Shown here piece by piece: positions 1-64,000 of a DNA stretch of 64,000 nt. The position numbers and the translations under genes are program-made. The stretch comes from Eledone cirrhosa. Taxonomy: Eukaryota. Every line of letters begins with the position of its first letter. Within the stretch, counting starts at the first letter, position 1. The stretch spans positions 161,014,001 to 161,078,000 of the forward strand of contig OZ024743.1 in NCBI GenBank assembly GCA_964016885.1, given 5' to 3'. The notes beneath the pieces were generated by a model, which was not told the DNA's origin, searched no databases, and saw only the letters and a list, made by a program, of their open reading frames with translations.

Positions 1-149
1 GAAATCAAATAATCTAGAAAACATTAGATTTCGAGGACCTAACTATCGAAAACCTTCACCATTCAAAGATTACACCTATGGTAAATTATTTCTACTAAAC
101 AAAATATATTAGCAGTGTAAATCATACGCTAATTTAAGTGATGTACCGC

Positions 150-1205
150 AATAACCTAGTATATTTGATAATGGATGTGTGATTTTAATATTTTGTAGGA
201 TTATACTGGAAGAACTAACAACGTGATTCCCTATCAATTCTCTTATCACAATCCTGGAATGCATGTTAAGATAACTAGGTTAATCGATGAAAATCCCAAG
301 ATGAGAACTGTTCAGAGCTCTATACGCATGCTCATGAAAACAGACACCCACTTGAAATTGTATTGATAGCCAAATGATTGCAACCCTCTTGTGTTCTTGG
401 GGTAGTGGATTATTGAAAAGGAACTCAGAGCAGTCAATTTCCTATGTTTTATTTGCATCAAAAGTTTTTGTTCCACACTGAAATACGATGGTTGTCAAAA
501 GACAACTGTGTCGTTTTCTTTTTATTTTTGCTTTTTTTAGGGGGGGGGGGGGGGGGGGCTCAAAACACTCCACTATTTACTTCTCTAATTGTTTCTAAGT
601 GTGATATATTTTACTTTGTGACATATTCCCCCAACTAAATGATCTCAATACGTCATTGCCAGGAAAACAAAAAACACTTGTCGACTGTAAATCGTCAAAC
701 ACTGCCTTCATTTCTAAATTAACACTATATAAGATGAATATTTCAAGACGTCAGCCCCACCAAGTTCAAAGATTGAATAACTTGCAAGATGAATAGGTTG
801 ATGGAGATGTCATTACATATCACCATTATTTGCAATCATTGCATAATGACATGGTACAGTGATTTCAGGATATTGTCGCTTTACCTGTTTCAGTTTAGTA
901 TAACAACTCATTTTCAAGTTCAAGTAATCGATATCCAAGCGAGGTGAATTGCGGTTAAAGATGACTAATTTTAAAACCAATGAGTCTGCACTAGCTGTGT
1001 CGCCCCAGACTCAGGGGTCGCATTGATCGTATCTAAAAGAAGGTGTGTGCCAAAATATTTGATGTTATAACCTTTTACATTACTTTCAATAAGAAATAAT
1101 GTTTAATGTTTTGTAGAAATTAGGAAAGTTGCTAATGGTTTGATACTGGTTTTTCCATGTGAAAGTGGGCGATGACGCATAAAGGGTTGGGAGCCTCTGC
1201 TCTAA
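150..1205 (+). mobile_element. Decayed hAT (Buster/Charlie-like) DNA transposon remnant
   Basis: ORF 444-638 contains FLFHTEIRWLSK, matching the Charlie/Buster LLxHTEVRWLSRG motif. An RGELRLK-like C-terminal motif lies near 935-975, and a hAT-like terminus GGGTTGGGAGCCTCTG|CTCTAAAT near 1184-1207. Confidence 0.55.
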
Positions 1206-3419
1206 ATATTCATTTAAACATCTGACAAATTATACTATACGCAACTCAAAAACCCGAAAGAAGATCCATTTCGAGCAAAGATCTTACCTCACACTGTCTG
1301 AAAACACACCAAAATATAATCTCATTATTTACAAAACAATGCAACGAGGAACATAAAGAATATATACTAAGGAAGAAAACCAAAGGTCCTTAATTCCGGT
1401 AGAGTCTTAGGGCGCCGTGCTGGTACATTGTGTGACTTGGGCATTTTAAAATTTGACGGAGCACATCATTCCCCAGTTTGGAATGCGTTACAGAACTCAA
1501 AACTAAATCATCTCACACGATATTCACATGGTTTTACTGCAAAAGACAATGCTTTAATACTAATATAGAAACCGATAAAGATTATTGACGGCTTTATAAC
1601 ATACGCAAACCATGAAATAAGTACATAAATACTACAAACGGCACTTGAACACTGCTATGGCACACCAGAAATAACATTCAAAATAAAAACATGAAACATG
1701 AAGTACATAAAGAAAACGATTATGTACAGCACTTTCCCCCTCGCCAACCGCCCTAAAACAAACAAAAGCCCCAAACCATCATTCGCGGTGCACCTAAACT
1801 ACTTAAATAACTCACAGCAACGCATTCTCATACCACAATAACCTAATAACAACTTGTTGTCAGAAACCCCTTTCTGCTACACACACCAATCCACTACAGC
1901 TACATAACAATTTCCCAACTATCTTCTACCCACCTACACATCCCTATCACAAAACACTCACACCAATAAAAAGCAAAAAACACCTTCACAAGTTTCGACA
2001 ACATATAATGCAGCTGTTTCCACTAAAACAGAGACAACAAATAGTACTTCACAATTTATGGCAAACCTAGGCAAACATGATATAAGAGGTTTATTCGGCG
2101 TGACTAAAGCAATCTATGGACAACCGGTCGAACATTCGTTACATGTAAAGACGGTACTGAAACTTTCAACTGTCTGATAGAAAAAAAAAATCACAGAGAT
2201 TTTCTTAACCGAGATTCTGCATCGAATGAACTATCTCGGGATATCATCGGACAAATACCAATGTTGAACAAGTTAGCTTTAGCTGGAGAACAATAAACCT
2301 ACGTAAGGGAAAATGTAATAGGAAACAATGCATAAAGGGTTATTGCTAGCGAAAATCCAAAAAAGCTTGACCAAATGCTTGCTTGAAACGGAATGAACTC
2401 TATTAAAAATATCTATGCATCAAGTGGTAGTGTTAAACTAGGCAATATATTAGCCCCCCCCCCCCCCCTACTCCCGAAATACCTATATATTTTATCGAGG
2501 CACACGCATATAAGATTTCTTTATACGAAAAGTGAAAAGGGGAGAAACAGGAAAAAGGTAATGCAATGGGCAAAAAGTATACACAAAGAAAGTGTTTTAG
2601 AATCAAAATGTCTTTCTCTTTACTTTCATGATTCTACTTTCTAATGAATATCGTAAATTTCTGAATAGTTTTAACACGGCTGGAGTTATTAGCATCTAAT
2701 ATTCGAACAATTATTTCAGAAAATAATTTATCATCGCGTCTATGTAGGATTTAAAATTTAAGTAATGAATCCATTTTCCTGAAAGTTTTGTTTTTAATTA
2801 TTTGTAGTAAATAAATACACCAGTTCTAAAACTATTATTTCTTGTAAAGACCTATCACTTATAGGTAAGGTTTATTGTGGAAGTCAAGTAAATGATAGAA
2901 TAATAAACGGGGGGATGAGGAGAATTATTTGCGAGGAAAATTATAAATACACTGATAAAAATATGTTTATAGCTAAACGGGCGTATGTATAGAGTAGAAA
3001 ACGAAATTCCATATCTGTTTAACAATAAACCTAACTCCATTGAGAATAAATAATTGTGATACAACTTGAAAAACAATATTTATATTCATTAGAAAGAAAA
3101 ACAAGGCCTAGCGTTGTTGGCAAGTCAATGACCGACTTTACAATAAATTCTACTTGAATTGAATGTATATTGGCCAATAGGCACAGATAAGACAACAGGA
3201 TCTCTCTGATGAAAACATATTCATGCATATGTGTGTATATATTTGTGGATGAGTGACTGTTGATTTGGGTGTATAAATGTTTTTTTTGTGTGTGTTTGTG
3301 AGTGTGTGCGTGTGTGTATTTGTGCATGTCTCTTACAGTTTGTTTATATGTTACTTTTAACTGAGGATTTAATTGCTACTCATGCGAATAATTAAGATAT
3401 TCGTATGATTTGAGACATT

Positions 3420-4460
3420 ATGGTAGTATTGCCAAGAAGTGTGTGCGTGTTTAGTAGACCTCGAAAATGCATATGACTGCATTCCACGGGACCTATTGTG
3501 AAAGGTTCTGCAGGAGTATGGGACGATGGACAGCTTCTTATTGCCCTAATGTCTATATACGAATGCGTTAGTATTTGTGTTCAGATAAATGATGCTGAGC
3601 CGAAACCATTTAATATGGATATCAGACTCCGCCAAGAATACTTACTCCTACCTCTTTATGGACAGGATTGACAAGCGCAATCAGTATGGAGATGTATCAT
3701 GACTGGCGATGTAGGATCAGTCTCCTGGAATTTCCGGACGACATGGTACGACTTAACTCGTCAGAAGTTGATCTCCAACATGCACTTGATAGGTTTGCTG
3801 CTGAGTGCTGCACGGGAGGAATGAAAATCAGTGCTGCGGTGACACGCTTCCTTTCAAGGAAGCCTGCACAGAGCACTCTGCACGTGAATGGAGTTTTGCT
3901 GAAGCAGAAGTTCTATTATCTTTGTGTCATTTTCACGGGTGATGGAAGGCTTAATTGCAGGAACTGATGCACCAATGCGGTCATCAAAAGAAAAGAGGTA
4001 AATGTAAAAGCCAAATTCAACATCTTCAATTCCGTATTCATACAAGCCCTTACATATGCTCATAAATCTTAGGTAATGACCGAAAACACACGATCACGAA
4101 TACAAGTGGCCAAAATGGAATACTTCATTACTAGATAGCGTGCGTAATTTGGAGACCAGATAGTCACTCCATGTAGAGCCGTTACTTCTCCGAATTGAGA
4201 GATCACAGCTTCAATATTACGGACATGAGATTACAATGTTTCAGGAAATGATCGCTGGACAGATTTTACGGGCAAAAACTAACCGGCAGGAGACCCAGGG
4301 GGGACACCCAGAGCAAGATGGTTCGATACCATTCATGAGCTCGACTGGTTCGCTTGGGCATCCAACCGGATAGTCTGAGACGGTTGCTTCTGACAGGACC
4401 CACTGGAAGACGTGTTTGAGGACTATTCTCCCCACAACCCTTCCAGGAATAAGTGGTAGA
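3420..4460 (+). mobile_element. 5'-truncated, decayed RTE-clade LINE (RT C-terminal part and 3' end)
   Basis: DLENAYDCIPRDLLxKVLQEYG, LEFPDDMV (YADD equivalent) and GGMKIS remnants; homologous to the element at 7450-10020. Confidence 0.7.
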
Positions 4461-5764
4461 AGAGGAAGATACGATGGCATTTATTTAGTCTATCCATTGT
4501 TCTGTCTGGTTTCATTGGTGTATCCGTTTTGAAAGTTTGCTGTGGCGTGTTGAATTGCTGCTCATTGTTTAATGTATTTTCTGTTATTTCTGCCTCTGAG
4601 GAGAATGGTGGATTGGCCGAAGGATTAGTGCACCGACCAAAATCTAGCTGTGGGTGACTTTACCTTTCTTTCTTCCAAGTTCGCTTTAATAATGTTCCTC
4701 TTAAGAACTGCGTCGATATAATCGCTTTCCCCCTTCTCAAAATTATTGGTTTTGATTCTATGCTAGAAACCATTATTTCTATCACTGGAACATTGATAAA
4801 TAGATATACATCTAAAATAATGTTGCTTTTTGATTAGTTCCTTTTAATATTTCAAGGAACTCTTCGGGTGAATTTCATCTGGTTTGAGTCTATTCTCAAG
4901 GCATACACTCAGCCCGGATCAAACAACAATCCTAAGACTCGTCACTAACATCAGCTTACAATCGATACAACATAATATTCAAACTACTCTAACAATCCCA
5001 CAGAACTTTTCTACTCATTGTGATCATAGAGACAAATTTCAAAATGTATTCCGATGCGAATGTAATAAAATTAAATCACACGCACCAATAAGCAAATACT
5101 TAACGCGAAACTCACATAAACTCTGCATGATTTAAGAAGTAACGACAATATTGTAATATATTTGAATTATTGATAACTATGAATATATTGCAAAATCTAT
5201 CAGTTTGTTTAAGAAAGAGAATACTACCCAATTAAAAATTAATCTTAATATTTCAATTGGTGATAAACTCATAAATGTTATAGTAAAACTATGCATAATT
5301 TCTTAAATAAATACATTAGCAGACAAGATTGGTAAAACATTATATGCCATTATTAAACAATAGACACCGTAGTGATATCGTTTATATTCATCTGAAGATT
5401 TCCTAGGAGGTTTAGAAGAAACTAACAAATAGGCAGTATCTCCTCCCTAGATGCAGACAGTCAGTTTCTAAACGTTCCAGTAACAGAAACAACAGAAAGA
5501 TTATTAAGTAATGTATACAAATATGCCACAATTAAACCCACATAATATTCCACTTTCAAAAAATCAATATTCTGTACAACAAACATGCTATTTCGCTGTA
5601 AGTTATATAAGGAAAATGATTCACATGGGGGCATAGATTCAGAATGTTGTGCACGGCTGCACTAGAAAACAAAGTGGTACGATGTACACCAGTCCTCGGA
5701 TGAATTTGACCTTGGTTCAATGTATTCTCTCGAGCAATTGTTCTTATATTAAAATATAGGAAAT

Positions 5765-6100
5765 AATTGTTTCTGGTGCTTATTTTATCGACTCCGTAAG
5801 GATGAAAGGCAAAGTTAATCTCAGCGGAATTTGAACTCAGAACGTAAAGGGGCATATCTCTATGCTTGAAAGCATGGTGTCTGACGCTCTACCGATACTG
5901 CCAAACCAGAAATAATGATAATAATAATTGTTTCTACTTTTTACACAAGGCCAGCAATTACCCCAGAGCATTACTGGTGCATTATTTTATCGACCCCGTA
6001 AGGATGAAAGGCAAAGTTAACCTCGGTGGGATTTGAACTCAGAACATAAATGGCCATAACTCTATGCGGCAAAACATGATGTCTGACGCTCTACCGATAA
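5765..6100 (-). mobile_element. Two tandem tRNA-derived SINE copies with Meta-like core
   Basis: Two copies of TTTTATCGAC(C/T)CCGTAAGGATGAAAGGCAAAGTTAA...TTTGAACTCAGAAC, the reverse complement of a B-box plus the GCCTTTCATCCTTACGGGGTCGATAAA Meta-type domain. Same family as 23304 and 24403. Confidence 0.75.
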
Positions 6101-7395
6101 CGGTAGCTGATTTAGATACAAGCCCAACAATTTTTAGGGAGGGGAAAGAGACTGTTTAAATCGACTCCAGTGCGTTAGTGGTGCTTTATTAGAAACACAC
6201 TGGGGCCAATATAACCGACTTTCCCCTTCCTTTCAACCTTACTGACCTTGTAGTAATCACCAGTCTAATACCAACACGTCACACCATACCGCACCACTCC
6301 ATTACTTGATAACATCACGCCACCTTGCCACATGAAAACACCATTAAACACACGCGCCACACAACATTTCTGTACAACATCAACTAACTCTATTACTATT
6401 ACTATTCTACTGTAGCTCAGTAATGTTGGCGATGTTGGTACTACGTATTTGTTGATTGAGTGTTATTAGAAGCTAATTAGCACCCAAATAAGATATGTGT
6501 AATAAACACTTTAAAGATATGTGATATCGCATCGTTTCATTGAGATAATAGGATTTTAGAGAGAACACTCACTCAAACAGTTTTCATAGAGACTGGTGAT
6601 CTATATAACACAAACGTGTTGTTGCTTCCTTTCGTTGCCACGGTGATCGATAAATTCTGTCAAACCTATATTTATGTTGGTAGTTCTATATGATCGGCAT
6701 GGTGTTTTGTTAATGGTGGTTGTGGTGGCAGTGGTGCTGGATTACGCTGGTGTGGATAGGGTGGTAATGATTGCATTTATAGTGCTAGTGTTTGCATTTG
6801 TTTGTGGTGGTAGTGGCAGTGACTATGTAGTTTTTGATAATGGTAGTCGTGGTATAACTTTGTAATTACATGAGAGATAAGATGATGCGATACGAGAAAA
6901 ACACATTTCTAGAGAAATCTTATGAAAATAAACCTGATGAAAGAATCTTTAAATACAATATTTAGGGCTTCCTATGTACTGGGCAGATATAGATTAGTTG
7001 TAAAAGTCAATATATATTTTTTTTATGGAAAATCATGTAAATAAAGACAATTCGACAACTAATTGAACCCTGTTTGCCAAATTGGTTATTGAGTTATGTT
7101 AACGTAATGGTATTTATTTTTGTAGGGAACCAATTAGAACTTAATTTATGGAGCCCGGAAGAATAAAAACGTAAACTTGGTTTCGGCAAGATTTATACTA
7201 GAAAATAGAAAAATATAATTAAATATTGTAAGACAATTTATGGCTCTACTAATTCTGCCCATTACAACCCTCTATTTACTAATATATAACAATCCTAGCC
7301 TATTTATTGTGGATGGTTGATGTGATATAGCTCAAATTTAAAGAAGTGAGCATTCGGTCAACAAAGAGGTATGGTTCTCAGTATGAGATCTTTTT

Positions 7396-7419
7396 CGTCT
7401 TCTTCTTCTTCTTCTTCTT

Positions 7420-7449
<30 letters not shown>
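7396..7449. repeat. (TTC)n microsatellite, probably the 3' tail of the adjacent minus-strand LINE
   Basis: Visible TTC run abutting the 3' end of the 7450-10020 element. Confidence 0.85.
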
Positions 7450-7450
<1 letters not shown>

Positions 7451-10020
7451 GGGGTCAACCCCTAAGTCTTCTGTCGGTTATTTTTGCCGGTAAAAATCTG
7501 TCCGCCAATTGTTTCCTGGGGCGTTTTCACCTCGTGTTCGTAATATTGGAGCTATGATCTCTCAATTCGGAGAAGTAACGGCTCTACATGGAGCGAATCT
7601 TTGATCTTCGAGTTAGGCATTCTATCGAGTAACATTACTCTGAAGACCCTTTCGGCTGCTTGTATTTACGATTTTCTTTTTTTTTTTTTTTCATTACTAA
7701 AGATTCATAACCATAGGATTGCACGAATTCCGTATTGAAGATAGCGAGTTTGGTTTTTACAACTACCTCATTTCTTCTGATGACTGAATGCTGAAACTCT
7801 TGCACTTCTTGCACGCAATTCAACCTCATGCCTTCCATCGCTCGTAAACATGACCTTTGATACTTGAACATCTTCACCTGCTTCAGCGGAACCCCACTCA
7901 CATGTAGAGTTCACTGCACCAGCTTCATTGAGAGGACAAGTGTCTCCGTCTTCGAAGCATTAATTTTTATTCCGCCACCAAGCAGAAAACTGAGCAAATG
8001 CAATCGGAGGGCACCTCCTGACAAGTTAAGTAGTACCATGCCATCCACAAATTTCATCCAACTGATACTACACCCGTCAGCCTTGAACCACTTCTAACCT
8101 GCCTGCGTGTGTTAATCCTGTTCATGAAGGTTGTGAACAGAAAAGGTGAGTGTATGCACTCTTGGCGGAGTCCGACACCCATATTAAATGGTTTCGACTT
8201 AGTGCCATCTATCCGAACACAAGTACTAAGACATTCGTATAGAGACATCAAGGCAACAAGAATCTGTCCATCGATCCCATACTCCTGTAGAACCTTCCAC
8301 AACAAGTCCCATGGAACGCGGTCATACGCCTTTTCGGGGTCTACGAAACAAGTATATACTCCTTGACAATACTCCCATGAATGCTCAAAGACCTGCCGCA
8401 ATGTGAATATTTGGTCGCTGTGTTGCGTCTGAAGTGAAAGCCACACTGTTCGCCAGCTAGCTTAAACTCGACAATATCCGTACATCTCTTTGCTAGATAC
8501 TTAACATAGACGTTGCCGGCCAGCTTAAAAGGAGATCCTTCTATAATTGGAACAAGTCCTCGTGTTTCCCTTTTTGAAAATCAGAATTATCACTCCCGAT
8601 TGCCATAGCTTAGGTGCCTTTCAGGAGAACCAGACCATCTGTCACACACGAGTCTTCCAGTGAACACCTCTATTTAAGGGTTTTAATATTTCTGTCTGAA
8701 TTTCATCTGCCCCAACTGCCTTACCACATTTGAGCGCTTTAATTGCTTTAGTGACCTCAGCCTCTGAGAGTTTTGATATCTCTCTCAGATGCACCTCGTG
8801 TACATCAGGAGATGCTGTGATCCGTTTTAGGGGATCAGCAAATTGTGCTTTCCACCCCATGAGGATGAACCTCTCTCAAGAGAAGAGAACCCCAGATGTG
8901 TTCCTTATAGGCTTGAAGGATGGATTCTTATTACGAAGTCAGCGGGGGGGGGGGTCTGTGAGAACATATTATTTAGTAATCTGAAGTGGGATTCCAGTTT
9001 AACCCCAAAGACCTTCCATGTTTTAACTTATGATGCCTTCACTGTCTCTACTGGGACTTTTTTCGCCTCCTTGTCCCGCAAGTGCAAGAAGGAGGGCTTA
9101 TTTCCAAGCCATGCTTTGTAAGATTCCTTCTTTGCTAGGATGGCATTTTTTACCACTTGATTGAACCACGGGGCACTCCTGCCACCCATGGTTACACTAA
9201 GCCGCTTTCGTCCGTAGCATTTACAGCTGGCGCAGAAACTGCCGATCTGAACAGTCCCCACTCCGGTTCAACGTCTTCAATTTTCTCAGGAAATTGTCTG
9301 GATTTGGATGCAATAGTATTCACAAACCAATTTCTGACATCTTATCTGCCAGCGCTTCTTAGTTTATCCTGTAAGTCGAGTTGGTCAAGCAAGTTTTGTG
9401 GGTTTTCCTGGCTTTAAATAGTCTCAGGCTGCCGATAACTAGATGGTGATAAGTTGATAGCTCAGCCCATCTCTTAAGACGCACAGAATCGAAGAGATCA
9501 GAAAAAATAACAAAATCAATCATTGATCTCTATCCCCGATTCCCCATATACCATGTATATTTATGGATATCTTTGTACTTTAATGTGTTCATAATAGAGA
9601 GCTCATTACTAGAACAGAAATCTTCCTCGTTCGTATTTAGATCGGGCTCGCTGTTCTTTCCAATCACGCCATTCCATGTTAGATGCCCAGTGCCAACATG
9701 TGAATTGAAGTCTCTCATTACGATATATGACTCCATCTTAACTACATCTAAAGAGGGATCTGTATTCAGATTCTTTGTTTTGGTGCATAAACTTGCTCCA
9801 ACACAAGAGACTAATTTTTCAGTCTTCACTTCAAGAGACAAATCCTCCCTCCTAATGGGATGCAGTCCATAGCACATTCTGACAGACGGGGGTTTGTGAA
9901 TATCCTCACTATTGCTTGTGCAGTTTTTTTCTGATGCCATACCTGAATAGTGGAGTTCCTATCCTCCATCCAAATCTACAGTGTCTGAGCCACGGAACTT
10001 TGTTAAGGAAACCCCGACTA
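7450..10020 (-). mobile_element. Decayed RTE-clade LINE (APE endonuclease + RT)
   Basis: Fragmented ORFs: MRDFNSHVG/NTLKYKDIHKYTW (APE), KCGKAVGADEI, DQIFTLRQ/FVDPEKAYDRV/GVGLRQ (RT). Many frameshifts. Confidence 0.8.
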
Positions 10021-11160
10021 TATCTCTACCTTGTTTTCATTTTAAAAATAAAATTTCTAAAGTATCGAAATTGATCTTAATTTCTGTTTTAGCGGAAAGG
10101 TTCTGAATAAAGAGAAGGCATTGTAGCCATTGTTATCAGATCAATATCAGTTAACATATACCAACTGTACATAAACAAGACGAAATAATTGTTTCCCGAA
10201 CCAATGCAGGCACATATTTTGTTCCGGTTCATATCCTGTATTGCTATTGTACTTTAATTGTTGAAAATGATAGGATTAAACATTTTTAATGAATGTTCTA
10301 CTACATCCAGTTTGGTAGAGTTCCAATAAGTGCCCTCTATTTTCGTTTCAATACTCTACACCTTCTCTTGTCTTTTCACTTGGTGCACGACTTATTGCCG
10401 TGAGTTTCTCATAACTAGCGATATTCCATTGTCATTGTTGATTTTCATCGCCATAATTGTTCCATAGTCGTGACAGGATATGATTCATAGGTGAAAAGAA
10501 TTTGTTTCCTAGTTTCCTTTGCTGGTTTTAATTGTATTTAATTTCACGTTTGTTTTAAAGCATATGAATTGCGACTGGTGAAACCGCCTCTGTTGTAAAG
10601 TTAATAAGAACAATTACTTATTGGTGAATACCTCCAGTCATAAAGCTAAAGTAGATAATGACATTTATTACCCTAATACACGAGGAGGTAATTAATCAAT
10701 ATCGGTTGAGAGTATAAATCGATCCAATTATTATTACTCCGCTCTAAAGTCATTGTGGCTCCAACGAAATTTGTATTTATACCTACCGGTAAACTAACTG
10801 TTGCTACAATGGACTTAGTTACATCATTTTAATGAATCTAAACCAGGTAAATTTTTACAGCTTACATCATCTCGTCTACGCTAAAATGTTCACAATATCG
10901 GCAAGATGATGGAAAGGAAATCAATTTAATGTTGAAGTTTAAAGGTTTCCTATTCGGTGATTTTGGGTAACTTTGCTGAAGGACAATATTACCAGGCAGA
11001 CAGGTTTATTTGCCAAATGTATTCCACTCAAGTATATTTCATTATTGTCTACTGGTGAAATATTCCTTCTTAATAGTTGTTTCGTTCCGAATGTAATTCC
11101 AGCTCAAGTAGGTAAAAACATCACTCCAAAGTCTTCCTATTTTCTATTACATATCCGGCT

Positions 11161-11182
11161 TCTCTCACTCTTTCTCTCTCTC

Positions 11183-11232
<50 letters not shown>

Positions 11233-11260
11233 GGGGAATATATATATATATATATATATA

Positions 11261-11335
<75 letters not shown>

Positions 11336-11348
11336 CTATCTATCAATC

Positions 11349-11403
<55 letters not shown>

Positions 11404-11635
11404 TTTTCTCTCCTTTTCTCTCTCTTTCTCTCTCAAATCATACACATTTACTCAACACTTCTCACAACTATCCTATAGTTATTAGTCTCTCACAACTCTC
11501 TTATATTTCCCACAACTGCACCTATTTATTTGTCTCTCTATTCTTCTAACGTTCATATACACCACTTCATTCCCCCCCCCCTTCTCTATCACACTCGCAC
11601 ACCAACCTTTATCTCTCCTAATTATATCTATATCT

Positions 11636-11727
<92 letters not shown>

Positions 11728-11740
11728 GCACACACATACA
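11161..11740. repeat. Compound (CT)n/(TA)n/(CTAT)n/(CA)n microsatellites
   Basis: Directly visible. Confidence 0.9.
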
Positions 11741-12432
11741 CCTATCTCTCTATCTTCCGCGTACATAACCCAGTCTCTCTTCCTCTCTTGTTTCTCACTC
11801 ATCCTCTCTGTCTCACATAACCAATCTCTCTTACTCACCCAATCCCACAATCCCCAGCTAAACTCTGCATTTCTCAATATGAAATTTTGTTTTATTTCCT
11901 ATTTTGTATATTTATTGAATTATCTTTATTGTTCTATTTAACTGAGTTGGTGGTGTTAGTGCTAGTCATAAAAACGACAGCAACTACTGCAAGGACAACT
12001 GCTATAACAATAACATTACCATCACCTCCACCACCAGCAATATTAACAACAACCGCTAGAATAGTATCCAAACTCTATTGTGTAACTAATCGGCAGTTAA
12101 ACTTTGCCTTATTAATGTTATAATTGACACACCCACTGAGTCACACATATATGTGTGTACATGCATATGTAGCAAATAACCAGGATCTAGTCAACCGACT
12201 GGAAATAGCAACCACATCTCCTTCAATTCCCATCATACCAACATTTGAAAAAAGAACAACTACATATGTGAAATTAGAAAAGATGAAATCGTCATGAATA
12301 CAAAGCTTTTCATTTTTAGAGGTCGGCTCAATAATTTCAACGTGTTTTAATTTAAACATGTGTTAAGCACTTGCGTTTTTGTAAATCATAAAATTCTATA
12401 TAAACTGTATTAAACGTTGCAAGTAAACAGTA

Positions 12433-15025
12433 GCTTTATTTTTTTATTTTTTTAACACATAAATGAACTTATTCAAAAGCAAAAAACAAACCTTATTTAG
12501 TAGGAAAAAATTAAAAAGGGGGAAACAAAAGGAAAGAAAGAATAGGGAAATATGGGGAAAAAAAGAGAGAAAGAAGAAAAGAACGGGAATGCGAGAGGAT
12601 GGCAAGAGCTCTGGTGTCACAGATGAGAGGCGAAGGTTGAAGTGGGAGGGGGATTGGGCTTTTGGCTTAGGGCAAGGGGACAGGAGTGCTGTGCCCCGCG
12701 GATAAAACGACAAAAACATTCCCACGGACGATGGCCAGTGACACCCGCTGCAACAGCCACCCAACCTTGCGGGGCTCCCTCCTCAGACGGGCCGCGGATC
12801 TTGCGGAGGCGCTCGGCAGTATGGGGTCCAAGTACGCCTGAGGTCTCGACGGTGGCTGGTGCGAAGGGGAAGTGGCCGGACAAATCCCGGTATTTGCTTA
12901 TTTTACGCTCTTCTGCGAGACGGGCTGCGATGCCGGGGTTTGTGGCCGAAGCGACTAAATTGGAGGCGGAGAACCTGCCGCAGCAGATAGCGTCCCAGAT
13001 GAGGGATCTACCTCCCTCGAATGGGAAGAGATGATTCCATCGGAGCACTTGCCATCTCCGCGGTCTAGGCCTGCTGGATCCAGTTGAGATGGAAAGCCAG
13101 CTGCGTCCAGGCTTCTTCTCAATATGTCGTTGAGAGCGGCGTGTCGGGGGAACCGGCCTGCGCTCAGGCGACAAGACAGAGGGTGCAGGCCGAAGTTGTC
13201 AACAACTGCCCCGCAGCGGCATTTACACGGAGGCCAAGACGTTGGGCTATTCCGATTCGAGTGCACTCATCATCAAGTAGGGTACCAGTTGATGAGGAGG
13301 GCACCGAATTGAGCCACGCGTAGCTATTGGGCTGAGAAGCGGAGCAGAGGCAGACGAGGCAGTGTTGGTCCAAGCCGGACTCGATCCACCTGACAGAGGA
13401 CCTGCAATTGATGTCGTCCCAGTTACGTTGGACCGTGGTATACTGGAGTATAGAGAGGCCTTCGCCTGTCCAGAGCCTGTTGCATCTCGGGAGCCTGGTC
13501 AGGTTCGGCCGTCTGGCTGAGATCCTCACTGACGAGAGCGCGATTGAAAGAGATAGAGGAAAGGTAGGCAGGTAAAGCTAGGTCCGAAGGTGGTCGGAGG
13601 CCGAGGCCATCGAACCTTGCGGGGAGTGTCGCCTGTTGCCAGTCTGCACTGTTGAAACTGACATTGCAGATGAGTTCCGCACAACGTCAAATGGTGGCGT
13701 CCATTTCCCGAGAAGATCTGCGTGGGGGTGGCAAGGCACTGCGCAGCGGGAATGTGAGTTTGGGGAGGGAGAAACAGTTCCTCAAGACGAAGAGCGCGGG
13801 GTGAGCATCAATGAGGCGCAGCATTTCTGCTAATCAGGACTAATCCGCGTGTTTGGTCTCCAGGCATTCTCTTATGGCTTTCGGGAGAATGGGGGAGCCT
13901 AGAATGCATGCAGCGTCATTGGGGGTCGGCTGATGACGGGCCAAGAAGGCTTGGAGCAGAATACGGCGTTGCAGAATTCGGCCTCTCCGTAGCTGATGTT
14001 GGTCACCTCAGACTTGATTGGGTTGGTCTCGAGTCTGGGGAGCTTCAGAACTGGGATGATATGCCGAAGGTCCTCAACTATCGTCTCAGTCGGGTCACCC
14101 AGAGTCGCGTCGTCGAGGTACCAGACGTTGAGGGGTGACTGGACTGGCCAGGCTACCGCGTCGATGCCAGCGCGAATAGGAGCGAGTCGAGAGGGTCCTC
14201 CTGCTGGACACCTGTGGTGAAAGAAACCCTGTTGTCAGCGGCCATGAGTGAGTTGGGTCTTCCGTACGAAAGGTGAACGAGGGGGTACATGGGGGGAGCT
14301 CGTCTGAGACATGTCTCTAGGACGTGATCCCGTCTAACGCTGTTGAAGGCGTTAGTCATGTCCAGCTTTACGAAGAGGTGGGGTGACGAGGGAGGCGCGT
14401 GCTCTATGAAGTGTCTGGCCGCATGTGCGGCGGCCTCACAACCTCACTTGATTCTCACTCCAAGCTGCACAGGGCTCAGCAACTCTCTCAGGTCATCTTT
14501 GACTGACTTGCAAGCTAACTTGGTTGCAAGTCGTCGGAAGACGTTACCCACCGCGATGTGGCGAACGCCTCCGTCATTCTTCCTCAGGGCAGTGAAGCTG
14601 GCTGAGAAGAAAAGCTCGTGGGCATGACTGGAAAACTTTGCGTGGAGGAGACAGTTGGTGAGGGCTGTTAATGACTGGAGCAGTCGTGCCCCTGCTTCCG
14701 TCGCGTAAGACGATGTGAGGTCTCGGAGGTGACCGGGGCACAAGCCGTCTACTCCACCACTACTGCTACCAGGGAAAGATCTTAGGGCGGCTACCACGTC
14801 CTCGCTGGACACTGCCGGGGGGAGATTGCTGGCCGGGGCTGGAGTATCCCTGATGTCAGCAGGAGGGTCCGGATGTTTGAGGCGGAGCGCTGACAAAACA
14901 TCCGGTGTTGGTGGGAGCACAGCATCGCTTGAGGCCAGCACACGTACAGCCGGCGAGATGTCCCCCTCAATTAGTTTGAGGTTGACTCTGTCCTGGAGAC
15001 GTTTCGTGCTGTCGTGGGTGGACTG
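12433..15025 (-). mobile_element. CRE-clade non-LTR retrotransposon (RT + CCHC + restriction-like endonuclease), 5'-truncated and frameshifted
   Basis: GC-rich block. GGVRHIAVGNVFRRLATK, PVQLGV, DMTNAFNSVRR, GVQQEDPL (RT); CRCG..HPLSC (zinc knuckle); DGKCSDG, LIWD, AEERKISKY, PATVETSG (RLE). A-rich tail at about 12433-12455. Confidence 0.8.
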
Positions 15026-16084
15026 AAACTGAAATAGAGCAAAGTGACGGGTGAAACTGGAACCAAAATTTTATCATTTGTTAGACCCATGTTATACGAA
15101 TGACACTGCACAAAAGTTGTGTACAAAAGACTTTAGCCTATGTCAATTCTAGATCAAATACCAGCTGCAATTTTCGCCTCGGGAAATACTTTAAATCATC
15201 TGAAATTCCATCGTTATTATTGAACTTAATAGTTGTTCCAGTGAAAGATTACTCCAAACAAACATCCAAAATTAAAAAAAGGATTTCATTTCAAATATAT
15301 GATATTGTTGAAATAGAAGCATGGAAAGAAAAATATGCCTAGTAAACAAATATGTTTTCCTACATTCAGTCTGATCGAACTATTAATATACCGAGTGTGC
15401 TAATATTAAAAATATGATTTCCTCAATGATTGTACATCTGCTGTTCTATTGATATAAAATCAACACATTTGATTTTTCATCAATTACTTTTCTCTCTTAC
15501 TATTTATTTTCCCGAAATATTTTTTTAATCACATGCTTTGTTTTCATATTTGATTAAACACTGAGAATGAACATTTTTAGATTTAACGTGTGGGTGTAGG
15601 ATCCCACACGATCATCATTATTATGGCTTATTATTATAATTATTATTCGGCAGTTGATATCCAAATGAAGCATAAATTTGATAGAATATAGCTATTCATA
15701 ACTCAAATTTCCATTTTTGTTTGATCAATAGAAGCCTTTGTTTCGAGGATATATTGAGCATAATTGACTCTTCTATTATGAGAATGTACCTTTGAATAAG
15801 TACAATTCTCCACTGTTATGCTGAAAGTCAAGAGAATGAAGGAACGTGTCATGTTTTAAACCACGAACGTTATTGTAATGGAGAGGGAATTCCGGTTTTC
15901 ACTGATGCAGAGAAAATGTCGGAATTGTATTAAAGATTGAGCTCTGAAGCAACAGAAATTCATTATAGACTTAGAATGAATTAAATTATTTTTATATTGT
16001 GTCTCTATATAACAAAGCTTTGTAATAGCAGAATCGGAAGTACATGGGTCAAAATTCCTTGTGCTATTTAATTACATCTATTTA

Positions 16085-16150
16085 CGTTCTCAGTTCGTAT
16101 CCTGCCGGCGTTGACTTTACCATTTATGCATAGGAAATCGATAGATTAAC
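16085..16150 (+). mobile_element. Degenerate SINE fragment (same Meta-like family)
   Basis: TTTACGTTCTCAGTTCGTATCCTGCCGGCGTTGACTTTACCATTTATG resembles the B-box and core of the SINE. Confidence 0.45.
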
Positions 16151-16939
16151 TGCCTTTCAAATACTAAGGACAATTTAATCGACTACACCCTTCACAAAAA
16201 TGTGTGAAGTTGCACCTATATATAAAATCAATAGACTGGAGTGATATAACTAATAATGTCACTCGAAATGCCTTGCTGCATTTAGTTATACGTAAATAGT
16301 TCAAATACCTCTGTAGTCCGCTTTGCCTTTTACGTTTCCGAATTGTTAAAAGATAAATAGTCATGTTTGTCTTAGGTTACACGGCTCTTCAGCAGAGAAT
16401 GTACTTGTGTGAAGGGCGGAGGAATCGCGACTACTGCCGCCACTACGGCATTTTCCATGTGCAATTACAAGTAATGAAACTTCGGAAGTGGTGATATTTC
16501 ATTATTCCAGACGCACATGATACCCTTACCATTGCATTGAATTGTCCTCCTTGTTGTTACAAGAAGCTAAGGTCAGTTGGACCCAAAGTCTTGACATGCT
16601 GACGATCGATATAGTTTTAACTGGAGAGAAATTGCGCAACGGATTCTACTCTTTCCCCTCCCAAATCATCTGGATCCAGCAGTTAGACATAGTCTGGACG
16701 ACTAAAGATAAAAACGGATGCTGGATTTGCTAGAGACTTGAAAGCGTTTGCGAAGAAGCCGCCTGGAAGACTCCACTCCTATATAGGTCAGGGTTATTTC
16801 ACTTAGTCTTCTGCTATTACTAGCACTCAAGACGGTGGGACAATTTGAACATTAATTGGAAGTCTTGAGATCTGTCAATAGCAATCGTACACTAGTCATA
16901 TCCACAAGACAGTGATGGAGTGCAGTATATATATATATA

Positions 16940-17135
16940 ACGAAGGAGTTGTGGTAAGGAACCAGATGGACCATAACGCACCAGAGTACTCAATACTTAG
17001 GGTAGTAGAGTGGCTAATAGGAAAATGTATGACCCCGACGGCAGAGCTCAAGCCGTTTCGACGGCAATTTCTGGACTCCAGAAATAGCCGTCGAAACGGC
17101 TTGAGCTCTGCCGTCGGGGTCATACATTTTCCTAT
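16940..17135 (+). mobile_element. Unclassified ~195-bp (TA)n-embedded element with long terminal palindrome, copy 1 (strand arbitrary)
   Basis: Unique ~77-bp leader, then 59-bp inverted arms at 17017-17135 with a 1-nt centre and one mismatch. (TA)n on both sides. Homologs at 28143 and 51114. Confidence 0.75.
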
Positions 17136-17163
17136 ATATATGTATATATATATAGAGAGAGAG

Positions 17164-17264
<101 letters not shown>

Positions 17265-17289
17265 CGTGTGTATATATACACACCAGAAC

Positions 17290-18755
17290 ATGTCAAGATC
17301 CCAACTTCTGGTTAAAATATTTAACATGATATGCTTGCAAAGAAATAAGGAATTTAATGAGATGCTGATAGAACGAGAAAAAAAACCTGACTGGCCCACT
17401 AAGGGGAACACAACCCTGATCCCCTAAAATACTGACACAGCAACCCAAAAAAACTATAAACCCATAACATGCTTCCCTACTACATACAAAACCTTAATTT
17501 CAATACTGTCACAGAAAATAGCCAAACACCTGGAAAAAAAACAACTTACTCCCAAAAGAACAGAAAGGATGCTGCAGAGTCCAGTAACAGTGACGCAAAG
17601 TCCAGTAACAGAAAACTGCAAAACAAAAACAAAAAAAATTCAGCATAGCTTGGATTCCTTACCAAAAAGCGTTTGACAGTGTTCCCCATATATGGATACT
17701 CAACACACTAGCCATGAATAAAATATCACCAAGAATAACAACATGTATTGAGCATACCATGAGTAAATGGCACACAATTCTGCTGATACAAACAAAGGAT
17801 GAAACAATAAAAATGGTGCCTATCCTAATCAAGAGAGGTATATTCCAAGGAGACTCCCTATCACCAATGCTTTTCTGTCTAGCATTAACACCACTATCTG
17901 AAACACTAAACAGAACTGGGCTTGGGTATAAATGTTACGATGGGAAAATTAACCATCTCCTATATATGGATGATGTAAAGCTGTATGCTACAAATGAAAA
18001 ACAACTCCAAACACTGCTCCAAACACTGCTCCAAACTGTACATGGATTCACAAAAGAATAGGTATGAAATGTGGATTAGAAAAATGTTCCAAGGCAACTC
18101 TGAATACAGGGAAACTAGTGAAAAGCAATAATATCATGTTAGATAAAGAAACAGAATAAAGAGAACTAGATCAAACTCAGACATACAAATATTTAGGAAT
18201 CAACGAACTAGATAAGATTCAACATACACAGATGAAAGAAAAGATGAGAAAATAATACTACACAAGAATTAGGTTAATACTCAAAACTGAACTAAATGCA
18301 ATCCCAATAGTGAGCTACATCTTTAATATTCTGAACTGAACTAGCTGGAATAGATAGAAAACAAGAAAAATAATGACCGCATTTCGAATACACCATCCAA
18401 AATCAGACGTAAAACGATTATACCTATCAAGAACACAGGGAGAAAGGGGTCTTATGCAACTAGAAAACTCTTATAAAATAACTACTGTAGGACTACAAAA
18501 ATACCTAATAAAAAACAAAGGAAAGCTAATACAAATATCCACAAAACATGAACAAAACAAAAATCTGTTCTTGGTCTTCAAGGAAGCCGAAAAATTCAAC
18601 TCAAAAACTGGACTAACAGATAATTGTGAGGAAAATGAAAGCAAAGAAAAAACAACAACAGAAATTGTGAAAGACATAAATTTAAATTGAAAACCGATCT
18701 CCAGAATGCCATGTTAAAACGATCAGAAGAGAAATCCTTACATGGCCAATACTCA
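17290..18755 (+). mobile_element. Decayed R4/Dong-clade RLE retrotransposon, RT fragment
   Basis: IKRGIFQGDSLSP, INHLLYMDDVKL, HPKSDVKRLYL; multiple stops. Confidence 0.8.
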
Positions 18756-18759
18756 TAGA

Positions 18760-20140
18760 CCCAGGCTCGAAAGTCCTACAGACTGGTCAATTCGATTTCG
18801 TCGACATGCAGAACTTCTCCGAGATCTCCACCGCACTTGCCCACCACTAATCCTCTATAGAACTCTAGAGTGGAATTTCCACTGATCGCATTACCCGCCT
18901 GGTAGAAGACAGTGAGCGCCTGGCAACATTCTAGATTCCAAGCGCCCAGTCTCGGTTTCTTCTTGACTCAGGACCGCAGCTCAATAAAAGAACCAGACCC
19001 CGAGCAATTTCGCCGGTCCGTCTGTTCAGCGTCCAACGACGCTGTTGAACGGCATGAATTTGCCTCTCTAGGTGTCGAGCTGCAAACCCACCGACTTTTC
19101 TGGGTTCAGTTTTGCTCCCGTCAGGACACAGCCCTTCCACGTCCCGGCTCGAGCGGGATGCACTGCAACAGATCCAGCTTCTGCAGTAAAGGCTCAAGAG
19201 AAGGCACCCTTGACGGACCGATTGGGAGATATGAAACGGTTCCGAAAGGTGGTCATTAACTTTGACAACCGAGCAGATGCTGCTGTGTATTGCAGCGATC
19301 CAGCCTCTGAAGATGGGGCCAAAGCTATCTGCTTTGAGGACAGCCTCCAGGTACCGATGGTTGACCCTATCGAAAACATTCTATTGATCTAAATTGATAA
19401 TAGATCGACAGAAGCCAAGTTTATTCCCTAACGTCTCTATAATGTATTGCATGAAGTGGAGGTTATCATGTATAATTAACTTCTGTTTTTAACATAATTA
19501 TGGGCCTCATCAGTGTTACTATGCCCCGGCTCACAGAACTGGGAATGCTCCCGTTCTGCTGCCAGTTCCAGTAGACCGCTTCGAGAAGACCGGAGAACAA
19601 CCGGTGGGTAGAGACGCTAGCGGCCTTAGTGTAGAAACTGAAGTCTGCCACCGTCTTCATCTCCCCGGCCTCAACGAACAGTCGCGAAAAGTGCTTGCGA
19701 AAGACCGCACATATCTGCCTGAAATCGTTCAGTATGCTTTTGTCTCGGCTTGTCAAAATTCCGAATCGTAGTTTTGTTACCACCCAGTGCCTCGTTCCCT
19801 CGTTTCTTAGAGAACGCGCCTTAGCTCTGATAATGCAACCTTCGTGTTTCGCATTGAAGAAAGGTTCTAATGCCACTCTCATCGCTAGCACGTCAGTTGC
19901 GATGTCACTCGCTTCGTCTAATTTAGCTACCAGTTCCGACGCCTTTCTATTTTTCTCTAACTTTACTTCTTTACTAAAACCTATTGAAACTGCTCTAATC
20001 TCTTTTTTTAGAGTACCCAACACCTGTTGTTAACGACACCCCTGTCAACTTACCCTTCTCATATTCTCGGCCGAGTAAGAGATCTCATAGTCGCCGAATA
20101 TGGGGACTAGTACACGCATGTTGGAAATCCTAGTCTCACT
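18760..20140 (-). mobile_element. Decayed L1/Tx1-like LINE fragment
   Basis: GCIIRAKAR, GSIPSSVSRGIVTL and RPIIML; minus-strand translation near 19190-19380 gives FDRVNHRYLEAVL...FGPIFRGWI...SVRQGC. Confidence 0.75.
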
Positions 20141-20516
20141 GACGGCAGCCATAGCTATATATAATGATGTGCGATCGCTCAGCAAGCGGCCCTACTTCCA
20201 GCACGTCCCCAGGCCACGAACATTTAAACATCCTACTCTTAGGATAGTTATGTTGTCTGCTTGGTCGAGTGAGAAAAGGTTTACTTACTTCCCGGGGATC
20301 CACTTCCATGGTTGGTAGGGTTTCTTTTGGGACCCCTTTTAACAGTCTACTTGTGGGTTTAACATTAGAGATTCCCAGGCCACGATGAAGACTCTCACTA
20401 ATGTACTTGTATGCCCTTAACGACATAGGAACCATCATGAAACGTACTGGTACCAAATATATCGCCCCTTTCTTTCTTCGCTTCATGCTATGAGGGCCAT
20501 CAATTTCTGCTTGGCC

Positions 20517-20592
<76 letters not shown>

Positions 20593-20595
<3 letters not shown>

Positions 20596-21780
20596 TATTG
20601 AAATTTCCGTTGAAAACAGAAAAGGTCATAGAAATGAAGAGTGCTCTATGTAAGTACCAGAGCAAAATTTAATGTATAAAAATCAATACAATATAATTAC
20701 CTCATTACCAGAGGTTTCCCGAATGAGGCGAATACGAAAGAAACGTCTTCATTCGTTCGTCAGATGAGGCAATATAAAAAACATGGGTAAATACTTGGAA
20801 AGTCTCATCAAGAAAAGCAAAAAAATATAGACAAATGAATTAGAATATGAAATATATAAAAATCTTTCAAGAAATATGGTTAGGTGTGTGTATATGTGTG
20901 TATATACGCTCACTGATGTGCATATATGTGAATGCACAAATGTATACGTATAGTGAAAAAGTGTGCGTAAATATATAATTTGGGGCAAATGTATCTGTGT
21001 ATCTGTAAACTACAGACAGAATAGATACATCATAAGAATATGAAGGCACGCGCATAAACACACCTACACACACGTACACTTATATGCGGAAGTAAAAGAG
21101 GTAAGGGAGTGTAATAATTGAAGGAAAGTATCAATCTCGATATATTTATAAAAATGGAACAATAATTTAGAAAGAAAAAATTAAAGAAAAGAAGACAAAC
21201 AAGGTACACGCATACACACACACGTATATCTCACAAAAGAAACGCAAAAATATACATGCTTATATACACACACTTACACATCCATACGTTCGATACGTAC
21301 ACGCACACACACACACATATTTACACTCACGCATATTGACCTGTTTGTACGCATAAAAATTAGGATGTAAAAAAATGGAAGAAGAAAAAAGAAACAAAAC
21401 ATAAAACCTACATGTAAAAACAGGGATATAAAGACACATACACATACACATACATATATATATATATACACGCACGCGCGCGCACATACGTAGGCGCTCA
21501 TGTACATATATAGAAAGTATACACACATATAGCTGAAGGAGGCAACAAACAGAGGTACAACACGTCTTATTAATTTCACACTTTATATTGGAGAGAGGAA
21601 AGAAAGTTCGACGTGTCGGACATAATCACAAAGGGAAAACAGAAAAAAGTTCGAATAAAGAAAAGAAATCGACAATGAAGAGTGAAAACAAAACAAACCG
21701 TTAGGTAGTCTTGGTGATGAGTTGGAACGCGAAGTGTAATGTGTGTGAATACCAGCCGTGTTGAATAACTGGATATTCTT
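20593..21780 (-). mobile_element. Probable Penelope-like pLTR/3'UTR remnant ending in (TA)n
   Basis: Contains an intact hammerhead about 100 nt from a (TA)n tract. The end sequence AAGTATT...TTTCCGT...TCTATGTA resembles the end of the Naiad-type pLTR at 50761. The upstream boundary is uncertain. Confidence 0.5.
20696..20773 (-). ncRNA. Type I hammerhead ribozyme
   Basis: Minus strand: ATTGCCTCAT-CTGACGA-a CGAATGA...TCATTCG g-GAAA-CC tct GG-TA^-ATGAGGTAAT. 10-bp stem I, full catalytic core, GUA cleavage site. Confidence 0.85.
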
Positions 21781-23303
21781 CAAATTTTACCTACTAAAGA
21801 CACCTCTTGTTCGAATTGGTAGAGATATCCGACTAAATACTAAATTCATAATAAAATGTTGTAGTTTGCTTGAAACATTGTATATAATATATAATGTGAA
21901 ATGTGAAATGTGATATATGTAAGAAGGCTAAACAATGCAAAATGGACGGTAAGATGAAGGTAACGAAAACATTAGTTACCTGGTAATCTTTGTTGGGTTT
22001 CTTTTTTGTTTCTTTCGTCCTAATATTTCAAGACATTTTTGTTTGCTTAGAGTTACCCATGTTTTGGCGAAGAGAATTTTAATTATCTTCCTCAGAGTAT
22101 GGAGTTACAAACTTAATAATGATTTATTTAATCGTTATAAAATGGCAAAAACATCCCCCCGTTGGCTATATGAACACAATGAAGCTATATTGGGACGAAA
22201 CACATCCAGAACTAAATCACTTGACTGCCAAACAATTGCGCCAACAAGCAACGTTTGTTGAATATAAACATAACATGAACAGTATTGACTGTAAGTCCCC
22301 CAGATCGAACATGCAATCAACAACACGAGCTTGAAGGCCGCTATGCTGCTAGACCTTCTAACAGCCAGGCTGAACATCAATAAACAACAGCAATACCCAA
22401 ACAGTCCCTTGAAACAATTATGCCAGTAGGAAATTTGACACTACGTGTATCACTTGATTCTATCTCGACTGCTCTGGAAAACACTGTCAATTAGCTTGCC
22501 ATTAGCTGGGAAAACCAAGAATATAAACAATTGAAATATACCCTCAGTGAAAGTTTCCAAAGAGAATTTAATTCATTTCTCTCGGGGAATGATATAAAAC
22601 AACAATACTAAACAAAAAGAAAGCAAATAATTAAATGCTCTGTGCTATTGATGAAATTAGAGGTGAATATTTACGACAAATTAAAGCCTTACATTTTGGC
22701 AAATCATCGTCTGTTTATATGCCCTGGCCACAACAGTGAAGCATTATCTTGGTAATAACAGAGATGTTAACGAAAACAAAAAAAACACTAAAATCACCAT
22801 CATATATTACAAAAACAGAAAAAAAGTATTGCTGACCTACGGAAAAATATAGGATATGTGACAATGCTCTCCACATGCAAACAAAAACAAAAAAACTACA
22901 CTCCTCGCCAACGAAGAGTGAAAAATAAAATGGAAACGATGTTTGGTAACTGTACAACTAGAAATCTTCAATAAAAGTTGATCACCCCCAAACAAAAATT
23001 GAGAGCTGCCAGCGAGAAACTTCGATACCAGAAAAGGGTAGATGAATGAAATGTAATTAATAAAATATTCAGACGAATCCAAACATCAGTCTTTAGAGAT
23101 ATGAAGGGCAAAGTAATAAATGTCACTGAGACGCCATCCCAGAGAGACATAGATCGATTTAGAGAAAAATATGGGGTGAGGAGAAGAAATTCAAACAAGA
23201 TACAGTGAGGCTAAAAGAGACCCAAAGCACTACTGCCCCTACATCATAAATGATACATCATACAACATAAATGATACATCATAGAACATACATCATAAAT
23301 GAT

Positions 23304-23494
23304 AATTGTTTCTACTTTAGGCACAAGGCCAGCAACTACCCAGTGCCTCACTGGTACTTTATTTTATCGACCCCGTAAGGATGAAAGGCAAAGTCAACCT
23401 CGGCAGGATTTGAACTCAGATCGTAAAGGGACGTAACTATGCTAGAAAGCATGGCGTCCGACCCTCTACCGATACTACCAATCCACCGCCCTTT
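23304..23494 (-). mobile_element. Full-length tRNA-derived Meta-type SINE with TSD
   Basis: A and B boxes plus Meta-like core on the minus strand; flanked by the direct repeat ATCATAAATGATAAT. Confidence 0.85.
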
Positions 23495-24402
23495 ATTATC
23501 ATAAATGATAATACTCTTGAGACTGATAAGAAAACATCAAGAAGATATCTTATTTCGGCTACTGGTAAGAAAAACTGACATTCTATCAGCTGTATCTTAT
23601 CGACTTCTACTAGTTAGCTTTCAAGGATGATGCACATATACCAGGCTGGTTGACATTAGCACAAACAATATTGTCCCCAAGAGAGAAGACACCCACTTAG
23701 CAAAAAACTACCGACCCATTGCATGCCAGAATCTAATGTATAAGAAGTATACAGCCTGCCTAAACCTATTTCTCCAAGATGACTGTGACAATAATAACAT
23801 CATCAGAGATGAGCAAGCAGCTGGGAAGAAAGCTGTTAGGGAGTGTGCTGAACAACTCCTAATTAACAAAACTACGATGTCAGAGGTGCGACAACTTAGG
23901 AGGAATATGGTTACAGTCTGGCTGGACTACAGGAAAGCATTTGATTCTGTTCCCCACTCTTGGATGGTTGAGGCCCTCCGACCTGCTAAAGATCCAGGCA
24001 CTAATTCTTCTGGGGTTACTATCCTAAAGTTAAAAACAGAGAAGGGGGGCTCTATTTTCATTGATAAAATGGAATATTACAGGGATATATTTCAAGGAGA
24101 CAGTCTCTCTGTGCTACTATTTATTCTATCATTAAACCCGTTGTCCTGGCTGCGCATGAAATAGGAAGAATACATAAATGGATCACAAGAGGACAGAAAT
24201 ACAATTGTAACCCATAACTTCTTTGTTGCTGACCTGAAACCTTATGTCAAGAACATAAATGGAATGAAGAACACACTTGACCTGGTTATGACAATCTCGA
24301 AGGATATAGTAATGGGATTTGGCCAGGTTAAATGTTCATATATGATTGTAAAACGGGGAAAAACTACAAGCCAATCTAGTAACATTATTAGCAATAGCCT
24401 AA

Positions 24403-24688
24403 AGGGCGGTGGATTGGCAGTATCGGTAGAGGGTCGGACGCCATGCTTTCCAGCATAGTTACGTCCCTTTACGATCTGGGTTCAAATCCCGCCGAGGTTG
24501 ACTTTGCCTTTCATCCTTACGGGGTCGATAAAATAAAGTACCAGTAATGCACTGGGTAATTTCTGGCCTTGTGCCTAAAGTAGAAATAATTATTTGCAAT
24601 AGCCTAACTGTAAAGTACCAGTAATGCACTGGATAATTGCTGGCCTTGTGCCTAAAGTAGAAATAATTATTTGCAATGGCCTAACTGT
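24403..24688 (+). mobile_element. Full-length tRNA-derived Meta-type SINE with TSD and duplicated tail
   Basis: TGGCAGTATCGG (A box), GGTTCAAATCC (B box), GCCTTTCATCCTTACGGGGTCGATAAA core; TSD GCAATAGCCTAA. The tail plus TSD is repeated at 24612-24688. Confidence 0.85.
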
Positions 24689-27049
24689 TTCACCGATATC
24701 TGACGATGACTGCTACGGATGCCTGAGGATAGATGAAAATATATCCTAAGATGGTATTTTTAACAAGGAAGGTGTAACCAGGGAATATTACATCCGAGTA
24801 AGAAAAATATGGTCATCTGAAATCTCTGTGCACAATAAAACTGTAGCTCACAATGTGTTCCTGTCCTAACACCAGCATTTGGAATACTCGATTGGACGAT
24901 ATATGAAATCCGAGCTTTTGATGTTAAAACTCGAAAAATTCTAAACAACACAGGAAACTTCCACATCATTAGTGCTATAGACAGCCTCTACTTGAAACGT
25001 AAGTAGGGTGCCATAGACCTAACATCAGTCCAGACAGCATTTGAGTATCGCATCATATCCGTCCAACAACATCTACGAACCACAATGCGTATCAGCCCAT
25101 CTATTGAGCAAGTCTGTCTGCATGAGACAGATAAGATCATAAGAGTTGGGAAGGAAATCCATGAAAGATACTTACTTTATGATAATCAAAACTCAAACCC
25201 AGGAAAATCGCCCAGCAATACCGCAGCGAATCCATGGATGAATCCGCATACTTATCAAGCGAAGAATTATGCATAGATGTGTTGTCATGAACCTCCAAAG
25301 TGAGACTAATATAGATAAGCAATCTATCTTGGACTGACATCCGCTATATTGGCTCTCACTTTGAAGGATAGGCTTTTGCAATCCAAATACAAGAAATCAA
25401 TACAAAAGACCTGATTCACAAAAGAGATAGGGATGCAGGCAAAGCATCTAGAAGCGAAAACAAATGCAGACTGTGCAGAAGATGTCACTTATATCGTAAA
25501 CAGCTGTGCAAAAATGTCATCACGGTACTATCTATCAATGAGGCCAAACTTCTATATAGTGCAATCCGTAGAAAGAATAGCTCCGACAATAAACATATTA
25601 TATGTTACAACAATGTGGATGACATACACGTACATAATGTGAAAGAATACTAGTGGAATGCTCTGACAACATTTACGAACCACCATGTATATGAGAAAGT
25701 TTGTCTGCATAAGACAGATAAAATCATGAGGGTTGGGAAGGAACTCCTTGAAAGATACTCCTTGTGTGATAATCAAAGGCTCACACCCAGAGAAATCACC
25801 CAGCAGTATCGCAGAGGATCCATGGATGAACATCTGCATGCATATCAGCAAAATATCATGCATGGATATGTTGCCATGGAACTCCAAAGTGAGAGTAATA
25901 TAGATAATCAAAGTAGTCTATCTTGGGCCTACAACCTATATATTGACTCCCACTTTGAAGGAAACGCTTTTGCAATCAAAGAACAGGAAATCAGCACAAA
26001 ATACCTGATTCACAAAAGGGATAGGGATGCAGGCAAAACACCTAGATGTGACAACAAGTGTATACTCTGCAGAATTAATATCGAACATGTCACCTATGTC
26101 ATAAGCAGCTGTCCAAAGATGCCATCACGGTTCTATTTACCTATGAGGCATGATGTAGTGGCCAAAACACTGCACAGTGCAACCGGTAGAAAAGATAGCC
26201 CTGGCAATAAACACATTAAAAGCTACAACAATGGGGAAGACATACATACATAATAGGAAAGAGAACTCGGGTATATTCCAGTAAAAACCCCAATAAAATG
26301 CATGCAAACAGACCAGATATAATGATATGGGACAGGAAAAAGAAGGCATGCACAGTAGTGGAAGTTAGCTGCCCAGTAGATACCAATATAATATCAAAGA
26401 TTAGTGAAAAGGAGAATATCTATGCATAACTAATGAGAAATCTGCAGATACTCTACTCTGACTATACCTTCAGATTTATACCTGTGATTATTGGGGCACT
26501 GGGACATGTTAGTAGCTGCCTCTGTACACATTTTGAGAAACTGGGCTTCACAGAAGCAGAAAGAACACGACAAGTTAGGAAATTACAAGTACAATCCATT
26601 AATGGAACAGTAAAAATATGTAAAACATTCCAAACATTTTGCATCTAATAACTGCATATACACATGTACAGATACAAAGCATATACACATGCACACATAC
26701 AACTCAAAACATACATATCCACGCATACAATAACATCCATATCTACACATGCATGCATACATACATATCTACCTAGTTGATGTTGTGTAAATTCCAATGA
26801 GAGAGTCTTGTACACTGCCTCAGTACACATTTTGAGAAACTGGGCTTCACAGGAGCAGAAAGAACACAAGTTAGGAAATTACAAGTACAATCCATTACTG
26901 GAACAGTAAATATATGTAAAACATCTCTAAACATTCTGCATCTAATAACTGCATGTGCCCATGTACAGATGCCATGCGTATTCACATGCAACTCATAATA
27001 TAACACATATAACTCAAAATATCCATCTGGTGTACACTTAGGAAAGCAA

Positions 27050-27570
27050 AATTAAAAACAAATGAGGGGGGATATATTGAGATAGATGGCACTAAAGAAT
27101 ACTGGTGGAACCTGAAAATAAAAATTGCCACCAAATTAAAGCACAACCGGCCTGATATTGTTGTTTGGGACCACGCATTGAAAACGTTCCCGGATGTAGA
27201 GATCAGCTGCTTACCTGATGTCATTGTAAGAAAAATACAAGAGTAGGAGGACATCTGCGGACCATTGATGAGGAGTTTACATATCTAGTACCCAAGATAC
27301 ACCTTCAGCTTTATACCCACTATACAGATTATATACCAACCTGTTTTGGACCAAATTATGACTGAACCTGGATTTGTGGACAAAGAGCGCAGCACCCTAA
27401 TTCATGGACTACAAATGGCTGCGATAGCTGGCACCTTCAAAATTTGCAAAATTCTTGCGATTCAAGGGATTACAATTTCTTTTCTTTTACAACTTTGCCA
27501 CCAGAAAGGTGGCCGGTCAAAAATGTACTCGAAATTAATTGAAAGTGAAACATACATACATATATACATA
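27050..27570 (+). mobile_element. R4-clade RLE 3' fragment ending in (CATA)n
   Basis: EYWWN...KHNRPDIVVWD; paralog of 44905-45380. Confidence 0.7.
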
Positions 27571-27572
27571 CA

Positions 27573-27977
27573 TGGTGGCTGCCAACTCGTTTTCGAGTAG
27601 GGCCACTACTTTATATCCATGTAGGAGAACCTCTACCGATGCGCTGAATGAGTGTGACTTTTTAGTCCAGCCAGCGACTTGAAAACTCTGGTACAAACAC
27701 TACACTTGTGACAATTATTGACACATAGTGCAGGGCCCATGGTACCATGTGATGACAAGTGCAGAGAGAGATCTCCAGATATAAAGCAATGCCTGTGCCC
27801 TGAAGCTTTTATAGTGAGAAAAGGCACTGCACAAAGCCAGTCCCACTCTCTTAACCAAGATGATATTTACCAAAAAGAAGAACAAGTCAACATCATTGGA
27901 TACCATCAGGGTTGCAGGTGTTATATCAGAGTTTTCCTTCTCCTAGAATTCTGCCTTGACAAAGGCTAAGGGGTCAT
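27573..27977 (-). mobile_element. Non-autonomous internally deleted RTE derivative (5'-truncated copy)
   Basis: RTE-like 5'UTR fused to a last C2H2 finger remnant (CSVCTRVFKSLAGLKSH) and the RTE 3' stem-loop; near-identical to 41180-41790. Confidence 0.75.
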
Positions 27978-28112
27978 CATCATACATACATACATACATG
28001 ATGGCTGCCCCTCGTTATCGAGTATGGCCATTGCACGAGGAGAAAGAAAAAAAAAATAATAATAATAATAAATAAATAAAAATAAAATTAAAATTTAAAA
28101 AAAAAAAAAAAG

Positions 28113-28142
<30 letters not shown>

Positions 28143-28147
<5 letters not shown>

Positions 28148-28328
28148 AACAAGTAAGACCCCGACGGCTGAGCTCAAGCCGTTTCGACGGCTAATTCTGA
28201 GCCGTCGGAACGGCTTGAGCTCAGCCGTCGGGGTCTTACTTGTTCCTATTACCCACTCTACTACCCTAAGTATTGAGTACTTTGGTGCGTTATGGTCCAC
28301 CTGGTTCCTTACCACATTTCCTTCGTTA
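28143..28328 (-). mobile_element. Palindromic (TA)n-embedded element, copy 2
   Basis: Reverse-oriented homolog of 16940-17135. Hairpin at 28143-28249 with a shortened apex; (TA)n on both sides. Confidence 0.75.
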
Positions 28329-28347
28329 TATATATATATATATATAT

Positions 28348-28410
28348 GATGGCTGCCCCCTCGTTATCGAGTATGGCCATTGCACAATAAAAAAAAAAAA
28401 AAAAAAAAAA

Positions 28411-28461
<51 letters not shown>

Positions 28462-28462
28462 G

Positions 28463-28493
<31 letters not shown>

Positions 28494-28496
28494 AAA

Positions 28497-28533
<37 letters not shown>

Positions 28534-28655
28534 TATACATATATATATACATACACATATATATACACACACACATACATACACATACATACATATATAC
28601 ACACACACATACATACACATACACTCACACATATATACACACATACATTAATAAC

Positions 28656-28701
<46 letters not shown>

Positions 28702-28780
28702 GCAATAATATTAATAACGACAACAACAACAATAATATACATATTCATATATATATACACACACACGCACGCACATAAGC

Positions 28781-28818
<38 letters not shown>

Positions 28819-31800
28819 GATAGCAACTAACAGCGCTGCGATCGAATGTGGCTTTTTAGCCCAGCCAATGATCTAAAATGTCTTGCACAGAGTCGGCAAC
28901 CAAAACATTTACTGGGAATAGTCGGCTGTGGTTGGAGTTCGTGTACTTTTGCATGTCGCTTGAGTCCTCCTGCTGATTTACATTCTCTACCACATGTTTG
29001 GCAAGCATGATGAGTAGCATCTCCAACAGCAGCCTGGTAGTCAACCACTGGTCTTACTTTATGACTGCGAAGATGACTTTCGAGTCCAGCTTTGCTTAGG
29101 CAGAGTCTCGCACAGACGCTGCATGTCAGAAACATAGGAGGACCCTCGCCGTCTGGAAGTGCAACAGCAATACCCTTCCTCACGTCCCGCTTTACTTTCT
29201 CGTGTGCGATTCGAGATGCCTCAAAGGCAACTTTTCCCTCATATACAGTCTTTCTCCATTTATTACGATCAGCAGCAATATTTTCCCATGTATCAGCAGA
29301 GATGTTAGCGTCTTTCAGAGAGGCCTTCAAGGAATCCTTATACCTCTTTTTTGGTTTATGTGGCGGTCGTTTTCCTTTAGCCAACTCTCCATAGAAGAGT
29401 TGTTTTGGTATTCTAGAATCCTTCATCCTGGCAAGGTGACCACTCCAACGGAGTCGCTGCTTAAGCACAAGAGCTTCTATACTGTCACACATAGAGCTTT
29501 CCAAAATCTCGACATCACTGATGTGGTCCCTCCAGCGAACGCCATGTATCCGTCTGAGACACATCTGATGGAAACGCTCCAATTGCCTAAGGTGGCGTCG
29601 ATATGTGACCCAGGTCTCGCAGGCATAAAGAAGACAAGAGAGTACACATGCCCTGTACACCCTTACCTTTGTCCTCCTGCATATGTCTCGCCGACCCCAG
29701 AGTCGCCTTTCTAGCTTTCCGAAAGCATCACTTGCTTTCCTAATCCTAAGTGAGATTTCACTGTCAAGGTTGCCGTATCGATTGACAGTGCTTCCCAGGT
29801 AGACAAACTGATCAACCACTCCAAGTCGTTTGCCATACACATAGATGTTTGGTTCAGTGTACTGCCTACCAGGTGCAGGTTGGTACATGACGACGGTTTT
29901 CTTGAGACTGACAGTCAAACCCAGGGCAGTGCAAGCGTCAGAAAATACATTCAAAATGTGCTGCATATCACTCTCTGTGTGCGCTACAAGATCGCAATCA
30001 TCTGCATACAAGAGGTCTCTTATGACTGATGTAAATACCTTTGTCTTCGCAGCAAAGCGCCTGATGTTAAATATGCTGCCTGAGGTTCGATATCGGATGT
30101 AAACACCATGCTCGCAATTCCTGAATGCAACACAGAAAACCATTGCAAAGTATATGGCAAACAGGGTCGGTGCTGGAATATCCCCCTGTTTCACTCCATT
30201 TTTTACTGAGATAGGCTCCGACATGTTACCTCCGACATTAACCCAAGCCTTCATGTCGTCATGGAAAGACCTAACTAAAGCAAGGAACTTATCAGGGCAA
30301 CCAAGTTTCTGGAGAATCTTCCATAATGCATCTCTGTTGACAGTATCGAAAGCCTTTGTCAGATCGACAAAAACCTGATACAGATCCAAGCCCTGTTCAA
30401 TGCACTTCTCCTGGAGCTGTCTAGCTGAGAAGATCATATCAGTAGTGCCGCGTCCAACACGAAAACCAGATTGACTTTCAGGAAGGACACAATCTGCAAT
30501 GTGTGTCAGCAGACGGTCCAGAAGCACCCTACATAAAACTTTCCCCACGACAGAAAGCAATGATATACCTCTGTAGTTCCCACAATCATTCCTGTTACCC
30601 TTTCCCTTGTACAAGACCACCATTACTGCATCTCTCCAGTCCTCAGGCACGGATTCATTAGCCCATATCCTTCCAAACAGAGAGTGAAGATGTTGCAGGA
30701 GTCTCTCACCACCATATTGTAGGAGCTCAGCATGTATGCCATCCATACCTGGAGATCTTCCACTGTTCAGCTTCGAAATAGCCACTGTAACCTCCACAAG
30801 TGTCGGAGGTTCTGCGAGAGCTACTTTCACAGGACTTTCCGGAATGAGATTGAGGAAATCTTCACTGACGACAGACGGCTGATTCAAAAGATCATCAAAG
30901 TGCTCTCGCCACCTTCGTAGAATTCCCTGTGAGTCACGAAGAAGTTCTTTGCCATCCCTGCTGCGAATCGGTGTCACCAGAGAAGAAGACGGTCCATAAA
31001 CCTCACGCAAGAGACTGTACAACAGCTTTGTGTTATTGCAATCAGACGCAGTTTGTATCTCACCAGCCTTCTCACTCCACCACTGATCCTTCATCTGAGA
31101 AAGACTCCGCCTAACACGTGATTTTACATCCCTGAGCTCCTCATGCAACGTATTCCTCTCCTGTGGTTTTGCCGTCAAGTAGCGTGACAGAGCACGCCTC
31201 TTATCAGCCAACAAGTCTTCTATATGTACATCATTCTCATTAAACCAGTCCTGATGTTTTCTCTGCACCAATCCCAGAACACGCCTGCCTACATCATAAA
31301 CCGACTTTTTAAGGGTCGGCCAATCCTCACCAAGATCTGCAGCCTGCATCTCTTCTTCCAATGTCCTCTTCACATTTTTATCCTTAAGACGAGCAGCATT
31401 CAATCTTTTGGGCAGGGTAACACCAGGAGCCCGGATTTTACGTTTGGTGATTAGATTCACTTTTGCGCGCACCAGGCGGTGGTCCGTCCAGCACTCAGCT
31501 CCACGAAGAACACGAACACACTGCACATCCTGTCTGTCACGCATCCTGACTAGGACGTAGTCCAAAAGATGCCATTCCTTAGATGCAGGATGCATCCATG
31601 TGGTCTTGAATTTGTTCTTTTGTTGGAACATGGTGTTGGTAACACACAGATCCAGCTCCTCACACATCTGCAGCAAGAGCATACCATTGCTGTTACACTT
31701 TCCCACCCCATGCCTTCCGATTACATTCCATGTGTTAAAATCCCTACCCACTCTAGCATTAAAGTCACCAAGCACGATGACTTTGTCTGCCTGAGGGATA

Positions 31801-32381
31801 TTTCTTAAAACACCTTTCAAGGCATGGTAAAAGGACAGTTTTTCTTCATCGACAGAATTCATAGTTGGAGCATACACACTCACCAGGGTAGCATATCTTC
31901 CCTTGTCCAGCGGAACTCTCATGGACATAAGACGCTCACTAATCCCCACTGGGAATTCTTCTAATTTATTCACCAGTACAGTCTTAACAGCAAATCCCAC
32001 CCCAGCCTCTCTTCTGGTTCCTTCATCTCTTCCTTTCCAGAAGAATGTATATTCTCCACAAAATTCCGCAAGATGACCATCTCCAGCTAACCTCGTCTCA
32101 GACAAAGCCACGATGTCAAGATCGTAACGTCGAAGCTCCTTCGCAACAAGAGTGGTCCTTCGTTCAGGACGCTCCAAAGAATCCCCGTCAAGCAGCGTCC
32201 GTACGTTCCAGCAGCCAAGACTAAATGCCCTGTTTGGCTCTATTACAATGGCACGATGACGGGCGGGCCCAGGTTGTGATAACTTGGGTCCCCTGCCCTT
32301 ATTGCCAATGATCTCTTTTGTTCCAGAACCCAAATTGGCAATTATCTCGTTTACATTGTTCTGGAACATCATTGAATTGGG

Positions 32382-32412
<31 letters not shown>

Positions 32413-32417
32413 TAATA

Positions 32418-32452
<35 letters not shown>

Positions 32453-32703
32453 ACACTATTAATAATTATTAATGCACTCGTGCAATGCCTGTGCGTGACG
32501 AATATTTTTAAAGTGAGGAAAGACTGTGCACTGAACCAATCCCACTCTCTGAGCGACAGTAGCTATAACCCGAAAAGAAGAAAAGATCAACATCATCGGT
32601 AACTACTGAGCCGCAGGTTTTATATCGGAGTTAACCCAGTTTCCTGAGATGCCTTCTCCTAGAAGAATACCCTGACATGGGCTAGGGGTTCTTCACTCCC
32701 AGT
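28348..32703 (-). mobile_element. RTE-clade LINE copy A (young, intact ORF)
   Basis: Partial 5'UTR at 32373-32703, single ORF, microsatellite-rich 3'UTR ending in the stem-loop ATGGCTGC..CTCGTTATCGAG..GGCCAT. Confidence 0.9.
28827..32372 (-). CDS. RTE LINE polyprotein: APE endonuclease + reverse transcriptase + three C-terminal C2H2 zinc fingers (1181 aa)
   Basis: WNVRTL, LSETR, GDFNARVG, LLDYV, TDH (APE); DLTKAFD, GVKQG, LYADD (RT); CSVC..HLRSH, CQTC..HAKVH, CRLC..HIRSQ (fingers). Uninterrupted ORF; the true start Met may be slightly downstream. Confidence 0.95.
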   Translation of the reverse strand: MMFQNNVNEIIANLGSGTKEIIGNKGRGPKLSQPGPARHRAIVIEPNRAFSLGCWNVRTLLDGDSLERPERRTTLVAKELRRYDLDIVALSETRLAGDGHLAEFCGEYTFFWKGRDEGTRREAGVGFAVKTVLVNKLEEFPVGISERLMSMRVPLDKGRYATLVSVYAPTMNSVDEEKLSFYHALKGVLRNIPQADKVIVLGDFNARVGRDFNTWNVIGRHGVGKCNSNGMLLLQMCEELDLCVTNTMFQQKNKFKTTWMHPASKEWHLLDYVLVRMRDRQDVQCVRVLRGAECWTDHRLVRAKVNLITKRKIRAPGVTLPKRLNAARLKDKNVKRTLEEEMQAADLGEDWPTLKKSVYDVGRRVLGLVQRKHQDWFNENDVHIEDLLADKRRALSRYLTAKPQERNTLHEELRDVKSRVRRSLSQMKDQWWSEKAGEIQTASDCNNTKLLYSLLREVYGPSSSLVTPIRSRDGKELLRDSQGILRRWREHFDDLLNQPSVVSEDFLNLIPESPVKVALAEPPTLVEVTVAISKLNSGRSPGMDGIHAELLQYGGERLLQHLHSLFGRIWANESVPEDWRDAVMVVLYKGKGNRNDCGNYRGISLLSVVGKVLCRVLLDRLLTHIADCVLPESQSGFRVGRGTTDMIFSARQLQEKCIEQGLDLYQVFVDLTKAFDTVNRDALWKILQKLGCPDKFLALVRSFHDDMKAWVNVGGNMSEPISVKNGVKQGDIPAPTLFAIYFAMVFCVAFRNCEHGVYIRYRTSGSIFNIRRFAAKTKVFTSVIRDLLYADDCDLVAHTESDMQHILNVFSDACTALGLTVSLKKTVVMYQPAPGRQYTEPNIYVYGKRLGVVDQFVYLGSTVNRYGNLDSEISLRIRKASDAFGKLERRLWGRRDICRRTKVRVYRACVLSCLLYACETWVTYRRHLRQLERFHQMCLRRIHGVRWRDHISDVEILESSMCDSIEALVLKQRLRWSGHLARMKDSRIPKQLFYGELAKGKRPPHKPKKRYKDSLKASLKDANISADTWENIAADRNKWRKTVYEGKVAFEASRIAHEKVKRDVRKGIAVALPDGEGPPMFLTCSVCARLCLSKAGLESHLRSHKVRPVVDYQAAVGDATHHACQTCGRECKSAGGLKRHAKVHELQPQPTIPSKCFGCRLCARHFRSLAGLKSHIRSQRC

Positions 32704-32784
32704 GAATATATATACATACATATATACACACACACACACACACATACTCACACACACATACACACACACACATACGTTAATAAC

Positions 32785-32819
<35 letters not shown>

Positions 32820-35800
32820 CAATAATAATAACGACAACAACAATAATAATATACATATACATATATATATATACACACACACGCACACACATAACCATAT
32901 CTACACACACACACACACACACGATAGCAACTAACAGCGCTGCGATCGAATGTGGCTTTTTAGCCCAGCCAATGATCTAAAATGTCTTGCGCAGAGTCGG
33001 CAACCAAAACATTTACTGGGAATAGTCGGCTGTGGTTGGAGTTCGTGTACTTTTGCATGTCGCTTGAGCCCTCCTGCTGATTTACATTCTCTACCACATG
33101 TTTGGCAAGCATGATGAGTAGCATCTCCAACAGCAGCCTGGTAGTCAACCACTGGTCTTACTTTATGACTGCGAAGATGACTTTCGAGTCCAGCTTTGCT
33201 TAGGCAGAGTCTCGCACATACGCTGCATGTCAGCATCATAGGAGGACCCTCGCCGTCTGGAAGTGCAACAGCAATGCCCTTCCTCACATCCTGCTTTACT
33301 TTCTCGTATGCGATTCGAGATGCCTCAAAGGCAACTTTTCCCTCATATACAGTCTTTCTCCATTTATTACGATCAGCAGCAATATTCTCCCATGTATCAG
33401 CAGAGATGTTAGCGTCTTTCAGAGAGGCTTTCAAGGAATCCTTATACCTCTTTTTTGGTTTATGTGGCGGTCGTTTTCCTTTAACCAACTCTCCATAAAA
33501 GAGTTGTTTTGGTATTCTAGAATCCTTCATCCTGGCAAGGTGACCACTCCAACGGAGTCGTTGCTTAAGCACAAGAGCTTCTATACTGTCACACATAGAG
33601 CTTTCCAAAATCTCGACATCACTGATGTGGTCCCTCCAGTGAACGCCATGAATCCGTCTGAGACACATCTGATGGAAACGCTCCAATTGCTTAAGGTGGT
33701 GTCGATATGTGACCCAGGTCTCGCAGGCATAAAGAAGACAAGAGAGCACACATGCCCTGTACACCTTTACCTTTGTCCTCCTGCATATGTCTCGCCGACC
33801 CCAGAGTCGCCTTTCTAGCTTTCCGAAAGTATCACTTGCTTTCCTAATCCTAAGTGAGATTTCACTGTCAAGGTTGCTGTATCGATTGACAGTGCTTCCC
33901 AGGTAGACAAACTGATCAACCACTCCAAGTCGTTTGTCATACACATAGATGTTTGGTTCAGTGTACTGCTTACCAGGGGCAGGTTGGTACATGACGACGG
34001 TTTTCTTGAGACTGACAGTCAGACCTAGGGCAGTGCAAGCGTCAGAAAATGCATTCAAAATGTGCTGCATATCACTCTCTGTGTGCGCTACAAGATCGCA
34101 ATCATCTGCATACAAGAATACTTTTGTCTTCGCAGCAAAGCGCCTGATGTTAAATATACTGCCTGAGGTTCGATATCGGATGTAAACACCATGCTCGCAA
34201 TTCCTGAATGCAATACAGAAAACCATTGCAAAGTATATGGCAAACAGGGTCGGTGTGGGAATATCCCCCAGTTTCACTCCATTTTTTACTGAGATAGGCT
34301 CCGACATGTTACCCCCGACATTAACCCAAGCCTTCATGTCGTCATGGAAAGACCTAACTAAAGAAGGAACTTATCAGGGCAACCAAGTTTCTGGAGAACC
34401 TTCCATAATGCAACTCTGTTAACAGTATCGAAAGCTTTTGTCAGATCGACAAAAACCTGATACAGATCCAAGCCTTGTTCCATGCACTTCTCCTGGAGCT
34501 GTCTAGCTGAGAAGTTCATATCAGCAGTGCCGCGTCCAGCACGAAAACCAGATTGACTTTCAGGAAGAACATAATCTGCAATGTGTGTCAGCAGACGGTC
34601 CAGAAGCACCCTACATAAAACTTTCCCTACGACAGAAAGCAATGATATACCTCTGTAGTTCCCATAATCGTTCCTGTTACCCTTTCCCTTGTACAAGACC
34701 ACCATTACTGCATCTCTCCAGTCCTCAGGTACGGATTCATTAGCCCATATCCTGCCAAACAAAGAGTGAAGATATTGCAGGAGTCTCTCACCACCATATT
34801 GTAGGAGCTCAGCATGTATGCCATCCATACCTGGAGATCTTCCACTGTTCAGCTTCGAAATAGCCACTGCAACCTCCACAAGCGTCGGAGGTTCTGCGAG
34901 AGCTACTTTCACAGGACTTTCTGGAATGAGATTGAGGAAATCTTCACTGACGACAGACGACTGATTCAAAAGATCATCAAAGTGCTCTCGCCACCTTCGT
35001 AGAATTCCTTGTGAGTCACGAAGAAGTTCTTTGCCATCCTTGCTGCGAAGCGGTGTCACCAGAGAGGAAGACGGTCCATAAACCTCACGCAAGAGACTGT
35101 ACAACAGCTTTGTGTTATTGGAATCAGACGCAGTTTGTATCTCACCAGCCTTCTCACTCCACCACTGATCCTTCATCTGAGAAAGACTCCGTCTAACACG
35201 TGATTTTACATCCCTGAGTTCCTCATGCAACGTATTCCTCTCCTGTGGCTTTGCCGTCAAGTAGCGTGACAGAACACGCCTCTTATCAGCCAACAAGTCT
35301 TCTATATGTACATCATTCTCATTAAACCAGTCCTGATGTTTCCTCTGCGCCAATCCCAGAACACGCCTGCCTACATCATAAACCGACTTTTTAAGGGTCG
35401 GCCAATACTCACCAAGATCTGCAGCCTGCATCTCTTCTTCCAATGTCCTCTTCACATTTTTATCCTTAAGACGAGCAGCATTCAATCTTTTGGGCAGGGC
35501 AACACCAGGAGCCCGGATTTTACGTTTAGTGATTAGTTTCACTTTTGCGCGTACCAGGCGGTGGTCCGTCCAGCACTCAGCTCCACGAAGAACACGAACA
35601 CACTGCACATCCTGTCTGTCACGCATCCTGGCTAGGACGTAGTCTAAAAGATGCCATTACTTAGATGCAGGATGCATCCATGTGGTCTTGAATTTGTTCT
35701 TTTGTTGGAGCATGGTGTTGGTAACACACAGATCCAGCTCCTCACACATCTGCAGCAGGAGCATACCATTGCTGTTACACTTTCCCACCCCATGCCTTCC

Positions 35801-38800
35801 GATTACATTCCATGTGTTAAAATCCCTACCCACTCTATCATTAAAGTCACCAAGCACGATGACTTTGTCTGCCTGAGGGATATTTCTTAAAACACCTTTC
35901 AAGGATACCTTTTCCTCATCGACAGAACTCATAGTTGGAGCATACACACTCACCAGGGTAGCATATCTTCCCTTGTCCAGCGGAACTCTCATGGACATAA
36001 TACGCTCACTAATCCCTACTGGGAATTCTTCTAATTTGTTCACAAGTACAGTCTTAACAGCAAATCCTACCCCAGCCTCTCTTCTGGTTCCTTCATCTCT
36101 TCCTTTCCAGAAGAATGTATATTCTCCACAAAATTCCGTAAGATGACCATCTCCAGCTAACCTCGTCTCAGATAAAGCCACGATGTCAAGATCATAACGT
36201 CGAAGCTCCTTTGCAACAAGAGCGGTCCTTCGTTCAGGACGCTCCAAGGAATCCCTGTCAAGCAGCGTCCGTACGTTCCAGCAGCCAAGACTAAATGCCT
36301 TGTTTGGCTCTATTACAATGGCACGATGACGAGCGGGCCCAGGCTGTGATAACCTGGAGCCCTGCCCTTATTGCCAATGATCTTTTTTGTTCCAGAACCT
36401 AAATTGCCAATTATCTCTTTTATATTGTTCTGGTACATCATTGAATTTGAAAAAAAAAAAAGTAATAATAATGTTTGGACAGCTTGAGGGGAAAGAAAGA
36501 GGCAACGACTTGATCCCTGAGGCGGAACAAACTAAAACATTCTGGAGAGGAATATGGGAGCAGGATGTTAGACATAATGACCAGGCAGTGTGGATTGAGA
36601 CAGTACAGAAGGAGATCGGTGAACAGGCACACCAACAAACTGATTTGAGTATCACAGTTGAAACTCTTAAGGGGCAGGCCAAAAAACTAACCAACTGGAA
36701 ATCACCAGGCCCAGATGGTGTGCAGGGGTATTGGATTAAAAATATAACATCCCTCCACCCGAAACTGACAACCATGTTCAATGACTGCTTGATGTCAGGT
36801 GAGGTACCAGAGTGGTTGACAAAAGGTACCACAGTTCTGATAATGAAAGACCGAATCAAGGGTAATGATATTACCAACTATAGACCTATCACATGTCTGT
36901 CCGTAATGTGGAAACTGTTGACGAGCATTGTGTCTGAGGAAATCTACCATCACCTCCACACAAACAACTTGTTACCGGACGAACAGAAAGGATGCCGAAA
37001 GAAGTCACGTGGTACAAAGGACCAGTTACTTATTGATAAGATGGTAATGGGGAATTGCAGGAGGAGACACACTGATCTTGCCATGGGATGGATAGACTAC
37101 AGAAAGGCATTTGACATGGTGCCTCATTCTTGGATCACCAAAAGCCTGGAGTTCTTCAAGGTGGCAGATAACATCAGACAGTTGTTGGGCAAAAGTATGA
37201 GGTCCTGGGAAACAGAGTTGACATCAACTGGAGAATCCTTGGGAAGCGTGAAGATCAAGAGAGGTATCTTCCAGGGAGATAGCCTGTCCCCTCTGTTGTT
37301 TGTCCTTGCCCTGATGCCCCTGACCAGTGTACTGCGAAAAGTGAGAGCAGGATACGGGTTGGGAAAGGAAGGGCTTACTATCAATCACCTCCTCTTCATG
37401 GACGATCTTAAGCTCTTCGGGAAGAGTGAGAAGGAGTTGCATGTGCTTGTTGACACTGTCCGTATTTTCAGCAGTGATATATGTATGCAGTTTGGTATTA
37501 GTAAGTGTGGAGTCATTGTGATGAGGAGGGGTAGGTTGAGCAGAAGTAACGGAATCCAGATACCAACAGGTGAGATGATAAAGGAAATTGACTCTGAGGA
37601 AGGATACAAGTATTTGGGCGTTCTGGAGGCTGATGGCATAAAGAACAAAAAAAAAATGAAGGAATTGTTAAGAACTGAATACATTCGGAGAGTAAGGAGT
37701 GTATTGAAGTCACATTTGAACAGCAGAAATGCCATAAGCGCAGTAAATTCCCGAGCTGTGTCTATTATTAGGTACAGTGCGGGAATTCTGAGATGGAATG
37801 TTGCTGAACAAAAAGAAATGGATAGGAAGACTAGGAAGCTATTGACTATCTACAACATGTTCCACAAGAGGAGTGATGTCGATAGACTCTACTTAAGGAG
37901 ATCTGAGGGTGGAAGAGGTCTTATCAGCATAGAGGACTGTGTTCAGATGGAGAAAAACAACCTACACAAATACGTGACTGATAGTAAGGAGCCAATGCTC
38001 AGAACTGTACTGAAGGAGGGGACAATAGGCCAGGGGATGTCCAAGGAGGAAATAACATCAAGGAGAAAGAGCAGCCTTCAGGAAAAATCCCTTCATAGTA
38101 CCTTCTTTGAGAAAACTGAATTCAGAGATCCACAGACATGGAACTGGTTGAAAAGAGGAGACCTTAAAAAGGCTACAGAAGGAATGTTAATGGCTGCGTA
38201 GGAGCAGGCCCTCAAAACGAAGTGGTTGAAACACCATATTTACAAGGAGGAAGCTAGCCCACTGTGCAGGATCTGTGGAGAGAGAGAGGAGACTGTGGCT
38301 CACATTGTATCCGAGTGTAAACACCTAGCCCATACCCACTATAAGGGCTGGAGACATGATGTGATGGGCAGGGTGATCCACTGGCACCTGTGCAAAGTAA
38401 ACAATTTACCACATTCTGAGAAATGGTATGAGCATAAGCTTGAGACGGTGATAGAGAACGATCAGGTGAAGGTGCTGTGGGATTTTAGGATACAGACGGA
38501 CAAGAAACTGGAACACAATAGACCTGACCTGGTGGTTGTGGACAAAGAAAAAAGATCGTGTCTGATTGTGGATGTGGCCTGCCCATTCGACACGAGAGTG
38601 CAAGAGAAGGAGAGGGGGAAAATTAACCGATACCAGGACTTAAAGTGGGAATTAAAAAGGATTTGGAACTGCCATGAAGTCAAAGTGATCCCGATTGTCA
38701 TAGGCGCACTGGGGACTATCTCCAAAAGTTTCCAGGGATGGTTAAAGAAAATCGGCCCCTTCACGCTTTTTGGAACGCTTCAAAAGGCATGCTTGCTGTG

Positions 38801-38917
38801 AACAGCAAGAACCCTCCGATACGTCCTAAATATCTGAGGCTGCAGGTAGTGGCTTGATATTCATTCCAACGGACTTTCCAGTTAACTAACATCAATGACT
38901 GAGACTCAAGGAATAAC

Positions 38918-38969
<52 letters not shown>

Positions 38970-39275
38970 GTACACTATTAATAATTATTAATGCACTCGC
39001 GCAATGCCTGTGCGTGACGAATATTTTTAAAGTGAGGAAAGACTGTGCACTGAGCCAATCCCACTCTCTGAGCGACAGTAGCTATAACCCGAAAAGAAGA
39101 AAAGATCAACATCATCGGTAACTATTGAGCCGCAGGTTTTATGTCGGAGTTAACCCAGTTTCCTGAGATGCCTCCTCCTAGAAGAATGCCCTGACAAGGG
39201 CTAGGGGTTCTTCACTCCCAGTGGTTTAACTGCGCGATCGGGCATCCAGCCCGATTATTTCTATGTCCCCGCGCA
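32704..39275 (-). mobile_element. RTE copy B (older, frameshifted; interrupted by a Dong/R4 insertion; 3' tip displaced to 28000-28140)
   Basis: Highly similar to copy A but split into ORFs 35657-36247, 34358-35626 and 32931-34337, with small deletions. The 5'UTR resumes at about 38970-39275. Confidence 0.9.
36472..38912 (+). mobile_element. Dong/R4-clade RLE retrotransposon, 5'-truncated, inserted in (TAA)n
   Basis: RT (YRPITCL, IDYRKAFD, GIFQGDSLSP, LFMDDLKL), CRIC..HIVSEC knuckle, RLE RPDLV..DVACP..ExxKxxxY. Only two in-frame nonsense codons (38199 TAG, 38799 TGA); natural stop at 38835. Flanked by TAA repeats. Confidence 0.9.
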
Positions 39276-39559
39276 AAAAAAAAAAAAAAATCACTTATTG
39301 ACACTTATACGTACGACATACACACACGCGCATACATATGCGCGCACACAGCAACACTCATACATACAAACAAACACACACACGCTACTCTACTCACTTA
39401 CACACACACACCCATATATATATATATATATATATATATTACCGTCATTACTGATACAAGATTACAAGATTATGTCAACTGTTGACTTTCAAGAGTTTGT
39501 ATAGTTGAAGCCGATCGTACTACAGTCCAGTATTATTATAATTGCTTTACAGCATAGAG

Positions 39560-39690
39560 TTATGGCTCTCCACGCTCTGAGCTTAAATCCCGCCGAGGTC
39601 AACCTTGCCTTACATCCCCACGGAGTCAACAAAAGAGAGTACCAGTGATGCGCTGGGCCAGTCGCTGGATCCGTGCCAAAAGCAGAAAAA
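39560..39690 (+). mobile_element. Degenerate Meta-type SINE fragment
   Basis: AAATCCCGCCGAGGTCAACCTTGCCTTACATCCCCACGGAGTCAACAAA...GTACCAGT. Confidence 0.6.
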
Positions 39691-39988
39691 TTATTATTAA
39701 AGTTGTTTTCTTAAGGTCCGGTCGCTGGTGATGGTGATAGCGGCGGCGGTAGTGGTGGTGGTGGCAGTTGATGTTGTTGTTGTGTTGTGTGCGTGTGTGT
39801 GTGTGTTTTGTTATTTTGATTTTTTTTTTTTTTTTTTAATCTTTTGATGCCGCTGTTGTTGTTGTTGTAAATGTTCATTTCAGTTCATTCTGAAGCTGTT
39901 GTTGCTGTAAACATTAGTGCCGGTGTTGTTGTTGTAGATGTTGGGGTTGAAATCTGGTCGTTTGACTGAGTGATGTATATACACACAT

Positions 39989-40028
<40 letters not shown>

Positions 40029-40519
40029 TCAACAGAGAGTAGAGAGTTTGACAACAGGTCGATGACTTTAGTCTAGATAGGGTAATGACATGTGATGGTG
40101 GGGAGAGAGTGTAGACGTTATTGTGGTGGCGGGGGACAGTGCGATGTATCTAGTTCATTTGACCGTTTTCTTCTCTTTGCAAAATTTGAATTTTAGCCAT
40201 GTTATATTGAGATGTAAGTAAATGTCAAATGTAAAAATATAAATAAGGATTGCTCTGCTAAAATATACTAAAATATTTGTGTAACTTCCACAAACTTCTG
40301 TCGTGACATTCCCGAGTCCAGTGACCAACAAATTGTTGTATTTTGATGTTTCAGAATACAAAAATTAATTAAAAACTTGCCCCACGAAAAGACAGCGTGT
40401 GTTGTCCTATCTATAAGCTCCCTCATACATACATACATACATACATACATACATACATACATACATACATACATACATACATACATACATACATACATAC
40501 ATACATAAAAATAATAATT

Positions 40520-41165
40520 ATGTGCCAACAGCGACTATAAACCTTATATAATCAACTTTGTAAAATTTGCCTCAGCTGTAGGAAAGCAATTAGTGATTTA
40601 TGTTAGTGAATATATGCATACGTATCAACATAACGAGTATTGGTGAAACATTCCCATCGAAAGAGTTGCCAAATGCAAACAAACCAGGCCTGATATAGTT
40701 GAGGAAAAGTAAAGACAAAATTATATTCAGCTATAGAGGCCAACTGCCTTGACGATGTGAACATGTCTCCTAAAAGCAGTGAGAAAGGGAATATTTCTAT
40801 ACAGATTATAAATTCACATTTATGCCATTAATTATTTCTGCATTTGCCTATATTTAACTAAATTCCTGAGTGATAATCTGGAAAGTGTGGGGTTTTCAGG
40901 CAAAGAATTTGACAAGTTAATATACTATTTACAAATACAGTCTGTATTTGTAATGTGTACGCCACTGATAATGGCCACAATAATAGTCGTTGGGGCACAA
41001 AAATTCCAAATGTCAAATTTTTGCAATGTCTCTCAAATACAATCTGTGAGCGAAAAAGTAAAACAAAGTAAAAAGCACATGTAGCAATCATTGTTTTCGA
41101 TATGTGATTTCAAATGAAGTAGAAACAAGCTCCTCCCTTACAAGAAGAATTCAAATAATTAAAAA
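40520..41165 (+). mobile_element. Highly decayed R4-clade RLE 3' fragment after (CATA)n
   Basis: GAGTATTGGTG..AGGCCTGATATAG..AACTGCC remnants of EYWW/RPDI/CP; preceded by (CATA)n at 40425-40505. Confidence 0.55.
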
Positions 41166-41179
41166 CATATATATATACA

Positions 41180-41790
41180 TGGTGGCTGCCAACTCGTTTT
41201 CGAGTACGGCCACTACTTTATATCCATGTAGGAGAACCCCTACCGAAGCGCTGAACGAGTGTGACTTTTAGTCCAGCCAGCGACTTGAAAACTCTGGTAC
41301 AAACACTACACTTGTGACAATTATTGACACATAGTGCAGGGCCCATGGTACCATGTGATGACAAGTGCAGAGAGAGATCTCCAGATATAAAGCAATGCCT
41401 ATGCCGTGAAGCTTTTATAGTGAGAAAAGGCACTGCACAAAGCCAGTCCCACTCTCTTAACCAAGATGATATTTACCAAAAAGAAGAACAGGTCAACATC
41501 ATTGGATACCATCAGGGTTGCAGGTGTTATATCAGAGTTTTCCTTCTCCTAGAATTCTGCCTTGACAAAGGCTAAGGGGTCATCTCTCCCGGTGATTTTG
41601 GATGGCCATTGACTCTTAAGAGCTCCTTTGCCCTTTGACAGGTTTTGTTTTTAGTCCTGCAGGATGTCCAAAGTCACCCTCCTCACCAAGAAACCTTGGT
41701 GGGGTTGCCAGTTTAGTCGCCAACGACCCGACCATGAGACAGGTTGTACTGGGATACATGTTACCAGTAGCACCAACTGGTGACCTGACA
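41180..41790 (-). mobile_element. Non-autonomous internally deleted RTE derivative (~610 bp, apparently full length)
   Basis: Same bipartite structure as 27573-27977, with an additional structured 5' end. Confidence 0.75.
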
Positions 41791-41829
41791 TAAACATATA
41801 TACATACATGCATACATACATTCAAGGTG

Positions 41830-44800
41830 ATCGCTTCATCTTTCCAGATGACTGTCGTCTCTCTGTAAACCCGCAACACAGTTACCACTCGCAAACGTCC
41901 GTTCGTGACATCTTAAGTGACATTTAAGTCCAGCTGCAAATTTGCACGGTCTTCAGCAAATGTGACAGCCAAACTATTTGCCCTAAATTGGATTGTTTGG
42001 GTCAATTTGTTGGGTGTCATCCTTATGTACTCTTGTATGCTTTTTAAGACCCGCAAATTGATTTGCAGATTTTTCTTCTGCACACCACACATGTTGTCTA
42101 TCCTACTATTGGAGGGATAGTGCTGCATACAGTTGATCATTCATATGATTTTAGATGAGTCATGTATCCAGATTTAGAGAGAATTAGACGACCACACATT
42201 TCACATCTCTAGCTTCTTGTGTTCTTATAGAGGTTTATTGGATTTGAAATTAAATCTTCTTAGGTCAAATATTCTTTCTGTGGTTCTAACCTGCAATAGA
42301 ACACTCTTCACATAGTTCTGGATTCATTCGTCAGCAGTACAGCAAGGAATATTGGGAATAGTATGGGATCTGGGATATCCCCAGGCATCAACTGGGATTT
42401 CATTGGACAATTATCCATTAAAGACGACCCAAGCCATCATATCTCTGTGCAGCTGACAAACATATCAATAAACTTTGGTGGGCACCTTACTTTCCCTATT
42501 ATTTTCCATAGCGTACGTTCTGTTCACTGTATCAAAGGCTTTTGTCAGTTCGACAAGAACGTGATACAGGGGATCCCGGTGCTCAATACATTTCTTCTGT
42601 ATCTGCCTTCCAGAGAGTATATTACCAATCACCCGTCTACCAAATCTAGGAATGACTGTTGGTCAAATGTCTTCCATCAACCTATTCGACAACAATCTAG
42701 CAAGAACTTTGCCCACATATTCCAACAGAGTGAGAGCCACGGTAGCGATCGCAAATTACTTTTTCTCCTTTACCCTTGAACAAGGCCACCAAGATACCAT
42801 CGATCCAATCATGTGGTACAGGAGTGCATGTCCAGCACTATTTGACGAGATAGAATATCGTTTGGGTTTCATTCTTATTACCAACCTTTAGCAGTTCCAC
42901 AGTGAGCACATCTGATCCGGGTACTTGAGTCCCTGTCCAGCACTTTATGATGAGATGGAATATTGTTTGTTACGTTCTCATTACTTTTAACAGTTCCACA
43001 GGGAATCCATCTGATCCATGTGCTTTACCAGTGTTAATATGGTTGATAGCCAGGTTTACTTCATCATAAGTCGGCAACCAATCCATTCCTAATGTCATAA
43101 CACATTGAGGAATGCTATCTCTCACATCATGCTCAACTGACGATAGATTATCAAATTAATCAGTAAAGTGCATTTGCCAACGCTTCAGAATTTCCGCTGG
43201 TTCCTTAATGATGGCAGTGTTCTCTTTGGACCTCATAGGAACAATAAACGTAGTTGTTAGGCCATATACTGCACACAAAAGACCATATAACAGTTTTGAA
43301 TCCTTTGCGTCATAAGCGGTTTGAATGTCTGAAGAGATACTCAACCACCAATTATTCTTAAGCCTTTTCAATTCACTCTCTAAGGCAAATTTACATTCTT
43401 TATATGTATTCTCAATAACAGGCTGGTTTACAGGGCACTCACCCCGAACTTTTTCATGAAGAGATTTTTTTTCTTTTCATCAGCTGGCTGATAGCTTGAT
43501 CATTATCATCAAACCAGTCTTTATGTTTCTTTTTCACTCTGAACACAAGTTCTTCTGCTCCTGCTGCGTACACTTGATCCCTGAAGTTTTCCCACATTCA
43601 ATCGATGTCAAGTTTATCAAGTCATTTATTTAAAGCCTCACCTACATCTGACTATTTTATCTTTCCAACGTCAATACGCTTCAGTGTTTTCATCCCATAC
43701 ATACGAATCCTTTTTCCAACACTTAACATAAACTTCCCGTACCATCTTATGCTCTGTGTTGCATTCTGAACTACGCATGACTTGCAGATAATACAAACAC
43801 CATTCAAGTCGCATCTTCGAAATAATGTGAAATCAATCAAGTGGCCATCTTTGGACCTTGGGTGTATCCAGGTAACTTTATGTTTCGTTTGTTTGTGGAA
43901 CAATGTGTCGCAAATAGCTACGTTGAGTTCTGAACAGAGCTCAAGTAGCTCCATACCATTAGCACTCATCTTTCCAATGCCGTAATGGCCACGTGTATCC
44001 CATGTATCATGATCTCGTCCAGCTTGGGCACTATCAACTGGAGAGTTGGAGCATGAATTGCATAAACTGACCGAATTGTTTCAAATCGCCCGCATGCAAG
44101 TGGAATGCGCAGCTTCGTTATTCGGTCACTTGTTGTAGAGTTACACTCTAAACATTGTGCTAGAGTATTTCGAACTGCAACACCTACACCACCACCTTAA
44201 TGTTCTCCCTTTGGTTTCACTCTTCAGAAAAGTGTAAAGCTTGATGATGCTTCAGACAGCTGATGACGTGTTTATGACAAGGTTGAAATATTTATATTCA
44301 GTCGTTTGTCTGGAGTTGCTTGTTACCAGACAATATTCAGCGTACTTTTTCTAGCACCTTCCTAGGAATTTGAGTTAGCAGTGTTCTCCCTAATAGGGCT
44401 ACACAGAAGCCTCCATAGGAGTTTGCCACTGTCACAGGAAGACACAAGGGTGTTATGATAATACCTTAGCCGCCTATGTGCAGATTTGCAACTGTAGGCT
44501 TCCAACTTGTCAGGTCTGCACATGTATCTCCTCCATCGTCACAAGATTTTTAGCTGATACAGTGACAGATGAGATCATAACAGAGACAACACTATATCAT
44601 TGGATTATAGTAACAAACGCTTGTACTATACGAGTACGACTCTAAGTTTCACTGATTACTGACTAGTGATAAGCCTAAGCTAGATGACAAGTAATCACAT
44701 CTTCTGCGGGTTTTATCTCAGTGTCCCTCTTTTAAAAGGATACAGTAACAACAGCTCTGGGTCCTTCACTCCCTGTGGATTTTCTTATGTTCCCATCTGC
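41830..44800 (-). mobile_element. Decayed RTE LINE related to copies A and B
   Basis: NGMELLELC..TWIHPRSKDGHLID (APE), WWLSISSDIQTA..LLYGLL. The 5'UTR motif GGGTCCTTCACTCCCTGTGG at about 44760 matches copies A and B. Confidence 0.75.
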
Positions 44801-44904
44801 GGCCACCACAACGCTGATGAGCTGCAGCAGTTCAATTCTTTTCCTTATTCGTAGACCAAGGACTCTATCCAATTAAAAAATGTTGAATGTTGCATACATA
44901 CATA

Positions 44905-45380
44905 CATGAGGTGGGATATGTTGAGATAGATGACACTAAAGAATACTGGTGGAACATCAAAATAAAAACTACCACCAAATTAAAGCACAACCGGTCTGAT
45001 ATTGTTGTTTGGGACCACATATTAAAAACATGCTCTGTTGTAGAGACCAACTGCTCACTTGATGTCAATGTTGTAAGAAAAATACAGGAGAAGGAGGGCA
45101 TCTACGGACTATTGATGAGGAGTTTGCAGATCCAATATCCAAGATACACCTTCAGCTTCATACCCATCATTATTGGAGCTACAGGTTATATACCAAGCCA
45201 TTTGGACCAAAGTATAACTGAACTTGAATTTGTGAACAAAGAGCGCAGCTCCCTAATTCATAGAATACAAATGGCTGAATTAGCTGGCACCTTCAAAATT
45301 GCAAAACATTCTTTTCTTTTAAAGCCTTGCCACCAAGAAGGTGCCCGGTCAAAAATGTACTCGAAATTAAGAGAAATAGA
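44905..45380 (+). mobile_element. R4-clade RLE 3' fragment between (CATA)n tracts
   Basis: EYWWN..KHNRSDIVVWD..EKEGIY..FIPIIIGATG. Confidence 0.75.
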
Positions 45381-45511
45381 AACATACATACATACATACA
45401 TACATACATACATACATACATACATACATACATACATACGTGCATACATACATACATACATACATACATACATACATACATACATACATACATACATACA
45501 TACATACATAC

Positions 45512-47620
45512 AGTGAGAGGTAGCCTTGAGACTGAGATAGGAAAACTCCAAGATAAGAAAACACCAGGAAGAGACATGATTGTCGGCTACTGGTACAAAA
45601 AACGGATATGCTATCGGAGGTGTCTTACTGACCTCTACCAACATGTTCTTAAGGGAGATACACTTATACCAGAATGGTTGATATTAGCACAAACATTAAT
45701 GGTCCCCAAGAAGGAAGACACCCACCTGGCAAAAAACTACCGACCCATTGCATGCCAGAACCTGATGTATAAGATGTATACAGCCTGCCTGAACCTATTC
45801 CTCCAAGATCACTGTGAAAATAATAACATCATCACAGATGAACAAGCAGCTGGAAAGAAAGGGGTTTGGGGATGTGCTGAACAACTCCTAATCAACAAAA
45901 CTGCGATGTCGGAGGTACGACAACTTAGGAGGAATATGACTACAGTCTGGATGGACTACAAGAAAGCTTTCGATTCTGTTCCCCACTCTTGGATGCTAGA
46001 GGCCCTCCAACTTGCTAAAGTCCCAGACATTATTGTCAGAGCCATAGAGAGGCTGTCTTCTTCTTGGGCTACTACCCTAAGGTTAAAGACAGAAAGGGAG
46101 GACTCTATTTTCACTGATAAAATAAAATATTGCAGGGGTGTATTTCAGTGGGACAGTCTCTCTGTGATAATATGTTTGCTGTGCCTGTCCTAACACCAAC
46201 GTTTGGAATACTCAATTGGACGATAGACGAAATCCGAGCAGTTGATGTTGGAACTCAAAATATACTGAACAACAGCGGAAACTTCCACATCAACAGTGAC
46301 AGAGACCGCCTTTACTTGAAACGTAAGCAGGGATGCAGAGGCCTAACAACAGTCCAGACAACATTTGAATATCGCATCATATCTCTCCGACAATATCTAC
46401 GAACCTCGAAGCGTAGGAGCCCGTTTCTCGAGCAAGTCTATCAGCATTAAACAGATAAGATCATGAGAGTTGGGAAGGAACTCCTTGAGAGATATTCCCT
46501 GTGCGATAATCAAAACTCACACCCAGGGATGTCGCTCAGCAGTATCGCAGTGAATCCATGGATGAAAAACTGCATGCCTATCAGCAAAAAATCATGCATG
46601 GATATGTTGCCAGGAAGCTCCAGAGTGAGAGTAATATAGATAAGGAAAGTAGTCTATATTGGACCAACAACCGCTATATTGGCTCCCACTTTGAAGGATA
46701 CGCTTTTGCAATCCAGGAACAGGAGATTAGCACGAAATACCTGATTCACAAAAGAGATAGGGATGCAGGCAAAACACTTAGATGTGATAACAAGTGCAGA
46801 CTCTGCAGAACTAACATGGAGGATATCACTCATGTCATCAGCTGTGTCCAAAGATGTCATCGCGGTACTGTCTACCTATGAGACATGATGTAGTGACCAA
46901 AACACTGTACGATGCAGTTCGTAAAAAAGATAGCCCCGATAATAAACACATTAAAAGCTACAACAATGTGGAAGACATCCATGTACATAATATGAAAGAG
47001 TACTGGTGGAATGTTCCAGCAAAAACCCCAATAAAATGCAGGCATAACAGACCAGATATTATGATATAGGACAGAGAGAAGAAAACATACACAGTAGTGG
47101 AAATTAGCTGCCCAGCAGATGCCAATATAATATCAAAGATTAGTGAAAAGGAGAATATTTATGCAGAACTGATGAGAAATCTGCAGATACTCCACCCTGA
47201 TTACACCTTCAGATTTATGCCTGTGATTATTGGGGTACTGGGATATGTTAGTAACTGCCTCAATACATATCTTGAGAAGCTAGACTTCACAGGAACAGAA
47301 AGAACACAACTAGTTAGGAAATTACAAGTACAATCCATTAATGGAACAGTAAAAATATGTAAAACTTTCCAAAAATTTTGCATCTAATAACTGCATATAC
47401 ACATGTACAGATACAAAGCATATACACATGCACACATACAACTCAAAACATATATACACGCATACAATAACATCCATATCTACACATGCATGCATACATA
47501 CATATCTACCTAGTTGATGTTGTGTAAATTCCAATGAGAGAGTCTTGGGTCTATGTTAGAAACCGACTCTCTCTCTCTCTATTGGTAAAACTTTGTGAAA
47601 TTTTACAACCAGAAGAACAT
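45512..47620 (+). mobile_element. R4-clade RLE element, 5'-truncated and internally deleted, between (CATA)n tracts
   Basis: KNYRPIAC, WMDYKKAFDSVPHSW, CRLC..HVISC, RPDIM, EISCP. The 3'UTR is nearly identical to 26433-26810. A deletion at about 46170 removes the YxDD region. Confidence 0.85.
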
Positions 47621-48984
47621 ACATACATGATGATGGCTGCAACTCGATTTCGAGTAATACCATCGCTTGATACTTAAGAATGAGCATCACGGACGTAGCT
47701 TTTTAGTCCTGATATGGACTAAGGTGGAAAAGCCATTATTTTCTTTGCGTTATTGTTTCATAGTTTCTAAACCGAAGCAAAATCGATCTAAGTAATCAAT
47801 TATCTATTACCAACTATCAATTTGGGTAAAGCAAGGGAAGACGAAATTAACCGTCAGAGGAATCGTCTTTAAATATGTCTCAATATAGTACAAAACAACT
47901 TTATATATGTTGGGATCTGAGAGCTGGTTAAAACTTCATGGTTTGAGAAAACGTTTCAACTGTCCCAGCATATACAAATAGTACTGGACGCCACATCTGC
48001 TAGAAAGAGGTGCGAAGTGCTAGTCACAGTTTAGGCAACTCAACAAATTAAAAGTTTTGAACAGTTATATACAATGTTAAGGTATCATAACATATATAAT
48101 ATGTATGATGATTATGTTTCTCAATAATAAAGATCAATGGACCTTGATACTGAACGTTAATTATTGAAGTCAAGGAAACAGGAAATCAACAAACAAGATA
48201 ATGCAATAACATAAAGTGTATTAGTTTCACGTTTGGAGGAAAAATAATGATTTACATAGTCAACGTATCGGGCATTTGCCCTTCATCGGGAAAAGCACAA
48301 AAGGAAAATAGCAAAGAAAATAACGTTAAAGAATGAAAAATACAAAAATAAATGAACATTTTTTTTTAGATAAAGTAAAATACAACAATAAAAATATAAA
48401 GGAGGGGAGAGGGGAATGGTCCGGCGTCCTGGTGAGGGTAGCAGGCATGCAGTGGGTGGTGGTGTGAAGGTAGGGTGTACATTACCATACGTTTGCGATT
48501 GTATGGGTGTTGGTGGAGATGTATGTTCGTTCATATGTTTGAGTGTATGTATGATGGTGTGTGTTTGACAGAGATGTGTGGTTGTTGGTGTGTATTGTGT
48601 GGTTTACATGTATAGCTGTATGCCTGTGCATGTGTGTGTGCGTGTGTTGGACTGTATTGTGTGGTTTACATGTATAGCTTGTATGCCTGTGCATGTGTGT
48701 GTGCGTGTGTTGGACTGTATTGTGTGGTTGCATGTGTAGGTGTATGCCTGTGCATGTGTGTGTAGGTGTATGCGCGTGCGTATGTGCCTGTATGTCTAAG
48801 TATTGGGGTAGGTTCACGAGTCTAGTAGGTTCTGAGGTGTGTATAATCCAAGTCAGTTCCAGACTGGTGAAGGTAGGTTAAAAGTCATGAAGGCTGAGGT
48901 AAATGGAATAGAGGAAAGTATCCTGGTTGAAAGGCAATGTTATAGTGAAATGAAATAGAAAAAGGAATTATGGGGAGTTGCAGG

Positions 48985-49375
48985 GTGTGTGTGGTGGCGG
49001 CAGAGTTCTATGATGATATCCTTGGGCAGCTGCTTATAACATGGCTGACATCTTTGATGCTAGTTCTGTTGAGACTGCATCTGTTGTCACATCTAGGTGT
49101 TTTGCTTGCACCGCTATCTCTTGTATGCATCAGGAATTTCGTTGTTATTTCTTGTTCTTGGATTGCAAAGTATGTACTTCAATTTCAGAGATTAAATATC
49201 AGTTGTTGGTCCAAGATAGGCTAATTTGCTTGTCTGTATTAATCTCACTTTGAAATTTTCTGGCAACATAGCCATGCATGATTCTATTCTAAGCCTGCAG
49301 CTTTTCATCCATGAAGCTTTGGGTGCGAGGTTTTAGTTATCATACAAGAAGTATTTCTTGAGGTGTTCCTTCCAA
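48985..49375 (-). mobile_element. R4-clade fragment
   Basis: Reverse complement resembles 46500-46860 (HGYVARK, FAIQEQEI). Confidence 0.65.
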
Positions 49376-49820
49376 ATTTTTAATGTATGTATGTAGGTAT
49401 GTATACAAGAGTGTATTATACATAGAAAACGTGTTGTGATAAAGTGTGACAGAACAGGTTGCATAAAAGACAGAGACTAAGTACTATTCTAATATCATCA
49501 GGATACTGCACACACAAGTTTCAATCATTGTTCGCCACACATCACACACGTGTATGTGATACACACAATCATACGCACAGCCACTCTGATTGAAATGCAT
49601 CTGGTTCCTTTTAGAAGTGTACTCGAAATTGTTGCCTTCTGGTAATATTTACTCTCTTAATAGAATAAAGATGACCCAAAGTATACCATACCTTGTCTAT
49701 TGTAAGAATAATTGTATTATCTAAAATCATTATCATTTTTATATAACATCTAGAAATTTCAAATGATAAAAGAAATTGAAGACATCGTGGATTTATTTCA
49801 GGGATAATGAATGATCGATA

Positions 49821-49881
<61 letters not shown>

Positions 49882-49950
49882 AAAGAGAGATGAAATCGAA
49901 AATGCAACTGGAGTCTTATTTTTTTTTTAAATATATATATTTATTTGGTT

Positions 49951-49988
49951 CCTTTAACGGTTTCGCAGTTCTTCTGCTTTTCAAAAGG
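49951..49988 (-). ncRNA. Minimal hammerhead variant (UUGAAAA core)
   Basis: CCTT-TTGAAAA-GCAG aagaa CTGC-GAAA-CCGT-TA^-AAGG, inside a short (TA)n-flanked insert at 49877-50100. Confidence 0.5.
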
Positions 49989-50095
49989 TGAGTTGAGATG
50001 GAGGGTCTATGGTTTTTCTCACATCTCTTTTTCTTTATACTTTCACTCGTGTAGGACACCTCGGTTATTTTTCATTTTGTAAAAAAAAACCTCAC

Positions 50096-50206
<111 letters not shown>

Positions 50207-50551
50207 TTATATTTAGGTTTGTTGGTTCACCACTGGATAGAACTGGTCATTCCGTATGGTCAACCTCGATGTAATATTATGGAGAGCTCTCGATGTAATG
50301 CAACTCACCCGTCTTCGTTTGTGTAGTTGGTGGTGCGAGCTCGGAGTTAATTATTATAAAATAACAGGAGGCTGGACTGGTGTAATTCCTTAAAAGGTTT
50401 ATTATACTATGATCATTTCAATGACCGGGTTCAGGATGAATCCGGTGACATCTAAGAAAGTTAACATTCCTGGAGTGCTCGGAAAAATAAATTTCCATTT
50501 CTTTCGCGAGACGATAATACTCGGAATGGCTGACATTATACACACATACAT

Positions 50552-50662
<111 letters not shown>

Positions 50663-50852
50663 TATATATATTATATATTATATATATAAACATATATATA
50701 TGTATATATATATGTATGTATGTGTATATATATATATATATATATTTTTTTTTATATATGAAGTATTTCCGTAGGAAGGGTAAAAGAAAGGAGATTGTTC
50801 TATGTATGCTATAGAGCTATTTAGTTATGTAATAAACAACATAAGACAATTA

Positions 50853-50925
50853 TTCCATTTACCAAAGGTTTCAAAAAGACAGACGAGCTCAACACAGACG
50901 TCAAAAATCGCTCATCAGAATGAAA
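50853..50925 (-). ncRNA. Type I hammerhead in the inverted pLTR (stem II degenerate)
   Basis: TTTCATT-CTGATGA-[GACG...CGTC weak stem II]-GAAA-CC ttt GG-TA^-AATGGAA. Confidence 0.65.
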
Positions 50926-51077
50926 ATGTCATATGGACGTAAGATATAAATTTAAATACAAAGGTTACAACAATTGAAAGCGAGGCTGATATATAATAAA
51001 ATAAAGATAAGAAATAAAATTAAATAACGGGAGAAATATACACACTGAAATAGAATGTAAGGTTATGGGGAAAATTA

Positions 51078-51113
<36 letters not shown>

Positions 51114-51119
<6 letters not shown>

Positions 51120-51174
51120 AAAAGTATGACCCCGACGGCAGAGCTCAAGCCGTTTCGACGGCTATTTCTGGACT
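51114..51174. mobile_element. Palindromic element, copy 3 (single arm ending at the apex)
   Basis: (TA)n-GAAAAAAGTATGACCCCGACGGCAGAGCTCAAGCCGTTTCGACGGCTATTTCTGGACT; homology stops at the hairpin centre. Confidence 0.7.
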
Positions 51175-52706
51175 AAATTAGAATGTTTAGCCTGGTGAAT
51201 AAATAGCCGAACTTGTCAAAGGGGTACTTCCTTATATGGGAAGATTGTAGTTGTCAAGAGGATTGGTTAAAATTTGTTGTAAACACAAATAAGTCTATCA
51301 TGGCATTTGGTGGGAGATAGGGGTGGCTGAACTTGCCTGTAGAACAATAGGGGAGTGAGTGGAGCGGACAAGCGTTGAAAGTGATATGTATACAGCAGGT
51401 TATAAGGATAGTTTATGAAGTGGAGGAGGGAGGTTATAGAATAGGTAATTCGAATGAGAGTAGGAGACAATAAAAGAATATAATAGAGACAAAGAAAAAA
51501 AGAAAAAAAAGAAAATAGTGAGAAATGAATAAAAAATCACAATGCTAACTTACAATTACAGGTTAATAAGTTGAGAATAGAAAAAACTTGTAGAAATTGA
51601 GTAGTAACAAAACTGATACAAAATTAAAGGGGTCGAAAACATCTGCTATAAGTAGTTAGTAAAACGTAATCGGCCAATTCTATCTTAAAATTACAGGGGT
51701 GGGGGACTGGTGCTACAGAGGCCCGATGGACTGCATCGGGGTAGGCGAAATGGGAAAAGCAGAGGAGGAAGAAAATAGGGGGTGGAAGGAAGTGATAGGA
51801 TGAGACAGGGGGAAGAAGAAGACAAAGACGAAAAGAAAAGAGATACATCTACCTATGTAAGCTGGGGTTTCCCCTAACTTATTCGGCAAGTGGGGGGGGG
51901 TATCAGCCCTTGTCTACCCACTCTGGTCGTTATGGGGTTTGAGGGCGAGGTAAGTCCTACGCAATCTGTGTTTGCATGCGGTTACCAGTTCATCTTTCTT
52001 GTTTAAGAGTTGGTCCTTCGAAAATAGCATATGTAATGTTTTAATGTTTCCTCCGAGCATAAGTTACACAGACGGCGTCCTCCCGTGTAAGTGTTAGCTC
52101 TGGACAGTAAGCTCCAAGTGAGATTGTAGGTTATATTATTATCTTGGAGGTCCCAGATGTAGCCCGAAAGTGTAGTGGAATGTCACCCATGGGTCAGCAC
52201 CCAGGAAGTAATCTCATGGTTCAGGAATATGGAGGATAAACGAGACACAAAATTCATCCAGTTTGACATAGAGAGTTACTATGCATCTATTACCTTACCG
52301 CTCCTTACGGCTGCCTTGGACTTTGCCGAAACACTCACACCCATCACTGACCAGGAAAGAAATATCATTCTCCACGCCAGGAAGACAGTCCTACTTTTCG
52401 ACAACTCCAAGTGGATAAAGAGAGATCTCGACTCCCCCTTCGACGTCAGCATGGGCGCGACGGATTCGGCGGAGGTTACAGATCTTATAGGATTATCCCT
52501 ACTATTTAAACTCACCGAAATGCTTCCTGCATTCGGCGGTGGTTTGTACCGGGATGTTTTGTTTTGACCACAAGAATTTTTGCAAGACGAATTGGCGCGA
52601 AACTTATTTTAATACCTCTGGAGACACTTTTTTCACATAAAACAGGTAGAATTTCCAAAATTGATCAGATTAGAGCAAATATCACGGGCGCTCTATCTCA
52701 AAATTA

Positions 52707-52743
52707 TTTTTGAAAAGCATTAGAAATGTGCAACCGGTAAAAA
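52707..52743 (+). ncRNA. Hammerhead-like variant in the 5' pLTR (second copy at 57642-57678)
   Basis: TTT-TTGAAAA-GCATT aga AATGT-GCAA-CCGG-TA^-AAA. Palindromic CCGG stem III; non-canonical core. Confidence 0.45.
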
Positions 52744-55072
52744 CTTAAAACTAAAACTGAATACTAACCAATACTTATTACTAATTTTTACTTATTCCTA
52801 ATTAAACTATTTCTCACTGGGAACAATTTGTCAGCATTTCCTTTTCCTTTTACCTATATATCACAACCAGTGTGCTACACCTCTATTCTTTTAAATATCA
52901 TATCCTCACACGAGATGCAGAAAATGCCAACAAAAACAGATAAACTCTTATCAACACAAATGAAGAGATTCTACAAGAACTCGAGAAAATTAACACCAAC
53001 CTTTCTGTGCTGGTCGACAAACTTGACTCCACAAATGAGGAAACCATCACCGGATACAAACCCTTCGAAATCGGCGATAAACTTCAAAACCTTTGCGATA
53101 CTATCCAAACTATGTTCACTACTACCAAACCAGGAAAAACCAACGAAGAACCATGTGAGATTGATTCATACAAAATGAAAATTCGAACAATTCCAAAATG
53201 GAACAGATCCCTCAGAGACAGAAAGTTCTCATTCTGGAAGATGATACAAAATCACAACAAAGCGGAGATATATGAAAAATGGCTTAACTCAACCCCTCTA
53301 ACTCTCCCCCGTAAAATACAAATAAAGTCCATTCCAAATGAACCCGAACCTCAAAGACACCTTAGGGAAAGAATGGCATTGGAAAAAATGGAGTCAGAAA
53401 TTGAACTTCTTAAATTGAGGGCCCAGACAAATGAGGAAAAAATCAAAACCATCGATGAAGAGATCCTCCTGGAAATCAAGAATAAGACTGAAGGCCCCAA
53501 GGTAGAGAAGATCTCTAAATTATGGAAAGGGGACTGCAACAGAGAAGAACTGAAATCCCTTCAACGCTGGGAAAAAAGTGTCGCTTGGTTCCTAAATTAT
53601 AAATCGACTTTTCAAACGGATTACACCTCCAATAACCCGTTCATAAAAATGGGAAAACCCATAACCGAACCGCACAACAATTCGCAAACCACCCAGCCAC
53701 TAACAATAGAAGAAGGAAACACCACACCGAAGATGAACTTCCCAACCTCGCTTCCATAAGAAGGAACAAAAATACTAGAAATCATCACCCCCAGAATGAC
53801 ATTTACAACTTTTCCCCTTCAAGGAGACACCATACCAAATCAATCAACTACTACGCGGATGCCTCATCGTCAAACATAGGGAAAAGATACCACCACCATG
53901 ATAGATGTAACAACTTCCCCACTTCAAGGGGACAGCAAGGTAATTTCCATTTTCTCAACTCTCGCTTCCACAATACACAACAAACCCACACCACACGATA
54001 CAATCAACAACGTAGGCCACCTATAACACCACAATCCAACATGGCACATAGAAACACACATCCATACTCACAATACAGGAACACCCCATTCAATCTACAA
54101 CCACGAACCCGAACCACATTTTACAACAACAAGGAATATAACAAACACAGGAGACTACTTAACATCAGCAGACAACCTCTCTACCCCAACCATTTTTTAG
54201 ACACAGCACACAGATGCAGGCAAACAAAATAACACAAGACAGGGAGGAGAAACCGAGAGTAATAAAAATGATCAATCTAACTAGTGCAGAACCAACACCC
54301 AACCTTATCAACTTACTCGCCAAAGGGCTTAAATTCACACCGACCTCACTACGTCCTAACTCCTATGAAATGAAGGAAGACATCACAGATTTCTGTAGAA
54401 AGTTACGACTCAGTGAAGAACTATTCGACCAGTACAATGAGGATGAATCATAAGCCAGAAATAGAAGCAACTACACCCCATCAAAAGGTAGAAATAAAAT
54501 CCTGGACGAATTCTGTGAACACATCACAAACTTCCCTTACCAACACTTGCAGAGACAAAACACAAGCCAAACCTCAACAAGAAAGAATGGGAAGAATTAA
54601 ATAGATTAAAAACCGACAGAACTATTACAATTAAAGAGGCTTATAAAGGGAGTACAGTAGTCCTAATGGAGACAGAATTCTATATCAACTTAGCGCTCTC
54701 CACTTTGGAAAACGAAACATACTACGAAAAGGCTGAACACTACAATCAACAGAAAATTATGAGAAACCTAAAACTCTGATCAACCAATACAAAGAAGGAG
54801 TCACTAACAAGGAATTCAGCTTCATCACAGACTTCACAAGTAAATCCAGCCTTTTCTACGGTATCCCTAAAGTACATAAAAGCGAATTAATAAGCAAGGC
54901 TTGCAAGGAAGCCACAGACATAGTCATCAATTTCCCCTCACCCAATGATCTCAAATTAAGACCTATAATAGCAGGCCCCGCTTGCGAAACCCACCGCCTC
55001 ACCAACTTCATTGATACCCTTCTCAAGCCTTTTCTCAAACACATCAAAAGCTATATAAGGGACGACCTAGAT

Positions 55073-56125
55073 ATGCTCAATCACATCCCTAATATGCCCC
55101 TTTTTGAACAAACCCTACTAGTGACGTTCGATGTAGTCAACCTATACTCCAACATCCCCCAAAACCTAGGAATAGAAGCTATCGAATTCTGGCTGGATAA
55201 TTACCACAATGAACTCCCACAATGCATCAAAAAAGAATTCGTGATAGAAGGACTCAAATTGATCTTGGAGAACAATTACTTCGTTTTCAATAACAAATCC
55301 TACAGGCAGAAATCTGGGACGGCTATGGGAACGAAAACAGCCCCCACGTATGCCAACCTAGTCATGGAATACCTGGAAATCACCCTCTACACTAAAGTAC
55401 TAAACAAATTTGGAAACACTCTCCACTTACACATAAAAAATAACAGGAAGCGATATCTAGATGACTGCTTCATCCTTTGGCACGAAAACATCGAGAAACT
55501 TAAAGAATTTCACACCCTTATAAATGGGCTCAACACGAATATTATCTTTACGATGGAATACAGCCATCAACAACTCCCCTTCCTCGACATCCTCATTAAG
55601 ATTCATAACAAAAAAATAGAAACAGACATATACTACAAGCCCACAAACTCCAAGCAATATCTTCTTTTCAACTCTTGCCACCCTAGACACGTTAAAATTA
55701 ATATTCCCTACAACTTAGCCAAGAGAATCTGTACTATAGTCTCCAATAAATACACCTGTTACTTACGGCTACAAGAACTAAAGGACACACTCATAGGCAG
55801 GGACTACCCTGCATCACTAATTGACAATGGAATCCAACGTTCCCTAAAACTTAGTACCCAGGACCTTAAACACCCTAAAGTAAATCAACCGAAACTAAAA
55901 GCTCTTCCATACATCTCCACACACAACCCCCTCAACAATGAGGCCTTTGACACCATCCTCCAGAACATCCCTGTGTTAAAAAAGGACCATAGAATGAACC
56001 AAATCCTTCGAACACACGATATCATCAGGAGCAAAAGACAATCTAAGTCAATGAAAAACATCCTAACACATGCCAAAGTACTGCCAAACACAACAACGAA
56101 ACCTACAGTAAAAAAAATGCGATAG
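55073..56125 (+). pseudogene. Penelope-type RT core fragment
   Basis: FDVVNLYSNI, GTAMG, YLDD, TDIYYKPT, SCHP; frameshifted on both sides. Confidence 0.85.
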
Positions 56126-56948
56126 ACCCAACTGTGGCATATGCATCAACCTAGTAGAGGGTTCGGAATTCTATTTCAAAGAAGGACAACGTTTTATAGT
56201 AAAACACAATTTCACATGCGCATCAGAAAATCTAATATATGTATTAACTTTCTCAGGTTGTCGAGAACAATACATAGGCCAGACCAAAAACAGCCTTCGC
56301 CAACGCATGACTGTTCATAGATCCCAAATTAAAATACGGGAATACAGGAAAATACCACTGAGTGAACACATTGATACCTGTGCCGCCCAAAATCATCCCA
56401 ACTTTAGAATCTTTCCCATTCTACAAATTTAAAGATAATGCCACCCACACCCAGCGCATCAGCAAGGAATCTCACTTTATTAACAAATACGGACCCCGTC
56501 TAAACACTTTTCCCTAAGACGAACTCACAACATACACACGTCAACATACATACCTACATCAGCATACATCCTACATACATCTCTATCCACATATAAACAC
56601 AATGACATACGTAAACACACATGTTCTATGGTGCAACACAAATATACACAAATTTGCATACCTTTTGATGTCTATAGACACACACTCATACATATACGCA
56701 CACATGCATTGCATACTGATGGGCACATACATATTTGTACACAAGTATTCCAATACGGCAGGGCCTACTGGATTCCCCTTGCAGTACGTACAATCCGGAC
56801 ACTCACACACACCTTGGTGTTATGACAATACTATATATCATTTCACACCTTTTATTATTAATGTTTTTGGTGTTCTCTTGAGAGAATCGTTTTTGATGAA
56901 AATATCGAATAATGTACACCATTTTTACCAGTATCACAAAATACTGGT

Positions 56949-56995
<47 letters not shown>

Positions 56996-57178
56996 CACAC
57001 ACACATATACACACACACATACACACGCGTACACTAACATACAAAGAGACATATACACACACACACACTTCTCCGTATAAGACAAGAGCTGAAAAATATA
57101 TTTCAACATGTTAAAATATCCCCCACACACGTACAGACACATTCCTACTGACCGAACCCTCTACCACGAATTACTCTG

Positions 57179-57254
<76 letters not shown>

Positions 57255-57826
57255 ATTTGTCTTAATAGGCACCTGAACTGTTGACCTTTCAACATGACTG
57301 CAATTCACACACACATCCCTACTGACCATTATCACAACAATGAACCTCTTTACTACCCACACACATATTTGTCTTGAAAGACTTATTTTTCAGCGACTTC
57401 TCAATCAGGCGAAAAGGGAAACTCTTCGACAAACCTACATTTGGCGCAAAATCAATTTTTAACATTCACGTGACCTCTACCGACCAATCAAAATTGTTTT
57501 GACCACAAGAATTTTTGCAACACAAATTGGCGCGAAACTTATTTTAATACCCCTGGAGACACTTTTTTCACATAAAGCAGGTAGAATTTCCAAAACTGAT
57601 CAGATTAGAGCAAACATCACGGGCGCTCTATCTCAAAATTATTTTTGAAAAGCATTTGAAATGCGCAACCGGTAAAAACTTAAAACTAAAACTGAATACT
57701 AACCAATACTTATTACTAATTTTTACTTATTCCTAATTAAACTATTTCTCACTGGGAACAATTTGTCAGCATTTTCTTTTCCTTTTACCAATATATCACA
57801 ACTCGTGTGTTACACCTCTATTCTTT

Positions 57827-57864
<38 letters not shown>

Positions 57865-57867
<3 letters not shown>

Positions 57868-58805
57868 TTATTAATTTTAAATAAGTGTTTAGATAAGGAC
57901 GTGGTCTATAAATGTTCAGTTAAAACCAGTGATAATATATTTAACTATATAGGTGAAACTTCTACAGAATTTAAAACTCGCTGGAATAATCACAAATGCT
58001 CTTTCCGAAGATTTGATAAAAAATCTTCAACTTCTCTTTCCAATCTGATATGGAACTTAAAATGCAAGAATATGGACTATTCATTAACTTGGGATATAGT
58101 TTCATAAGCGCCCGCCTACTGAAACACAGATTTATCTAGATTCTGCAAATTGTGTGTTGAGGAAATTTTGTTCATACTTAAATGTAAGAACTCTATTATT
58201 CTAAGAACGAATTTATTTAATTCTTGTAGACATCGCCTGAATTCAACATTCAGAACTATATATAAATTATAATTATACTTATAATATTTCTACTTATTTC
58301 CATAACAATCTTATCCACTTGGTTTTAATATATTGATATCTCTAAATCATAATATCTATAACATTTGCTATAATTCCACTTCTTAAAGTTTCATAAAATA
58401 TATACATATATAATTCTAATTTTTTTTTAATTTTTATTTTAATTCTAATTTTAATCTTAATAATTTTTAATTCTTTATTTTTATTTCTTTAATTTTTCAT
58501 TTCTTTTAAAAAGATTTTTTCAAATTTTTAATATTTTTTCAATATTTTTTATTAGATTTATAACCACTAACTGATTCTGGCTAAATATATCTTTCAACAC
58601 TTATACTTATTTTGACTAAATAGTCTCATACTAACGAATAAATTAATTAAACTGGAGTTTTTCCGTATATTCCCATTTTAAAATATATAAATATTCTTAT
58701 TAACTCAGTTAATTTAATTTAATTTAACTTAATATTTACTTACATTAAATACAAAACCAATTTCCCTCATAACGCATTAAACGATAACATGATATACCCA
58801 TCTAT

Positions 58806-58836
<31 letters not shown>

Positions 58837-59395
58837 TCTAGTTATAACAGAAAATATATTATAACCGAATTTTAAACAACTAATAATCCTAAATGCACGT
58901 ACTATTAAGATATATACTTAGAATATATTTCCCCCAAAGTAACGTTATATGAGTTTTACTCTCTTGTTTATTTCTTCTCTCTCTCTTTCTAGTACTATTT
59001 TATATATTTCTCCCCTTCTCTCTTTCTCTTTCTCCAGTGTCGTTTAAATAAACGGTTGTTTTTCAATTATTTACATATTCATTTGCATATTCACACATAA
59101 GTTTGAATAATCCCTAATATATTTCCACTAGCCAGTGAATTTCCAGCCGATAAGGTATGATTTTCATGGGTATGTCTCTATTTATAAAACAAAGTTTGTA
59201 TTTTATCTGATGAAAGCGTACCAATGTTGTCTTGGTACCCTAGAAATATATATAATGAAATAAATATGGTTTTATAAATATAGTTTCCATTTATTTAATA
59301 TCATTGAATATTTACTCCAGTACCTGTTGAGTGCTCTAAATCAGTTATAAACATTTATATTTGTCGGATTTCCAACAAATTAAATACCCCTTCTA

Positions 59396-59397
<2 letters not shown>
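57865..59397 (+). mobile_element. Naiad-type Penelope-like 3' fragment (GIY-YIG + 3'UTR) between (TA)n tracts
   Basis: KCLDKDVVYKC..YIGETSTEFKTRWNNHKCSF..STSLSNLIWNLK..YSLTW..CKLC.EE..CRH; (TA)n at 57831-57863 and 59398-59485. Confidence 0.8.
59199..59262 (+). ncRNA. Minimal type I hammerhead ribozyme
   Basis: TATTTTAT-CTGATGA-aAGcGTACCAA tgttgtc TTGGTACcCTa-GAAA-TATATA-TA^-ATGAAATA. 8-bp stem I and palindromic stem III (dimer type). Confidence 0.8.
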
Positions 59398-59489
<92 letters not shown>

Positions 59490-59814
59490 CATACACATAC
59501 ATACACATACATACACACACATATGCATGTGTGAGTATGCAAAGATAGAAACATAAGCGCATTTCGGGTTATATGTATCCAACTGTCCAGACAGGTGAAA
59601 TGTAAACAAAAATAAAAAAAATAGTAGTGTTTAAATACAAACACACACTCGCACACACGCGTAATTTGTACATAAACACAATGCTGAACAAAAATACATA
59701 TAATTACTTAAGAGAATGTAACTAGAAATATATATATTTATATACACACATACAAACACACACATATATACATATATATGTACATATACATACATATGTA
59801 CATACACACATATA

Positions 59815-60630
59815 TATGTCTCTAACTCGGGCGGGTAAAATTCCCGAGATCCATGAACGAGTTCTCTCCAGCGGTCTCTGTCCCATATTATCGCTACCAT
59901 GTACAGCCTCTCCAACAGACCAGTGTCTGTCTTTAGGTCATCAACATACGTTAACCTTGGTCTTCCTCTTCCAGCGTGTCCATGTATGAGATCCCACAGG
60001 AGCACTGAGTGCAATGTCAACTCTGGATCTCGGTGAGCATGTCCAGCTAACCTCAGTCTCCTCTGTGTCACTTTTGAGCTGACTTTTGGGAGGCTCCCAT
60101 ACAGCTCGGAGTTTTTCATCCTCAGTGTATTAATGTTCAGAGCCATCCTCAGCATTCTCGTGTAGCACCCATCCACCATCTGAGTGAGTTTCTTGGTCAG
60201 TGTCCAAGTCTCAGACCCGTACAGCAGCACAGACTCCACTACAGCAATGAAGAGGCGGATTTTCAGGTCTCTACGAAGGTCCGAGTTTCACACATATCTC
60301 AAGCTGTGGCACGCCGCCCAGGCTTTGCTCTTCCTCTCAACCACAACATCTTCCGTATTCCCAATCTTTGCTCCCAAATACAGGAAGTTCTCAACCAATT
60401 CTAGCGGCTTCCCGCCTACATTAGTGATCCCCTCTGACTTCTCAACATTCTCTACCAGATATTTTGTTTTAGTCTCATTCATTCTCAGCCCCACACTCAT
60501 CGACACAGTCTCAACCTCCTGCATCAAATCCTCTGCCTCCTCCACTGTATTTGTTACCAAAACTATGTCGTCGGCAAATTAAGCATCCGATATCTTTTTC
60601 GCTTTAACTCTCCTGCTCTGAGCCACGTAC
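59815..60630 (-). mobile_element. RTE/RTEX-like LINE 3' fragment
   Basis: FADD, VGLRMNETKTK, FLYLG, ESVLLYGSETWTL, RRLRLAGH, GRGRPR. Confidence 0.8.
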
Positions 60631-60935
60631 ATTGACAAACACACATATGTATATATACACGCACATACACACGCATATATATATATATACAAACATACAC
60701 ACACATATATATATACACGTACATAGACATACATACAAACATACACACACATATGTATGTATATATATATATATATATTGGAATAAATGCTCTGAAATAG
60801 CGATATATATGTGAATATAGACATAGAATATTCGAAAATATTCTGTATGTTTATAATAAACATTTTGAAGACCTAATCGCTATAGAATAGAATACGTCAC
60901 GTATTACAATTAGATTCTCGATAAAAGCAAGGGAA

Positions 60936-60978
60936 GTAATCTACGCGTTTCATTCTTGTTAGAAATCATCAGGACCAC
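60936..60978 (-). ncRNA. Minimal type I hammerhead, left arm (repeats at 61246, 61556, 61866, 62176, 62486, 62796)
   Basis: Reverse complement of GTAATCTACGCGTTTCATTCTTGTTAGAAATCATCAGGACCAC. Confidence 0.85.
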
Positions 60979-63070
60979 ATATCCAGTGCTTTTATCGAGA
61001 ATGACACAGCTAGAGACTTATAGAATACTTAGCTGTGTACAGGAACTGGTTTGAAAGAGCGGTTGCCGGTCCGGCAGAAATTAGAAATTGGAATAAATGC
61101 TCTGAAATAGCGATATATATGTGAATATAGACATAGAATATTCGAAAATATTCTGTATGTTTATAATAAACATTTTGAAGACCTAATCGCTATAGAATAG
61201 AATACGTCACGTATTACAATTAGATTCTCGATAAAAGCAAGGGAAGTAATCTACGCGTTTCATTCTTGTTAGAAATCATCAGGACCACATATCCAGTGCT
61301 TTTATCGAGAATGACACAGCTAGAGACTTATAGAATACTTAGCTGTGTACAGGAACTGGTTTGAAAGAGCGGTTGCCGGTCCGGCAGAAATTAGAAATTG
61401 GAATAAATGTTCTGAAATAGCGATATATATGTGAATATAGACATAGAATATTCGAAAATATTCTGTATGTTTATAATAAACATTTTGAAGACCTAATCGC
61501 TATAGAATAGAATACGTCACGTATTACAATTAGATTCTCGATAAAAGCAAGGGAAGTAATCTACGCGTTTCATTCTTGTTAGAAATCATCAGGACCACAT
61601 ATCCAGTGCTTTTATCGAGAATGACACAGCTAGAGACTTATAGAATACTTAACTGTGTACAGGAACTGGTTTGAAAGAGCGGTTGCCGGTCCGGCAGAAA
61701 TTAGAAATTGGAATAAATGCTCTGAAATAGCGATATATATGTGAATATAGACATAGAATATTCGAAAATATTCTGTATGTTTATAATAAACATTTTGAAG
61801 ACCTAATCGCTATAGAATAGAATACGTCACGTATTACAATTAGATTCTCGATAAAAGCAAGGGAAGTAATCTACGCGTTTCATTCTTGTTAGAAATCATC
61901 AGGACCACATATCCAGTGCTTTTATCGAGAATGACACAGCTAGAGACTTATAGAATACTTAGCTGTGTACAGGAACTGGTTTGAAAGAGCGGTTGCCGGT
62001 CCGGCAGAAATTAGAAATTGGAATAAATGCTCTGAAATAGCGATATATATGTGAATATAGACATAGAATATTCGAAAATATTCTGTATGTTTATAATAAA
62101 CATTTTGAAGACCTAATCGCTATAGAATAGAATACGTCACGTATTACAATTAGATTCTCGATAAAAGCAAGGGAAGTAATCTACGCGTTTCATTCTTGTT
62201 AGAAATCATCAGGACCACATATCCAGTGCTTTTATCGAGAATGACACAGCTAGAGACTTATAGAATACTTAGCTGTGTACAGGAACTGGTTTGAAAGAGC
62301 GGTTGCCGGTCCGGCAGAAATTAGAAATTGGAATAAATGCTCTGAAATAGCGATATATATGTGAATATAGACATAGAATATTCGAAAATATTCTGTATGT
62401 TTATAATAAACATTTTGAAGACCTAATCGCTATAGAATAGAATACGTCACGTATTACAATTAGATTCTCGATAAAAGCAAGGGAAGTAATCTACGCGTTT
62501 CATTCTTGTTAGAAATCATCAGGACCACATATCCAGTGCTTTTATCGAGAATGACACAGCTAGAGACTTATAGAATACTTAGCTGTGTACAGGAACTGGT
62601 TTGAAAGAGCGGTTGCCGGTCCGGCAGAAATTAGAAATTGGAATAAATGCTCTGAAATAGCGATATATATGTGAATATAGACATAGAATATTCGAAAATA
62701 TTCTGTATGTTTATAATAAACATTTTGAAGACCTAATCGCTATAGAATAGAATACGTCACGTATTACAATTAGATTCTCGATAAAAGCAAGGGAAGTAAT
62801 CTACGCGTTTCATTCTTGTTAGAAATCATCAGGACCACATATCCAGTGCTTTTATCGAGAATGACACAGCTAGAGACTTATAGAATACTTAGCTGTGTAC
62901 AGGAACTGGTTTGAAAGAGCGGTTGCACATATATATCGCTATTTCAGAGCATTTATTCCAATTTCTAATTTCTGCCGGACCGGCAACCGCTCTTTCAAAC
63001 CAGTTCCTGTACACAGCTAAGTATTCTATAAGTCTCTAGCTGTGTCATTCTCGATAAAAGCACTGGATAT

Positions 63071-63113
63071 GTGGTCCTGATGATTTCTAACAAGAATGAA
63101 ACGCGTAGATTAC
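63071..63113 (+). ncRNA. Minimal type I hammerhead, right arm (repeats at 63381, 63691)
   Basis: GTGGTC-CTGATGA-tTTCT aaca AGAAt-GAAA-CGCG-TA^-GATTAC. Predicted cleavage between 63107 and 63108; enclosed by the 16-bp helix ATTCTCGATAAAAGCA/TGCTTTTATCGAGAAT. Confidence 0.85.
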
Positions 63114-64000
63114 TTCCCTTGCTTTTATCGAGAATCTAATTGTAATACGTGACGTATTCTATTCTATAGCGATTAGGTCTTCAAAATGTTTATTATAAAC
63201 ATACAGAATATTTTCGAATATTCTATGTCTATATTCACATATATATCGCTATTTCAGAGCATTTATTCCAATTTCTAATTTCTGCCGGACCGGCAACCGC
63301 TCTTTCAAACCAGTTCCTGTACACAGCTAAGTATTCTATAAGTCTCTAGCTGTGTCATTCTCGATAAAAGCACTGGATATGTGGTCCTGATGATTTCTAA
63401 CAAGAATGAAACGCGTAGATTACTTCCCTTGCTTTTATCGAGAATCTAATTGTAATACGTGACGTATTCTATTCTATAGCGATTAGGTCTTCAAAATGTT
63501 TATTATAAACATACAGAATATTTTCGAATATTCTATGTCTATATTCACATATATATCGCTATTTCAGAGCATTTATTCCAATTTCTAATTTCTGCCGGAC
63601 CGGCAACCGCTCTTTCAAACCAGTTCCTGTACACAGCTAAGTATTCTATAAGTCTCTAGCTGTGTCATTCTCGATAAAAGCACTGGATATGTGGTCCTGA
63701 TGATTTCTAACAAGAATGAAACGCGTAGATTACTTCCCTTGCTTTTATCGAGAATCTAATTGTAATACGTGACGTATTCTATTCTATAGCGATTAGGTCT
63801 TCAAAATGTTTATTATAAACATACAGAATATTTTCGAATATTCTATGTCTATATTCACATATATATCGCTATTTCAGAGCATTTATTCCAATTTCTAATT
63901 TCTGCCGGACCGGCAACCGCTCTTTCAAACCAGTTCCTGTACACAGCTAAGTATTCTATAAGTCTCTAGCTGTGTCATTCTCGATAAAAGCACTGGATAT

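Follow-up and report, generated by a model that had tools for sequence, protein, structure and literature searches.

The window, by which we mean the whole stretch of 64,000 nucleotides of Eledone cirrhosa DNA that was analysed (G000:C4:161014001-161078000), is filled at its right end, from position 60777 onwards, by a tandem array of a 310-nt unit. Unit positions are counted from the predicted hammerhead cut (after 63107), and the two end sites are listed as in-register projections onto an internal unit. The array (L031) contains the following features:

60757-60776, no strand: (TA)n target, left flank
60777-62926, minus strand: left arm of 6.9 units (310 nt each), with the hammerhead sense directed leftward; its outer end is unit position 165, the long tailed end
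60777-60802, minus strand: 26-nt tail, unit positions 140-165, present at the left end and missing from the far end
62926: head-to-head junction with 1 nt in common; the left arm begins at unit position 186, the right arm at 129
62927-62982, plus strand: 56-nt unpaired stretch covering unit positions 130-185, equal to the offset in phase between the two truncations
62926-64000, plus strand: right arm, 9.0 units in total, continuing past the window and stopping in (TA)n at G000:C4:161079726, which is unit position 139 (short end)
63062-63127, plus strand: type I hammerhead, one per unit, predicted cut after 63107, palindromic stem III
63071-63076 and 63108-63113, plus strand: hammerhead stem I; core at 63077-63083 and 63098-63101
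63205-63224, plus strand: 8-bp hairpin (unit positions 98-117) immediately 5' of the putative short start site, with compensatory changes in a related family
63232-63246, plus strand: short (S) end site, unit positions 125-139
63270-63279, plus strand: long (L) end site, unit positions 163-172, mode 165

The array changes strand at 62926, where the two arms share one base, a C, and across an interval of 56 nt the segments 61909-62926 and 62983-64000 show 100% complementarity. A preliminary description of the window had reported this switch with its 1 nt of microhomology, as well as a left end that abuts (TA)n, and both observations hold. The unit positions 286 and 33 that it gave for the junction are consistent with ours if the unit begins at 60781, and become 186 and 129 when counted from the ribozyme cut. 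It also proposed a search for (TA)n beyond position 64000, and this repeat is indeed present where the array ends, 1,726 nt past the window edge.

A hammerhead motif was found in every unit of the array, with the core CUGAUGA/GAAA/GUA, aligned stems I and II and a U-U pair at the base of stem II. The best Rfam match, Hammerhead_HH9 at 63062-63127 on the plus strand, reached 17.7 bits (E 0.11), below the gathering score of 52, and a scan of the array at the gathering score gave zero matches, so that the hammerhead call rests on the motif and the stems. With this core and these stems aligned, the hammerhead-sense strands are directed away from the junction, as had been described. The folding energy of the hammerhead is no better than that of shuffled sequences (z -0.8), and the predicted fold of the circular unit keeps stem I formed. 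The longest open frame in the unit is 59 aa, with no ORF for an RT plus GIY-YIG, and the arrays are made of units only, without LTR, PBS or PPT architecture. Judging from its sequence, we class the 310-nt unit as a non-LTR retrozyme, a non-coding repeat with a type I hammerhead.

Other mobile elements are located in the same window. As read by eye, a LINE open frame of 1,207 aa at 28827-32450 (minus strand) includes an endonuclease-RT and C-terminal zinc-finger-like motifs, and a broken relative is found nearby at 32931-36367 (minus strand). Two Penelope-like elements (PLEs) are also present:

51117-52556: old Hydra-type PLE copy, the comparison element of the preliminary description
52187-51117, minus arm of this copy: endonuclease end and 3' part, running into (TA)n
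52186-52556, plus arm of this copy: RT, interrupted by the next element
52559-57837, plus strand: Neptune-like PLE copy with direct pLTRs, a broken relative (about 94% at the amino acid level) of an intact 784-aa family

The Hydra-type copy is 91-95% identical to its relatives; its arms diverge from a junction at 52186/52187, and its flanking (TA)n occupies 51078-51116. It had been described as a Naiad at 50761-52558 with the same layout as the array. The inverted 3' part, the divergent junction and the (TA)n are all there, but the element covers 51117-52556, the segment 50761-51077 belongs to a different element, and the type is Hydra. Naiads are recognised by a GIY-YIG N-terminal to the RT and a DKA motif, and Hydra elements by a C-terminal endonuclease without CCHH together with DKT, RWK-like and CxCX5C motifs. 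A Naiad assignment was rejected on the order of the domains in relatives L149-L151, where the RT fragment lies upstream of the endonuclease end, and on the DKT carried by related ORFs. The window copy itself has the C-terminal endonuclease end, and RWR, DKT and CxCX5C occur in relatives L125, L089 and L178, the window fragment (45% identical to L125) being too short to contain them.

Is the inverted layout peculiar to this locus? When the genome was searched with the unit, nearly every array that came up had its minus arm before its plus arm. The end motif joined to (AT)n was found 1,041 times for the L end (position 165) and 714 times for S130, with 0 matches for the reversed controls, and the genome holds at least 1,041 retrozyme insertions. 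The tail motif, which is common to related families, occurs 24,148 times. Our sample consists of 69 arrays read in L031-L097, of which 62 were complete, plus ten more complete arrays (one of them L146), giving 72 complete arrays in total; L068 (assembly gap), L092 (exceeds 12.8 kb) and L223 are outside the 72. The arms are inverted head to head in 67 of the 72 arrays and only five consist of a single arm. The inverted layout at 62926 is the rule among arrays and not the exception.

The outer ends are as regular as the inversion. One end at S (125-139) and the other at L (163-172) were observed in 66 of the 67 inverted arrays, the sole exception being L032, which stops at position 209 inside another repeat. 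As a control for selection, since 40 of the 72 arrays had been picked by the L motif, the 32 unselected arrays were considered separately: 28 are inverted and 27 of these 28 have S plus L ends, against half expected for independent ends. The tail offset between the ends is about 26-45 nt, with the exact S point blurred by the AT run of the unit itself. Arms range in length from less than one unit to more than 40 units.

Both flanks consist of at least 60% TA steps in 48 of the 58 arrays scored, the preliminary description having proposed a survey of other arrays for the inversion and for (TA)n flanks; L219 sits in an AT-rich site that is not TA. Most target duplications (TSDs) are unreadable within pure (TA)n. 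An informative duplication was recovered in seven of the 67 arrays, six of them being 12-15 nt long, compared with a mean of 0.75 and a maximum of 3 for swapped flanks. In a scripted test, the duplication was matched in six of the ten arrays that are informative at both flanks, readable only where the microsatellite is interrupted.

We considered the possibility that such arrays result from DNA-level events, including satellite amplification, extrachromosomal circles and repair inversions, or from fold-back chimeric reads. Some arrays contain periodic variants that point to later unit duplications, and no contig spanning 62926 was found among the 31 listed of 258 pieces from four public runs of organism A, both of which could be read in its favor. 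However, chimeras would mirror the flanks and produce equal ends, whereas the flanks differ and the ends are separated by a fixed tail offset. Target bases are duplicated directly, every junction is different, and protein-coding PLEs bear the same scar. The differing flanks, the unequal fixed ends and the direct duplications exclude fold-back read chimeras for the arrays, and we regard this set of explanations as a whole as highly improbable.

LINEs of the RTE, CR1 and L1 types are all abundant in the genome and LINE ORFs are plentiful in the window, and L1 twin priming also yields inverted, truncated copies with TSDs (PMC2837659), so that a LINE could be thought to move the RNA in this manner. 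Yet twin priming should fix only the 3' end, with the other start at a random internal point, and would not give a pair of fixed ends, and two fixed internal end sites with a tail have been called unique to PLEs (PMC11167929). Poly(A) was looked for in the 62 complete arrays and found in none of them. In the preliminary description, poly(A) and TSDs without inversions were taken to indicate LINE mobilisation; the poly(A) is missing, and short TSDs do occur, but together with inversions, and they are also described for Penelope elements (PMC3846280). A LINE carrier is in our view the least probable of the readings weighed here, and there is little doubt that the carrier is a PLE.

The inner junctions contain information about how the two arms came together. 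The 134 inner ends have phases that are uniform round the unit (KS p 0.26), five being within 10 nt of the cut site compared with 8.6 expected, and the phase gap between the arms is also uniform, with six of the 67 arrays falling within 15 nt where 6.7 would be expected. The asymmetric 56-nt spacer highlighted in the preliminary description does separate the arms, but it consists of ordinary unit sequence and, because the phase gap is uniform over the 67 arrays, its size is incidental; snap-back hairpins are not enriched. Clean joins make up 41 of the 56 junctions scored and overlap by 2.4 nt on average, versus 0.75 nt by chance; the other 15 have extra bases or extra pieces. The tailed arm is the longer one in 41 of 66 arrays (Wilcoxon p 0.006); a difference of more than one unit favors the tailed arm in 34 arrays and the untailed arm in 16, and arm lengths are at best weakly correlated (rho 0.19, p 0.12). 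Two arrays contain haplotype switches. The tailed arm of L052 has 17 outer units of haplotype A and 6 inner units of haplotype B, while the other arm has 12 units of B, and in L080 the corresponding numbers are 4+2 units in one arm and 7 in the other. Neither switch is mirrored, which indicates that an arm was not copied from the other arm, though later conversion could give the same pattern and the two arrays are the only such cases.

These observations bear on the published reading of head-to-head PLE repeats with junction palindromes (PMC3846280), in which the second arm follows from a single priming. The first cDNA, or an antisense RNA, would fold back and be copied, and the endonuclease would later trim the second end, in line with the attribution of the tail to endonuclease resolution (PMC8557442). 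That the two arms are usually of one haplotype and that the tailed arm tends to be longer fits such a process. On the other hand, near-perfect hairpin junctions are not in excess, either arm can be longer by more than one unit, and the switches in L052 and L080 are unmirrored, two cases which later ectopic conversion could also have made. We think that fold-back copying is quite unlikely, and infer instead that two target-primed cDNAs were joined by microhomology, an interpretation we favor over the self-priming of PMC3846280. That the two primings were independent of each other is very probable.

The variants provide hints about the template. Compared with the unit in the window, 64 arrays represent 25 haplotypes with 111 array-wide variants, and 81 singletons were found in addition. 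Several variants are private to one array and fixed in every unit of both arms, as for example in L071 (22/22 units), L053 (13/13) and L074 (14/14). Such private variants imply passage through one monomer, which fits the repeated reading of a circle. Different patterns were seen in other arrays: variants recur at 5- or 7-unit steps in L050, L070, L071 and L092, and L045 and L089 have one variant per arm at an equal distance from the outer ends, with an offset equal to the tail (42 and 26 nt) and with the other units lacking the variant. These arrays suggest that some templates were multimeric or that arrays were duplicated later.

An alternative is that a PLE carrier with two-ended priming usually copies a long read-through transcript of an existing array that has not been cut. 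The in-register variants of L045 and L089 and the periodic variants could be explained in this way, and Poseidon PAc mainly used unprocessed RNA in vitro, with hammerhead cleavage being dispensable (PMC11167929). Private variants fixed in both arms nevertheless demand a monomer bottleneck at some step, and in the stretch that both arms would have copied, two in-register shared variants stand against 42 unshared singletons. We consider an uncut template to be improbable as the usual case, although by a smaller degree than the fold-back process, and a monomeric circle to be the likely usual template. One more pattern was noted in L092 and L216 (G000:C1:97461509 onward), where one arm exceeds 12.8 kb with 41+ units and two linked variants recur irregularly, which suggests later unequal exchange or a multimeric template.

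The genome contains young, intact PLEs of two families to which the arrays can be compared. The Hydra family encodes an 832-aa ORF with RWR, DKT and CxCX5C motifs in a unit of approximately 4.2 kb, with copies about 99% identical; a Pfam search with the 832-aa protein detected no domain. Members of this family (L171-L184, L189, L190, L224-L243) often consist of two full ORFs back to back and have a 163-nt tail and a hammerhead with a CCGAAGA core. The Neptune-like family (L197-L212, L244-L263) has an upstream ORF, the 784-aa RT/GIY-YIG ORF and a degenerate hammerhead-like site. In both families, S and L ends in (TA)n were observed in all complete two-ended copies: 24/24 for Hydra (35 loci, of which 4 exceeded the stretches and 7 were one-armed or cut off) and 25/25 for the Neptune-like family (35 loci, with 1 cut off and 9 one-armed). 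All nine one-armed Neptune-like copies stop at the short site. A 13-nt duplication was found in three Hydra copies, and TSD length fails to separate the two candidate partners. A count by eye gave terminal-base reiterations of a telomerase-like kind in 8 of 24 Hydra copies; such reiterations were not seen in the Neptune copies or in the 67 arrays.

The finding of the same end rule in two intact PLE families, together with the prevalence of inverted, one-tailed arrays, the (TA)n targets and the 12-15 nt duplications, supports the earlier suggestion that a Penelope-like RT/GIY-YIG mobilised the ribozyme RNA in trans by priming at both ends. The further suggestion that the inversion is a clue to the autonomous partner fares less well, in that the inversion by itself identifies none, and the neighbouring Hydra-type copy is old. 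Measured from the hammerhead-like site, the ends are located at 126 and 164 nt in the Neptune-like family, where the site is degenerate in young copies, at 125-139 and 165 in the retrozyme, and at 47 and 210 in Hydra. Alignments of the unit with the pLTRs of Hydra-832 and Neptune-784 were no better than shuffles (p 0.23-0.80), and blastn, nhmmer and Smith-Waterman searches against Hydra-832, Hydra-830, Neptune-784 and eight other ends revealed no pLTR homology beyond hammerhead cores, the only likeness being to the cores of the non-coding repeat L062 and the unassigned end L156, apart from a single match in a TA repeat. None of 19 loci picked by the tail motif had a PLE ORF attached to it, and a flank of L040 that appeared PLE-like by eye proved not to be a PLE. 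Among the PLE families sampled, the Neptune-like 784-aa family offers the best fit by its end spacing and is a plausible candidate for the partner, at slightly less than even odds; that terminal reiterations were seen in Hydra copies only is a second, indirect pointer to it.

The hairpin before the S site is of interest because it recurs in an older retrozyme family. This family is about 75% identical to the unit (L056:2484-3107, L094:7069-7400, L128-L145), with a 316-nt period in L144. The hammerheads of the older family are different, many with a U3-A8 core, but the end region, the hairpin, the S and L ends and the inversion are the same. Its 8-bp hairpin has compensatory changes and a different tetraloop, and all eight pairs are kept in 101 of 102 locus-variant counts, and we believe that the hairpin is likely to be a recognition signal.

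At least two more hammerhead repeat families are arranged head to head beside (TA)n (L062:919-4548; L033:8400-8900; L046:6660-7330), with no ORF seen and one unit of about 490 nt, which suggests that several passengers share one machinery. A longer end on one side was also seen at many of the other TA-flanked palindromic ends sampled, and tail lengths are specific to the family, at about 26, 40, 55, 65, 80, 90, 130 and 165-180 nt. At many loci, the (TA)n left by one PLE-type insertion has been hit again by the next, resulting in nested clusters of retrozyme, Hydra and Neptune ends.

We also looked at the presence of the unit in public sequencing data. In 20 runs, X3 and X5 among them, with 17 organism labels from 16 studies, 64-85% of the words of the stretch were present, and the unit is near-identical under these labels; no RNA run was among those listed. 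Two other organisms each gave a single unbranched contig of 340 nt with a depth of 10-12, compared with summed depths of the order of 1e5 for organism A, and a third organism gave none in 12.8 million raw reads, a figure that counts neither way. Horizontal spread was considered but not accepted: trace cross-contamination fits best, and the unit under other organism labels is probably due to such contamination.

Taken together, we propose, with a probability of roughly 0.65, that the array in the window is one hammerhead retrozyme insertion made by a Penelope-like RT/GIY-YIG protein from two cDNAs, probably copied from a circular 310-nt RNA. According to this model, transcripts of arrays would be cleaved by their ribozyme and closed into circles by ligation. 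A PLE protein, predicted to form a dimer, would nick both strands of (TA)n about 12-13 nt apart. Copying would then begin from one 3' end at the short site and from the other 3' end at the long site, the two sites being internal, fixed in position and beside the conserved hairpin. Each RT would circle the template a variable number of times, covering anything between part of one unit and more than 40 units, the two cDNAs would be united by microhomology end-joining, and the tail would represent the distance between the two start sites.

More tentatively, at somewhat lower odds than the candidate partner, we hypothesize that this is the general Penelope reaction. A dimer nicking 12-13 nt apart, with each subunit locked to its own start site, would make the tail a footprint of the dimer and inverted copies the normal product. 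The hammerhead circle could then hijack the reaction without sequence likeness to its carrier, by means of the hairpin and the ribozyme spacing (139/165 versus 126/164 in the Neptune-like family), and two opposed rolling-circle reverse transcriptions would follow.

The case for the carrier of animal retrozymes rests so far on co-occurrence and homology, and the origin of the inverted repeats and tails of PLEs is, according to PMC8557442, undefined. The insertions, which are near-identical, free of ORFs and more than a thousand in number, represent a reporter library that ties retrozymes to PLE chemistry by the scar, and they argue against self-priming. They also suggest that tandem hammerhead "satellites" may be born multimeric through reverse transcription. 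The arrays are kilobase palindromes, which could yield dsRNA or fragile sites. Since the same genome provides a 310-nt RNA whose start sites are mapped as well as two PLE proteins that are intact and were active recently, a direct biochemical test can be envisaged.

For metazoan non-LTR retrozymes, Cervera and de la Pena (2020, PMC7229834) proposed a circular RNA as the RT template and saw in PLEs a strong candidate for the carrier. The unit described here resembles these retrozymes in its short tandem units, its type I hammerhead in each unit and its lack of an ORF, with TSDs of more than 4 bp reported for theirs, and it shares the U-U pair at the base of helix II with the axolotl variant of the same study. 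In contrast, the main text of that study has no inversion, tails or (TA)n targets and leaves the carrier between LINEs and PLEs, while the scar was measured here. A 2026 preprint (10.64898/2026.07.22.740005) concludes from co-occurrence and pLTR homology in vertebrates that PLEs mobilise retrozymes, and we arrive at the same carrier. The preprint favors local amplification by unequal crossover, whereas the arrays here appear to be born multimeric and inverted, and no pLTR homology was found. Our literature search found no report of inverted retrozyme arrays or one-sided tails, and the main texts of these two studies contain neither.

PLE insertions have been described as having an inverted, 5'-truncated copy, a tail of 30-40 bp often at one end and, for Hydra and Naiad, (TA)n targets (Craig et al., PMC8557442), as well as head-to-head polarity, TSDs of 8-10 bp in rotifers and trans mobilisation by pLTR sequences (Arkhipova et al., PMC3846280). 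Non-autonomous Chlamys elements with head-to-tail copies are also described for PLEs (PMC3846280, PMC8557442), and Naiads are described as being without canonical hammerheads (PMC8557442). The tail at one end, "often" or "optional" in the described PLEs, is present in all but one of the 67 inverted arrays here, in an element that is an ORF-less hammerhead monomer repeat. In these PLE papers, inversions are explained by self-priming and the tail by endonuclease resolution (PMC3846280, PMC8557442), whereas our data favor two primings. When assayed in vitro, Poseidon PAc, which is predicted to be a dimer, cuts and extends both strands of AT-rich targets, and its internal starts fall at the two limits of the tail, downstream of a hammerhead (Frangieh et al. 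2024, PMC11167929). In those experiments, as presented in PMC11167929, the strands were not seen to differ in their start sites, and inverted insertions and non-coding passengers are not addressed; here, there is one site per end.

The PLE scar itself is thus known already, and PLE carriage of retrozymes has already been proposed (PMC7229834, 10.64898/2026.07.22.740005). What is new, as far as the literature searched goes, is that the scar is near-obligate in a non-coding ribozyme repeat, that the two start sites are strictly one per end, and that the variant patterns favor two primings on a monomeric template.
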